Shown: positions 1 through 64,000 of the stretch, piece by piece | Layout of the letters: every line of letters begins with the position of its first letter | Position numbering within the stretch: the stretch's first letter is position 1 | DNA from: the human T2T-CHM13v2.0 reference genome, Homo sapiens | NCBI RefSeq assembly: GCF_009914755.1 | Contig: NC_060936.1 | DNA length: 64,000 bases | Strand: one strand, 5' to 3' | Notes under the pieces: generated by a model | What the model saw: only the letters and a program-made list of their open reading frames with translations | What the model was told of the DNA's origin: nothing | The model's database searches: none | Program-made: the position numbers and the translations under genes

Positions 1-94
1 CTTTAAGAATTTTTTCTTGCTCTTCCCCTTTATTAGAATGTTTGATCAGATGCAGTTTGGGCTTTATGTCTTACAGGATTATATATATGTAAAT

Positions 95-390
95 ATAGGC
101 TCTTGCTCTGTCAGCCAGGCTGGAGTGTGGTGTCCTGATCATGGCTTCCAGCATCCTTGAACTCCTATGCTCTGAGGATTCCCCCCACTTCAACCACTTG
201 AGTTGCTTGAATTACAGGTTCATGACACCCACCATGCCCGTTTATTATTTTTTAATTTATTTAAAAATTTTTTGAAGAGATGGATCCACAATTTGTTGCT
301 CAGGCTGGTCTTAAACTCCTGGCCTCAAGGGATCCATCCAACTCACCCTCCCAAAGTCCTGGGATAACAGGCATGAGTCGCCACATTCAG
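95..390 (-). mobile_element. Alu (old, AluJ-like)
   Basis: Diverged dimeric Alu in reverse orientation. Confidence 0.85.
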
Positions 391-1138
391 TTGTTCTTCT
401 AGGAAAAATTTTTAATCACTCCCACTTATAATGAGTGACCACAATTATATATTCCAATGAGATAGTCAGGAACCCACATAAAAGCCTCAAGGGTATTGCA
501 CTGATCTATTTCTTAGTACATGTGCTGTCTCCCAGATTGTTCTTCCACACAGAAATTTTTTTTATTTTTGCATTATTCTGAAAGTATTTTCTCCCCACTC
601 TCTTTCTAAAATGTATTTGTTGACATTTCCTGTTCTAAATAATCTTCCCTGTGTTTATTTTTCATCTTATATCTGGCTTCTTCTTAAATAAATTTTTGGA
701 ATTTTTTTAAATCAAATGTACTAAGTAAGAATCTATAATTCTTCTTACTCCTTTCATTTTATGTTTGTTTTTAAAATTTAGATCAATATACTGTATTTCC
801 AAAGTCTTTTTACTGAGTTTGTGTTGGTAGCTCTCTTTTCGTCTGCTGACTTCTCTGTTATATCAAGTAGTTCCTGCCCATCATTTCATCTTTTTATGGA
901 AAGTACAGGTTAGTCAGTATTAACAGCTGCCACTTATCATTTCAGGCCTCGAATACTCCTGAGACATCATTCAGTTTTTGCTCAAGGATAGTGATAACTT
1001 CAGGATGCCTCATTAGAGGTATTGTGTGTGGGGCTGCCACTGGAAATCCTAAACACAGGCCACTTGATCATTTCAATGAGAGGATCCTGTGTTGTACACA
1101 TTAGAATCTGATCCTGCTCTTCCAGATGGGTTTGAAAT

Positions 1139-1397
1139 ACAAGGGATTTCAAAAGGTTTGTGGAAGAATGCAATTACAATATGAAATTAGACATTATATA
1201 AACTTTATTTCTTAACATAACCTCCACCGCATTCAAGAAGGTTTGCAAGTAATGACACAAATAATTTAGCCTATCTATAAACAATTGAGGGTCCTGAGAA
1301 TTTCACCATATAAATACAGTCTTTTCACATTACTAACTGAAGAAAACAGCATACACATTAAAGTATTTTTATCTTAGAAAAAAAAAGAAGTCTGAGG
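1139..1397 (-). mobile_element. HSMAR2 mariner DNA transposon, 3' fragment with terminal inverted repeat
   Basis: Resembles the reverse complement of the HSMAR2 3' end (...aactttatttcttaacataa...gagggtcctgagaattt...aaaaagaagtc) after a TA. Confidence 0.75.
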
Positions 1398-1633
1398 AAC
1401 AGCTCCAGTCTACAGCTCCCAGCATAAGCAATGCAAGAGATGAATGATTTCTGCATTTCCAACAGAGGTACTGGTTCATCTCACTGGGGATTGTCGGACA
1501 GTGGGTGCAGTGCACCAAGCATGAGCCGAAGCAGGGTGAGGCATCGCCTCACCCGGGAAGTGCAAGGGGTCAGGGAATTCCCTTTCCTAGCCAAGGAAAG
1601 GGGTGACAGATGGCACCTGGAAAATCGGGTCAC

Positions 1634-1807
1634 TCACACCCTAATACTGTGATTTTCTGATGGTCTTAGCAAATGGCACATCAGGAGATTATATCCCGTG
1701 CATGGCTCGGAGGGTCCTACACCCAAGGAGCCTCGCTTATTGCTAGCACAGCAGTCTGAGTTCAAACTGCAAGATGGCAGTGAGGCTGGGGGAGGGGCAC
1801 CCACCAT
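1634..1807 (-). CDS. L1 antisense ORF0 homolog, truncated to 57 aa
   Basis: MVGAPPPASLPSCSLNSDCCASN... matches primate L1 ORF0 (normally 71 aa); premature TGA. Confidence 0.75.
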   Translation of the reverse strand: MVGAPPPASLPSCSLNSDCCASNKRGSLGVGPSEPCTGYNLLMCHLLRPSENHSIRV

Positions 1808-2381
1808 TGCTGAGGCTTGAGCTGGTAAACAAAGCAGCTGGGAAGCTCGAACTGGGTGGAGCCCACTGCAGCTCAAGGGGGCCTGCCTGCCTCTGTAGAC
1901 TCCACCTCTGGGGGCAGGGCATAGCCAAACAAAAGGTAGCAGAAACCTCTGCAGACTTAAATGGCCCTGTCTGACAGATTGGAAGACAGTAGTGGTTCTC
2001 CCAGCACACAGCTTGAGATCTGAGAATGGAGAGTCTGCCTCCTCAAGTGGGTCCCTGACCTCTGAGTAGTCTAATTAGGAGGGACCCCCCAGTAGGGGCA
2101 GACTGACACCACACATGGCCGGGTACCCCTCTGAAACAAAACTTGCAGAGGAAGGATCAGGCAGCAACATTTCCTGTCCATAAATATTCACTATTCTGCA
2201 GCCTCCACAGCTGATACCCAGGCAAACAGGGTCTGGAGTGGACCTCCAGCAAACTCCAACAGACCTGCAGCTGAGGGTCCTGACTGTTAGAAGGAAAACT
2301 AACAAACAGAAAGGACATCCACACCAAAACCCATCTGTACGTCACCATCATCAAAGACCAAAGGTAGATAAAACCACAAAG

Positions 2382-3394
2382 ATGGGGAAAAAACAGAGCA
2401 GAAAAACTGAAAATTCTAAAAATCAGAGTGCATCTCCTCTTCTAAAGAATGCAGTGCCTCACCAGCAACAGAACAAAGCTCAATGGAGAATGACTTTGAC
2501 GAGATGAGAGAAGAAGGCTTCAGACGATCAAACTACTTGGAGCTAAAGGAGGAAGTTCGAACCCATGGCAAAGGAGTTAAAAACCTTGAAAAAAGATTAG
2601 ATGAATGGCTAACTAGAATAACCAATGCACAGAAGTCCTTAAAGGACCCGATGGAGCTGAAAACCACGGCACAAGAACTACATGATGAAAGCACAAGCCC
2701 AGTAGCTGATTCAATCAACTGGAAGAAAGGGTATCAGTGATGGAAGATCAAATGAATGAAATGAAGCAAAAAGAGAAGTTTAGAGAGAAAAGAATAAAAA
2801 GAAATGAACAAAGCCTCCAAGAAATATGGGACTATGTGAAAAGACCAAATCTACATCTGATTGGTATACCTGAAAGTGAAGGGGAGAATGGAACCAAGTT
2901 GGAGAACACTCTGCAGGATATTATCCAGGAGAACTTCCCCAATCTAGCAAGGCAGGCCAACATTCAAATTCAGGAAATACAGAGAATGCCACAAAGATAT
3001 TCCTGGAGAAGAGCAACTCCAACACACATAATTGTTAGATTCACCAAAGTTGAAATGAAGGAGAAAATGTTAAGCACAGCCAGAGAGAAAGGTCTGGTTA
3101 CCCACAAAGGGAAGCCCATCACACTAACAGCTGATCTCTCAGCAGAAACTCTATAAGCCAGAAGAGAGTGGAGACCAATATTCAACATTCTTAAAGACAA
3201 GAATTTTCAACCAGAATTTCATATCCAGCCAAACTAAGCTTCATAAGTGAAGGAGAAATAAAATACTTTACAGACAAGCAAATGCTGAGGATTTTGTCAC
3301 CACCAGGCCTGCCCTAAAAGAGCTCCTGAAGGAAGCATTAAACATTGAAAGGAACAACCGGTACCAGCCACTGTAAAAACATGCCAAATTGTAA
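2382..3394 (+). pseudogene. L1 ORF1p, disrupted
   Basis: Starts MGKKQSRK; split across three frames in the ORF track and has internal stops. Confidence 0.93.
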
Positions 3395-3457
3395 AGACCA
3401 CTGAGGCTAGGAAGAAACTGCATCAACTAACAAGCAAAATAACCAGCTAACATCATA

Positions 3458-7116
<3,659 letters not shown>

Positions 7117-7511
7117 ACAATGAGAACACATGGACACAGGAAGGGGAACATCACACACCAGGGCATGTTGTGGGGTGGGGGTAGGGGGGAGGGATAGCAT
7201 TGGGAGATATACCTAATGCTAAATGATGAGTTAATGGGTGCAGCACACCAACATGGCACATGTATCCATATGTAACTAAACTGCACATTGTGCACATGTA
7301 CCCTAAAAAAGTATAATAAGAAAAAAAGAAAAAAGTATCACTTTGTATATATTTTTATTTATCATTTTCTGTCTTTTAGTCATAATATTTTTTTAAAAAT
7401 TTTATTAGTAAGTGCCTGCCAGTCTGTTGTGTATACTGGTGCACATTTAATATGAAAGTTTAATTCACGACATTTTGAAGTTGAAATGCAAAGTCTTCTT
7501 AAACTTCCATC

Positions 7512-7721
7512 TGGCTGGGTGCCATGGCTCATGCCTGTAATTCCAACACTTTGGGAGGCTGAGGCAGTTGGATCACTTGAAGTCAAGAGTTCAAGACCAG
7601 GCTGGCCTTAGCCTTGCTTTCTGTACAGTCTGCAGAACTGCAAGTAAATTAAATCTCTTTCATTTATAAATTACCCAGTGTCAGGTAGTTATTTACAGCA
7701 ATGCGAGAACAGACTAATACA
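7512..7721 (+). mobile_element. Alu left-arm fragment (7512-7607) fused to an MST/MaLR LTR 3' end (7608-7721)
   Basis: The Alu stops at ...gaccaggctggcc and is followed directly by a MaLR terminus (...aattacccagtgtcaggtag...agactaataca). Confidence 0.8.
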
Positions 7722-8609
7722 GATCTGCAGAAATATTCCATTAGGAAAAATACTCAATAGTATATAAACAAGTCAACATTGTGATTAAAAAAAAAAATAC
7801 ACCATGTTGAAAGAATATGTCAAGGATGGTTCAGTAAGGAATTTGGACACACCCTATCAATGGCCTCAGAAACTTCACTAAGTTCAAAGAAATCAGGAAA
7901 GAAGGATCTCACCATAACTACCACCACATTGACCAACCCACACAGAACTCAAACCTACATATTCTCTGGCTTCTCTCATGATGGTAAGTGAAGTTCCTTG
8001 GCCCTATCTTTTACCTTCATGCTAGATTCCATACCGTATTACCTAATCAAGGATTTTGCTTCCGTAATTATGTTCCATTTCTCCCTGCATCTTCAATTTG
8101 TTCTTCTTTATGACAAATGTGCTGTAATATCTCCCATTTTTACAAAGCTCTCTCTACATATTTAATGCCTCTCCATTTACCACACAATTTGTCTGACATC
8201 TTTATTGCAAAAATCTTTGAAAAGAATGTTATAGTTATTGTTCGCCATGTTCTCACCTCCCATTTTCTCTTCCACACACTCTATAGGGGCTTTTGTACTC
8301 ACCACTTCCATCATTTTCATAATAATGAAATCCAAATCTGTTTCTAAAGCCAAGGTTCTGCATAATTGGTCCCCTGCCTATCTCCTATCTTTGAACTTAT
8401 TGACTTCTCTATAACTAATTTACTTCACTAATTTAGCCACACTGGCCTCTTAACACTATGCCAATATACCAAGCTTGCTTATATCTTTATCAAGCATGTT
8501 TTGTCCCTTTATTCAAATCTGTTCAAATGTCACCATTTTGAAGCCTTCTTTGAATACACAAAAATCCTCAATCCCCTTAACTTGCTTATTTTTGTATCAA
8601 AATTGTTGT

Positions 8610-8925
8610 CATTAGGAGACAGCTGATACCCAAGATTCCTTCCTCCTGATATTCACATGCTTGTGTGGTTCCCACCTTAATATATCAGGATTGGTCTGTG
8701 TGACCCATAGAATATGAGGAAAGTGTTAGTATATATTAATACCCCTGAGATCATGTTATAAAAGAAACTGTGGCTTCATTTTTTTTTTTTTTTGGCAACT
8801 TCACTCTGTCTGTCTCTTTGTCTCACTGTCTTGATCTCTCTCTTTCTCTCTTTCCCTTTCTCACATCTTTTACTTTGGGAAAGACCAGCAGCCATGTCCA
8901 ATAGCTTTATGGAGAGGCCATCCTT
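8610..8925 (+). mobile_element. MLT1-family MaLR LTR fragment
   Basis: gtgacccatagaatatg...aaagaaactgtggcttc...cagccatgtc motifs. Confidence 0.55.
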
Positions 8926-10934
8926 TCCAAGTGAATCTCTAGGCGTCTCCTTCATTTGACTTCACAGTGAAGCAAGCACCTAGAGGGGATGAGAAGGAAA
9001 AGTTTCCCACCCTCAATCTCTCAGTCCCCACTTGATCTCTATAACAATTTCACTCTGCCCAAATTGTGTCTAATGTGGACACAGTGGGGTGAATGATAGG
9101 GATGCATTGGCTTCCTTCTAGTAGGCCCTGCTAGGAAGTGAGGTGTCAGTTTCAAGTACTGATGACTTTTTGGTTGTGATTTCATTTTTAGAATGAGGAA
9201 ATATTATTTGCCTTTTGTTCACCAATATCATCACTACCCTGTACCTATTAATTACGCTTATATTTCCTTCCTTACAAAACCTTTTGTTTTTCCTGGAGTT
9301 AATAATTACCTCCTTTTTCTCACTTATTTGGTTTTCTTTAAACATCTAAGTCTTCCTGACACTTCCAACGGACTTGTAAAATCCCTCTTCATACAATTTT
9401 CCTCACTGACACTTCTCAGATAATTTGCCTTTGTCCTGGAAATTTTATTTTCTTCTCTCAAATAGGGTGATGCATATCCTGAGTTAATGCCTCCCTCTTT
9501 CTCAGCCTTCTTCTTTGGTGAAACCCATTCTTCCATAGCTTGTTGCAAATGAGCCACATGAGAGGGGAAACATTTCAAGATCATTCATGTCTAAGAATGT
9601 GCTTAGTCTGGCCTCACACTTGACTGATAATCTGGCCAAATATAGGACACTAGGTTGAAAATGACTTTTGCTCAGAATCTTTCTGACACCATCTTCTAAC
9701 TTTTACCCTTCCATTTTCACTCTAATTCTCAATCCTTAGTGTAAAACTGTTTTTTTCCTCCACTGGAATCTTGAGGATCATCCTTTTATCCCTAAAATTT
9801 AATTAGATTTAAGTTGATATGGATCTCTTTCCATTTATTGTGCTGGGCACTCAGTATTCTATTCCGGGTGTTGCAGGGGCTGTGCTGGGCCCTACATTTT
9901 AGATTGGTCTCCACACACCCCAAAACCAAACGCATGGTTTAATTCCTTTCACTCTCCTTGGAAAATATTTTAAAAGTCCAGCAAATAAATAAAAAACAGG
10001 AATTGTGGGAGAGGGGCACAGGCAGAACTGTGGTCCTCAAGTCCTGAGGATGCAGAATTGAGAAGGTACAATGAGAATAAATTCACAGCTTCTGCTCTGG
10101 GACACCAGAGAAAAAAATGAATGCTTTTGCTTAATGTTTTTCAGCTTAAAAAGACCAAAGAGCACATCTGGGCAGACAGGTTCACCCACTCTCCCTCCAT
10201 AAATGCACTCTCTACTACTCCTGTGGTCAGTAATATCATTTGGGGAGCTGCTTAGAACCTCCTGGGAAACCCAAATCAGAAGTGAGGCAGGGCAGAGAGC
10301 ATCGCTTGCCTAGCAGGCTCCCACAAAAGCTTGGCCAGGTCAATGCTTGGCCCCCACCCAGCTTCCACCCTGCTGCTCCAGCAGACAGCCCTACCCCTCT
10401 CCATCCTCCCACCTCCCAGCTTGCAGTCAGGGTTAATGCAGGGAAACACATGTTCCTTTAGCCTCCTGGCTAGTTGAGAAAGGCAGTTTCCAAGAGACAG
10501 ACTGCAGGACTTATGTGGAACCTGACATGAATCTAGGGTCTAGACACTTTATAACTTATAGAGTAGGGGCTATAAAGTAGGTGGGGCTCCATTTGTATTC
10601 CTGCACTGGGCACTGCAAATGGTTAAGTGTGGGCCTGCGGATCAACATTGGGCCCTTTCAATATGGAGAATACACCTTAAGTTCTGGGAAATCTAGTGTT
10701 TCATTGACTATTTCTTTCCCATATAGTCTCTGTTTTCTTTGTCTAATGTTGGTTGAATTTTTTTTTCTCACCCATGGATCATCTCTTTTCATTCTATCTT
10801 ATGGGAGAGTTCCTTAACTTTATCTTCTACTGCGCTTATCATCAACTGAATTTATAATTGCCAATATTTCTTTTTGTTTTCCAGTCATTCCTTTATTTAA
10901 TAACATCCTATTCTTGTTTCAAAAATGCAGTGTC

Positions 10935-11238
<304 letters not shown>

Positions 11239-13009
11239 CTATTCTTATTTCTTGAAACATATTACCATTTCTGAAAGGTTTATCCTGCTTTTTATCTTGT
11301 TTCTGTCTCCTTCCAATTCCTCTTTTTCTGTTTCTTTGAGTCTTATTTGATGGAGATTTTCTTCAAATAGCTGATGAACTTTTTTTCTATTCATACATTA
11401 GAGTTAGACGCTAAGATTATCAGAAAACTCTATGTGCATTGCAAGAATTATGTAGAATCAGGTCCTCACAGGAGGGAGGCTGGATGCCCTGGTATTTTGT
11501 GTAGACCTACAGCTGCTTTCTCTGAGAAAGTGCTGATCCTTTCGAAGAATCCTCCTGTCTCCTAACCTGCAAACATCATCCTCACTGCCAGGACCTTGAA
11601 GCTGGCCAGGATATGAGGTTGGATATCCTCCATTTATTTAACGGGCTTTCACTTGATTGGCTTGTTTTCAGAGTAGAATTTCACTCATGCCCTCTTTAGT
11701 AACGCCAAGTTGTCCCCAAGTCCATTGCCTCTCTGGTTCAGTTTTTCTAAATAAACCTACTCCCTCTTGCTGGAACAAAGGGGGATGTGAACCCCAACAG
11801 TTTCCTGCCACCTGTCTCACCATCACCTTCCCTCCTACAACATAATCCTCAGAGGTCCTGCTGTCCGCAGCCCTGCAGTCTTACAAGGGTGCTATGAGAC
11901 CAATTAACATACATTTATTTGGTGCCACTTTCCAATAACAAGAACTTCACAGGTGCTTGAATACAACCCTCTTCCTTTCCACTATGCCAGGAACTATGGC
12001 TCTGCCTGTACTTAGTCTTCATATATTGTTGCTTATATTTGCCCTATAAGATTTATCAAAGATGAAATTTGCTTTCTTGTTTCCTGATATTATTGTGTGG
12101 GGATGGTCTTTGAGAAGAAAGAGTTAAGAAATGCCTTTACTACTGAAACTATGTCACCCTCAGTTATAATTTAGGAAAGCAATTTGCCAATATGCTAAGG
12201 AATCTAACAAAAAGTCTGACAGAAGCTTATAAAACAAGTCTTCTGTTTCCATCATTCCACTTAAACAGCTGACATCACGGTACCAGTGACCTCCAGCTTG
12301 CTAAAATCAATGGACTTTTTCAGTCTTCATCTTAACTTTCTCAGCAGTGATGGGCATCGTTTGTAATCTGTCTTACTTAAAATATTCTCTTCCTTTGATT
12401 CCATGATACTTATATGCATTTGTTTTACGTTGAACTCTCTGGTTGCTCCACTCATTACTTCTTTCATTTATCAAATATATATTGAGTGCCTTCTGTATGC
12501 CAGGAATTTTGCTAGGAGTTTAGAATGCAATGATGAATACAAAATCATGGTCCCCACCATTCAGGAGCTGACACCTTGTGTGTCCTTTGCAGATGCATCT
12601 GTTTCCATCTAGCTGTGAAATTATGAAATTCCTCTATTTTTTGTCTCTTGCCTCTTGTCACTATATATAATATCATCTCCCTAGAAAAAGTCATCCTTGC
12701 CAACAGCTTTAATTATTATCTATGTACCAAAGGCACAAAGTTAAATCTCTTGCCAAGACTCCTACTCTGAGCTTCACGCCTTTATCTATTTGACATCCCC
12801 ATTTGAATATTTTAAAGTTGCCACTCAGTATTTCCAAAACAAAACTAGATCTGGTAATCCCAACTCTAGTGAACATTGTCCAACCATTCATGCAACATAA
12901 AATCTATAGCTTTGACTGTGTCTCATTCCACATAAAAAGTCTACCACCAGTTTCTCTCTCCTGTTCTAATTTTCTAAATATGTCTCATCTCCATCCACTT
13001 GTCTCTATC

Positions 13010-13198
13010 TCTACTGTCCGATATGGTAGCTGCAAGTCACATGTAGCTGCTTACATTTAATTAATTAAAATTAAAAATGTTAAAAATATAAAATATAAAT
13101 AAAATATAAAATTTTACATTTAAAAGCAGCCATATCTGTGGAATAGTAGATATACAACACATGTATCATCACAGAAATTTATATTAGATAGCACTGCC
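13010..13198. mobile_element. MER3/MER33-type hAT-Charlie fragment
   Basis: ctgtccgatatggtagc...cacatgtagct and ...atcacagaaatttatattagatagcactg ends. Confidence 0.55.
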
Positions 13199-14814
13199 TT
13201 AGACTTTAAGCTAAAATGATGGTTATAAGATACATAACTTATATAAAAGATGTCATATATATATGTAATGTGAAACCTACAGTATCAGTAAAAAAATAAA
13301 TAACTGTACAAACGCACTCAAAAATACTACATATAAGCCAAAATGGAATTCAAAACAAAATATTCAAGTAACACACAGGAAGGTAGCACATAGAAAACAG
13401 AGAAAAAACACAAGATAAGCACAAAACCTAGAGTAAAATGACAGACTTATTACTCAATATATTAATAATTATGTTAAATGTAAGTGATGTAAACTAAATG
13501 CTTGAAAATTAAGAGGTTTTGGGATTACAGAAACAGACTAGCCTGTACCATTATCAAAATTTACTCAATAATTTATATTGGTATATAAACTATACAAATT
13601 TTATATTAAATATTATTAATATTTTATACAAATACTGTGTAAAACATTTGCATATCATAAAAACCCATGCAAAGCTCTCAGCTCTGTCCCTGCCTGGCAC
13701 AGAGTAGCCTTCAATGAGAGCTACTATTGTGAGGACAGCCACTGGGTGGGACTCCTTGTCACTTGCTTGCTCCAGGTGTCAACTTCCCACACCAGTGCCT
13801 CAGAGTTTTGCCCCTCCTTATACCTGCACTATTCCTAAGTGGCCTCATCTAAGCCCATGGTTTCAACTATCACTTATACCAGGGTCAGCTACTTGCATGG
13901 CACAAGTGCCACAACTCTCCTGGTTAGGCACCCAAATCATTATTCCCTGGGCAGCTGCTTTTAATTGATCTGTTAGAACTTGAAATAAAACATCTTTTTA
14001 TCCTGAGTAGATACCAATGAGTGCCTATGATGAGTCCACTAGCCTTCTTCCCTGGGTACATGTGTAAGTTGTCCTAAGGGTCCATTACAAAACTCCATGC
14101 TGAAATCTTCTGAAAATTAAAAATAAAATGGGAAGAGGAAAAGAAAAACTAGTGACTAGTGGGAGAGAGATCGTATTTTAGTTTTAAAAGAGATCGGGGA
14201 GGGCTTGGAACTACTTTCTATTTAGAAGCCTGAGACAAGGGGCTTGATGGAACCAAGATAAAGAATCCCAAAATCTGATGTGCTCTGGTGCGAGTTCATC
14301 ATAAGAGTGAAGGACTTATTGCATATTATATAAAAACCACCAGTGAACATAGAATATTTCTACCTGAGACAAGCTAATAAATTAATAACTCTGAAAGTTA
14401 ATGATTGCAAACATTGGTGTATTTATTTGAGGATATATATTAAAGAACAAAAAAAAACTTTCAAATCGAATTGGTATAACTGCCTCATTTTCTAAGAGGA
14501 AGGTGGAGTTCATAAGTGACCACAATGAGAGACTACAATTAGAAAGCATTCCTCCCCACTCCCGAGTCCACATCCTACTCTAAAAATTCATCACTCCCAA
14601 TTTATAAATGCAGGCAAATTCAAACAAAATTTCTGCCATTTTAGTTTTTCATTTACATGTTCGCATATACATACTGCAAAGTATGAATATGTGCGATACC
14701 AACTCATACCCTTTTGCAAAAATCTAGTGTATAAACCTAAAAAAAAAAAAGCTGTGTCTACCCACTACTTGAACCAAACCAGTTCTAGAGGATTAAGATG
14801 TCTACCTTGTGTGT

Positions 14815-15260
14815 GCTATGAAGAATAATGGCCTCTCAAAGACACACAACTAATTCCCAGAACCACTGAATATGTTGAATTATATGGGAAGAGGAATTAC
14901 ATTTGCCAATCAACTGACTTTAACATAGAGAAATTATCCTGGATTATCCAGATGGACCCAATGTAATTAATTAAAAGGTCCTTAAATGTGGAAGATGGAG
15001 GCAGACGAGTCAGTACCAGACAATGTGATGTGACGGGAGGCTCATCTGGCCATTGCTGGAAAGAGGTCAAGGAATATGAATGAAAAAATGGAATTCTTCT
15101 CTAAAGCTTCTAGAATGCAGCTCAGCATTGATACAAGGATCTAATCCTGTGAGACTCATTTCAGACATGTGAACCACAAAACTAAGTTAATAAATTCGTG
15201 CTCATTTAAGCCACTAAGTTTGTGGTAATCTATTATCACAGCAATAGAAAAACTAACTTA
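14815..15260 (+). mobile_element. MLT1 (B-D type) MaLR solo LTR
   Basis: aataatggcc...attatcctggattatccagatggacccaatgtaat...tttaagccactaagtttgtggtaat...gcaatagaaaaactaa. Confidence 0.8.
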
Positions 15261-15414
15261 CTTCCCACAAACTCATTTCATGTTTTCCTGTGGCCCCTGT
15301 AAAGTATTGATGCCTGTTTATAAAGTATCAGAGAGAAATAAATTTATCATAGGTCTTAATACAATTAAGCAATTCTTCTCTCATAAAATAAGAACCACTC
15401 TCAAAATTCAATTA

Positions 15415-15420
15415 TTTATT
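15415..15420 (-). terminator. Polyadenylation signal of gene A
   Basis: AATAAA about 230 nt into a terminal exon that has a strong acceptor (ttttgttttcaaatttag), followed by T/GT-rich sequence. Confidence 0.65.
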
Positions 15421-18325
15421 GAGCCCGTACTCGATGAGACACAGCTAAGAAGTGCCCCTTCCCCATCCCTGAACAATTCCCCCTACCCAGCCAGGATCAA
15501 TGCCTCAGCTGGGCACATCCTATGTTTTTCTAGTCTTCTACAATAGATCTCCTATAGTGTAGTGGTAGGCATGCTCAAAAGCATAGAATCTTCTTAGAAA
15601 GTAGTGGATAGCAGTGATCATCACAGCTAATGGAGAATTTGCTTCATTTTCTAAATTTGAAAACAAAAACAAACAAAAAACGGGAGTTATCAAGAGAAAC
15701 AAGAGAACCAGGGCTCAAAAGATCAGCCCCATCTTTTCACCCTTTCCCTGGGCATGAAACTTAATTTCTTTAGGGTGTAATTTTTTATCCTCCCTCCCTT
15801 GTCTTCTCCCTAATGTGAGATATTTACACACTGTCCAGGCATCCATTTTACTCCATGTTCCCTTCAAAACTCTTTTGAAGGAAAGAGTCCTTGTTAATCT
15901 TATCCCTATTTAGTTACTGAAAATCCAAATAACTGGGCTCTCTTTCCTCCAGGGAGGAAAGAGATTGTCTTTAACCTCCATGTTACATTTTGTAGTTGAT
16001 CTCAGCATCTGGGAAGTTTTAAGTTTGGAATTTTTACCAGTGAATTTAAACTAGCATTGAAAATGGTATCAAATCATCAGTAAAGTATTAAAGGTAAAAG
16101 AGGAGAATCTTACAAAACTTCACTGAGGTGAACTCCAAGAGTCTTCTCTGAAGGTGCTGGGCTGGTCTTCAATTAAGTAAAGAAATGTTTCTTATTCATG
16201 GTCAGTAAGACTCATTCACCACATGTCTACCATTCTGTTATGAGCCTCCAATAGTGTTAGTAAATGTAGGATTCCACTGAGTCTGTGGCACCAAAACCCT
16301 CTTTCTCCTAATCTTCAAGGTACTCCACCAGGACTCAAATCCTACTATGGAAATGGAATGCAAATGCATTCCATGAGAAGGACTGGGTTAAAGGCATGGC
16401 CTTCACTCACACTTAGAAGTTCCTAAGTGTAGCAGGTGAACTAGACCTATCCTCATGTGCTAGCAAACATGACGCCCAGGTGAGAAAGGCATATAATGGG
16501 GGCAGAGTACCAGAGTCCACTTCTTGAGTCTGTCCTCGAATCCTTCTCAAGAAAAATCTATGGTAGGAATCCAGTCTGCTGGAGGAAAGCAGGCCTTCCC
16601 TCAGGAATGCAAAAGATGGGAGCCCATCCCCTGCCCAGGCCTCCTGCGAAGCCAGACCCTCACTCACGGAAAGCCTGGGTGTTCTCCAGGTACACATCTG
16701 TGGGTGACTCCAGGTCCATGGTGGATTCTGGTAGGTCAGTGGTTGATTCTACAGGAGCCAAAAAGAAAAGAACAGCGCAAGTACTTTCCAGTGAGAATTT
16801 TCACTCTTAGGTAGATCTTTTTCTGGGGAAACATGGAACATAATGTGGCAGACCACATCAAACGTGGTCTCACCACAAGCCTCTCTTCTGCCACCCGCTG
16901 GAAAGTCCAGTGGACTAACTGCTGCCTGGGAGGGTGCTCAAAGCCCCCCACCCACCCTCTTTTCAAGGGTTCGGTTTAGGAAGGAGCATTCAATATTGTG
17001 CCTCTAAATGTGTATTGGTCAGACTGGAAGAAAAAGTCCAAGACTCCCCTTTATACTTCTTCCAGGTTCCTGAAAGCAAAAAACAAAAACCAAAAGGGGT
17101 TAAGGATCAAGGAAACCAGCTATTTCTAAGGAGTGGAGCAAGAATGAAATAGACGCTAAATGGGCCACTCCTATAATTTTTTCATTTAATGGACAGTGTC
17201 TAGGTCTTTATTTTCCACCCTGTCTCTCAGAATGCACAAGCCAGGCGTTCTGGGGCTTGCTAACCATATCAGCATCATAAACTTGTGGGTCTGTTGAGCA
17301 ACAACCAGGCTCCCTTTAGGCTACAGTGATGGATCACACGCAGGGGCATTGCAGCGGGTCATGGGCCCAGGAGGCCAGAATCACCTGCTCTATAATGTAG
17401 ACAGTTTGCTTTATCATAGTTTATATCAGCAAACAAGCTGATATATCAGCAAACAAGCTACACCCAGCATCTCCCACACTGAGAGCTACCAGGAGGAGAG
17501 CCAGAGGAAGAGGAGGGGAAAGTAATCTTTTCAATACAAATGAATGAGCACCTCTCCTCCTGAGAAATCGACCTGCATTCAGGAAGAGCCAGGAAAGAAT
17601 GCTTTTAGCTGAAAGTTTCATGAAGACAGCTGTTTCTTTCTTTTCTCAACATGATTTACAAGTTTCCATTTCAGACCCACTCATTTCCATTGCCTGTGAC
17701 CAAGCGAGATAATAAAGTGCTCTGAAATTTTCTGCACTTCACCATCAAATGAGGATACCTCCTGGGACTTTTTAACCTGAGAGAAATAGAATAATGCCTT
17801 TTCAGCACCCAATAGGGAGTGAGACCACAGATAAACCTCAGAAGTTCTCTAATCAGGTGCCCTAATGGCAGCAGGCCCAGCCCATTAAGTTTATGAGGTC
17901 AGTTCAAACACAACACAAATCTTATCTTAGCCACTCAATTACTCAAACCCTCCGAGCTCAGCCACCCATCCCATCTTAAGACCAAATCCATATGATTCTT
18001 ACCCAATTCAGCTTTACAACTTTCACAGCAGGCCTCTCTCTCTCTCTCTACCCAATCCCCTTCTCTCTTTCTGTATACACATGCACACAAATAATTTTAG
18101 CCCCATTCTCCAAAAGACCTCCCATGGCCCACTTACCTGGGGGGAGTGTGGGAAATGTCACAGCCAGGACCCACAAGGCTGAGAAGATCAGGGCCTTCCT
18201 GAGCATGGTGTAAGCAGGGAGGGTAGAAGGCTGGGAAGGTGAGCAGGCAGGTAGGCAGAGCAGGCAGGTGGGCAGGCCCTGGAGCTGTGGTGTGTACGGG
18301 TAAGAGCTAGAGAGCTCTGCTGGCC

Positions 18326-18332
18326 TTTTATA
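18326..18332 (-). promoter_or_regulatory. TATA box of gene A
   Basis: TATAAAAG on the minus strand about 120 nt upstream of the Kozak ATG of the signal-peptide exon. Confidence 0.75.
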
Positions 18333-19514
18333 GAACCCTCAGCCCCTTGTCCCTGAAGGAGGCATTCCCAGGTGGTTATTAAAAAAAACAATTCTTGCTC
18401 ACACAATGAGAATGTCCAAGGAACAAGGGCAAGAAAAGGGAACTGGGGGAAGGGAGAAGCAGGAAGGATGTTAGGAGGAAAACTCTGGTAAGGTCCCTTT
18501 CTAAATTAGGTTGCATTGCTCCATTACCATGAGCCCTGTTTATCTGCTTCTCTGAGGGGCAGAGGAGAAATTCTGTCTCCACCAGATATCTGAGATGACC
18601 CCTACCTCCTGGCCCAAGCTTGCAAGATTGTCATCTAGGCTGGAACCAGAAATTGTTTAACTGAGCCTCCAAAACCCTACTTTGTGTCAGAGGACAAGAC
18701 TAAGTATCCCAGTGAGAGCCTGCTGGCTACTTTGACTGTAAGGGAACACTCTAATGCAAACCATATCCTAACCCTGGGGGATCCCTGAAAGAGAATTGTA
18801 GCTGATCGTGATAACTACTACAACGTTACTACTCCTAGCAATCACATGTTATGTGATTCCACGCATGCTACCATCTTACTTGATTCTCACCACGATCCCA
18901 TGCAGTAGGCATCATTATCCCTATTTTTCTGGTGACGAACCTTGAGGCTGAGAGATTAAGTGACTCCAGATTTCCCTAAAGATAGTCACTCTCTGGGGTG
19001 TCATTAACATTAAGTGCTTTCTGGCTCTGTGGACCTGGCTTCTGCTCCAGACTTTCTCAGTCCTCCTGGGGCCAGTATCAAGCTGAGATATGTCCCTGGC
19101 TGTAGCACTTTAGGCAGGAGAAAACAGGCAAGGGCAAGGGACCAGCTCGCCTGGTCAGCCTCAGCTCTCAATTAAGTCTTTAACAAATGTGCATGAATCC
19201 CATCACAGGGTCAAACTCCCTTTAAATCTTAGTTTTCTTAGAAGGTTGCAGCAAATTCCTTCTCCTCAGTAACCACAAGATTGACAATATCATATTGAGA
19301 GAAACCTCTCAGTAATAATAATAATACCCAACATTTATTGATACCAAATACCTAATACCAAACCTATGGTAATCTTATTATTCCCCTTTTCTAGATCAGG
19401 AAACCATGTCCCAGAGAGAGAGGGTCGTTAATTTATGAGAAGTCACTCAGTAAATGTCATACAATAAGGAAATAAACCTACTGGCAGTCTGAAACTAGAC
19501 TATGCCTTCTTCTT

Positions 19515-19830
19515 TTATTTGTTTGTTTGTTTGTTTGTTTCTTTGCTTTTAGAGACAGAATCTCACTCTGTTGCCCAGGCTGCATACAGTGGCAGAATCA
19601 TAGCTCACTGCAGCCTTACACTCCTGGCCTCAAGTGATCCTCCCACTTCAGCCTCCTGAGGAGCTGGGACTACAAGTGCATGCCATTGCACCTGGCTAGT
19701 TATTTTATGTTTTGTAGAGACAAGGGTCTTGCTATGTTGCCCAGGCTGGTCTCGAACTCCTGAGCTCAGGTGATCCTCCTGCCTTGGCCTCTCAAAAGGC
19801 TAGGATTACAGGAGGGAGCCACTGAACCCA
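19515..19830 (-). mobile_element. Alu (AluJ)
   Basis: Reverse dimer with (TTTG)n tail. Confidence 0.9.
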
Positions 19831-20659
19831 GATCCCTAGAGCCTAAGCTCTCAATCACTCTATTTGTCCTTCCAACCTAGTTATCTCTCTGTTCTCCTCA
19901 CTGCTGTCTTTGACCTGTGAAACGTGGCACTGCACAGGGCTTTGCCCTAAAGGAAGGGGAAAATGGACACACACTAGAGAACATTTTGTTTTTCTGTAAA
20001 CTCAGTTTCCTTGGCAAGCCCTGTACAATTAAGTGTAACCCAAACACAATAGTCAGGAGCTTGGGAAGCAAGAAGCTGATAAAAAAAAATCTGCAGACAA
20101 TAACACAGCAAACATAGGACTCAAATGAGATAATAATGCACTAAGTTATAGGCCAGTGGAAAAAGGGAGAATTTTACCTGCACTGGCAGCAATATAAGAA
20201 TATTTTCCACCGTGGAAAAGTGCAAGAACTGACTGGCAAATGGGCGAAGTGGAGTCTCTGAGGTCCTAGAGGAGAGCTGGACTGAGGCGTTAAGGGGCAG
20301 GAGTGACCTACCTCCTCTAGAAGATTTGACTTCTTCCTGACCACCTAAAAATAGAAACACCGCTTTAGATGTCCATCCGAATGTCATAGGACCATCTCAT
20401 TGCCTCAATTTCAACCAGAGTCAGGGAAAGAATGGCTGCCTGGTGACCCCTATGTTGAAACATGGGAGCAATTTGCTCTCCCCTCATGGAGATGTGCTTC
20501 TCTTTCTCACCGGCTGAGCACCAGTAGGTAATGGACACAGTGGGTCCCAGAGGGGAACCTGGCCTTGCTGAGGTGAGAGCTAATGAAACTGTAAGGTTAC
20601 AGTTGCAGGGTTTTTATTTAAAGAAGTTGTAGTTATTAAATATATAATATATATAAATA

Positions 20660-20951
20660 ATTTTTGTGGGGAGACAGGGTTTACTCTGTCGCCCAGGCTG
20701 GGGTGCAGTGGTGTGAACTCAGCTCACTGCAAACTCCACCGCCCAGGCTCAAGCAATCCCCCAACCTCAGCCTCCCTAGTAGCTGAGACTACAGGCTCAC
20801 ACCACCATGCCTGCCTAATTTTTCTATTTTTGTTGAGACAGAGTTTTGCCATGTTGCCCAGGCTGGTCTTGAACTCCCTGGGCTCAAGCAATCCACCCAC
20901 CTTAGCCTCCCAAAGTGCTGGGATTACAGGTGTGAGCCACTGTATCTGGCC
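20660..20951 (-). mobile_element. Alu (AluJ)
   Basis: Reverse dimer. Confidence 0.9.
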
Positions 20952-21020
20952 TGCAGTTATTATGTTAGTTCTCTGTTATTATATTAGTATACTGTTTTTA
21001 CTTCCTTGGCTTTTTACACA

Positions 21021-21359
21021 TGTTGTAGGACTTTCTCCTTAGTTCAGCTAAGCCTGGTCTTGCCACATGGCCATGAAATATTAGACTCACAGACACTTTG
21101 AAGGGTGAGAAAAATGGAATTTATTGGGCAAAAAGGGAAAAAAGGGGAACGGGGACTCTCAGCAAGAGTCCTGCTAGCCAGTTTTCCCGCCTCACAGGTT
21201 GAATCCCAGGTTACCACACCCCGAAACAGGAGAGGCCAGGCTCCAACCCCCTGCAAAACAGCACCAACTTCCCAAGGCTCCACCCCTGTGCACACTCCTC
21301 CCAGTGCAAAGGCGGGCTGGAGTTTCTCCGGGGAATTCTCTACACTTGGCTGTCTCACA
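21021..21359 (-). mobile_element. ERV1 solo LTR (MER61-like)
   Basis: TG...CA termini; minus-strand start tgagacagccaagtg...gaaactccagcccg; internal AATAAA. Confidence 0.65.
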
Positions 21360-21900
21360 TTTGCTACCAAGTATAATAGAATCATTTAACCTCATGATGT
21401 GAAGGTATCTTAAATTGTGTCCAGCTCAACAGACATGCAAGATCTTTTTGTTGAATAGAAGAATGTTTTTCCCTCCTATACAGCATACCTGTCAAGTGGG
21501 CTGTCAGCCCGGTGTTGGAGAACTTGGTACATTGAGAGGAATAGTTCATCTTTGGACAACTATTCTTTCTAATAGTTGAAATATGCCTTCTTATAATTTC
21601 AAACTGTTTACCCCAATTTTATTCTTGAGGGGCCATATATATAAAATTAAGTCCTTCTTCACTCTTCAAATGTCAAAGGCAGCTATCATTTTATTTTCAA
21701 ATTTCTTCACCGTCTTAAAAAAAAAGGTACAAGTTTGCTCCTTTCTTTTTCTCTGAAGTTTCCTCAGTATCTAGCAGGGTCTGGCACATAGGAAGTGATA
21801 AACATGTTTATTGATAAATTAATAACTAGACTTCTGGTTACTAGTCTGTGATCTCATATGGTCTTCTATAAAGGAAGCACTAGAATTAAAACAAGTTATT

Positions 21901-22178
21901 GGCCAGGTGCAGTGGTTCATACCTGTAATCCTAGGCAAAAGTGGGTGGATCCCTTGAGGCCAAAAGTTCGAGACCAACATGCACAATAAAGCAAGATCCC
22001 ATCTCTACAAAAAAATTTAAAAATTAGCCAGATGCAGTGACACATGCCTGCAGTCCCAGCTACTGGGGAGGGTGAGGTGGGAGGATCCCTCAAGCTCAGG
22101 AGTTTGAGGGCACAGTGAGCTATGATCAGACACTCCAGCCTGGGCAACAGAGCAAGACCCTATCTCAAAAGAACAAAA
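21901..22178 (+). mobile_element. Alu (AluJ)
   Basis: Dimer with small deletions. Confidence 0.88.
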
Positions 22179-22189
22179 CACCTAGATAG

Positions 22190-23146
<957 letters not shown>

Positions 23147-23560
23147 TTAGTTAGGTTATATTAAATTGATCTGTAATGAATACTATGGGTAGGCCTCACA
23201 GAAAGTATGGAAGGTTTTTTTCACAGCACCAAAGAAACTCAAAAGCTTTTGCATCTACCTCCTCCAGAGTGAGATCAGATTCTGGAAAGTGGGTTGAGCT
23301 GGGGCATATCCTGCCACTGTGTCACCCACCCCCATAAGAACCAAGCTGCACAGCACCTGCCAGCGTGCCTCCAGGCATGTGATCCAGAGCAAGGTGCTTC
23401 TTTCAGTCCAAACCCCAACTATCATCCTGCCTTAGGGAATAGTTTCCAGATACCAACACTCACATTTCTCCTCCGTGGAATAGGGAGCCTAGAATGAGGC
23501 AAAAGTCCTGTGACCTGGGCCACCCACCTCTACTGCAGATTGGATATGGATAAAGGTTAG

Positions 23561-23952
<392 letters not shown>

Positions 23953-24129
23953 AGTTAGAATCAGAGTAAGTCAGAAAATATATAATACAAAGACAGGTCA
24001 AAACAAGATACTGAGAAATCTAATCATGTGCCAGTGGTACAAAAAAAGCCTTTTTTTTAAACAAATGTTTGCGAAGTCACTGTGAAATGCAATGACTGAG
24101 GCAGAAGAGGCACTGGGCAGGGAGGTTAA

Positions 24130-24345
24130 CCTCATAGATCTGGGATCCAACAGCCTGGCTGTAAATCCTGCCTCTGCCAGTAATACTTAGGTGACCTTTG
24201 GCAAGTTACTGAAGTCATGGTACTTCAGTTTTCTCATCCATACAATGGAGATAAAAATAGGTTTCACTTTGTTGGGGTTGTTGTGAGGTTAATTTACTCA
24301 TGCAAAATGCCTACAATAAGGGAAAGTCACAGTAAACATTAGCTG
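24130..24345. mobile_element. MIR SINE
   Basis: gtgacctttggcaagttact...cagttttctcatcc...aatggagataa core. Confidence 0.75.
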
Positions 24346-24719
24346 TTTTTATTACGGGCTGAAGATGAAAAAGTCTCAGGTCCCTAGTAACTTGATGATA
24401 CTGTTTTCTGGTGGGAACATGAAGAAGCATGATCCTGGAAAGTTCCATGGGAAAAATGCAACAAATGAAAATACGAGTAGGATTCACTTGAGTTCAGTAA
24501 ACATGTTTCTAGGTATAGACAGAAAGGTCCCTGGGCAAGAATAATGCGTTGGAGGAGACAAAAATGTGCATGAATAGCAGTGTTCAAGGTGTCATGTGAA
24601 CTGTAATAAATTTGGTTGCCTTATTTCTACAAAGTCTATTATAGAGCACTGGTGCCAAATAAATGATTATTCATCTGTACTGAATTCTAGGTGAGAAGAC
24701 ACTGTCAAATGCAACCTTT

Positions 24720-24950
24720 CAGCAGTGGCTAAAAGCTTGGGTTCTAGACTCAGATTGTCTGGCCATGAACCCAGGTCCTTGGGAGACCTTGAACTTGCCC
24801 AAATCACTCTGTCCAGTTTTCCTGATTTGCAAAATGCAGGTGATGATACTAATCCCTTCATAGGGTCATTGTGAGAATTAAATGAACTGATCCATGTAAA
24901 TTGGTAAATGACATATAATAAATGATCAATGATTGGCACCTTCATTATTA
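24720..24950. mobile_element. MIR SINE
   Basis: Core with gttttcctgatttgcaaaatg...cttcatagggtcattgtgagaattaaatg. Confidence 0.75.
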
Positions 24951-25814
24951 TAACTTGAGATGGACCTTAAAGAATAAAGTAAAACTATCCGAGTAATTAC
25001 CCTCATTAAAGAAAAGTATGTGACTGGAGACTACAATGAGAGGGTGACAAAAAAGAGGGCAGTGGAAGAGGAGGTTGTGGCCGTCTGAAATGACACTGGG
25101 GAGCATACCAAGGAGATCTTCAAAAGCTGAAGAGTTGAGTCATTATTCTGCTGGCAAAACAGAGTCATTGAGAATGTGAAGTCAATGGTTGGCATGGTAA
25201 AAGCCATGCTTTAGGAAGACTAGCCAAACCTGCACAAACAGAGAGCAGGTCAGTAATGGCACTGCACAGGCAAGAGCCACCATGGGTTCAGCAGCATGGT
25301 AGCCCTAGGCCTGAAAAGTATACAGATATTAAAGACATTATGAAGGTGAAATTAAAGGGACTTGGTGACTGATTAGATGTGGGGCAAAGTGCCCTCACCA
25401 TGACATATGCTCAAAAAAGTTGGCTTTCTAGGATTTTAGCTCTTTTAGGAAATGAATTCTCAGAGTTTAAACCACTATCCTAAAAATAAAAAGAAAAGAG
25501 GAAGGAGGGGAGGACAAAAAGAATTATAACTCTTCAGATTTGGCCGAAAGCCTTGCCTGGTAGTCAATGAACAAGGAAGAAAACACATTGTGGTACACCA
25601 TGAAGAGATTTCAGTGGATTTAATTGAAGTTTTAGGACCAATGTGTTCTCTTGGACTTAGCACACATCCTCATGGGCAATTCTGAGACTGATTCCCGTCT
25701 TTGTCTCTTAGATATTTTAAGCTCTAGGTTAGACTCTTTTAAACCATGGTGGAGGGACAGCAGGGGGAGCAGGATTTTGATCAGCTGATAGATAAGAAAT
25801 GCAAAAATTATAAC

Positions 25815-26870
<1,056 letters not shown>

Positions 26871-29251
26871 TTAGCAGTTATAACAAGTAATAATGACTAA
26901 ATGGCAATTACTATGTCCCAGGCACTATTGTAAATATTTTACAAATTCTGAGTACTTTACAAATATGTACTCATTTTAACCCTCACAATAATCCTAAACA
27001 GCATATAAAGTATTATAACAGCATCAATTTACTAATGAAGAAACTGAGGTGCAAGGAAATTAGGTCACTTGCCCAGTTACAGAGCAAGTAAGAGGTAGAG
27101 GCAGGAATAAATACAGGCAGCATGGCTTGGAGTAGAGCCCCATTTTTTTTCTCTATTCAGGCTTATCTCTACCCATCTTCTGGTGTTAAGAATAATGACT
27201 CTGCTAGTTTGGAATTAATCCCTTTCTTATGTCTCTGCCTCAAATATACTAAAAGTTTTAAGGGCAGGGGCCAAAGCCATACAACTTCATGACATTATGT
27301 TATCCAACCAGATGCCTTGGCCATAATCATTGAACCAAATTAACTCACATGTTTTAAAAACAGACATTGAAGCTTAACAGAATTGCATCAAAGTAAGATT
27401 TGAACCAGGAGTTTCATCCATTCTCCTAATGACCCATTTCTAAACAACTGCTTCTTCCTTATCACTGAATTGGGATAGGGACCATGGTGAGAGGTAGAAG
27501 ATGGTGAATCAAAGAAACTTCAGTTTTTCTTATCGCATTTTGAGTCACATAAGGAAATGTCAGAAAAGAGTTTATGTATCTTTTGCTGACCTCTCCAAAA
27601 GGTTTAATAGAAATGCACTATGGAATTTTATCCACCACTATTTTCCTTACAAATGAGCCTCTTCTTTAACCACTCCAACACTCACCTTGGTGAAGCTGAA
27701 TGCAGGTTTAAGGATGGAAAAAGGAAGCTAGGGAAGAGCTCATTATTAGATCTGATAACCCCCCAGGACAATCCTACACAAAAACATCACAAAATCTTTT
27801 GTATACAAAATCTATTTTCTCTCTCGATCACTAGAATTTCCTCCAAGCAGTATTGTCTTCTACCCTCTCTTAAAACTAGTGTAGTAAGAGACTCTTTCTT
27901 AAGAACGTATCATTGGTTTCTTAGGAAGAGTCTGAAATGGTGGCTCTTCTGAGTAGTGTTACAGTCCCCCTAAGTGGCTTGTCCCCTACTCATTCCAAGA
28001 AAATCACTGCCATTACCATCACCGAAACAATTCTGTTAAACCAATATTTAATTGAGCGAATATTAAGTGAGACAAAACGTACTGAGGATACAGAGTTGAA
28101 TGGACCCTGCCTCCAAGAATCACACAATCTATTTGGGGGGAGTGGAAAGGTTAGACAACATAATCTGTGAGGAAATCAAATGTTAGCATCAGCTCTAACA
28201 TTTGAGCAGACTTGCTGGTTACCCCCAGGGGTTGCCAGACACTAGCAACATGAAGACAAGTTAGTTACTGCCTCTAACGCCAAATGTATTGCTGGCTTAC
28301 AGAAGTTCAGGGGAACTTTCATAAAGAATGTGGTATTTCAATTGGCCCTTAAAAATGGGTAAGATTTCATCAGGGTAAAACAGGCAGGGTTATCAGGAAG
28401 AAGGAACAGTCATGTAAATACACATAGAGGTAGAGATAGGAGAGTGGAGAACACATCCAGGAATGGCAATTAGTCTAATATGTCTTAAGAGGATATTGCA
28501 GAGATGATGGAAAGTTGAGGCCATATTATGAAAAGCCGACTTGGAAATAGAAGGCCGAAGAGAATTGCCTCATTGATACATAATAGCCTATTGGTGAAGA
28601 TTTTTTAGCAGATTGAGCCAAATCAAATTATATTGTAGGAAGACAGATAGTGAACAAGAATTTAAAGCAGAGAAGAGGGGCATCACAATAGCACAGGCAA
28701 GGCACTGAGTAGCAAGATTACAGTAATGAAAGCAAGCACTATGATCAGCAATTTATATTTAATGTATGATACGGAGAGTCAGGGTCCAGGGAAAAGAAAA
28801 GATAACTCCACCTTGTGAAGCCTGAATTATTCCAGTGATGTATTGCAGTGAAGCAAAGCAGGAGTCAGTTTCTGAGTGGTATTGTGAGGAACAGGATGTT
28901 GGTGAGGAGATTTGCAGAAGGGGTAGGCAAGATGAGTTTGGCTACTGGCAATTAAGTTACCTTAAGAGAACCTTGTTGGAAATACCCCACAGGTGGCAAA
29001 AAAAAAAGAAGATGAAACTGAGATCCAGGGAATTTTGATTAACAATCATGGTTTTGCTTTATGCATAGAGATGTATGAGCCATTTGCTTAAAACTGCTGT
29101 CACCAAAATGGTGCACGTGATTCCAAGGGAAATGTAGAAAGACAGGAGGTGCAGGCCTTACCTGAACCAGACAAAATTCCAGTCTAGTGAAATTCTTATG
29201 GGTATAGAGGAAAAGTCAGCAAAGGAAACAAGTTAGAGAAAGAAGAAAGTC

Positions 29252-29372
29252 AAGCCAGGCTCCTTGACACCCGCCTATAATCCCAGCTACTTGGGAGGCC
29301 ACGACAGGAGGATAACTAGAGCCCAGGAGTTCAAGTCCAGCCTGAGCAACATAGTGAGACCCCATCTCTAAA
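29252..29372 (+). mobile_element. Alu monomer (FLAM-like)
   Basis: Single arm ending gagaccccatctctaaa. Confidence 0.8.
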
Positions 29373-29469
29373 CACATATATATTTAATATATGTTTCATT
29401 ACCTATTTAGACTTCTGTTTTCTCTCACTAAAGTAAGCAATTTTTAGGAAGGAACCAAGAGTCGTTCTT

Positions 29470-29885
29470 GTTAGCATCCCAGGTTTTTGGTTGTCCCATT
29501 CCCTCTTCTCTCTCAGAGTAACAGAATCCCTAATGTTTAGCTGGGCATATGGTTCCCCAATATGAAGATGCATTTCCCAGCCTCCAGGCAATATGAGCAG
29601 AACTAATATGTGTAACCTCTAAGTTTTGTCCCTAGAGGGAAGAGGCATACCCTTCACTTCCACTTTCCTCCTTTTCTGCCTTATGAGATGTGGGTGTGGT
29701 AGTGTGTCACCTTGAACCATTTGCATAAGGGCAACACCATAGGGATGGCAGAGAATATATAAAGAAAGGATTCACAGAACAAAGCCATCATAACAAATAA
29801 GAGAAATAAACCTCTATCCTGTCCAAGACACTGTTAGTATAGTGTTAGTATAGTGTTAGTGAGCTACACTGTTAGTATATCCTGA
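29470..29885 (+). mobile_element. MLT1J-like MaLR LTR containing a short (TGTTAGTATAG)n repeat
   Basis: catttcccagcctcc...gagaaataaacctctatcctgt motifs. Confidence 0.55.
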
Positions 29886-31726
29886 GTAGCGCAAACTAAT
29901 CTGCATAGATTAATCCCAGAACCTAGCATAGCTTCCATTAGTTGCTTCATAAAGAAGGAAGGAGAGGAGGGAAACGATGTCTAAAGCCTCTATCAGTAAG
30001 GAGACATTTTAGATTATGGCAAGGCTATAGGAATCCAAGAAAGAGATTTTTCTTTAGTTGAATCAACCCACAGGTTTGACCTCTTGCATTTCTTTGCACC
30101 AAGTCAAGCTTGCTATGATGAAAATCTCCAGTCTGATCTTTCTTCACTTTGCCATTAATTGAATGAAAGGCTTTGTTATTATAAGTCCAGTCTTAAATGA
30201 GGCAAGAACTTCCCTCTTTGATTTGTGGCCTTTTGTTCTGAGATGCAGGAGATTTATGAATGTTTCACGGGGCTTTCAAATCCAAATTTATTCTTATGCC
30301 ATTTCTGAGAGATAGACAGAATGCATATCAATATCATTCTATAAATAATCTCCCAAGACATTGCCACCTCCATAAGTAGGTAGTTAAATATTGAATGTTA
30401 AATAAAATGGAAACCCAAAGTAGTAAGTGACTTGCCCAAGGTTAGCACATCAAGAGATAGAACGAAGGCCTTCAGAATTCTTTCTACATCTCAACAGGCA
30501 AAAGATAAAATTCTAACAATTTAAAGATATTAATTGGCTTATTTGCAATTCTAGAATCAGACAACACTTTATTCCACAAAATAGAATAAGTGTTCTAATA
30601 AGCCAAGCAGAGGAGTGTGGTTTTATAGACAGAAAATGGCTAAATAAAGCAGAAAGAAAGAAAAAAAAGCGATTGGTGATTTCAAAGTTGTTTTCCTTTT
30701 AATGAAGGAACCAAGAAATAGAACAATAGAGAAATAACTGATTGTATAATATCAGGTTGCTTTTTCCTTTTTCTTTTTGGTAAGGATTAAAACAGAGAAC
30801 GCTTTATTACCCTGCCAGTTGAAACTGGCCTGTTTGGGAAATTAGACTGTAATCCCTCTCTCCTGATTTCTCAGGTCAGAAAGCAACTCAGTTTCCATTT
30901 GACTGGATGCCATGGAACTTCAATGTAAGGGACACCATTTTGATTTTTAGTCTGGACTGTAGGGGCCCAGTGCGGAAATTGACTCCAAAACAACACTCTC
31001 ATAATTTTTAGCACTGCATAGCAGACTTCATGGACAATAACTTCTGGGGAACCTCTATCATCACAGGATTTGCTGTCAATAAGGTTTCTCTGGAAATACT
31101 AGAAGGTATCTAATTCCTCATTTTTTCTGTTGGAAACCCAAAATGTCTCACTTTTCTCCCCCATCACTTATGAGGAAATACAAGCACATTTTCCTAATTT
31201 ATTTTATACTGACAGTTGGAAAAGGAAAAAAGCAAATAAAATTCCAATTTGTTTCCAAGTAATTAAAATCAATACAATCTCAACTTCTTCCAATCTTTGC
31301 TTCCATGAAAAGCAGCCCATAACAGCAAAGGCCTTGTTCACTTTCCTTTTCTGTTTTTACTAGGAAGTCCTACTGGAAGCATGTAAGCTTGCAAGTTCTC
31401 TTGCTTAAGGCACAAGTATTTGACATTTACATAAAAACATTTTTTAAGAACAACAGCAAGAATCCACCAAATGCTTAATCATGGGAGTTCCTGGCAGGCC
31501 TTGTGGGGGTTTTTTGTTTTGTTTTGTTTTGCCCCCCCAGGGCTTTATGATTTTGATTAAGGTGCCTCAACAGGGGCCTTATATGAGCAGTTACTCAACA
31601 TCAAGGACAAAGAAAACCTTCTATATGTCCTCCAACCCCCTAGGGCCACCAGAGACCTGCAGTGATCAAACCCCAGTGTACACAGGGGCTATATGAAATC
31701 ACCAAATTGCTGGGCATTCTGTGGGC

Positions 31727-32112
31727 CCTTATAGTCCCAGCTACTTCGAAGACAAACAGGAGGATCACTCAAGACCAGATGTTCAAGGCTGTGGTGAGAT
31801 TTGACCACAACTGTGACTAGCTGCATTCCAATCTGTCTCAAAAAAAAAAAAAAAGAAAAAGAAAAAAAAAAACATTTTGGGAGGCCGAGGCGGGTGGATC
31901 ACTTCAGATTGGGAGTTTGAGACCAGCCTGGCAAACATGGTGAAACCCCGTCTCTACTAAAAATACAAAAATTCGCCAGGCGTGGTGGCGCATGCCTGTA
32001 ATCCCAGCCATTTGGGAGGCTGAAGCATGAAAATCGCTTGAACCTGGGAGACGGAGGTTGCAGTGAGCCAAGATGGCTTCAATTGCCCTCCAGTCTGGGT
32101 GACAGAGCGAGA
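31727..32112 (+). mobile_element. Alu right-arm remnant followed by a 5'-truncated AluS
   Basis: Two adjacent Alu segments separated by an A tail. Confidence 0.85.
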
Positions 32113-32145
32113 TGAAAGAAAGGAAGAAAGAAAGAAAGAAGGAAA

Positions 32146-32226
<81 letters not shown>

Positions 32227-32370
32227 GGAAGGAAGGAAGGAAGGAAGGAAGGAAGAAAGAAAGAAAAAGAAAGAAAGAAAGAAAGAAAGAGGAAAAGAAA
32301 AGAAAAGAAAGAAGAAAGAAAAGAAAGAGAAAGAAAAAGAAAGAAAGAGAGAAGGGAGGGAGGGAGGGAA
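32113..32370 (+). repeat. Compound polypurine microsatellite (GAAA)n(GA)n(GGAA)n
   Basis: About 255 nt of G/A-only sequence replacing the Alu tail. Confidence 0.97.
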
Positions 32371-33063
32371 CCAAAAAATTATCAAATTATTTCCAACTCT
32401 TCTTCTTGGTCCTCAAAGTTCTGGCCCATTTCTCCTTCTTTCTATAAGAAATTCCCTGATATTTCTAGTAGCAATCTGGGTAGATTCTCTCCTGGGCTTC
32501 TCCCAGTTCTTCTGCTCCCATCCCCTCTCCATCATCCACAACTATATTTGATATTGACTGATTCATAGATTACTAACACCACTTCTACTATCAGTTCATT
32601 CACATCACATGACAAACAGTGATTGCACACCTACTACATTTCAACCCTCTGGTCACTCCAGGTGTTTTGTTGTACGTTACTTCTGTGGTTAGCCTTTTAC
32701 CTCCTGGCCTAGTTATAGAGTTGGGCCTAGGTATGATATTCAGTTTCTTCTTGGGAGAGTAGTAGGAGCCTTACCAGTGGTCTTCCTCACGTTCTCTGCT
32801 GCACGGGGCCTCCCAAAGTCTGATAGGATGGAGGGCAAGAATGGGCACAAGGAACTATAATCCTTTTTCAATTCTGCTCCTTAGCACTCTTGCATCTGCT
32901 AGCTGGGATCTTACCCAGTGAGATCAATCTCTTTTTCTCTATCTCCATTTGTATTCTTATAGTGGGAGATCAATAAAATACTGACTGCATAAATAAATTA
33001 ATAAATGAAAAGATAGAAGAAATGAATCTTTTCAAGTCAACTTTTTAGATATTCTCTGTTCTC

Positions 33064-33285
33064 CACATAGACACAGAGGGGGAACAACACACAGTGGGGC
33101 CTGTCAGGTGGAGGTGGGGAGAGGGAGGGAGAACATCAGGAAAAATAGCTAATGCATGCTGGGCTTAATACCTAGGTGATGGGTTGATAGATGAAGCAAA
33201 CCACCATGGCACAAGTTTACCTATGCAACAAACCTGCACATCGTGCACATGTACCCCAGAACTTAAAATAAATTTTTTTAAAAAA
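33064..33285 (+). mobile_element. L1 3'UTR fragment (older L1PA)
   Basis: ...gctgggcttaatacctaggtgatgggttgatag...cccagaacttaaaataaa. Confidence 0.85.
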
Positions 33286-35384
33286 GAGAGACAGATTAAC
33301 ACGAAAAAAAAAGATATTCTCTATTCTCAATTCAGTGGGCCACCTTATGACACCAATTCTGTGTGATCCAGCAATAGATGTTTCCAAAATGAGAACATTA
33401 TGTGTTACACAAGCCCAACGATGCAAGAAACCAGAAAAGGGAGCCCAGGAAATTCAGGAATATATTCTACTTTTCCATGCAAGAAGATAAATATAGATGA
33501 TAAGGATGGGGATAAAGAGAAGCCTGGAATAGAACAGAATTCAAAATCACAACTCAAGCAGCATTTTAGATTGAACCAGAAGGAATTTAGCCCTACTACA
33601 TTTTAAGTTTTTAATCAGACAGGAAAATTTAACGGGAAATGTAATGGCATGCTACACCTGGCAACGCTGGCCAGTAACCAAACATCCTGGAAGTATGTTT
33701 ATGGAGGTTGCTGTGTCTTGAACAAAGCTGAGAGCATCTTGCCCTTTAATCAGCATAGGCACTAACCAGAGAAGGCTTCCTACATGCAATTTGCATAGAA
33801 ATCAAATGGGAAAACTAGTCCCACCAGCTTCTTAACTGTGAAATACCAGGATAATTCCAATAATGTCTTGCATTTGTACAGAATTTGACAAGTTTTGTAA
33901 TCGTTTCCAAGCATTATCGTATCTGAGCCTCCCAATATCCGTTGGGGTAGGAGTGATCTCAGTTTTGTTGAATATCTTCAGGACTTTATGCTGATATGTT
34001 TTAGGGAAGAGATATTGGCTTCATTGTCTCAGTTGATGGCATTTTCACGCCCCAAAAAACAAAAACAAAAACCAAGAAAAACAGGGAGTCCAAAAGGAAA
34101 GTTTCTGGAGTCCTGATAAAGGCAGGCTTTCAGGACACCTGACCTTACTTTTCATTATTACCACCTGAAACCTACACACCCTAAAATGGTCATGGTGGGG
34201 TCCCTATCTGTAAAACTCCAGGCTCATAGAGGTTATAAACTTAGAGATCAATAAACTTAAGGTCATTAGGATAGAACTAAATGTAGAGACCAGCCCAATG
34301 CCTTCATTTTAATGAGAAGAAAAATGAAGTTCAGAAAGGTTAGGTAAAATTGTCTGAGTTCCAACCCCAACATGACCTCTAGGCAAATTTCTTAAGCCCT
34401 CTTTGCCTCATTTTCTCCATATGTGATATGAGCATAATACCAACCTGAAGTGGCTGTCGTAAAGATTAGGAACGTCCCTGAAGTTAGTAAGTACTGAGTG
34501 TTTAGCAAGTACTCAATAAATGGCTGATATTACTAATATCATCATCATCATCATCTACCAAGGACACATAGAAGAGTTGGAACTGAAATCTGACTCTAAA
34601 CCCATTATTCTTTCCACCACAGAACATTATCAATTTCTGTGGGAGGAGCTCTTCTGCCCTCTTTGAGGTGTCAAAGACATTAAAAGCAAATTCTTCCATC
34701 TCCACATCAAATGCATAGCAGGAACTGGATTTAGAGCAACCCTAAGGCATGTGATATCAAAATATCATCACCACAGCCCGAAATAAAGGCACAATCAATT
34801 CATCTGAAATCTTTCTTTATCAGTCAAAGAATTTTAGACAATGAGTTCACAGGGGAAAAAATTGTAATTACAGTAATAGGGTCAAGGAATGTATAATTCT
34901 CCCTCTTCATTTCAGTAGCTAATATACCAATGACCTTTATGTGAAAATGGGGGAGGAAGGAGTAGAAAAAAAAATCAGAAAATTGGATACCTGAGAGTTA
35001 TTGCAGACAAACAGAAAAATAAACTCCCATGTAAAGTATAGAATTGGCTGATTCCATCTTAAAGCCAGATACCTCTGGAATAAGACATATAACAAAATAT
35101 AGCTGTTTCACTTGAAGAGGGCCAAAACAGCTAGACTCATCACTAAAGAAAGTACATCAGAGGAGAAACCAGCCATGACATCCAAAAGTACTTTGCTACA
35201 ATAACGTGTAGCTATAGAGTCATAGAATATTAGGCTATAAACACCTAAATAAGAAGCTCAGCCTAACTCTTCTGTGTCTCCCCAGAAGCTAGCCATAGAT
35301 CTGTAACACAGCACATTTTCAAAGCTTGATTAAAAAAAAACAGGAGACCCCAGGTGGGGTAGAACACTCATGAGATAAGTAATA

Positions 35385-35963
35385 GTAAACCAAAAGGTAT
35401 CTGAGACAAGTCTCAATCAGTTTAGAAGGTTTATTTTGCTAAGGTTAAGGATGCACCAGTGACATGGCCTCCGGAGGTCCGGATGACATGTGCCCAGTGT
35501 GACTGGGGTACAGCTTGCTTTTATACATTTTAGGGAGACATAATACATCAATCAATACATGTAAGATTTATTGGTTCCATCTGGAAGGGTGGGACAACTC
35601 GAAGGTCAGGGCTGCTTTTAGGTCATAGGTAGATTTAAAAATATTATGATTGGCAATTGGTTGAAAGAGTTATTGTCAGTGAGAAGAAATGTCTAGGTTA
35701 CAAAAAGGGGTTATGGAGACCTAGGTTTTGTCATGCAGATGAAGCCTCCAAGTAGGAGGCTTTAGAGAGAATAGACTGTATGTATTTCTTATCAGACTTA
35801 AGGTCTGTGTTGATGTCAGTCAGGGGTATAATAAGGCATGTCCAAGCCCCACTTCCCTTCATGGTCTGAACCAGTCTTTCAGATTAAATTTACAGTGTCC
35901 TGGCCAAGGAAGAAGTCCATTCAGATGGGGATGAGGAGGCTTCAAATTTCATCTTTGTTTTAC
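35385..35963 (-). mobile_element. MER4-family ERV1 solo LTR
   Basis: aaaccaaaaggtatctgagacaagtctcaatc...gatgacatgtgccc...tttaca. Confidence 0.75.
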
Positions 35964-36913
35964 ATAATGATATGATCATAAGTTCCCATGTGTCCACTGA
36001 GGCACTGGGATCCCACATGATTAGACAACCCAGAGAATGACATCAGATTCTGGACCTGCTGACCATATCCTCCTATAATACATCCCACTCACCCCTACTT
36101 GCCACGTGAGGTGCCTTGAGTTATATAGTGCTGCCACAGTGGCCCTTTCTCAGATCTAGGGACCAGAAGAAAGGGCAGAATAAAGAGCACATTTTCCAGC
36201 TGTTTCCTGATCAAGAAGAGCCCTGATCTGCAGCAGAGCCCAAGGGAACAATAATGACACTGTAATCTCACAAAAAGATGGTAGGGAGAGTCTGAAAAGA
36301 AAAACTATACTGAAAATAGAGAGAAACCCCCAGACCCCTAAAATGGTCATCAAAAGAGAAATTGCCAACCTTCTTCTGGTTCCATTCTCAACTTCTTGTC
36401 CATTGAATTTCCAAATAGGCTGCTAGATGTCATATTCCCAATTCTAATCAGAATTGCCTTTCCAATCGCAGTCCTCACTAGGTTGAACCTGAGATATTCT
36501 CCTGACTGCTTTTTCTCTTTGGCTTTTCCAGTGGATTCTTTTCTCAATTCTTCACCAAATAATTCCGTCAAACCACCAATGAATTTCTGACTGGAATCCT
36601 GTTCCAAAATTTCCCTGAACTATCTGCTGGTATCCCCCAGTCTGTGGACAATGCTGAAGACATTTAAAAAGGCATAAAGCAAATGTAAGCAAAACACTGA
36701 GCATTTAAGCAGTCAGATCAATGTCTGTTGTCTCTCCTATCTCTCTCATCCTGAAACAGGAGAGTAGATGGCACACCTACAATTTTCAGTCACCGCCAGT
36801 GATAGAAACACTCTATAACTGCTGTCCAATATCATAGCCACTAGTCACATGTGGTTATTGAGCATTTGAATTTTTAATTTTATTTAATTTTGAGGGTTTT
36901 TTCTGAGACTGGG

Positions 36914-37293
36914 TGATATGGTTTGGTTCTGTGTCCCCACCCAAATTTCACGTTGAATTGTAATCCCCATGTGTTGAAAGAGGGGCCTGGTGGGAGGTGA
37001 TTGAATCATGGGGGTGAACTTCTCCCTTGCTGTTTTCATGATGAAGTTCTCACGAGATCTGGTTGATTAAAAGTACGCAGCACTTCCCCCTTTGCTCTCT
37101 CTCTCCTGTCACCATATGAAGATGTACTTGCTTCCCCTTCACCTTCTGCCATGACTGTAAGTTTCCTGAGCCCTCCTCCCCCAGCCTTGCCTCCTGTACA
37201 TCCTTTAGGGGTTTAGTCAATTAAACCTCTTTTCTTTATAAGTTATCCAGTCTCGGGTAGTTCTTTACAGCAGTGTGAGAACGGACTAATGCA
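36914..37293 (+). mobile_element. MSTA solo LTR inserted into an Alu fragment
   Basis: tgatatggtttgg...ggactaatgca; the flanks gagac-t/caggg-tctcactatgttgcccaggct rejoin as an Alu end. Confidence 0.85.
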
Positions 37294-37697
37294 CAGGGTC
37301 TCACTATGTTGCCCAGGCTTCTAAATTATGGAATAGATCCCTTTTTCCTGCTCCCTGTTGAGTCTAATTTCCCATGTCAGGAATGAGAGTTTCCTCAGAA
37401 AAAAGAAGAATATATAGAAATAACAGAGACATTTGGGACTTTGCTAGCACAAACACAACCTGAATCACTCTCCTAAAACCGTTCTTGTGGTCCTGCTTTA
37501 TCCACAGACCAAATTGATTGCCACTATCCTAATTTATCCTTATTATTATTGATATTTAAAAAGAACACTGTAGGAATAATCTTTCTTAGTACTGGTATAG
37601 AACATTGTCATGGTATAGACATTTGTTCTGTTTCCAGGGGTTTTCACATTTCTTTCTCATTTAGAAGAATTATCATTCATTTAAAAAGTATATATTA

Positions 37698-38015
37698 AGG
37701 AGCTGGGTGCAGTGGTTCAATGCTTGTGAGCCCAGCATTTTGGGAGGCAAAAGGAGGATCACTTGAGGCTGGGAGTTTGAGACCAGTCCAGGCAACATAG
37801 TGAGATCCCATCTCTACAAAAAATTCAAAACTTAGCCAGGCTTAGTGATGTGTGCCTGTAGCCCCAGCTATTCAGGAGGCTGAGGTGGGAGGATGGCTTG
37901 AGCACAGGAGTTTGAGGCTACGGTGAGCCATGATTGGGCCACTGCACTCCAGTTTGGGTAACAGAGCAAGACTATGTCTTTTTATTAAAAAAAAAAGAAA
38001 AGAAAAAAACAACAA
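37698..38015 (+). mobile_element. Alu (AluJ)
   Basis: Full dimer. Confidence 0.9.
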
Positions 38016-38120
38016 ACAGTTAAGGGCAGCAGACAGTCAAGTGAGGTATCCAAGTAAGCTAAAGAAGAATGTATTCACGAGCCCATTTTCTCTTTATCTC
38101 TCTTTGATTTAAGAGTCTTT

Positions 38121-40280
38121 GATTGTAGGTGTGTGGTCTTATTTCTGGGCTCTCTATTCTGTTCTAGTGGTTTATTTGTCTGTTTTTGTATCAGTACCAT
38201 GCTGTTTTGGTTACTGTAGCCCTGTAGCATAGTTTGAAGTTGGGTAGTGTGATGCCTCCAGCTTTGTTCTTTTTGCTTAGGATTGCCTTGGCTATTCAGG
38301 CCCTTCTTTGGTTCCACATGAATTGTAAAAGTTTTTTTCTAGTTCTGTGAAGAATGTCAATGGTAGTTTAAAAGGAAGAGCATCAAATCTATAAATTGCT
38401 CTGGACAGTATAACTACTTTAACAATATTTATTCTTCCTATCCATGAGCATGGAATGTTTTTCCATTTGTGTCCTCTCTGATTTCCTTTAGCAGTGTTTT
38501 GTAGTTCTCCTTGTAGAGATCTTTCACTTCCCTGGTTAGCTGTATTCCTAAGTGTTTTATTATTTTTGTGGCAATTGTGAATGGGATTGCATTCCTGATT
38601 TGGCTCTTGGTTTGACTGTTGTTGATGTATAAGAATGCTAGTGATTTTTGCGCATTGATTTTGTATCCTGAGACTTTGCTGAAGTTGTTCACAGCTTAAG
38701 GAGCTTTTGGGCTGAGACTATGGAATTTTCTAGATATAGGATCATGTTATCTGCAGACAGGAATAGTTTGATTTCCTCCCTTCCTATTTGGATATGCTTT
38801 ATTTCTTTCTCTTGCCTGATTTCCCTGGCCAGGACTTCCAATATTACATTGAATAGGTGTAATGACAGAGGGCATCCTTGTCTTGTGCTGGTTTTCAAGA
38901 GGAACACTTCTAGTTTTTGCCCATTTAGTGTGATGTTGGCTGTGGTTTCTTATAGATGGCTCTTATTATATTGAGTTGTGTTCCTTCACTATCTGATCTT
39001 CGACAAACCTGACAAAAACAAGCAATGGGAAAAGGAATCTCTATTCAATAAATGGTGCTGGGATAACTGGTTAGCCACATGCAGAAGATGAAAACTGAAC
39101 CTCTTCCTTACACCATATACAAAAATTAAGTGAAGATAGATTAAACACTTACATGTAAAATCCAAAACTATAGAAAACCTGGAATACAATCTAGGCAATA
39201 CCATTCTGGACATAGAAACAGGCAAAGACTTCATGACAAAGACCCCAAAAGCAATTGCAACAAAAGCAAAAATTAACAAATGGGATTTAACTTAAGAGCT
39301 TCTGCTCAGCAAAGGAAACTATCAACAAGGTTAACAGACAACCTACACAACGGAAGAAAATTTTTGCAAGCTATGCATCTGACAAAAGTCTAATATCCAG
39401 CATCTATAAGGAACTTAAGCAAATCACCCATTAAAAAGTGGGCAAAGGACATAAACAGACACTTTTCAAAAGAAGACATACATATCACCAAAAATCATAT
39501 GAAAAAAAAGCTCAACATCACTAATCTTTAGAGAAATGCAAATCAAAACCACAATGAGATAACATCTGACACTAGACAGAATGGCTATCATGAAAAAGCA
39601 AAAAATAACAGATGTTGGCAAGGCTGTGGAGTAAGAGGAATGCTTATACACTGTTCGTGGGAGCGTAAATTAGTTCAACCATCATGGAAGACAGTGTGGT
39701 AATTCCTCAAAGATCTAAAAACAGAAATACCGTTCAACCTAGCAATCCCATTGCTGGGTATATTCCCAAAGAAATATAAATTGTGCTGTTATAAAGACAC
39801 ATGCGCTCATATGTTCATTGCAGCACTATTCACTATAGCAGACATGGAATCAACCTAAATGCTCATCAATAGCAGACTAGATAAAGAAAATGTGGTACAT
39901 ATACACCATGGAATGCTATGCAGTCATTAAAAAGAGCAAGATCATGTCCTTTGCAGCAACATGGACAGAGCTGGAGGCCATTATCCTCAGCAAACTAATG
40001 CAGGAACAGAAAACCAAATACCGTATGTTCTCACTTATTAGTGGGACCTAAATGGAGAGAACACATGGACACATAGAGGGGAGCAACACACACTGGGGCC
40101 TATCAGAGGGTGAAGGTGGAAGGAGGGAGATCAGGAAAAAGAACTAATGGGTACTAGGCTTAATATCTGGGTGATGAAACAAATCTATACAACAAACCCC
40201 CATGACACAAGTTTCCTATGAAACAAACCTGCCCATGTACCCCTGGACTCAAAATAAAAGTTAAATTTTTTAAAAAAAGA
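38121..40280 (+). mobile_element. 5'-inverted (twin-primed) truncated L1, older L1PA
   Basis: 38121-38988 is ORF2 antisense ([15 protein letters not shown]); 38989-40280 is sense through to the poly(A). Confidence 0.9.
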
Positions 40281-41543
40281 AGTTCTTGGTAATGCCCACA
40301 AGAACTTTATCTCTGTCTATCATAGCAGGTTCCACCTCTCAGTTCTCCACCTATCCAAGGGCAGAGGGCAGAGATTCTCATCAGCAAAGCAGTCAGGTAA
40401 TTGCCAACAATCCAAGTAAATTCAGGACTTAGACTCCATTCTAGATTTTGCCTCTGACTGACTTTAAGCTAGTTTTCTTCAGGAGAAGGACGCAAAATAA
40501 CACTTTTCTTTTAAAGAATTGTTATGCTAATCTCCGTGGGGGAACAGATGTAATTACTTACTATTCTTTACAGTCCCAAACATCTTGAATTTGCTGTGGC
40601 TTGGAAGGCAAACAAATCCTCACAGCCTCTCTTACTGTGATTCCACTGCAAAGGTGAGACAACTTCCATGGCAAACTTAATGGTAATATTTTCTAATTGA
40701 GTTACCCCTACTCTTCTTCTTCCAAGACATTTTCTCCCCAACATAATCCTCGCAGTCTTTATTTAATCAGAGTCTGTGTCTAATACATTACAGATGCTCA
40801 AAGAAACATTTCATATAAGAGTGAAATAATTAATGGTGTGGGAAACAGATCAAAAAGCTCAGCCAGACCCAGGTTAGATGGGACTCATAAAGACTTCCTT
40901 GACAGTCAGGTGAATGAGAAAGCCAGCAGCCAGGAAACCGGGCTGTCCCTCTGACATGAACATCTTGGAAATTCCAAATAAGCATTACTGAGATGCTGAA
41001 GAGGAATAGTTAGCTGGCCAGGGCAAAGGGAACAGCAAAAAGCAGAGTTTACAGGGCCTGGAGAGCAACTGAGTTACCTGATTTACGTTGGTTGGTGCTA
41101 GACTCCCTTGGAGTGGGCAGAAGAGGCTACCAGTCACCTTCCTCATGGTGGGCAGTCTTCTGTTTCCAATGGGAAATGCATGGAGAAACAAAGCAGTGAA
41201 GTACCTGGAGGGCAGCCGTGCTAAGGTAAGGCAAAAACCAAGCCCTAGTCCTTCTCTCACTTTCAAGTCTTCTTAAGGGAGGAAGAGATTTGATAGATTA
41301 TCCACTAAATTTCATTGGGACAGTCACTAGGGGCTGGATGGGTGGAAGTCATTTTATATAAGGCCAAATCAAAGATTTTTAAAACAAGTTAAGGATAAAG
41401 AAAAGTAAAAGGCGGAAGATGATAAATGAGAAGTAACTTGGAATCACATTAAATACAGCCATCACAGTAAAAAAAAAAAAAAAAAAAAAATCTATTGAGC
41501 TCTTGCTGGGATTGAACAGAGATGACCAGTTTAATAATTCAAT

Positions 41544-41830
41544 GGGCCTAGAACAATGGCCCAAACTTGTAATCCTAGCACTTTGGGAGGCTGAGGAAGG
41601 AGGATCACTTGAGTTCAAGAGTTCAAGACCAGCCTGGACAACATGTCTCTACAAATAATTTAAAAAGTAGCCGGGCATGGTGGTGCATGCCTGTGGTCCC
41701 AGCTACTCAGAAGGCTGAGGCAGGAGGATCATGTGAGCCCAGGAGGTCAAGGAAGCAGTGAGCTGTGACTGTGCCCCTGCACTCCAGCCTGGGTGACACA
41801 GCGATATTCTGTTAAAAAAAAAAAAAATAA
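41544..41830 (+). mobile_element. Alu (AluJ)
   Basis: Dimer with a small internal deletion. Confidence 0.87.
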
Positions 41831-42485
41831 TGGAACGATTTGTAAAAAACAAACAAACAAAAAAGCAAGTAGAAAATATCAGAGACAATTCAAGATCATT
41901 ATAACCATGACCTTTAATTAAAATTAAGAGAATAAAACTAAAAGAACAACAGAACTAGAAAAAATCCACAGACATAGAAAAATATAAAATGTATTCTGTA
42001 GTTGTAAATAATACTCTAGGAATACATAGGTTCTGGCAAAACCCAATTTGCTGTTCAGGTTATGTTTTGGCTTTAAAATGTGTTGTCCTAACTTGAGGAA
42101 ATAGGGGATAGAGAGGGTAAAGATGATAGGAAAATGAAAACACTGGCTAAATAAAGTCATTAGAAGGCAAAGAAGAAGGTAAAGGGAAAAATTCATGGTA
42201 AATTAGGTTGGAAGATAAGAGGATGAAAAGAAGTAGCTTTCTCACTTATTTTAGTAATAATTGTTATGAGTGAGCATAATTTGCCTTTAAAAGGGGTAAA
42301 TTTTTTTAAGAAAATATAGATGTTTGCACTCCTTATTACATGTTCTGACTTGTATATTAAGTCATTTAACAAATATGTATTGTATCAGGCATTGTTCTAA
42401 GCACTAGTAGGAAATAAAATAGGCGAAGTCCCTGCTATCATAGTGAAGGAAGAGAGACATAAAAATAAACAAATATAATAAATTA

Positions 42486-42674
<189 letters not shown>

Positions 42675-43539
42675 TTATTGATAGGGCTGGTGTGGTAGGT
42701 CCAGAGGAATCTAGGGCCCATGCTATTTTATATGAGGGCTCCAAGAAGGTCTCTCTGAGAAAAGTTTTCAAGAAAATGAGGGAGAAAGACAGATGCTATC
42801 TGGAGAAAGAATGTTCCAGGCAGCAGGAACAGCAGTGCAAAGGCCCTGAAGTGGCATGGAAATGGCTTTGGTTCATTTTCTTCATGTACTTCTGCTTGGT
42901 CTTCTCTCAATATAGGAGGACTAAAATTAAGAGCCACCAGACAGAAAGTTTCATGAGGCAAATATGAATTTACCAGATTCAATTTGTTCAACAAATATCT
43001 TTTGAGTACCTGTGAGATAAACCAAGCACTGTTCTAGGTGCTAGGGCACAAACTTTCCAAAACAAAGTTTCTGGCCCTAATGAAGCATCCCATCGTAAAG
43101 GCAGGGACTGACAAGTAGGCCAAAGTAGTAAAGAATACATAGTGTGCTATACAGCACAAGTGCTAAGAAGAAAAGCAAAGCAGTGAAGAGGCATAGGGAC
43201 TGAGTGTGTTGGTGGGGGATGAGCCCCAGAACCCAGATGGATCTTGAAAGGAGCATGGGTGTGTCAATAAGGAAAATATTCGCAGCTGATTTTCCGATCC
43301 TGGAACCATAGAGAAGGGTTAGACACAAACAATCCTTGTGGATGAAGCAAGTAGTTAAACATTAACACAAAGAACTAAGACCCAAAACAATACAGACAAC
43401 AACAGGAAGCAAATATTAAGGCCGTTGCTGATTAACTTATTCAGTAAGCATTTTCAGTAAGTATTTTTAGGTAAGCTTACAGAATGCAAAGTGAAGCTAG
43501 AAGATAAAGTTAAATGAGCTCACAAAGTGTGGGGGAATA

Positions 43540-44180
43540 CATCTGGGAGGTGAGGTGCACCTCTGCCCGGCCGCCCCATCTGGGAAGTGAGGAGCGCCTC
43601 TGCCTGGCCGCCCCATCTGGGAAATGAGGTGCGCCTCTGCCCGGCCGCCCCATCTGGGAAGTGTACCCAACAGCTCCGAAGAGATAGCGACCATCGAGAA
43701 CGGGCCATGATGACGATGGCGGTTTTGTCAAAAAGAACAGGGGGAAATGTGGGGAAAAGAAAGAGAGATCAGATTGTTACTGTGTCTGTGTAGAAAGAAG
43801 TTGACATAGGAGACACCATTTTGTTCTGTACTAAGAAAAATTCTTCTGCCTTGGGATGCTGTTATTCTATAACCTTATCCCCAACCCTGCGCTCTCTGAA
43901 ACATGTGCTGTGTCCACTCAGGGTTAAATGGATTAAGGGTGGTGCAAGATGTGCTTTGTTAAACAGATGCTAGAAGGCAGCATGCTCCTTAAGAGTCATC
44001 ACCATTCCCTAATCTCAAGTACCCAGGGACACAAACACTGCGGAAGGCCGCAGGGACCTCTACCTAGGAAAACCAGAGACCTTTGTTCACCTGTTTATCT
44101 GCTGACCTTCTCTCCACTATCATCCTATGACCCTGCCACATCCCCCTCTCTGAGAAACACCCAAGAATGATCAATAAATA

Positions 44181-44221
<41 letters not shown>
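43540..44221 (+). mobile_element. 5'-truncated SVA (VNTR remnant, SINE-R, poly(A))
   Basis: About 3 VNTR units catctgggaagtgagg...ctctgcccggccgccc; HERV-K-derived SINE-R; AATAAA; 39-nt A tail; degenerate TSD aaagtgtgggggaat / aaagggcaggggaat. Confidence 0.95.
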
Positions 44222-44226
<5 letters not shown>

Positions 44227-44409
44227 GGGGAATCATAAGTCAGGGTGGTGAAAGAACCTTACAAAGGAAGGAACAGAAAGCAGAAGCAAATGTGTGAGGA
44301 AACAGGGAAGAACCTAAGGAAGCCATGTTCCAGAAAGACTATAAAAGACTCAGAGCACAAGCAACAATGCTAAATGTACCCATGTATATCATTATTTAAA
44401 AAGAACCCA

Positions 44410-44715
44410 GGCCGGGTGCAGTGGCTCATGCCTGTAATCCCAGCATTTTAGGAGACCAAGGTGGGCAGATCGCTTGAGCCCAGGAGTCCAAGACCAGCCT
44501 GGGCAACATGGCGAAACCAGTCTCCACAAAAAAATACAAAAATTAGCTGGGCATGGATGGTATGTGCCTGTAGTTTCAGCTCCTAGGGAGGCTGAGGTGG
44601 GAGGATCTATTGAGCCAGTGAGGTCAAGGCTGCAGTGAACTGCGATCACACCACTGCACTCCAGTCTGAGTAACAGAGCAAGACCTTGTCTCAAAATAAA
44701 TAAATAAATAAATAA
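44410..44715 (+). mobile_element. Alu (AluJ)
   Basis: Full dimer with (AAAT)n tail. Confidence 0.92.
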
Positions 44716-44764
44716 CCCATAATCCACCGCATTTATGGCAGGAATCATCATCTTCTTTGGGCAT

Positions 44765-44905
44765 TATTTCTTTCTTTTTTTTTTTTTAGAGATGGGGTCT
44801 TACTATATTGCCCAGGCTGGTCTCAAAATCCTGGGCTCAAACAATGTGCCCACCTTGGCTTCCCAAAGTGCTAAGACTACAGGCTTGAGCCACCACTCCT
44901 GGCCT
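44765..44905 (-). mobile_element. Alu monomer (FLAM_C-like)
   Basis: Reverse left arm. Confidence 0.85.
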
Positions 44906-46268
44906 GCATTATTTCAAGTATAGATTTCTACCAACTCACCACTACCAGCTCACTGGTAACACATTTCTTGGTAAGCCTTTCTATCTCTTTTAGCCAGACT
45001 AGTAATAACTAAAACAGTAATATTAATCGACTTCAGACAATAGTGGTCATTCCTAAGGCTGGAACCAGGTAAATATAACACAACATGTAGCTTTTTTTTT
45101 TTTTGGCAGGGGCGTGGTCAATAAATGTCTATTGAGCACTTACTGTGTACAAAATTAAGAGGAAAGAATAGTCTCTTCCCCTAACCTCTCCCATCCTTAT
45201 TTGAGAGGAAAAGTGGGGAGAAAATAAGAACATGTGGCCCAAGCCTTGATTTTATCATCTAGTTCTGGGAGACAGGTGTGTAAGGAATGAGGGAAGAAAA
45301 GGAAGAAGCAATGCTATGGAAGTTCAGAAGGACCCATGAGTGAAAGCAGGAATCAGGAATTGGAAAACTTGTATTGGAGAAAGTAGTTTGTTTTGTGCTT
45401 TGAAAGGTTAGGAAATTAAGAGATGCAAAAGGATATTTTGAACCCAAAACCCTGTTTCACTAGACTATTAATGTTAACTACTAAGAAAAGACAAGTAAAT
45501 AGAAGTCTGCCAATGCTTTATCCCTTTGCTAATTCCTCTGGAAGGATTTCACTGAATGGGTAAGAAATCCTTATGCTTCCTTCAGACCACAAGACTGGGA
45601 TTCTTTATGTGATTGCTTTCACTTGAAGAGAAGACAAAAGGTCTGTTCTGGCTCTTCTTTCCACAACACGAAAATGAGATGTATTTTTCTTTAATCACTT
45701 CTATCTGACTCCAGGTACAGCCCCACATTCCTCATCCATTAATCATTTACTGAGCATATACAAGATGCCAGGCAGTTTGCTAAACAATATGCATAAAAAG
45801 ATTAAAACCTCATGATTTCTTCCACCCCAGATTTCAAAGACTAATGAGAGAGACAGGCATACAACAAAATAATGGCACACAAAAAATGAGCTAGAATGCG
45901 TGGAGACATAGTGTAGCAATTGCCTATCTATAGAGTAGGGTGAAGGAAGGGCCTGAAACCCACTTCACAGAGAGGGGAGTTCCCAATAAGGGGTGGGGTG
46001 AATGTAGAAGAGGGGTGGGGAGAAACATCTGAAACACAATAGAGCCAGGTAGGTTTAAAACAAAGTGGTGAATTTGGTGAAGCAACAGCACACATTTCAG
46101 GACTGGAGAGAGATAAAGGACCCTGAACACTTCATTAAGGAGCTTGGGCTTTATCCTGTAACTCAGTGGGCAAATATCCCTTGCTTCAGATCAACAGAGT
46201 GACTTGCTAAAAATATGAGTTTCTGGACACTACTTCAGAGAGGAGGGCCTGAACATCTACATTTTTGA

Positions 46269-46508
<240 letters not shown>

Positions 46509-47040
46509 TAAGTATACTAAAGTTTCCCAACAATAGTTATACTAAGGGGAATCTTCCAAAATTTTTCAGCTGGGAGGAAAATAAATTGACATTCTAAAAA
46601 GTATTACAGACGTACATACTACATGTGTGTGTATCACATCTAAACTTTACACTAGTTCAAAACTCTTTTCCACATATGGGTGTCTAATGTTCCTCATTAA
46701 GAGGGAAACACCACGCCCCATTATGCATCATCAGCCAGCTAATTACTCCTCTTCTGACCACAGCCAGCATGCCTGAGTGTCTTCAAGCACAGGTAGCAGG
46801 AGTCTCCCAGCAGGGAAAAGGCCATGCCTCCGACCTAGGTCACTCTGAGACCTATACTGGCCCCAGCGTGTTCCTCACCTCATTCAACATTCCAGCTTGG
46901 AAGGGATGCTACCATGTTTGGTAGATCTAACCATGGCACTGCCTTTTTAATGGCTTTCCATTGTCCACAGGAAAAAGGGCAAATGCCAAAGCAAATCATG
47001 AAGTGCTGTCTCAATCCAGTCCCTACCAAGTTTTCCAAAT

Positions 47041-47312
47041 GTTTTTTCTTTTTATTTTTTTAATTTAAGTAGAGGAAGAGTATCTATTTGTTGCCCAGGC
47101 TGGCCTCCAACACCTGGCTTTAAGCAGTCCTCCTGCCTCAGCCTCCTCAGTAGCACGCACCACCATGCCCAGCTAATTTTTCAAATATTTTTCTAGAGAC
47201 AGGGTCTCGCTATGTTGCCCAGGCTGATCTCAAACTCCTGGCTTCAAGTGATCCTCCTGTCTTGGCCTCCTAAAGTGCTGGGATTATAAGCATAAGCCAC
47301 TGTGCCTCGCCC
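47041..47312 (-). mobile_element. Alu (AluJ)
   Basis: Reverse dimer. Confidence 0.85.
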
Positions 47313-47337
47313 AAATTTATTTTTTACTAGTACTACC

Positions 47338-47789
47338 TTTCATGCCCGTCTGTGTGAAGAGACCACCAAACAGGCTTTGTGTGAGCAACATGGCTGTTTA
47401 TTTCACCTGGGTGCAGGCGGGCTGAGTCCTAAAGGAGAGTCAGTGAAGGGAGATGGGGTGGGGCTGTTTTATAGGATTTGGGTAGGTAAAGGAAAATTAC
47501 AGTCAAAGGGGGTTTGTTATCTGGCAGGCAGGAGTGGGGGTCGCAAGGTGCTCAGTGGGGGTGCTTTTTGAGCCAGGATGAGCCAGGAAAAGGACTTTCA
47601 CAAGGTAATGTCATCACTTAAGGCAAGGACCGGCCATTTACACTTCTTTTGCAGTGGAATGTCATCAGTTAAGGTGGGGCAGGGCATATTCACTTCTTTT
47701 GTGATTCTTCAGTTACTTCAGGCCATCTGGGCGTATACGTGCAAGTCACAGGGGATGCGATGGCTTGGCTTGGGCTCAGAGGCCTGACA
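47338..47789 (-). promoter_or_regulatory. 3' LTR7
   Basis: Direct repeat of the 5' LTR; about 19 differences counted by eye. Confidence 0.92.
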
Positions 47790-50700
47790 TTCCTGCCTTC
47801 TTATATTAATAAGAAAAATAAAACAAAATAGTGTTGAAGTGTTGGGGTGGCGAAAATTTTTGGGTGCTATGGAGAGAGAATGGGCGATGTTTCTCAGGGC
47901 TGCTTCAAGCAGGATTAGGGGCGGCGTGGGAACCTAGAGTGGGAGAGATTAAGCTGAAGGGAGGTCTCATGGTAAGGGGTGATATTGTGGGGATGTTAGA
48001 AGAAACATTTTTTGTATAGAATGATTGGTGATGGCCTGGATATGGTTTTGGATGAACTGAGAAACTAAATGGAATAACAGAAGGAGAAAAACAGGTATAA
48101 AAGGTCTAAGAATTGGGATGACTCAGGATATCTGATTAGAGAGTGCCTAAGGAGATTCAGCATAGTCCTGCCAGCAAAGATTATTTATTTACTTCAAGAG
48201 TTAAGAGTGGCATTTTGGGGATAGCACCAAGAGATATCAGCTGTGATGGCTTGGAAAAACAGTGTGAACTGGCAGTGTAAACAAGAGCAGAGCATGTATG
48301 AGTAGTTGAGAACGGTGAATAGGAGTATGACTAGACAGAAGATAGCAGGTATGACAAGTTTTTTGGGGAACAGTCTAAGTTGGTCTGGTGTCTGGAATGA
48401 GACTGGGGCCTAACAAAAAGGAGCATCTATACAGGACCTTAAATGGGCTGTACCCTGTAGCATTCCGAGGACAGGCCTGAATTCTGAGAAGGGAAAGTGG
48501 TAAAAGTATTGTTCAGTCCTTTTTAAGTTGGTGGCTGAGCTTGGTGAGGTGTGTTTTTAAAAGACCTTTAGTCCATTCTACTTTTCTTGAAGACAGAGGA
48601 CCATAAGGGATATAAAGGTTTCACTGAATACTAAGAGCCTGAAAAACTGCTTGGCTCATTTGACTAATAAAGGCTCGTCTGTTATCAGACTGTATTGAGG
48701 TGGGAAGACTAAACTGAGAAATTATGTCTGACAGAACGGAAGAAATGACTGCGGTGGCCTTCTCAGACCCTGTAGGAAAGGCCTCTACCTATCCAGTGAA
48801 AGTATCTACCTAGACTAAGAGGTATTTTAGTTATCTGACTCGGGGTATGTTGAGTAAAGCTAATTTGCCAGTCCTGGGTGGGGGCAAATCCTCGAGCTTG
48901 ATGTGTACGGAAGGGAGGGAGCCTGAATAATCCCTGAGGAGTAGTAGAATAGCAGATGGAACACTGAGAAGTTATTTCCTTGAGGATAGATTTCCATGAT
49001 GGAAAGGAAATAAGAGGTTCTAAGAGGTTGGCTAGTGGCTTGTACTATAGTATAACCTGCCTTTGCTGGTGTGTGGCGATTAGGCCTGGTGGAACTGCCA
49101 TCAATAAGTCAAGCGTGATCAGGGTGAGGAACAGGAAAGAAGGAAATTTGGGGAAATGGAGTGAATGTCAGGTGGATCAGAGAGATACAGTCATGGGGGT
49201 CAGGTGTGGTATCAGGAATAATGTGGGAGGCTGGATTGAAGTCTGGGCCAGGAACAACGGTAATTGTGGGAGACTCAACAGAGAGTACAGCTGAAGGAGC
49301 CGGGGAGCAGAAAGTATATGCGTCAGGTATGAGGAAGAAAATAGATTTTGGAAGTTATGAGAACTGTAGAGAGTGAGTTGAGCATAGTTTGTGATTTTGA
49401 GGGCCTCTAAAAGTATTAAAGCAGTGGCAGCCGCTGCACGCAGACATGAGGGCTAGGCTAAAACAGTAAGGTCAAGTTGTTTGGACAGAAAGGCTACAGG
49501 GTGTGGTCCTGGCTCTTATGTAAGAATTCTGACCGCGCTAACCATGCCTAGGAAGGAAAGGAGTTGTTGTTTTGTAGAAGGTGCTTGGGTTTGAGAGATC
49601 AGTTGGACACGATTGGCAGGGAGAGCACGTGTGTTTTTATGAGAATTATGCTGAGATAGGTAACAGATGAGGAAGAAATTTGGGCTTGATTGAAGTAATG
49701 GGGGCTGTCTGTGAAGCTTTGTGGCAGTACAGCCTAAGTAATTTGCTGAGCTTGATGGGTGTCAGGGTCAGTCCAAGTGAAAGTGAAGAGAGGCTGGGAT
49801 TAAGGGTGCAAAGGAATAGTAAAGAAAGCATGTTTGAGATCCAGAACAGAATAATGGGTTGTGGAGGCAGGTATTGAGGATAGGAGAGTATATGGGTTTG
49901 GCACCACGGGGTGGATAGGCAAAACAATTTGGTTGATAAGGTGCAGATCCTGAACTAACTTCTAAGGCTTGTCTGGTTTTAGGATAGGTAAGATGGCAGA
50001 ATTGTAAGGAGAGTTTATAGGCTTTAAAAGGCCATGCTCTAGCAGGCGAGTGATAACAGGCTTTAATGTTTTTAAAGCATGCTGCAGGATGAGATATTGG
50101 CATTGAGTGGGGTAAGGGTGATTAGGTTTTAATGAGATGGTAAGGGGTACATGATCAGTCACCAAGGAGGGAGTAGAGGTATCTTATACTTGTGGGTTAA
50201 GGTGGGGTGATACAAGAGGAGGATGCAAAGGAGGCTTTGGATTGGGAAGAAGGGCGGCAATGAGATATAGCTGTAGTCCAGGAATAGTCAGGGAAGCAGA
50301 TAATTTAAAGTGTCTCAGTCTAATAAGGGAACTGGGCAGGTGGGGATAACTAAAAAGGAGTGCTTAAAAGAGTATTGTCTAAGTTGGCACCAGAGTTGGG
50401 AAGTTTTAAGAGGTTTAGAAGCCTGGCCATCAATACCCACAACAGTTATGGAGGCAAGGGAAACAGGCCCTTGAAAAGAAGGTAATGTGGAGTGGGTAGC
50501 CTCCGTATTGATTAAGAAGGGGACGGGCTTACCTTCCACTGTGAGAGTTACCTAAGGCTCGGCATCCGTGATGGTCTAGGGGGCTTCCGAGGCGATCGCG
50601 CAGTGTCAGTCTTCAGCCGCTAAGCTGAGAAGGAGTCAGTCAGAGAGCCTTCGGCCAGAGTTCCAGGGGCTCTGGGAGTGGCTGCCAGGTGAGTTGAACA

Positions 50701-51914
50701 GTCCGATTTTCAGTGGGGTCCCACACAGATGGGACGCGGCTTAGGAGGAATCCCGGGCTGAGGGCATTCCTTGGCCCAGTGATCAGATTTCTGGCACATG
50801 TAGCAAGCTCCTGTGGGAGGAGGTTCTGGAGGAATGCCTGGCCACTGCGGTTCAGGCATTTGGAAGTTCTTATGTGCTGGAGATGTGGCTGGGGTTTGTC
50901 TCACAGTGGAGGCAAGGAATTGCAACTTTTTTCTATTATTTTACACCTTGAAGGCGAGGTTAATTAAATCCTGTTGTGGGGTTTGAGGGCTGGAATTTAA
51001 TTTTTGGAGTTTTATTTAATGTCAGGAGCAGATTGGGTAATAAAATGTATTTTGAGAATAAGATGGCCTTTTGACCTTTTAGGGTCTAGGGCTGTAAAGT
51101 GTCTCAGGATTGCTGCCAAACAAGTCATAAACTGGGCTGGATTTTTATATTTGATGAAAAAGAGCCTAAACGCTATCTGATTTGGGATAAAGAAAAAGGC
51201 GCATTAACCTTGACTATGCCTTTAGCTCCAGCCACCTTTTTAAGAGTAAATTGCTGGGCGGGAGGGGGAAGGCTAGTCACGGAACAAAACTGTAAGCCAG
51301 ACCAGGTGTGAGGAGGGGAGGTGATAAAAAGATAATAGGGTGGAGGAGCAGAGGCTGAGCAAGAATTGGGACCTAGCTCAGCCTGGCGAGGAGCAGCCTG
51401 GGGAGGAAGGGAGAGGTCAGATGGGTCTGTACAACAGGAAGATTAGAAAGACTCAGTGACGCTTGGGGTTGGGACTGAGGGGACAGGCGGGAGGGAAAGA
51501 AGGAAGATTTGGGATGAGTTGCACTGGGCACAGAGACTAGGAAGGAACTGATGTGTAAAAGAATGCCTGGACATCAGGCACCTCAGATCATTTGCCTATT
51601 TTATGACAAGAATGATTTAGATCTTGCAGGACGGAAAAATTCAAAGTGCCATTTTCTGGCTATTTGGAACTACTGTCAAGTTTGTATTGGGGTCAAGCGG
51701 CATTGCAGAAGAAAATAAGGCATTTAGATTTTAGGTCAGGTGTGAGTAGAAGAGGTTTTAAGTTTTTGAGAACACAGGCCAAGGGAGTAGAAGGAGGAAT
51801 GGAGGGTGGAAGGTTGCCCATAGTGAAGGAAGCAAGCCTAGAGAAAAGAGAGAGTAGAGAAATGGAGGGAAGGGGTTCGGGGGTTCTTCCCTTCCAGAAA
51901 AGTGGGAAAAGGCA

Positions 51915-52130
51915 TTGGGGTGCAGAGATAAGAGGTTGGGGCATGGAAATAAGAGATGGGGCACCGAAATAAGAGGTCAGGGCATGGAAATAAGGGATTG
52001 GGGCACAGAGATAGAAGAGGTTGGGGTGCAGAAATAAGGAATTAGGGCACAGAGATATGAGGTTGGGACACAGAAATAAGGGATTGGGGTGCAGAGATAA
52101 GAGGTTGGGGCATGGAAATAAGGGATTGGG
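51915..52130. repeat. VNTR in the HERV-H leader (about 20-21 nt units)
   Basis: About 10 alternating units gggtgcagagataagaggtt / gggcatggaaataagggatt. Confidence 0.85.
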
Positions 52131-52718
52131 TGTTCTTGCCCCATAGAAAAGTGGGATTTGCCGCTAAGGGTGAAGGAGAAGGGGTTGAGGGGTACTTGCC
52201 CCTCCCCCAGAAAAGCAGAGAAGGGGTAGAGAGAAGGAGAGAAGGGGTTGGGGTACTTGCCCCTTCCCCAGAAAAGCGGGACTTGCCAGTAAGGGTGAAG
52301 GACCAAGGCAGGGGTCCCTGCATGGTCTGACACCTTTGAAACGTGGGTGTATAATCAGAGAGACGTCCCTGCAATGATTAAACACCAAGGGAAGGCTGCC
52401 TTCCCAGTCCGTGACCAGCGCCGGAGTTTTGGGTCCATGGATAAAACATGTCTCCTTTGTCTCTACCAGAAAATGAAAGGAATTGAAATTAAGAGAAGGG
52501 AGAGATTGAAGTGTGGTGCCAAGATTGAAAGGAGAAAGAGGTTGAGGGATAGTGAGGGAGGTTGGAGAAGAGAGTAAAAAGACGCCGCTTACTGGATTTG
52601 AAATTGGTGAGATGTTTCTTGGGCTGGTCGGTCTGAGGACCTGAGGTCGTAGGTGGATCTTTCTCATGGAGCAAAGAACAGGAGGACAGGGGATTGATCT
52701 CCCAAGGGAGGTCCCCTG

Positions 52719-52736
52719 ATCCGAGTCACGGCACCA
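52719..52736 (-). other. Primer binding site (tRNA-His)
   Basis: TGGTGCCGTGACTCGGAT immediately after the 5' LTR. Confidence 0.93.
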
Positions 52737-52738
52737 AA

Positions 52739-53190
52739 TTTCATGCGCGTCCATGTGAAGAGACCACCAAAGAGGCTTTGTGTGAGCAACATGGCTGTTT
52801 ATTTCACCTGGGTGCAGGCAGGCTGAGTCGGAAAAGAGAGTCAGCGAAGGGAGATAAGGGTGGGGCTGTTTTATAGGATTTGGGTAGGTAAAGGAAAATT
52901 ACAGTCAAAGGGGGTTTGTTATCTGGCGGGCAGGAGTGGGAGTCGCAAGGTGCTCAGTGGGGGTGTTTTTGAGCCAGGATGAGCCAGGAAAAGGACTTTC
53001 ACAAGGTAATGTCATCACTTAAGGCAAGGACCGGCCATTTATATTTCTTTTGCAGTGGAATGTCATCAGTTAAGGTGGGGCAGGGCATATTCACTTCTTT
53101 TGTGATTCTTCAGTTACTTCAGGCCATCTGGGTGTATACGTGCAAGTCACAGGGGATGCGATGGCTTGGCTTCAGCTCAGAGGCCTGACA
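52739..53190 (-). promoter_or_regulatory. 5' LTR7 (LTR7up-like U3)
   Basis: tgtcaggcctctgag...aatcacaaaagaagtgaatatgccctgccccacc...cctataaaac...gaaataaac. Confidence 0.9.
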
Positions 53191-53744
53191 GTACCTGTGC
53201 TCTAGAAAGAGCAATGACATAAAACCATATATTTTTCCCTAGTATATGACACATATTTCCACCACTGTGCCTTTGCACATGCTGTGTTTTCTGCCCTGAC
53301 TCCATTCTATTCTCTGCCTGGGGAATGTTTATTCATGCTTCAAGATCCAGCTTAAAGATTGCTCCTTCTCTAAAGTCTTTCCTGATTCCGACTGAAAGAA
53401 ATAGTTTAATTACAATATATCATTCAACCACTGTCTGGCCACCATCTTCATTCTGGCAAAAAAAGAATAGCAACAGTGAAATAGCTCCTTCCTCTACCAC
53501 CTAGCCTGTCTTTTGCAGCACTGTCGTATATTTAGCATACTTCAATAGCACTAACCTGCAAAAATAACAATCACATAAGTTACCAATCAATAAGATTTCT
53601 CTCACTCCTGGTTGAGTGATTTCCAGTAGGATATACTGTTCTGGTTAGTTTGCTTTTTGTGTTAATATCAGAAGGACAGGAGCTCTTCTTAAGGAGTTTT
53701 GGATTATTTTCCCCTTTCATTCTCTTTTTTCTTTACTACTATTG

Positions 53745-54340
53745 ATAGCCACTACAAATTAACTGGCTTACAACAATGGAAATTTATTCTCTTGTAGATC
53801 TGGAGGCTCAAAATACAAAATGAAGGTATCGTTAGGGGTGCCCTCCCTCTGAAGTTACTAGGGGAGAATCCTTCCTTGCCTCTCCCAGCTCCTGGGGGCT
53901 CCATGCATTCCTTGGCTTTTGCCTACTACTCTTTCTGCCTAAGCCATCACACGGCCTTCTCCTCTTCCCTGTGTGTCTCTTATAAGGACCGTTGTCACTG
54001 GATTTAGGGCCCACTCAGATAATCTAGGATAATTTTATTTCAAGATCCTTAATTTAACTACATCTACAAAAATCCTTCCTCCAGGCTGGGCATGATAGTT
54101 TACATCTGTAATCCCAGCAATTTGGGAGGCTAAAGCAGGAGGATCACTTGAGCCCAGGAGTTCAAGGCTGCAGTGAGCTATAATCACACTATTGCATTCC
54201 AGCCTGAGTGACAGAGTGAGGCCATGTCTCAAAAAAAAAAAAAAAAAAAAAAACCCTTTTTCCAAATAAGGTCATATTTACAGGTTCTAGAGATTAGGGG
54301 ATGGGCATATCTTTTTGAGGGTCACCATTTAGCCTACTAT
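53745..54340 (-). mobile_element. MLT1B-like LTR interrupted by an Alu monomer (54083-54253, +)
   Basis: MLT1 motifs; Alu TSD aaaaatccttcctcca / aaaaaccctttttcca. Confidence 0.8.
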
Positions 54341-54354
54341 AAAGATCTGTTTAC

Positions 54355-56147
<1,793 letters not shown>

Positions 56148-56699
56148 GATCCGCTTGCTAATAAACTGCATGTTAGTAGTATTTTTGTTAAAAGGAACAA
56201 ACTCTAATAAAATGTTTCTGACATTTTGGGATAATTTAGGAAGTGCCTAAGACATAATTTCATCAAATGTTATTCTTATTGATGACAATAAGATGACAGA
56301 TGGAAAATTGGATAACTGATTATTCATTCACATTTGCTAGGACCTTGGATGTTACATACATAAACTAAATTTCTTACATAAAGCAACTGCTAAAAGAACA
56401 ACTCAGTTACTCCTAAAAATATTTGATTGCAACCGGCTAGTCTTCTAACCCTAATAGTTCATCTCTTCCTCTTCGGTGAATTTGAACAGCATAGAAACTG
56501 AGACTCTGGCTGTCCTATAATTAAACTGAGATTTACCCTGCTTTAATTACCAAAGCAGAAACCCCAGAAATGTTACTACTCATAATGTTATTTTTATTTC
56601 TAAATATAATTGCATGAAAACTCACATATTAACAAGTGTAACATTTAATAGTATACATTTAATAATTTTGTTTTCGGTTATTAACTGATTTTTTTAAAA

Positions 56700-56925
56700 T
56701 CAGGGCTTATCTCAACCTTGGCACTATTGAGATGGGCTCATAGAGCCAAGAGCTAGATTATTCTTGGTCGTGGGGGGCTCTGGTGACTATAGGATATAGC
56801 ATTCTTGGCCTCTACCAACTAGATGCCAGTAGCACCCCCTTTTCCCAAGTTGTGACTACCAAAAATATCTCCACTGGCAAATGTCTGCTATGGGACAAAA
56901 TCGCCCAGATTGAGAACCACTGGTT
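56700..56925 (+). mobile_element. MER20 DNA transposon
   Basis: ctcaaccttggcactattga...ctagatgccagtagcacc...ttgagaaccactg. Confidence 0.85.
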
Positions 56926-56986
56926 TAAATGAGAAAAACCCATACTTCAAAACTTGAAAAGTAAAAAGTAAAAATTTCTACATTGA

Positions 56987-58342
<1,356 letters not shown>

Positions 58343-61158
58343 TGGTATAATTTGGACATTTGTCCTCTCCAGATCTCATGTTGAAATTTGATCCCCATTG
58401 TTGGAAGTGTTTGGTCATGTAGGTGGATCTCTCATGAATGGCTTGGCGTAGTTGATACGGTTTGACTGTGTCCCCACCCAAATCTCATCTTGAATTGTAG
58501 CTCCTATAATTCCCACATGTTGTGGGAGGGGCCCGGTAGGAGATAACTGAACCATGTGGGCGGGTCTTTCCCATGCTATTCTCATCATGGTGAATAAGTC
58601 TCACGAAATCTGATCGTTTTATAAAGGAGAATTTCCCTGCACAGGTTCTCTTCTCTTGTCTGCAGCCATGTGAGATGTGCCTTTCACCTTCCACCATGAT
58701 TGTGAGCCCTCCCAAGCCACGTGGAACTGTGTGTCCATTAAACCTCTTTATTTTGTAAATTGCCCAGTCATGGATATGTCTTTATCAGCAGCATGAGAAC
58801 AGACTAATACAGTAGTCTCCAGGGTAATGAGTGAGTTCTCTATTTGTTTTCACAAGATCTGATTTTTAAAATGAGCCTGGCATCTCCCTCCTTTCTCTTG
58901 CTTGCTCTCTGTCTTGCCATATGATGCCTGCAGCCCTTTTACCTTCTGCCATGATTGTAAGCTTCCTGAGGCCCTTACAAGAAGTAGAAAGTAGATGCTG
59001 GTGCCATGCCTCTGGTACAGGCTGTCGAATTGTGAGCCAAATTAACCTTTTTCTTTTAAAAATCACCCAGCCTCACATATTTATTTATAGCAGTGCAAAA
59101 TGAACTACAACAGAAAATTGGTACCAAGAAATGGGGTGTTACTATAAAGAAACTTGAAAATGTGGAAGCAGTTTTGAAAACAGGGTAATGGGCAGAAGTT
59201 GGAAGAGTTTGGAGGACTCTGAAGAAGACAGGAAGAAGAGAGAAAGCTTGGAACTTCTCAGAGACTGGTTAAATGGTTGTGATCAAAATGCTGATAGAAC
59301 TAGGGACAATGAAGGCTATATTGATGAAGTCTCAGATGAAAATGAGAAACTTATAGGGAACTAAAGTAAATGTCACCCTTGTTATGCCCTAGCAAAGAAA
59401 TTGGCTGCACTGTGTCCATGTCCTAGGACTTTGCGGTAGGCTGAATTTTAGATTGATGACTTAGGGTATCTGGCAGAAGAAATTTCTAAGCAGCAAAACA
59501 TTCGAGAAGAGTCATGTCTGCTTCTAACAACCTAGGGTCGGTTTTGGGAGCAAAGAAATTACCTAAAGTTGGAACTGATAATGAACAGGAAATCAGAACA
59601 TAAAAATTTGGCAAATTCACAGCCCACTGTGTGGTAGACAAGGTGTGGCAGAGGTGTGGTAGAGAAGGAAAGACCATTTTCAAAGAGAGGAATCCAAGGA
59701 GGCTTGGAGTCACCACTTGCTAGAGAGATTGGCAATAATAAAAGGGAGCCAGATGCTGATGGTCAAGACAATGAGAAAAAGACCCTGACATTTCAGAAAT
59801 CTTCAAGGCCACCCCTCCATCACAGGCCCAATGTCCTAAGACAGAATGGCTTCAGGGGAACTGCCTAGGGTGCCACTGCCCTGTTGGATGCTGCTTTCCT
59901 GCTGCTCTGCCTCCATCCCCAGCTCAAAGAGTCCCAGGGACTGCTTGGGCTGCTGCTCCAGAGGGCACAAGCCATAAGCCTTGGCAGCTTCAACATGGTG
60001 GTAAGTCTGCAGGCACACAGAGGCAAAAGCCATGGAGGCTTGGCAGCTTCCACCTAGATTTCAAAGGATGTATTGGAAAGCCTGAGTGCCCAGGCAGAAG
60101 CCTATCTGCAAAAAGCCTTTATTAGGGAAGTGCCTAGGGGGAAATGTGGGGTTGGAGCCCCAACAAAGCATCCTTACTGGGGCACTGATTGGTGGAGCCC
60201 TGGGAGCAGGGCCACTGCCATTCATATCCCAGAATGGTAGCACCACCAACAGCATGCAACTTCAGTCTAGAAAAACCATGGGCACCACATCCCAACCCCT
60301 GGGAGCAGCCACAGGGGCTATGCTCAACAAAGCCATGGGGACAGTGATGCCCAAGGCCTTGGGAGCCCACCCCTTCTACCATTGTGCCCAGGATGTGAGA
60401 CATGGAGTCAAGTGAGAGCATTCTGTACCTTTAAGATTTAATGTCTGTCCTGCTGGGTTTCAGAATTGCGTGAGGCCTCTTGCCCCTTTCCTTTGGCCAA
60501 TTTTTCCTTTTCGGAATGGGAATGTTTACCCAATGCCTGTACCCCCATTATATCTTGGAAATAAATAACTTGTTTTTAATTTTAGAGACTCACAGTTGTG
60601 AGAAACTTCCCTTAAGCCTCAGATGAGACTTTGGACTTTTGAGTTAATGCTGGAACAAGTTAAGACTTTTGGGGATTATTGGGAAGGGATGATTGCATTT
60701 TGCAATGTGAGAAGGACACAAGATTTGGGAGACCAGGAGCAGAATAACATAATTTGGATGTGTGTCCGCTCCAAATATCATGTTAACCTTTGATCCCCAA
60801 TGGTAGCAGTGGGTCTAGTGGGAGGTGTTTTGGTCATGGGGGCGAATCCCTCATGAGTGACTTGGTGTCCTCCTCACAGTAACGAGTGAGTTGTCCCTCT
60901 ATTAGTTCCCATGAGATATGATTGTTAAAAAGAGCTTTGCACCTCTTTCCTCTCTCTTTTGCTCTCTCTGTTGCCATATGACATGCTGGCTCCCCTTAAC
61001 CTTCTGAGTGGAAGTTTCCTGAGGTCCTCACCAGAAGCAGAATCCTGCACCATGCTTCTTATACAGCCTGCAGAACCATGAGCCAAATAAACCTCTTTTC
61101 TTTATAAATTACCCAGCCTCAGGTATTCCTTTATAGGAATACAAAATAGAATAAGACA
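58343..61158 (+). mobile_element. MST (MSTB-like) LTR-internal-LTR element; 5' LTR interrupted by a THE1 solo LTR (58453-58811)
   Basis: LTRs 58343-59112 and 60745-61158; internal region starts gaaaattggtacc; TSD tccat/cccat; THE1 TSD gtagt. Confidence 0.88.
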
Positions 61159-62797
61159 CCCATTGTGTAGTCTTGGCACCCTGTTGAAAATCATTTGACC
61201 ATATGAGTTTATTTTTGCAATCACAAATTTTTATATCCATGCCACATCTCTTCCTAGAAGCCTCCTTGCTTTTAGAAAAGTTCAAAGTCAGGCAGTTCTT
61301 TGGGTACAGAATGATGCAGAAATTGCCAGAAGGAAAAAATGGACTCCACCCTGGATGACTTGAATAAGACAGTAGCACAGAACCAAAGCACAGACCTAGG
61401 GATCCCAAAAAGCCCTCTTGTCATCATCATTGTTATTTTACTATCTAACATCAGAGACCACAAGGCTCTGCTGAAGAGCATGGTATGGTGGCCTCAGGCA
61501 GGGTCAAGCTGTGATGCAAAATCAGTGCCCGCCAGCCAGGCAGGTGCTATGGTAGGTCAGAGGCTACAGCCAGGACTGTGAGGCCAGAGCCCTGGCATGG
61601 AATGTGGGCACTTTGACTTTCTTTCTCCCATCCAAAGTAAAAAAAGAAGCAGGAAAAGAAAGTTAATGTCAGATTAAGGCAAAGGACCTGCATTTGTCAC
61701 CACTGACACAGTTAGTTCCTAAGAGCTTATGGAGGATCTCAAAAAGACCTATCTTTCCCCTAAATGTGTTTAACATTGTCCAGCATGGGCCTTGAGGCTG
61801 CACCAAGATACCATTATCCCTCAAATTTTGAGGTTTTTCAGGAGTTCTCCACAAATATTCAGGAGACTTGTGCCTAACGAGGATCTTGAAAATATTGTGG
61901 TGTTGAAATTATTTGTGCAATGAGTGGATGAGTGAGTGAGTGAATGGTAACAGCCGGACAAGAATAGGCAAGGGCTAAAGTGAGAAGAATGGAGTCTCTC
62001 TACATTGTGTAGCAGCCTCAAAAAACCACCCCACCCCATGCTTTGCAACATAGCACGGAGCACATACCTTTAGGTGATGTCTGGTATTATATTATGGAGT
62101 GGTGATCCCAAACTGAAGAGTCTAAATCTGGAACTTTTGTGACTGTCACAGAAAAACTCATCCTTCAAAAATAAATGTGAATCAAAAGACCATTAGGAAG
62201 TAGTGATTGTAATATGTAAGTGCAGGGTCTATAACTTTCTTTAACATGGTAGTGAGTATTTGAGTACCTTAACCCTAGAGATGGTCGGAGGCAGCCTCTA
62301 GACACTTAGGACAGAGCTGCAAGAAGGCTAAAGGAATTCTTACTGCTATTTCTGATTGAGAGATTGAAGCAAAACTGAGATGCTTTGATCTAGAGTCAAA
62401 GAAAGGCCTGAGAAACACAGCAGGAGAACATCCTTGTCATTCCTTCTTTTCTACCCAGATAACTCTCTTTAACCTGCACCAATTTCTCCTTGTGTGTGCC
62501 TGCCCGTGGGGTTACAGCTGCCCTGACCCAGCCACCAGCCAAGGACCAGCAAGTATACAAAAGCCTTCTAGGCAAACAGTCTTCATGTTTAAGACCAGAC
62601 TCTCCACCCTATTCTTATCATTACATTCCACTTTCTTCATTTAACTGCCTACTTGACCTCCAGACCCTATTTTCTTTGATTATTTTTCTCTTTATATCTC
62701 ACTTAGCAGATTCTAATGATGTTTAACTTACATACAAAGATAACTTTTATGTATTATTTGGTTAATATTAAACCTAGGCTAAAAGAAACACAAATCA

Positions 62798-63100
<303 letters not shown>

Positions 63101-63124
63101 TAATATACGAAACACATGTTGAAT

Positions 63125-63720
63125 TTTAAAATTTATTTATTGTGCAATATAACAGAAACATAAAACATATATATTCAATTTTGATAAGAAATTATATAGC
63201 AAACACCCATATAGGGACCATCAGATCGAGAAATGGAACATTACCACCTCAGAAGTTGCTAGAAGTATTACTATTATCATGACTTTTGTTTTGTTTTATT
63301 TTGCTTTTTAATGTTTTCTTAATAGCTTTACCTTCTACATATAAAACCCTAGATAATATAGTTTAATATTGGCTACTGCTCAACTTCATATATATATCCA
63401 CGTATTTGTTAAGCTTACTTCTTTCACCCAGCATTTTGTGAGATTCAACCATATTGTTTTCTGTAACTTCAGACTTCAGTTTCATTGCTATAAAATATTG
63501 TTTTACGATTTTACTGAAATTTATTCATCTATTCCAGTATTATGGGCTTGGAATGATTTCCATTTTAGTGCTATTACAAACAATGCTGCTAAGTACATTC
63601 TTATTCATTTTTCTTAGTGAATATATGCCAGCATTTCTCCAAGATGTATATCCTAGAGCAAAATTTCTGGGCCATAGGTATGTATATATTCAATTGTGCT
63701 ATATAATAAAAATTTGTTTT
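63125..63720 (-). mobile_element. Ancient L1 (L1ME-type) 3' fragment
   Basis: ttttgtgagattcaaccatattg...gctattacaaacaatgctgct motifs. Confidence 0.65.
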
Positions 63721-63744
63721 TCGAAGATTTTTGTCAATTTAAAT

Positions 63745-64000
63745 TCTTTTTTTTAATTTTATTTTATTATTATTATACTTTAAGTTTTAGGGTACATGTG
63801 CACAATGTGCAGGTTAGTTACATATGTATACATGTGCCATGCTGGTGTGCTGCACCCATTAACTCGTCAGTTAGCATTAGGTATATCTCCTAAAGCTATC
63901 CCTCCCCCCTCCCCCCACCCCACAACAGTCCCCAGAGTGTGATGTTCCCCTTCCTGTGTCCATGTGTTCTCATTGTTCAATTCCCACCTATGAGTGAGAA
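63745..64000 (-). mobile_element. Young L1PA 3' end running off the window
   Basis: ttattatactttaagttttagggtacatgtgcac... Confidence 0.95.

What the first reader, a model, noticed from the sequence alone, without database searches (positions are those of the whole stretch)
15395..18332. Hidden micro-exon gene for a secreted pro-peptide-like protein, apparently lost in this lineage (gene A)
Seen: TATA box, Kozak ATG, a 23-aa signal-peptide exon, then exons of 18, 21, 81(+20), 21, 24 and 81 nt that are all phase 1-1, and an AATAAA terminal exon. Reconstruction: MLRKALIFSALWVLAVTFPTLPP|G*KVPG|GRFLRRR|ALSVGDAGCSLFADINYDKANCLHYRA|GTWKKYK|AGGRREAC|ESTTDLPESTMDLESPTDVYLENTQAF|PHEDRSSSPATLRNF*... No exon is long enough to appear in the ORF track. 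Inference: a unitary pseudogene of a secreted precursor. I do not recognise the family.
Basis: partly seen in the sequence, partly recalled or inferred. Interest (0 to 1): 0.92.

Follow-up and report, generated by a model that had tools for sequence, protein, structure and literature searches.

The report
Human remnant of kidney KAP gene
This stretch is a broken human gene of the family of the secreted kidney androgen-regulated protein (KAP) of mice: its signal-peptide and acidic exons survive inside a non-coding RNA gene while its core exons are missing, so humans likely lost this protein during primate evolution.

Summary
A real decayed gene on the minus strand, and its family is now identified: KAP (kidney androgen-regulated protein, Pfam KAR). 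An intronless retrocopy on chromosome 13 joins the signal exon (18206-18137) directly to the acidic exon (16748-16668) and carries further coding sequence that hits KAR (E 0.0087, below cut-off). A profile of these pieces retrieved 11 proteins, one over the KAR cut-off (18/23 identical in the signal exon) and three named 'KAP-like'. That intact protein matches only this locus and the retrocopy in the human genome. Fragments of the gene's 3' end lie beside PRB/PRH genes. Verdict: likely the unitary pseudogene of Kap, unannotated as such and not found in the papers searched. An 87-codon frame with intact signal peptide remains open if exon 1 is still used; no evidence that it is.

The parts
18327..18332 (-). 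TATA box, 126 nt upstream of the ATG
   Evidence: sequence; the region around it is also conserved in the translated upstream stretch of relative P0012
18137..18206 (-). Exon 1 coding part: 23-aa predicted signal peptide, phase-1 donor CAG|GTAAGT; intact
   Evidence: 18/23 identical to KAR-positive P0004, 12-13/23 to squirrel and marmot KAP-like proteins; 74% nucleotide identity to the retrocopy
17759..17776 (-).
   Evidence: skipped by retrocopy and by 9 of 11 relatives
17552..17572 (-).
17385..17485 (-).
   Evidence: no Pfam match; no match to relatives
17049..17069 (-).
   Evidence: no match to relatives
16874..16897 (-).
16668..16748 (-). Acidic Thr/Ser repeat exon (81 nt, phase 1-1), the true second exon of the ancestral mRNA; used by lncRNA NR_148969.1
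   Evidence: exact exon 1 junction in the retrocopy; 15/26 identical to P0004; spliced to the last exon in P0002; annotation table
16564..16667 (-). Site of the inferred deletion that removed the KAR-core exon(s) and a 48-nt exon
   Evidence: no match for P0004 51-87 or 88-103 between 16667 and 15651; homology with the PRB-cluster fragments stops at about 16564, just behind the donor of the 48-nt exon that they keep
16114..16166 (-).
   Evidence: P0007 C-terminus score 30 (2 of 500 shuffles), P0004 C-terminus 27 (23 of 500), P0011 and P0014 not significant; aligns with the retrocopy up to the last-exon junction
15396..15650 (-). Terminal exon, mostly 3' UTR (its first two bases would complete a split TAA); AATAAA at 15420-15415; 3' end of LOC440084
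   Evidence: 76% identical to the retrocopy 3' end; relatives end one exon earlier; squirrel isoform P0006 reads 15 residues into it in the same frame, 60% identical

Best explanation
The locus is the only intron-containing human homologue of the KAP (kidney androgen-regulated protein, Pfam KAR) family found, it lacks the family's core exons, and it is likely the unitary pseudogene of rodent Kap. Shown: signal exon, acidic repeat exon, penultimate exon and 3' UTR exon are homologous to intact mammalian KAP-like proteins; a processed copy on chromosome 13 preserves the older, complete mRNA; the core and 48-nt exons are absent here. Inferred: the ancestral gene was a TATA-driven gene of symmetric phase-1 cassette exons making a secreted, disordered, very acidic Ser/Thr-rich protein of about 120-170 aa, probably phosphorylated and O-glycosylated; 3' pieces of it were copied into the neighbouring PRB/PRH cluster; it was retroposed while still complete (roughly 45-70 million years ago); later a deletion removed its core and the remainder decayed; today an upstream promoter splices into two surviving exons to give lncRNA LOC440084, bypassing the signal exon.
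For: Retrocopy G000:C13:44,358,365-44,359,359 with exact exon 1 / 81-nt exon junction and no introns. Its extra coding piece hits only KAR among 24,736 Pfam families (E 0.0087, 16.8 bits, profile 62-87; 1 of 3 pieces) and resembles the mouse KAP urinary peptide around TDVE listed in PMC5932195 supplement 3 (compared by eye). Profile search: 11 proteins of 3165 candidates, P0004 at E 1e-22, three named 'kidney androgen-regulated protein-like'; P0004 is over the KAR cut-off, 29.3 against 27. P0004 against the human genome: 4 matches of 6 candidates, two on the retrocopy, two on this locus. Core segment scores 93 on the retrocopy and at most 37 in 258 kb of chromosome 12 including the window. The 48-nt exon survives at C12:11,117,524, 11,232,267 and 11,271,479 (scores 50, 47, 40). 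Mature P0004, P0007, P0011: 25-36% Ser+Thr, 19-28% Asp+Glu, 1% Lys+Arg. Mouse KAP is secreted through ER and Golgi (PMC5701062 section 10) and CK2-phosphorylated in PEST regions (PMC3182248 passages).
Against: The window's own pieces do not hit KAR (0 of 4), and the KAR profile found nothing in the human genome (where no control rang either). Only 1 of 11 relatives passes the KAR cut-off and 7 of 11 do not hit it at E 1. Mouse KAP itself was not retrieved, so the link to it runs through the Pfam model, NCBI names and a by-eye peptide comparison. Synteny with mouse Kap is recalled, not tested. Genome searches score only the best candidates, so a diverged paralogue could be missed. A frame from exon 1 through the 81-nt exon into the last exon is open for 87 codons.
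Confidence: 0.85

Rival explanations
1. The locus still makes a small secreted protein: exon 1 spliced to the 81-nt exon and the last exon gives an 87-aa KAP remnant with signal peptide and acidic repeats.
For: TATA, ATG, hydrophobic core and exon 1 donor are intact; the other three splice sites are in use (annotation, P0002); the frame is open for 87 codons; squirrel P0006 enters the last exon in the same frame; exon 1 is closer to P0004 than the retrocopy is (18 against 12 of 23).
Against: A search with the last-exon frame for proteins of 71 aa or more gave 1 hit of 2 candidates, an intron read-through; the exhaustive search gave only that, the 54-aa form starting at an internal ATG, and a repetitive chance hit. 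RefSeq's transcript skips exon 1. The last-exon frame is closed in the retrocopy. The penultimate exon is frameshifted.
Confidence: 0.07
2. One reading: all eight or nine exons belonged to one precursor with basic cleavage sites and a disulphide loop, killed by the stop in E2 and the duplication in E4.
For: The segments exist and E2 and E5 have strong acceptors; intron 1 is mildly rich in acceptor-like sites (5 of 85 tiles reach its count). The family does vary here: P0009 and P0012 carry inserts after the signal peptide, an orca record is 'isoform X41', and KAR profile positions 1-36 are not covered by P0004.
Against: Retrocopy, lncRNA and 9 of 11 relatives skip E2-E6; the two inserts find no match in intron 1 (234 and 405 of 500 shuffles score as well); no dibasic site or cysteine in 3 of 3 mature relatives examined. 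By eye E4 shows no convincing likeness to the mouse N-terminal peptides. The peptide test has low power (it missed the real penultimate exon), so one or two decayed cassette exons, E5 above all, remain possible (about 1 in 3).
Confidence: 0.04
3. The locus is a pseudogene of a KAP-like paralogue; the true orthologue of rodent Kap was lost separately.
For: Mouse KAP was not retrieved; relatives carry Thr-Thr-Asp-Leu repeats and lack the N-terminal third of the KAR model; the region is duplication-prone.
Against: Only one intron-containing homologue was found in the human genome; the position between the PRB genes and ETV6 agrees with the recalled position of mouse Kap.
Confidence: 0.12

Closest known systems
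Mouse/rat Kap, kidney androgen-regulated protein (P61110 as listed in PMC5932195; Pfam KAR PF15222)
   Same: Secreted, acidic, PEST-like Ser/Thr-rich protein family; the retrocopy and relative P0004 carry the KAR core
   Different: Human locus has lost the core exons, is annotated as lncRNA, and nothing shows kidney or androgen-driven expression; the non-murid relatives carry Thr-Thr-Asp-Leu repeats and lack KAR positions 1-36
'Kidney androgen-regulated protein-like' of Urocitellus parryii, Marmota monax, Marmota marmota; uncharacterised LOC117197156 of Orcinus orca
   Same: Same signal exon, repeat exon, penultimate exon and last-exon acceptor; isoforms differ by whole short segments, as expected for symmetric cassette exons
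   Different: They are intact ORFs of 113-172 aa with the core segment
Human unitary pseudogenes such as GULOP or ABCA17P (catalogue PMC2864566)
   Same: Single-copy, intron-containing loss of a gene that works in other mammals; still transcribed
   Different: Tiny, fast-evolving, low-complexity exons and a core deletion hide it from protein-alignment pipelines; the term Kap was not found in the catalogues searched
Salivary proline-rich protein genes PRB1-4, PRH1-2 (neighbours)
   Same: Minus-strand neighbours with a signal-peptide first exon; 3' fragments of this gene lie among them
   Different: No Pro/Gly/Gln repeats (7-12% in relatives) and no detectable similarity between the coding exons

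Membership tests
KAP/KAR family (descent) | Signal-peptide exon homologous to KAP-like proteins | tested here: met
   18/23 to P0004, 12-13/23 to four squirrel/marmot proteins; score 92 against next best 38 in 258 kb
KAP/KAR family (descent) | Acidic Ser/Thr-rich region | tested here: met
   81-nt exon 15/26 identical to P0004; score 72 against next best 35
KAP/KAR family (functional member) | KAR domain (PF15222) encoded at the locus | tested here: not met
   0 of 4 window pieces hit Pfam; core absent from the interval; present only in the retrocopy, below cut-off. Filed as a disabled homologue, not as a working member
KAP/KAR family (descent) | Best human genomic match of an intact KAR protein | tested here: met
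   P0004 matches only the retrocopy and this locus; only best candidates are scored
KAP/KAR family (orthology) | Synteny with mouse Kap | not testable with these tools
   No other mammalian genome is held; position recalled; paper searches gave nothing on it
KAP/KAR family (functional member) | Androgen-regulated expression in kidney proximal tubule | not testable with these tools
   One ARE-like site at 19978-19992 is at chance level (31 of 100 shuffles)
Unitary pseudogene | Intact counterparts in other species | tested here: met
   P0004, P0006, P0007, P0009, P0011
Unitary pseudogene | No working copy elsewhere in the genome | tested here: met
   Other copies are a frameshifted, Alu-interrupted retrocopy and 3' fragments; lower-bound searches
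Unitary pseudogene | Disabling lesions and no protein product | tested here: inconclusive
   Core exons missing and penultimate exon frameshifted, but an 87-codon frame is open; no such protein found
Peptide-hormone precursor (pro-peptide) | Conserved dibasic cleavage sites or cysteine loop | tested here: not met
   0 dibasic sites and 0 Cys in 3 of 3 mature relatives examined
Salivary proline-rich proteins | Pro/Gly/Gln-rich repeats | tested here: not met
   P+G+Q 7-12%; no coding-exon similarity to the PRB-like genes in the fetched blocks
SCPP micro-exon genes | Phase-0 introns (recalled) | tested here: not met
   Exon 1 ends in phase 1 and the validated internal exon is phase 1-1

The most novel reading that the evidence does not exclude
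Humans still make a mini-KAP: the intact TATA promoter and signal exon splice to the acidic exon and the last exon to give an unannotated 87-aa secreted acidic protein, hidden inside a gene labelled lncRNA, the human counterpart of a mouse kidney protein tied to male hypertension and metabolic protection.
Probability: 0.07. Interest if true: 0.8.

Novelty: new member of a known kind. Interest (0 to 1): 0.42.

Why it matters
Mouse KAP is among the most abundant proximal-tubule transcripts and has been proposed as a secreted, hormone-like factor and a therapeutic target (PMC5701062, sections 3 and 10; PMC3182248 passages); that paper calls it a protein without significant homology to known proteins. 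Placing its likely human counterpart, and showing that the core is gone, bounds how far those mouse results can transfer to people, gives lncRNA LOC440084 an origin, and shows that the family reaches beyond rodents (orca). The retrocopy preserves the lost exons and orders the events; the fragments beside PRB/PRH genes record how the salivary cluster rearranged next to this gene. It is also an example of a gene loss that protein-alignment catalogues can miss.

Tried and rejected
Pfam on four window pieces: 0 of 4. KAR profile against the human genome: nothing, and no control rang. Word search with the retrocopy's core piece: 2 candidates, none scored. ESM Atlas: no usable hit for the core piece; only hits under 0.9 to unrelated low-complexity clusters for P0004. 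Androgen-response element: chance level. Likeness of the RREAC motif to the osteocalcin/MGP Gla motif (recalled): dropped, it lies in an unsupported segment and no relative has cysteine there. E2 scored above its 40 shuffles against P0005, but a four-residue match among 11 proteins and nine peptides tried carries no weight. KAR-core exons in two PRB-cluster fragments: 0 of 10 tests convincing, best 4 of 100 shuffles. P0002 against P0006 was weak (E 0.049). No fold was predicted: the pieces are short, low-complexity and the spliced model could not be given as one query. Literature: ten searches found no paper linking LOC440084 or this locus to KAP.

Full report
Observation. The described elements lie on the minus strand: TATAAA at 18332, ATG at 18206, a 70-nt first coding exon (23 codons + 1) with a perfect donor, five short AG-bounded segments between 17776 and 16874, an 81-nt exon at 16748-16668 and a terminal exon at 15650-15396 with AATAAA at 15420. 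The last two coincide with exons of lncRNA LOC440084 in the supplied annotation. The promoter-plus-signal-exon pattern occurs once in the window and in 8 of 100 shuffles.

A retrocopy gives the true mRNA. A DNA search of the human genome with the locus gave 7 matches from 6 candidates: itself, five pieces on chromosome 12 and one on chromosome 13. The chromosome 13 copy (C13:44,358,365-44,359,359, locus L003) has no introns: exon 1 (74% identical) is joined base-exactly to the 81-nt exon (81% over 54 nt), followed by coding-like sequence that the window lacks, an Alu insertion, the terminal exon (76%) with AATAAA and an A-rich remnant. It has GTG for the start codon, a frameshift and stops. 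Its 3' part matches this locus best (E 6e-45), then three chromosome 12 fragments; its 5' part found only itself genome-wide but, in a local profile search of 258 kb, exon 1 and the 81-nt exon of this locus and nothing else.

Family. One of three retrocopy pieces hit one Pfam family, KAR, kidney androgen-regulated (E 0.0087, 16.8 bits, cut-off 27). A profile of two window exons and two retrocopy pieces retrieved 11 proteins of 3165 candidates: P0004 (120 aa, unnamed contig, E 1e-22), three proteins named 'kidney androgen-regulated protein-like' from a ground squirrel and two marmots, an uncharacterised ground-squirrel protein, an uncharacterised orca protein (isoform X41) and five more from unnamed sources. 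P0004 passes the KAR cut-off (29.3 bits); P0006, P0007 and P0009 hit KAR below it; 7 of 11 do not hit it. Window exon 1 is 18/23 identical to P0004 and the 81-nt exon 15/26. Searched back against the human genome, P0004 matched only the retrocopy (E 6e-5, 3e-4) and this locus (E 0.0097, 0.62). Against this: the window's own pieces hit no Pfam family (0 of 4), the KAR model alone found nothing in the genome (uninformative by its own control), and mouse KAP was not among the hits. The mouse urinary peptide around TDVE in PMC5932195 supplement 3 resembles the retrocopy's core by eye.

Corrected anatomy. Nine of the 11 relatives pass straight from the signal peptide into the acidic repeat, as the retrocopy does; P0009 and P0012 have inserts of 13 and about 20 residues that match nothing in intron 1 (234 and 405 of 500 shuffles do as well). 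E2-E6 therefore have no support from relatives, and their splice signals are at most marginally above background (approximate matrices from memory); E5 is the best candidate for a decayed cassette exon. The peptide test has low power, so this is 'unsupported', not 'excluded'. Downstream, P0004 residues 51-87 (the KAR core) and 88-103 have no match between 16667 and 15651 (134 and 480 of 500 shuffles), and the core scores at most 37 in 258 kb of chromosome 12 against 93 on the retrocopy. It is 53 nt where four relatives imply 51, hence frameshifted. Its last base T and the first two bases of the terminal exon would form the stop codon, which makes that exon mostly 3' UTR (inference). P0002, a 54-aa translation from an unnamed source, shows the 81-nt exon spliced to the last exon and starts at an internal ATG.

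Fragments in the salivary cluster. Pieces of the gene's 3' part lie at C12:11.116-11.117 Mb (minus), 11.217-11.219 Mb (minus), 11.232 and 11.271 Mb (plus) and 10.761 Mb (plus), near proline-rich-protein genes located by motif at 11,138,779, 11,179,572, 11,224,737, 11,264,715 and 10,757,254. Three keep the 48-nt exon that the main locus lacks (TAVYSEE-like; scores 50, 47, 40; 0 of 300 shuffles for the first). Their homology with the main locus stops at about 16564, directly behind that exon's donor, while two fragments share 2.5 kb further upstream that the main locus does not have. This places a deletion between 16667 and 16564; its size is not fixed, since part of the shared upstream DNA may be flank rather than intron.

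Mechanism and history. Shown: homology, the missing exons, the frameshift, transcription of two exons in a lncRNA. From relatives: the mature protein is 25-36% Ser+Thr, 19-28% Asp+Glu, 1% Lys+Arg, without cysteine or dibasic sites (3 of 3 examined), so it is not a pro-peptide. From papers: mouse KAP passes through ER and Golgi and is released from proximal-tubule cells (PMC5701062, sections 3 and 10 read whole, passages) and is CK2-phosphorylated in PEST regions (PMC3182248, passages). Inferred: the ancestral gene made a secreted, disordered acidic phospho/glycoprotein from symmetric phase-1 cassette exons; isoform differences among relatives fit this. Jukes-Cantor distances in the 3' UTR are 0.20 to the retrocopy and 0.30-0.31 to two fragments, and 0.32 to the retrocopy in exon 1: fragments first, retroposition next (about 45-70 million years at a recalled rate near 2.2e-9 per site per year), deletion last, because the retrocopy holds the core.

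Open door. Exon 1, the 81-nt exon and the last exon give an open 87-codon frame, and squirrel P0006 uses the same last-exon frame. A search that could have found such a protein returned only an intron read-through (1 of 2 candidates), and the exhaustive search returned 3 hits, none of this form. I put it at 7%.

Novelty. Ten full-text searches (listings and abstract starts seen) found no link between this locus and KAP. LOC440084 appears in 2 papers, as a table entry only (PMC8778304, PMC5050589; passages). The term Kap was absent from PMC2864566 (main-text and one supplement term search), PMC3580494 (8 supplement files; main text not searched), PMC2134963 (main text; its held supplement is 418 characters, so its tables were not seen) and PMC7392758 (8 supplement files, one file unreadable; main text not searched). 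PMC5932195 was seen as passages and supplement rows. Subscription papers, bioRxiv supplements, GENCODE and TOGA tables were not seen and may already call this loss. Verdict: a new member of a known kind, the likely human KAP unitary pseudogene, with a retrocopy that keeps the lost exons; interest 0.42.

Noticed in passing
L003:755-1749 (G000:C13:44,358,365-44,359,359): Processed KAP-family pseudogene with an Alu inserted at about 1094-1391; the only human sequence found that keeps the KAR core
   Followed up: yes
G000:C12:11,115,869-11,119,773; 11,217,366-11,218,560; 11,230,017-11,232,506; about 11,270,500-11,271,900; 10,760,757-10,761,438: 3' fragments of the same gene in both orientations beside PRB/PRH genes; the copies upstream of PRB1 and PRB2 are 95% identical over 1.39 kb, so they were duplicated with those genes
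   Followed up: partly
window 47338-53190: Element bounded by direct repeats of about 450 nt (90-97% identical, 5401 apart) with a 21-nt tandem repeat inside; looks like an endogenous retroviral provirus, HERV-H type by recall; overlaps the RefSeq enhancer 47511-48505 and lies inside the span of LOC440084
   Followed up: no
window 2699-7411: Long masked block with L1-like open frames of 200-240 codons on the plus strand (family by recall)
   Followed up: no
window 19978-19992: One-mismatch androgen-response-element-like site 1.65 kb upstream of the TATA box; chance level window-wide (31 of 100 shuffles)
   Followed up: yes
proteins P0008, P0013, P0014: Relatives from unnamed sources that look truncated or frameshifted; P0013 has Val for the first Met like the retrocopy. 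The gene may have decayed in several mammal lineages
   Followed up: no
window 20178-20344: Upstream LOC440084 exon splices past exon 1 and E2-E6 into the 81-nt exon; no in-frame ATG before the internal one that starts the 54-aa frame
   Followed up: partly
   Followed up: yes
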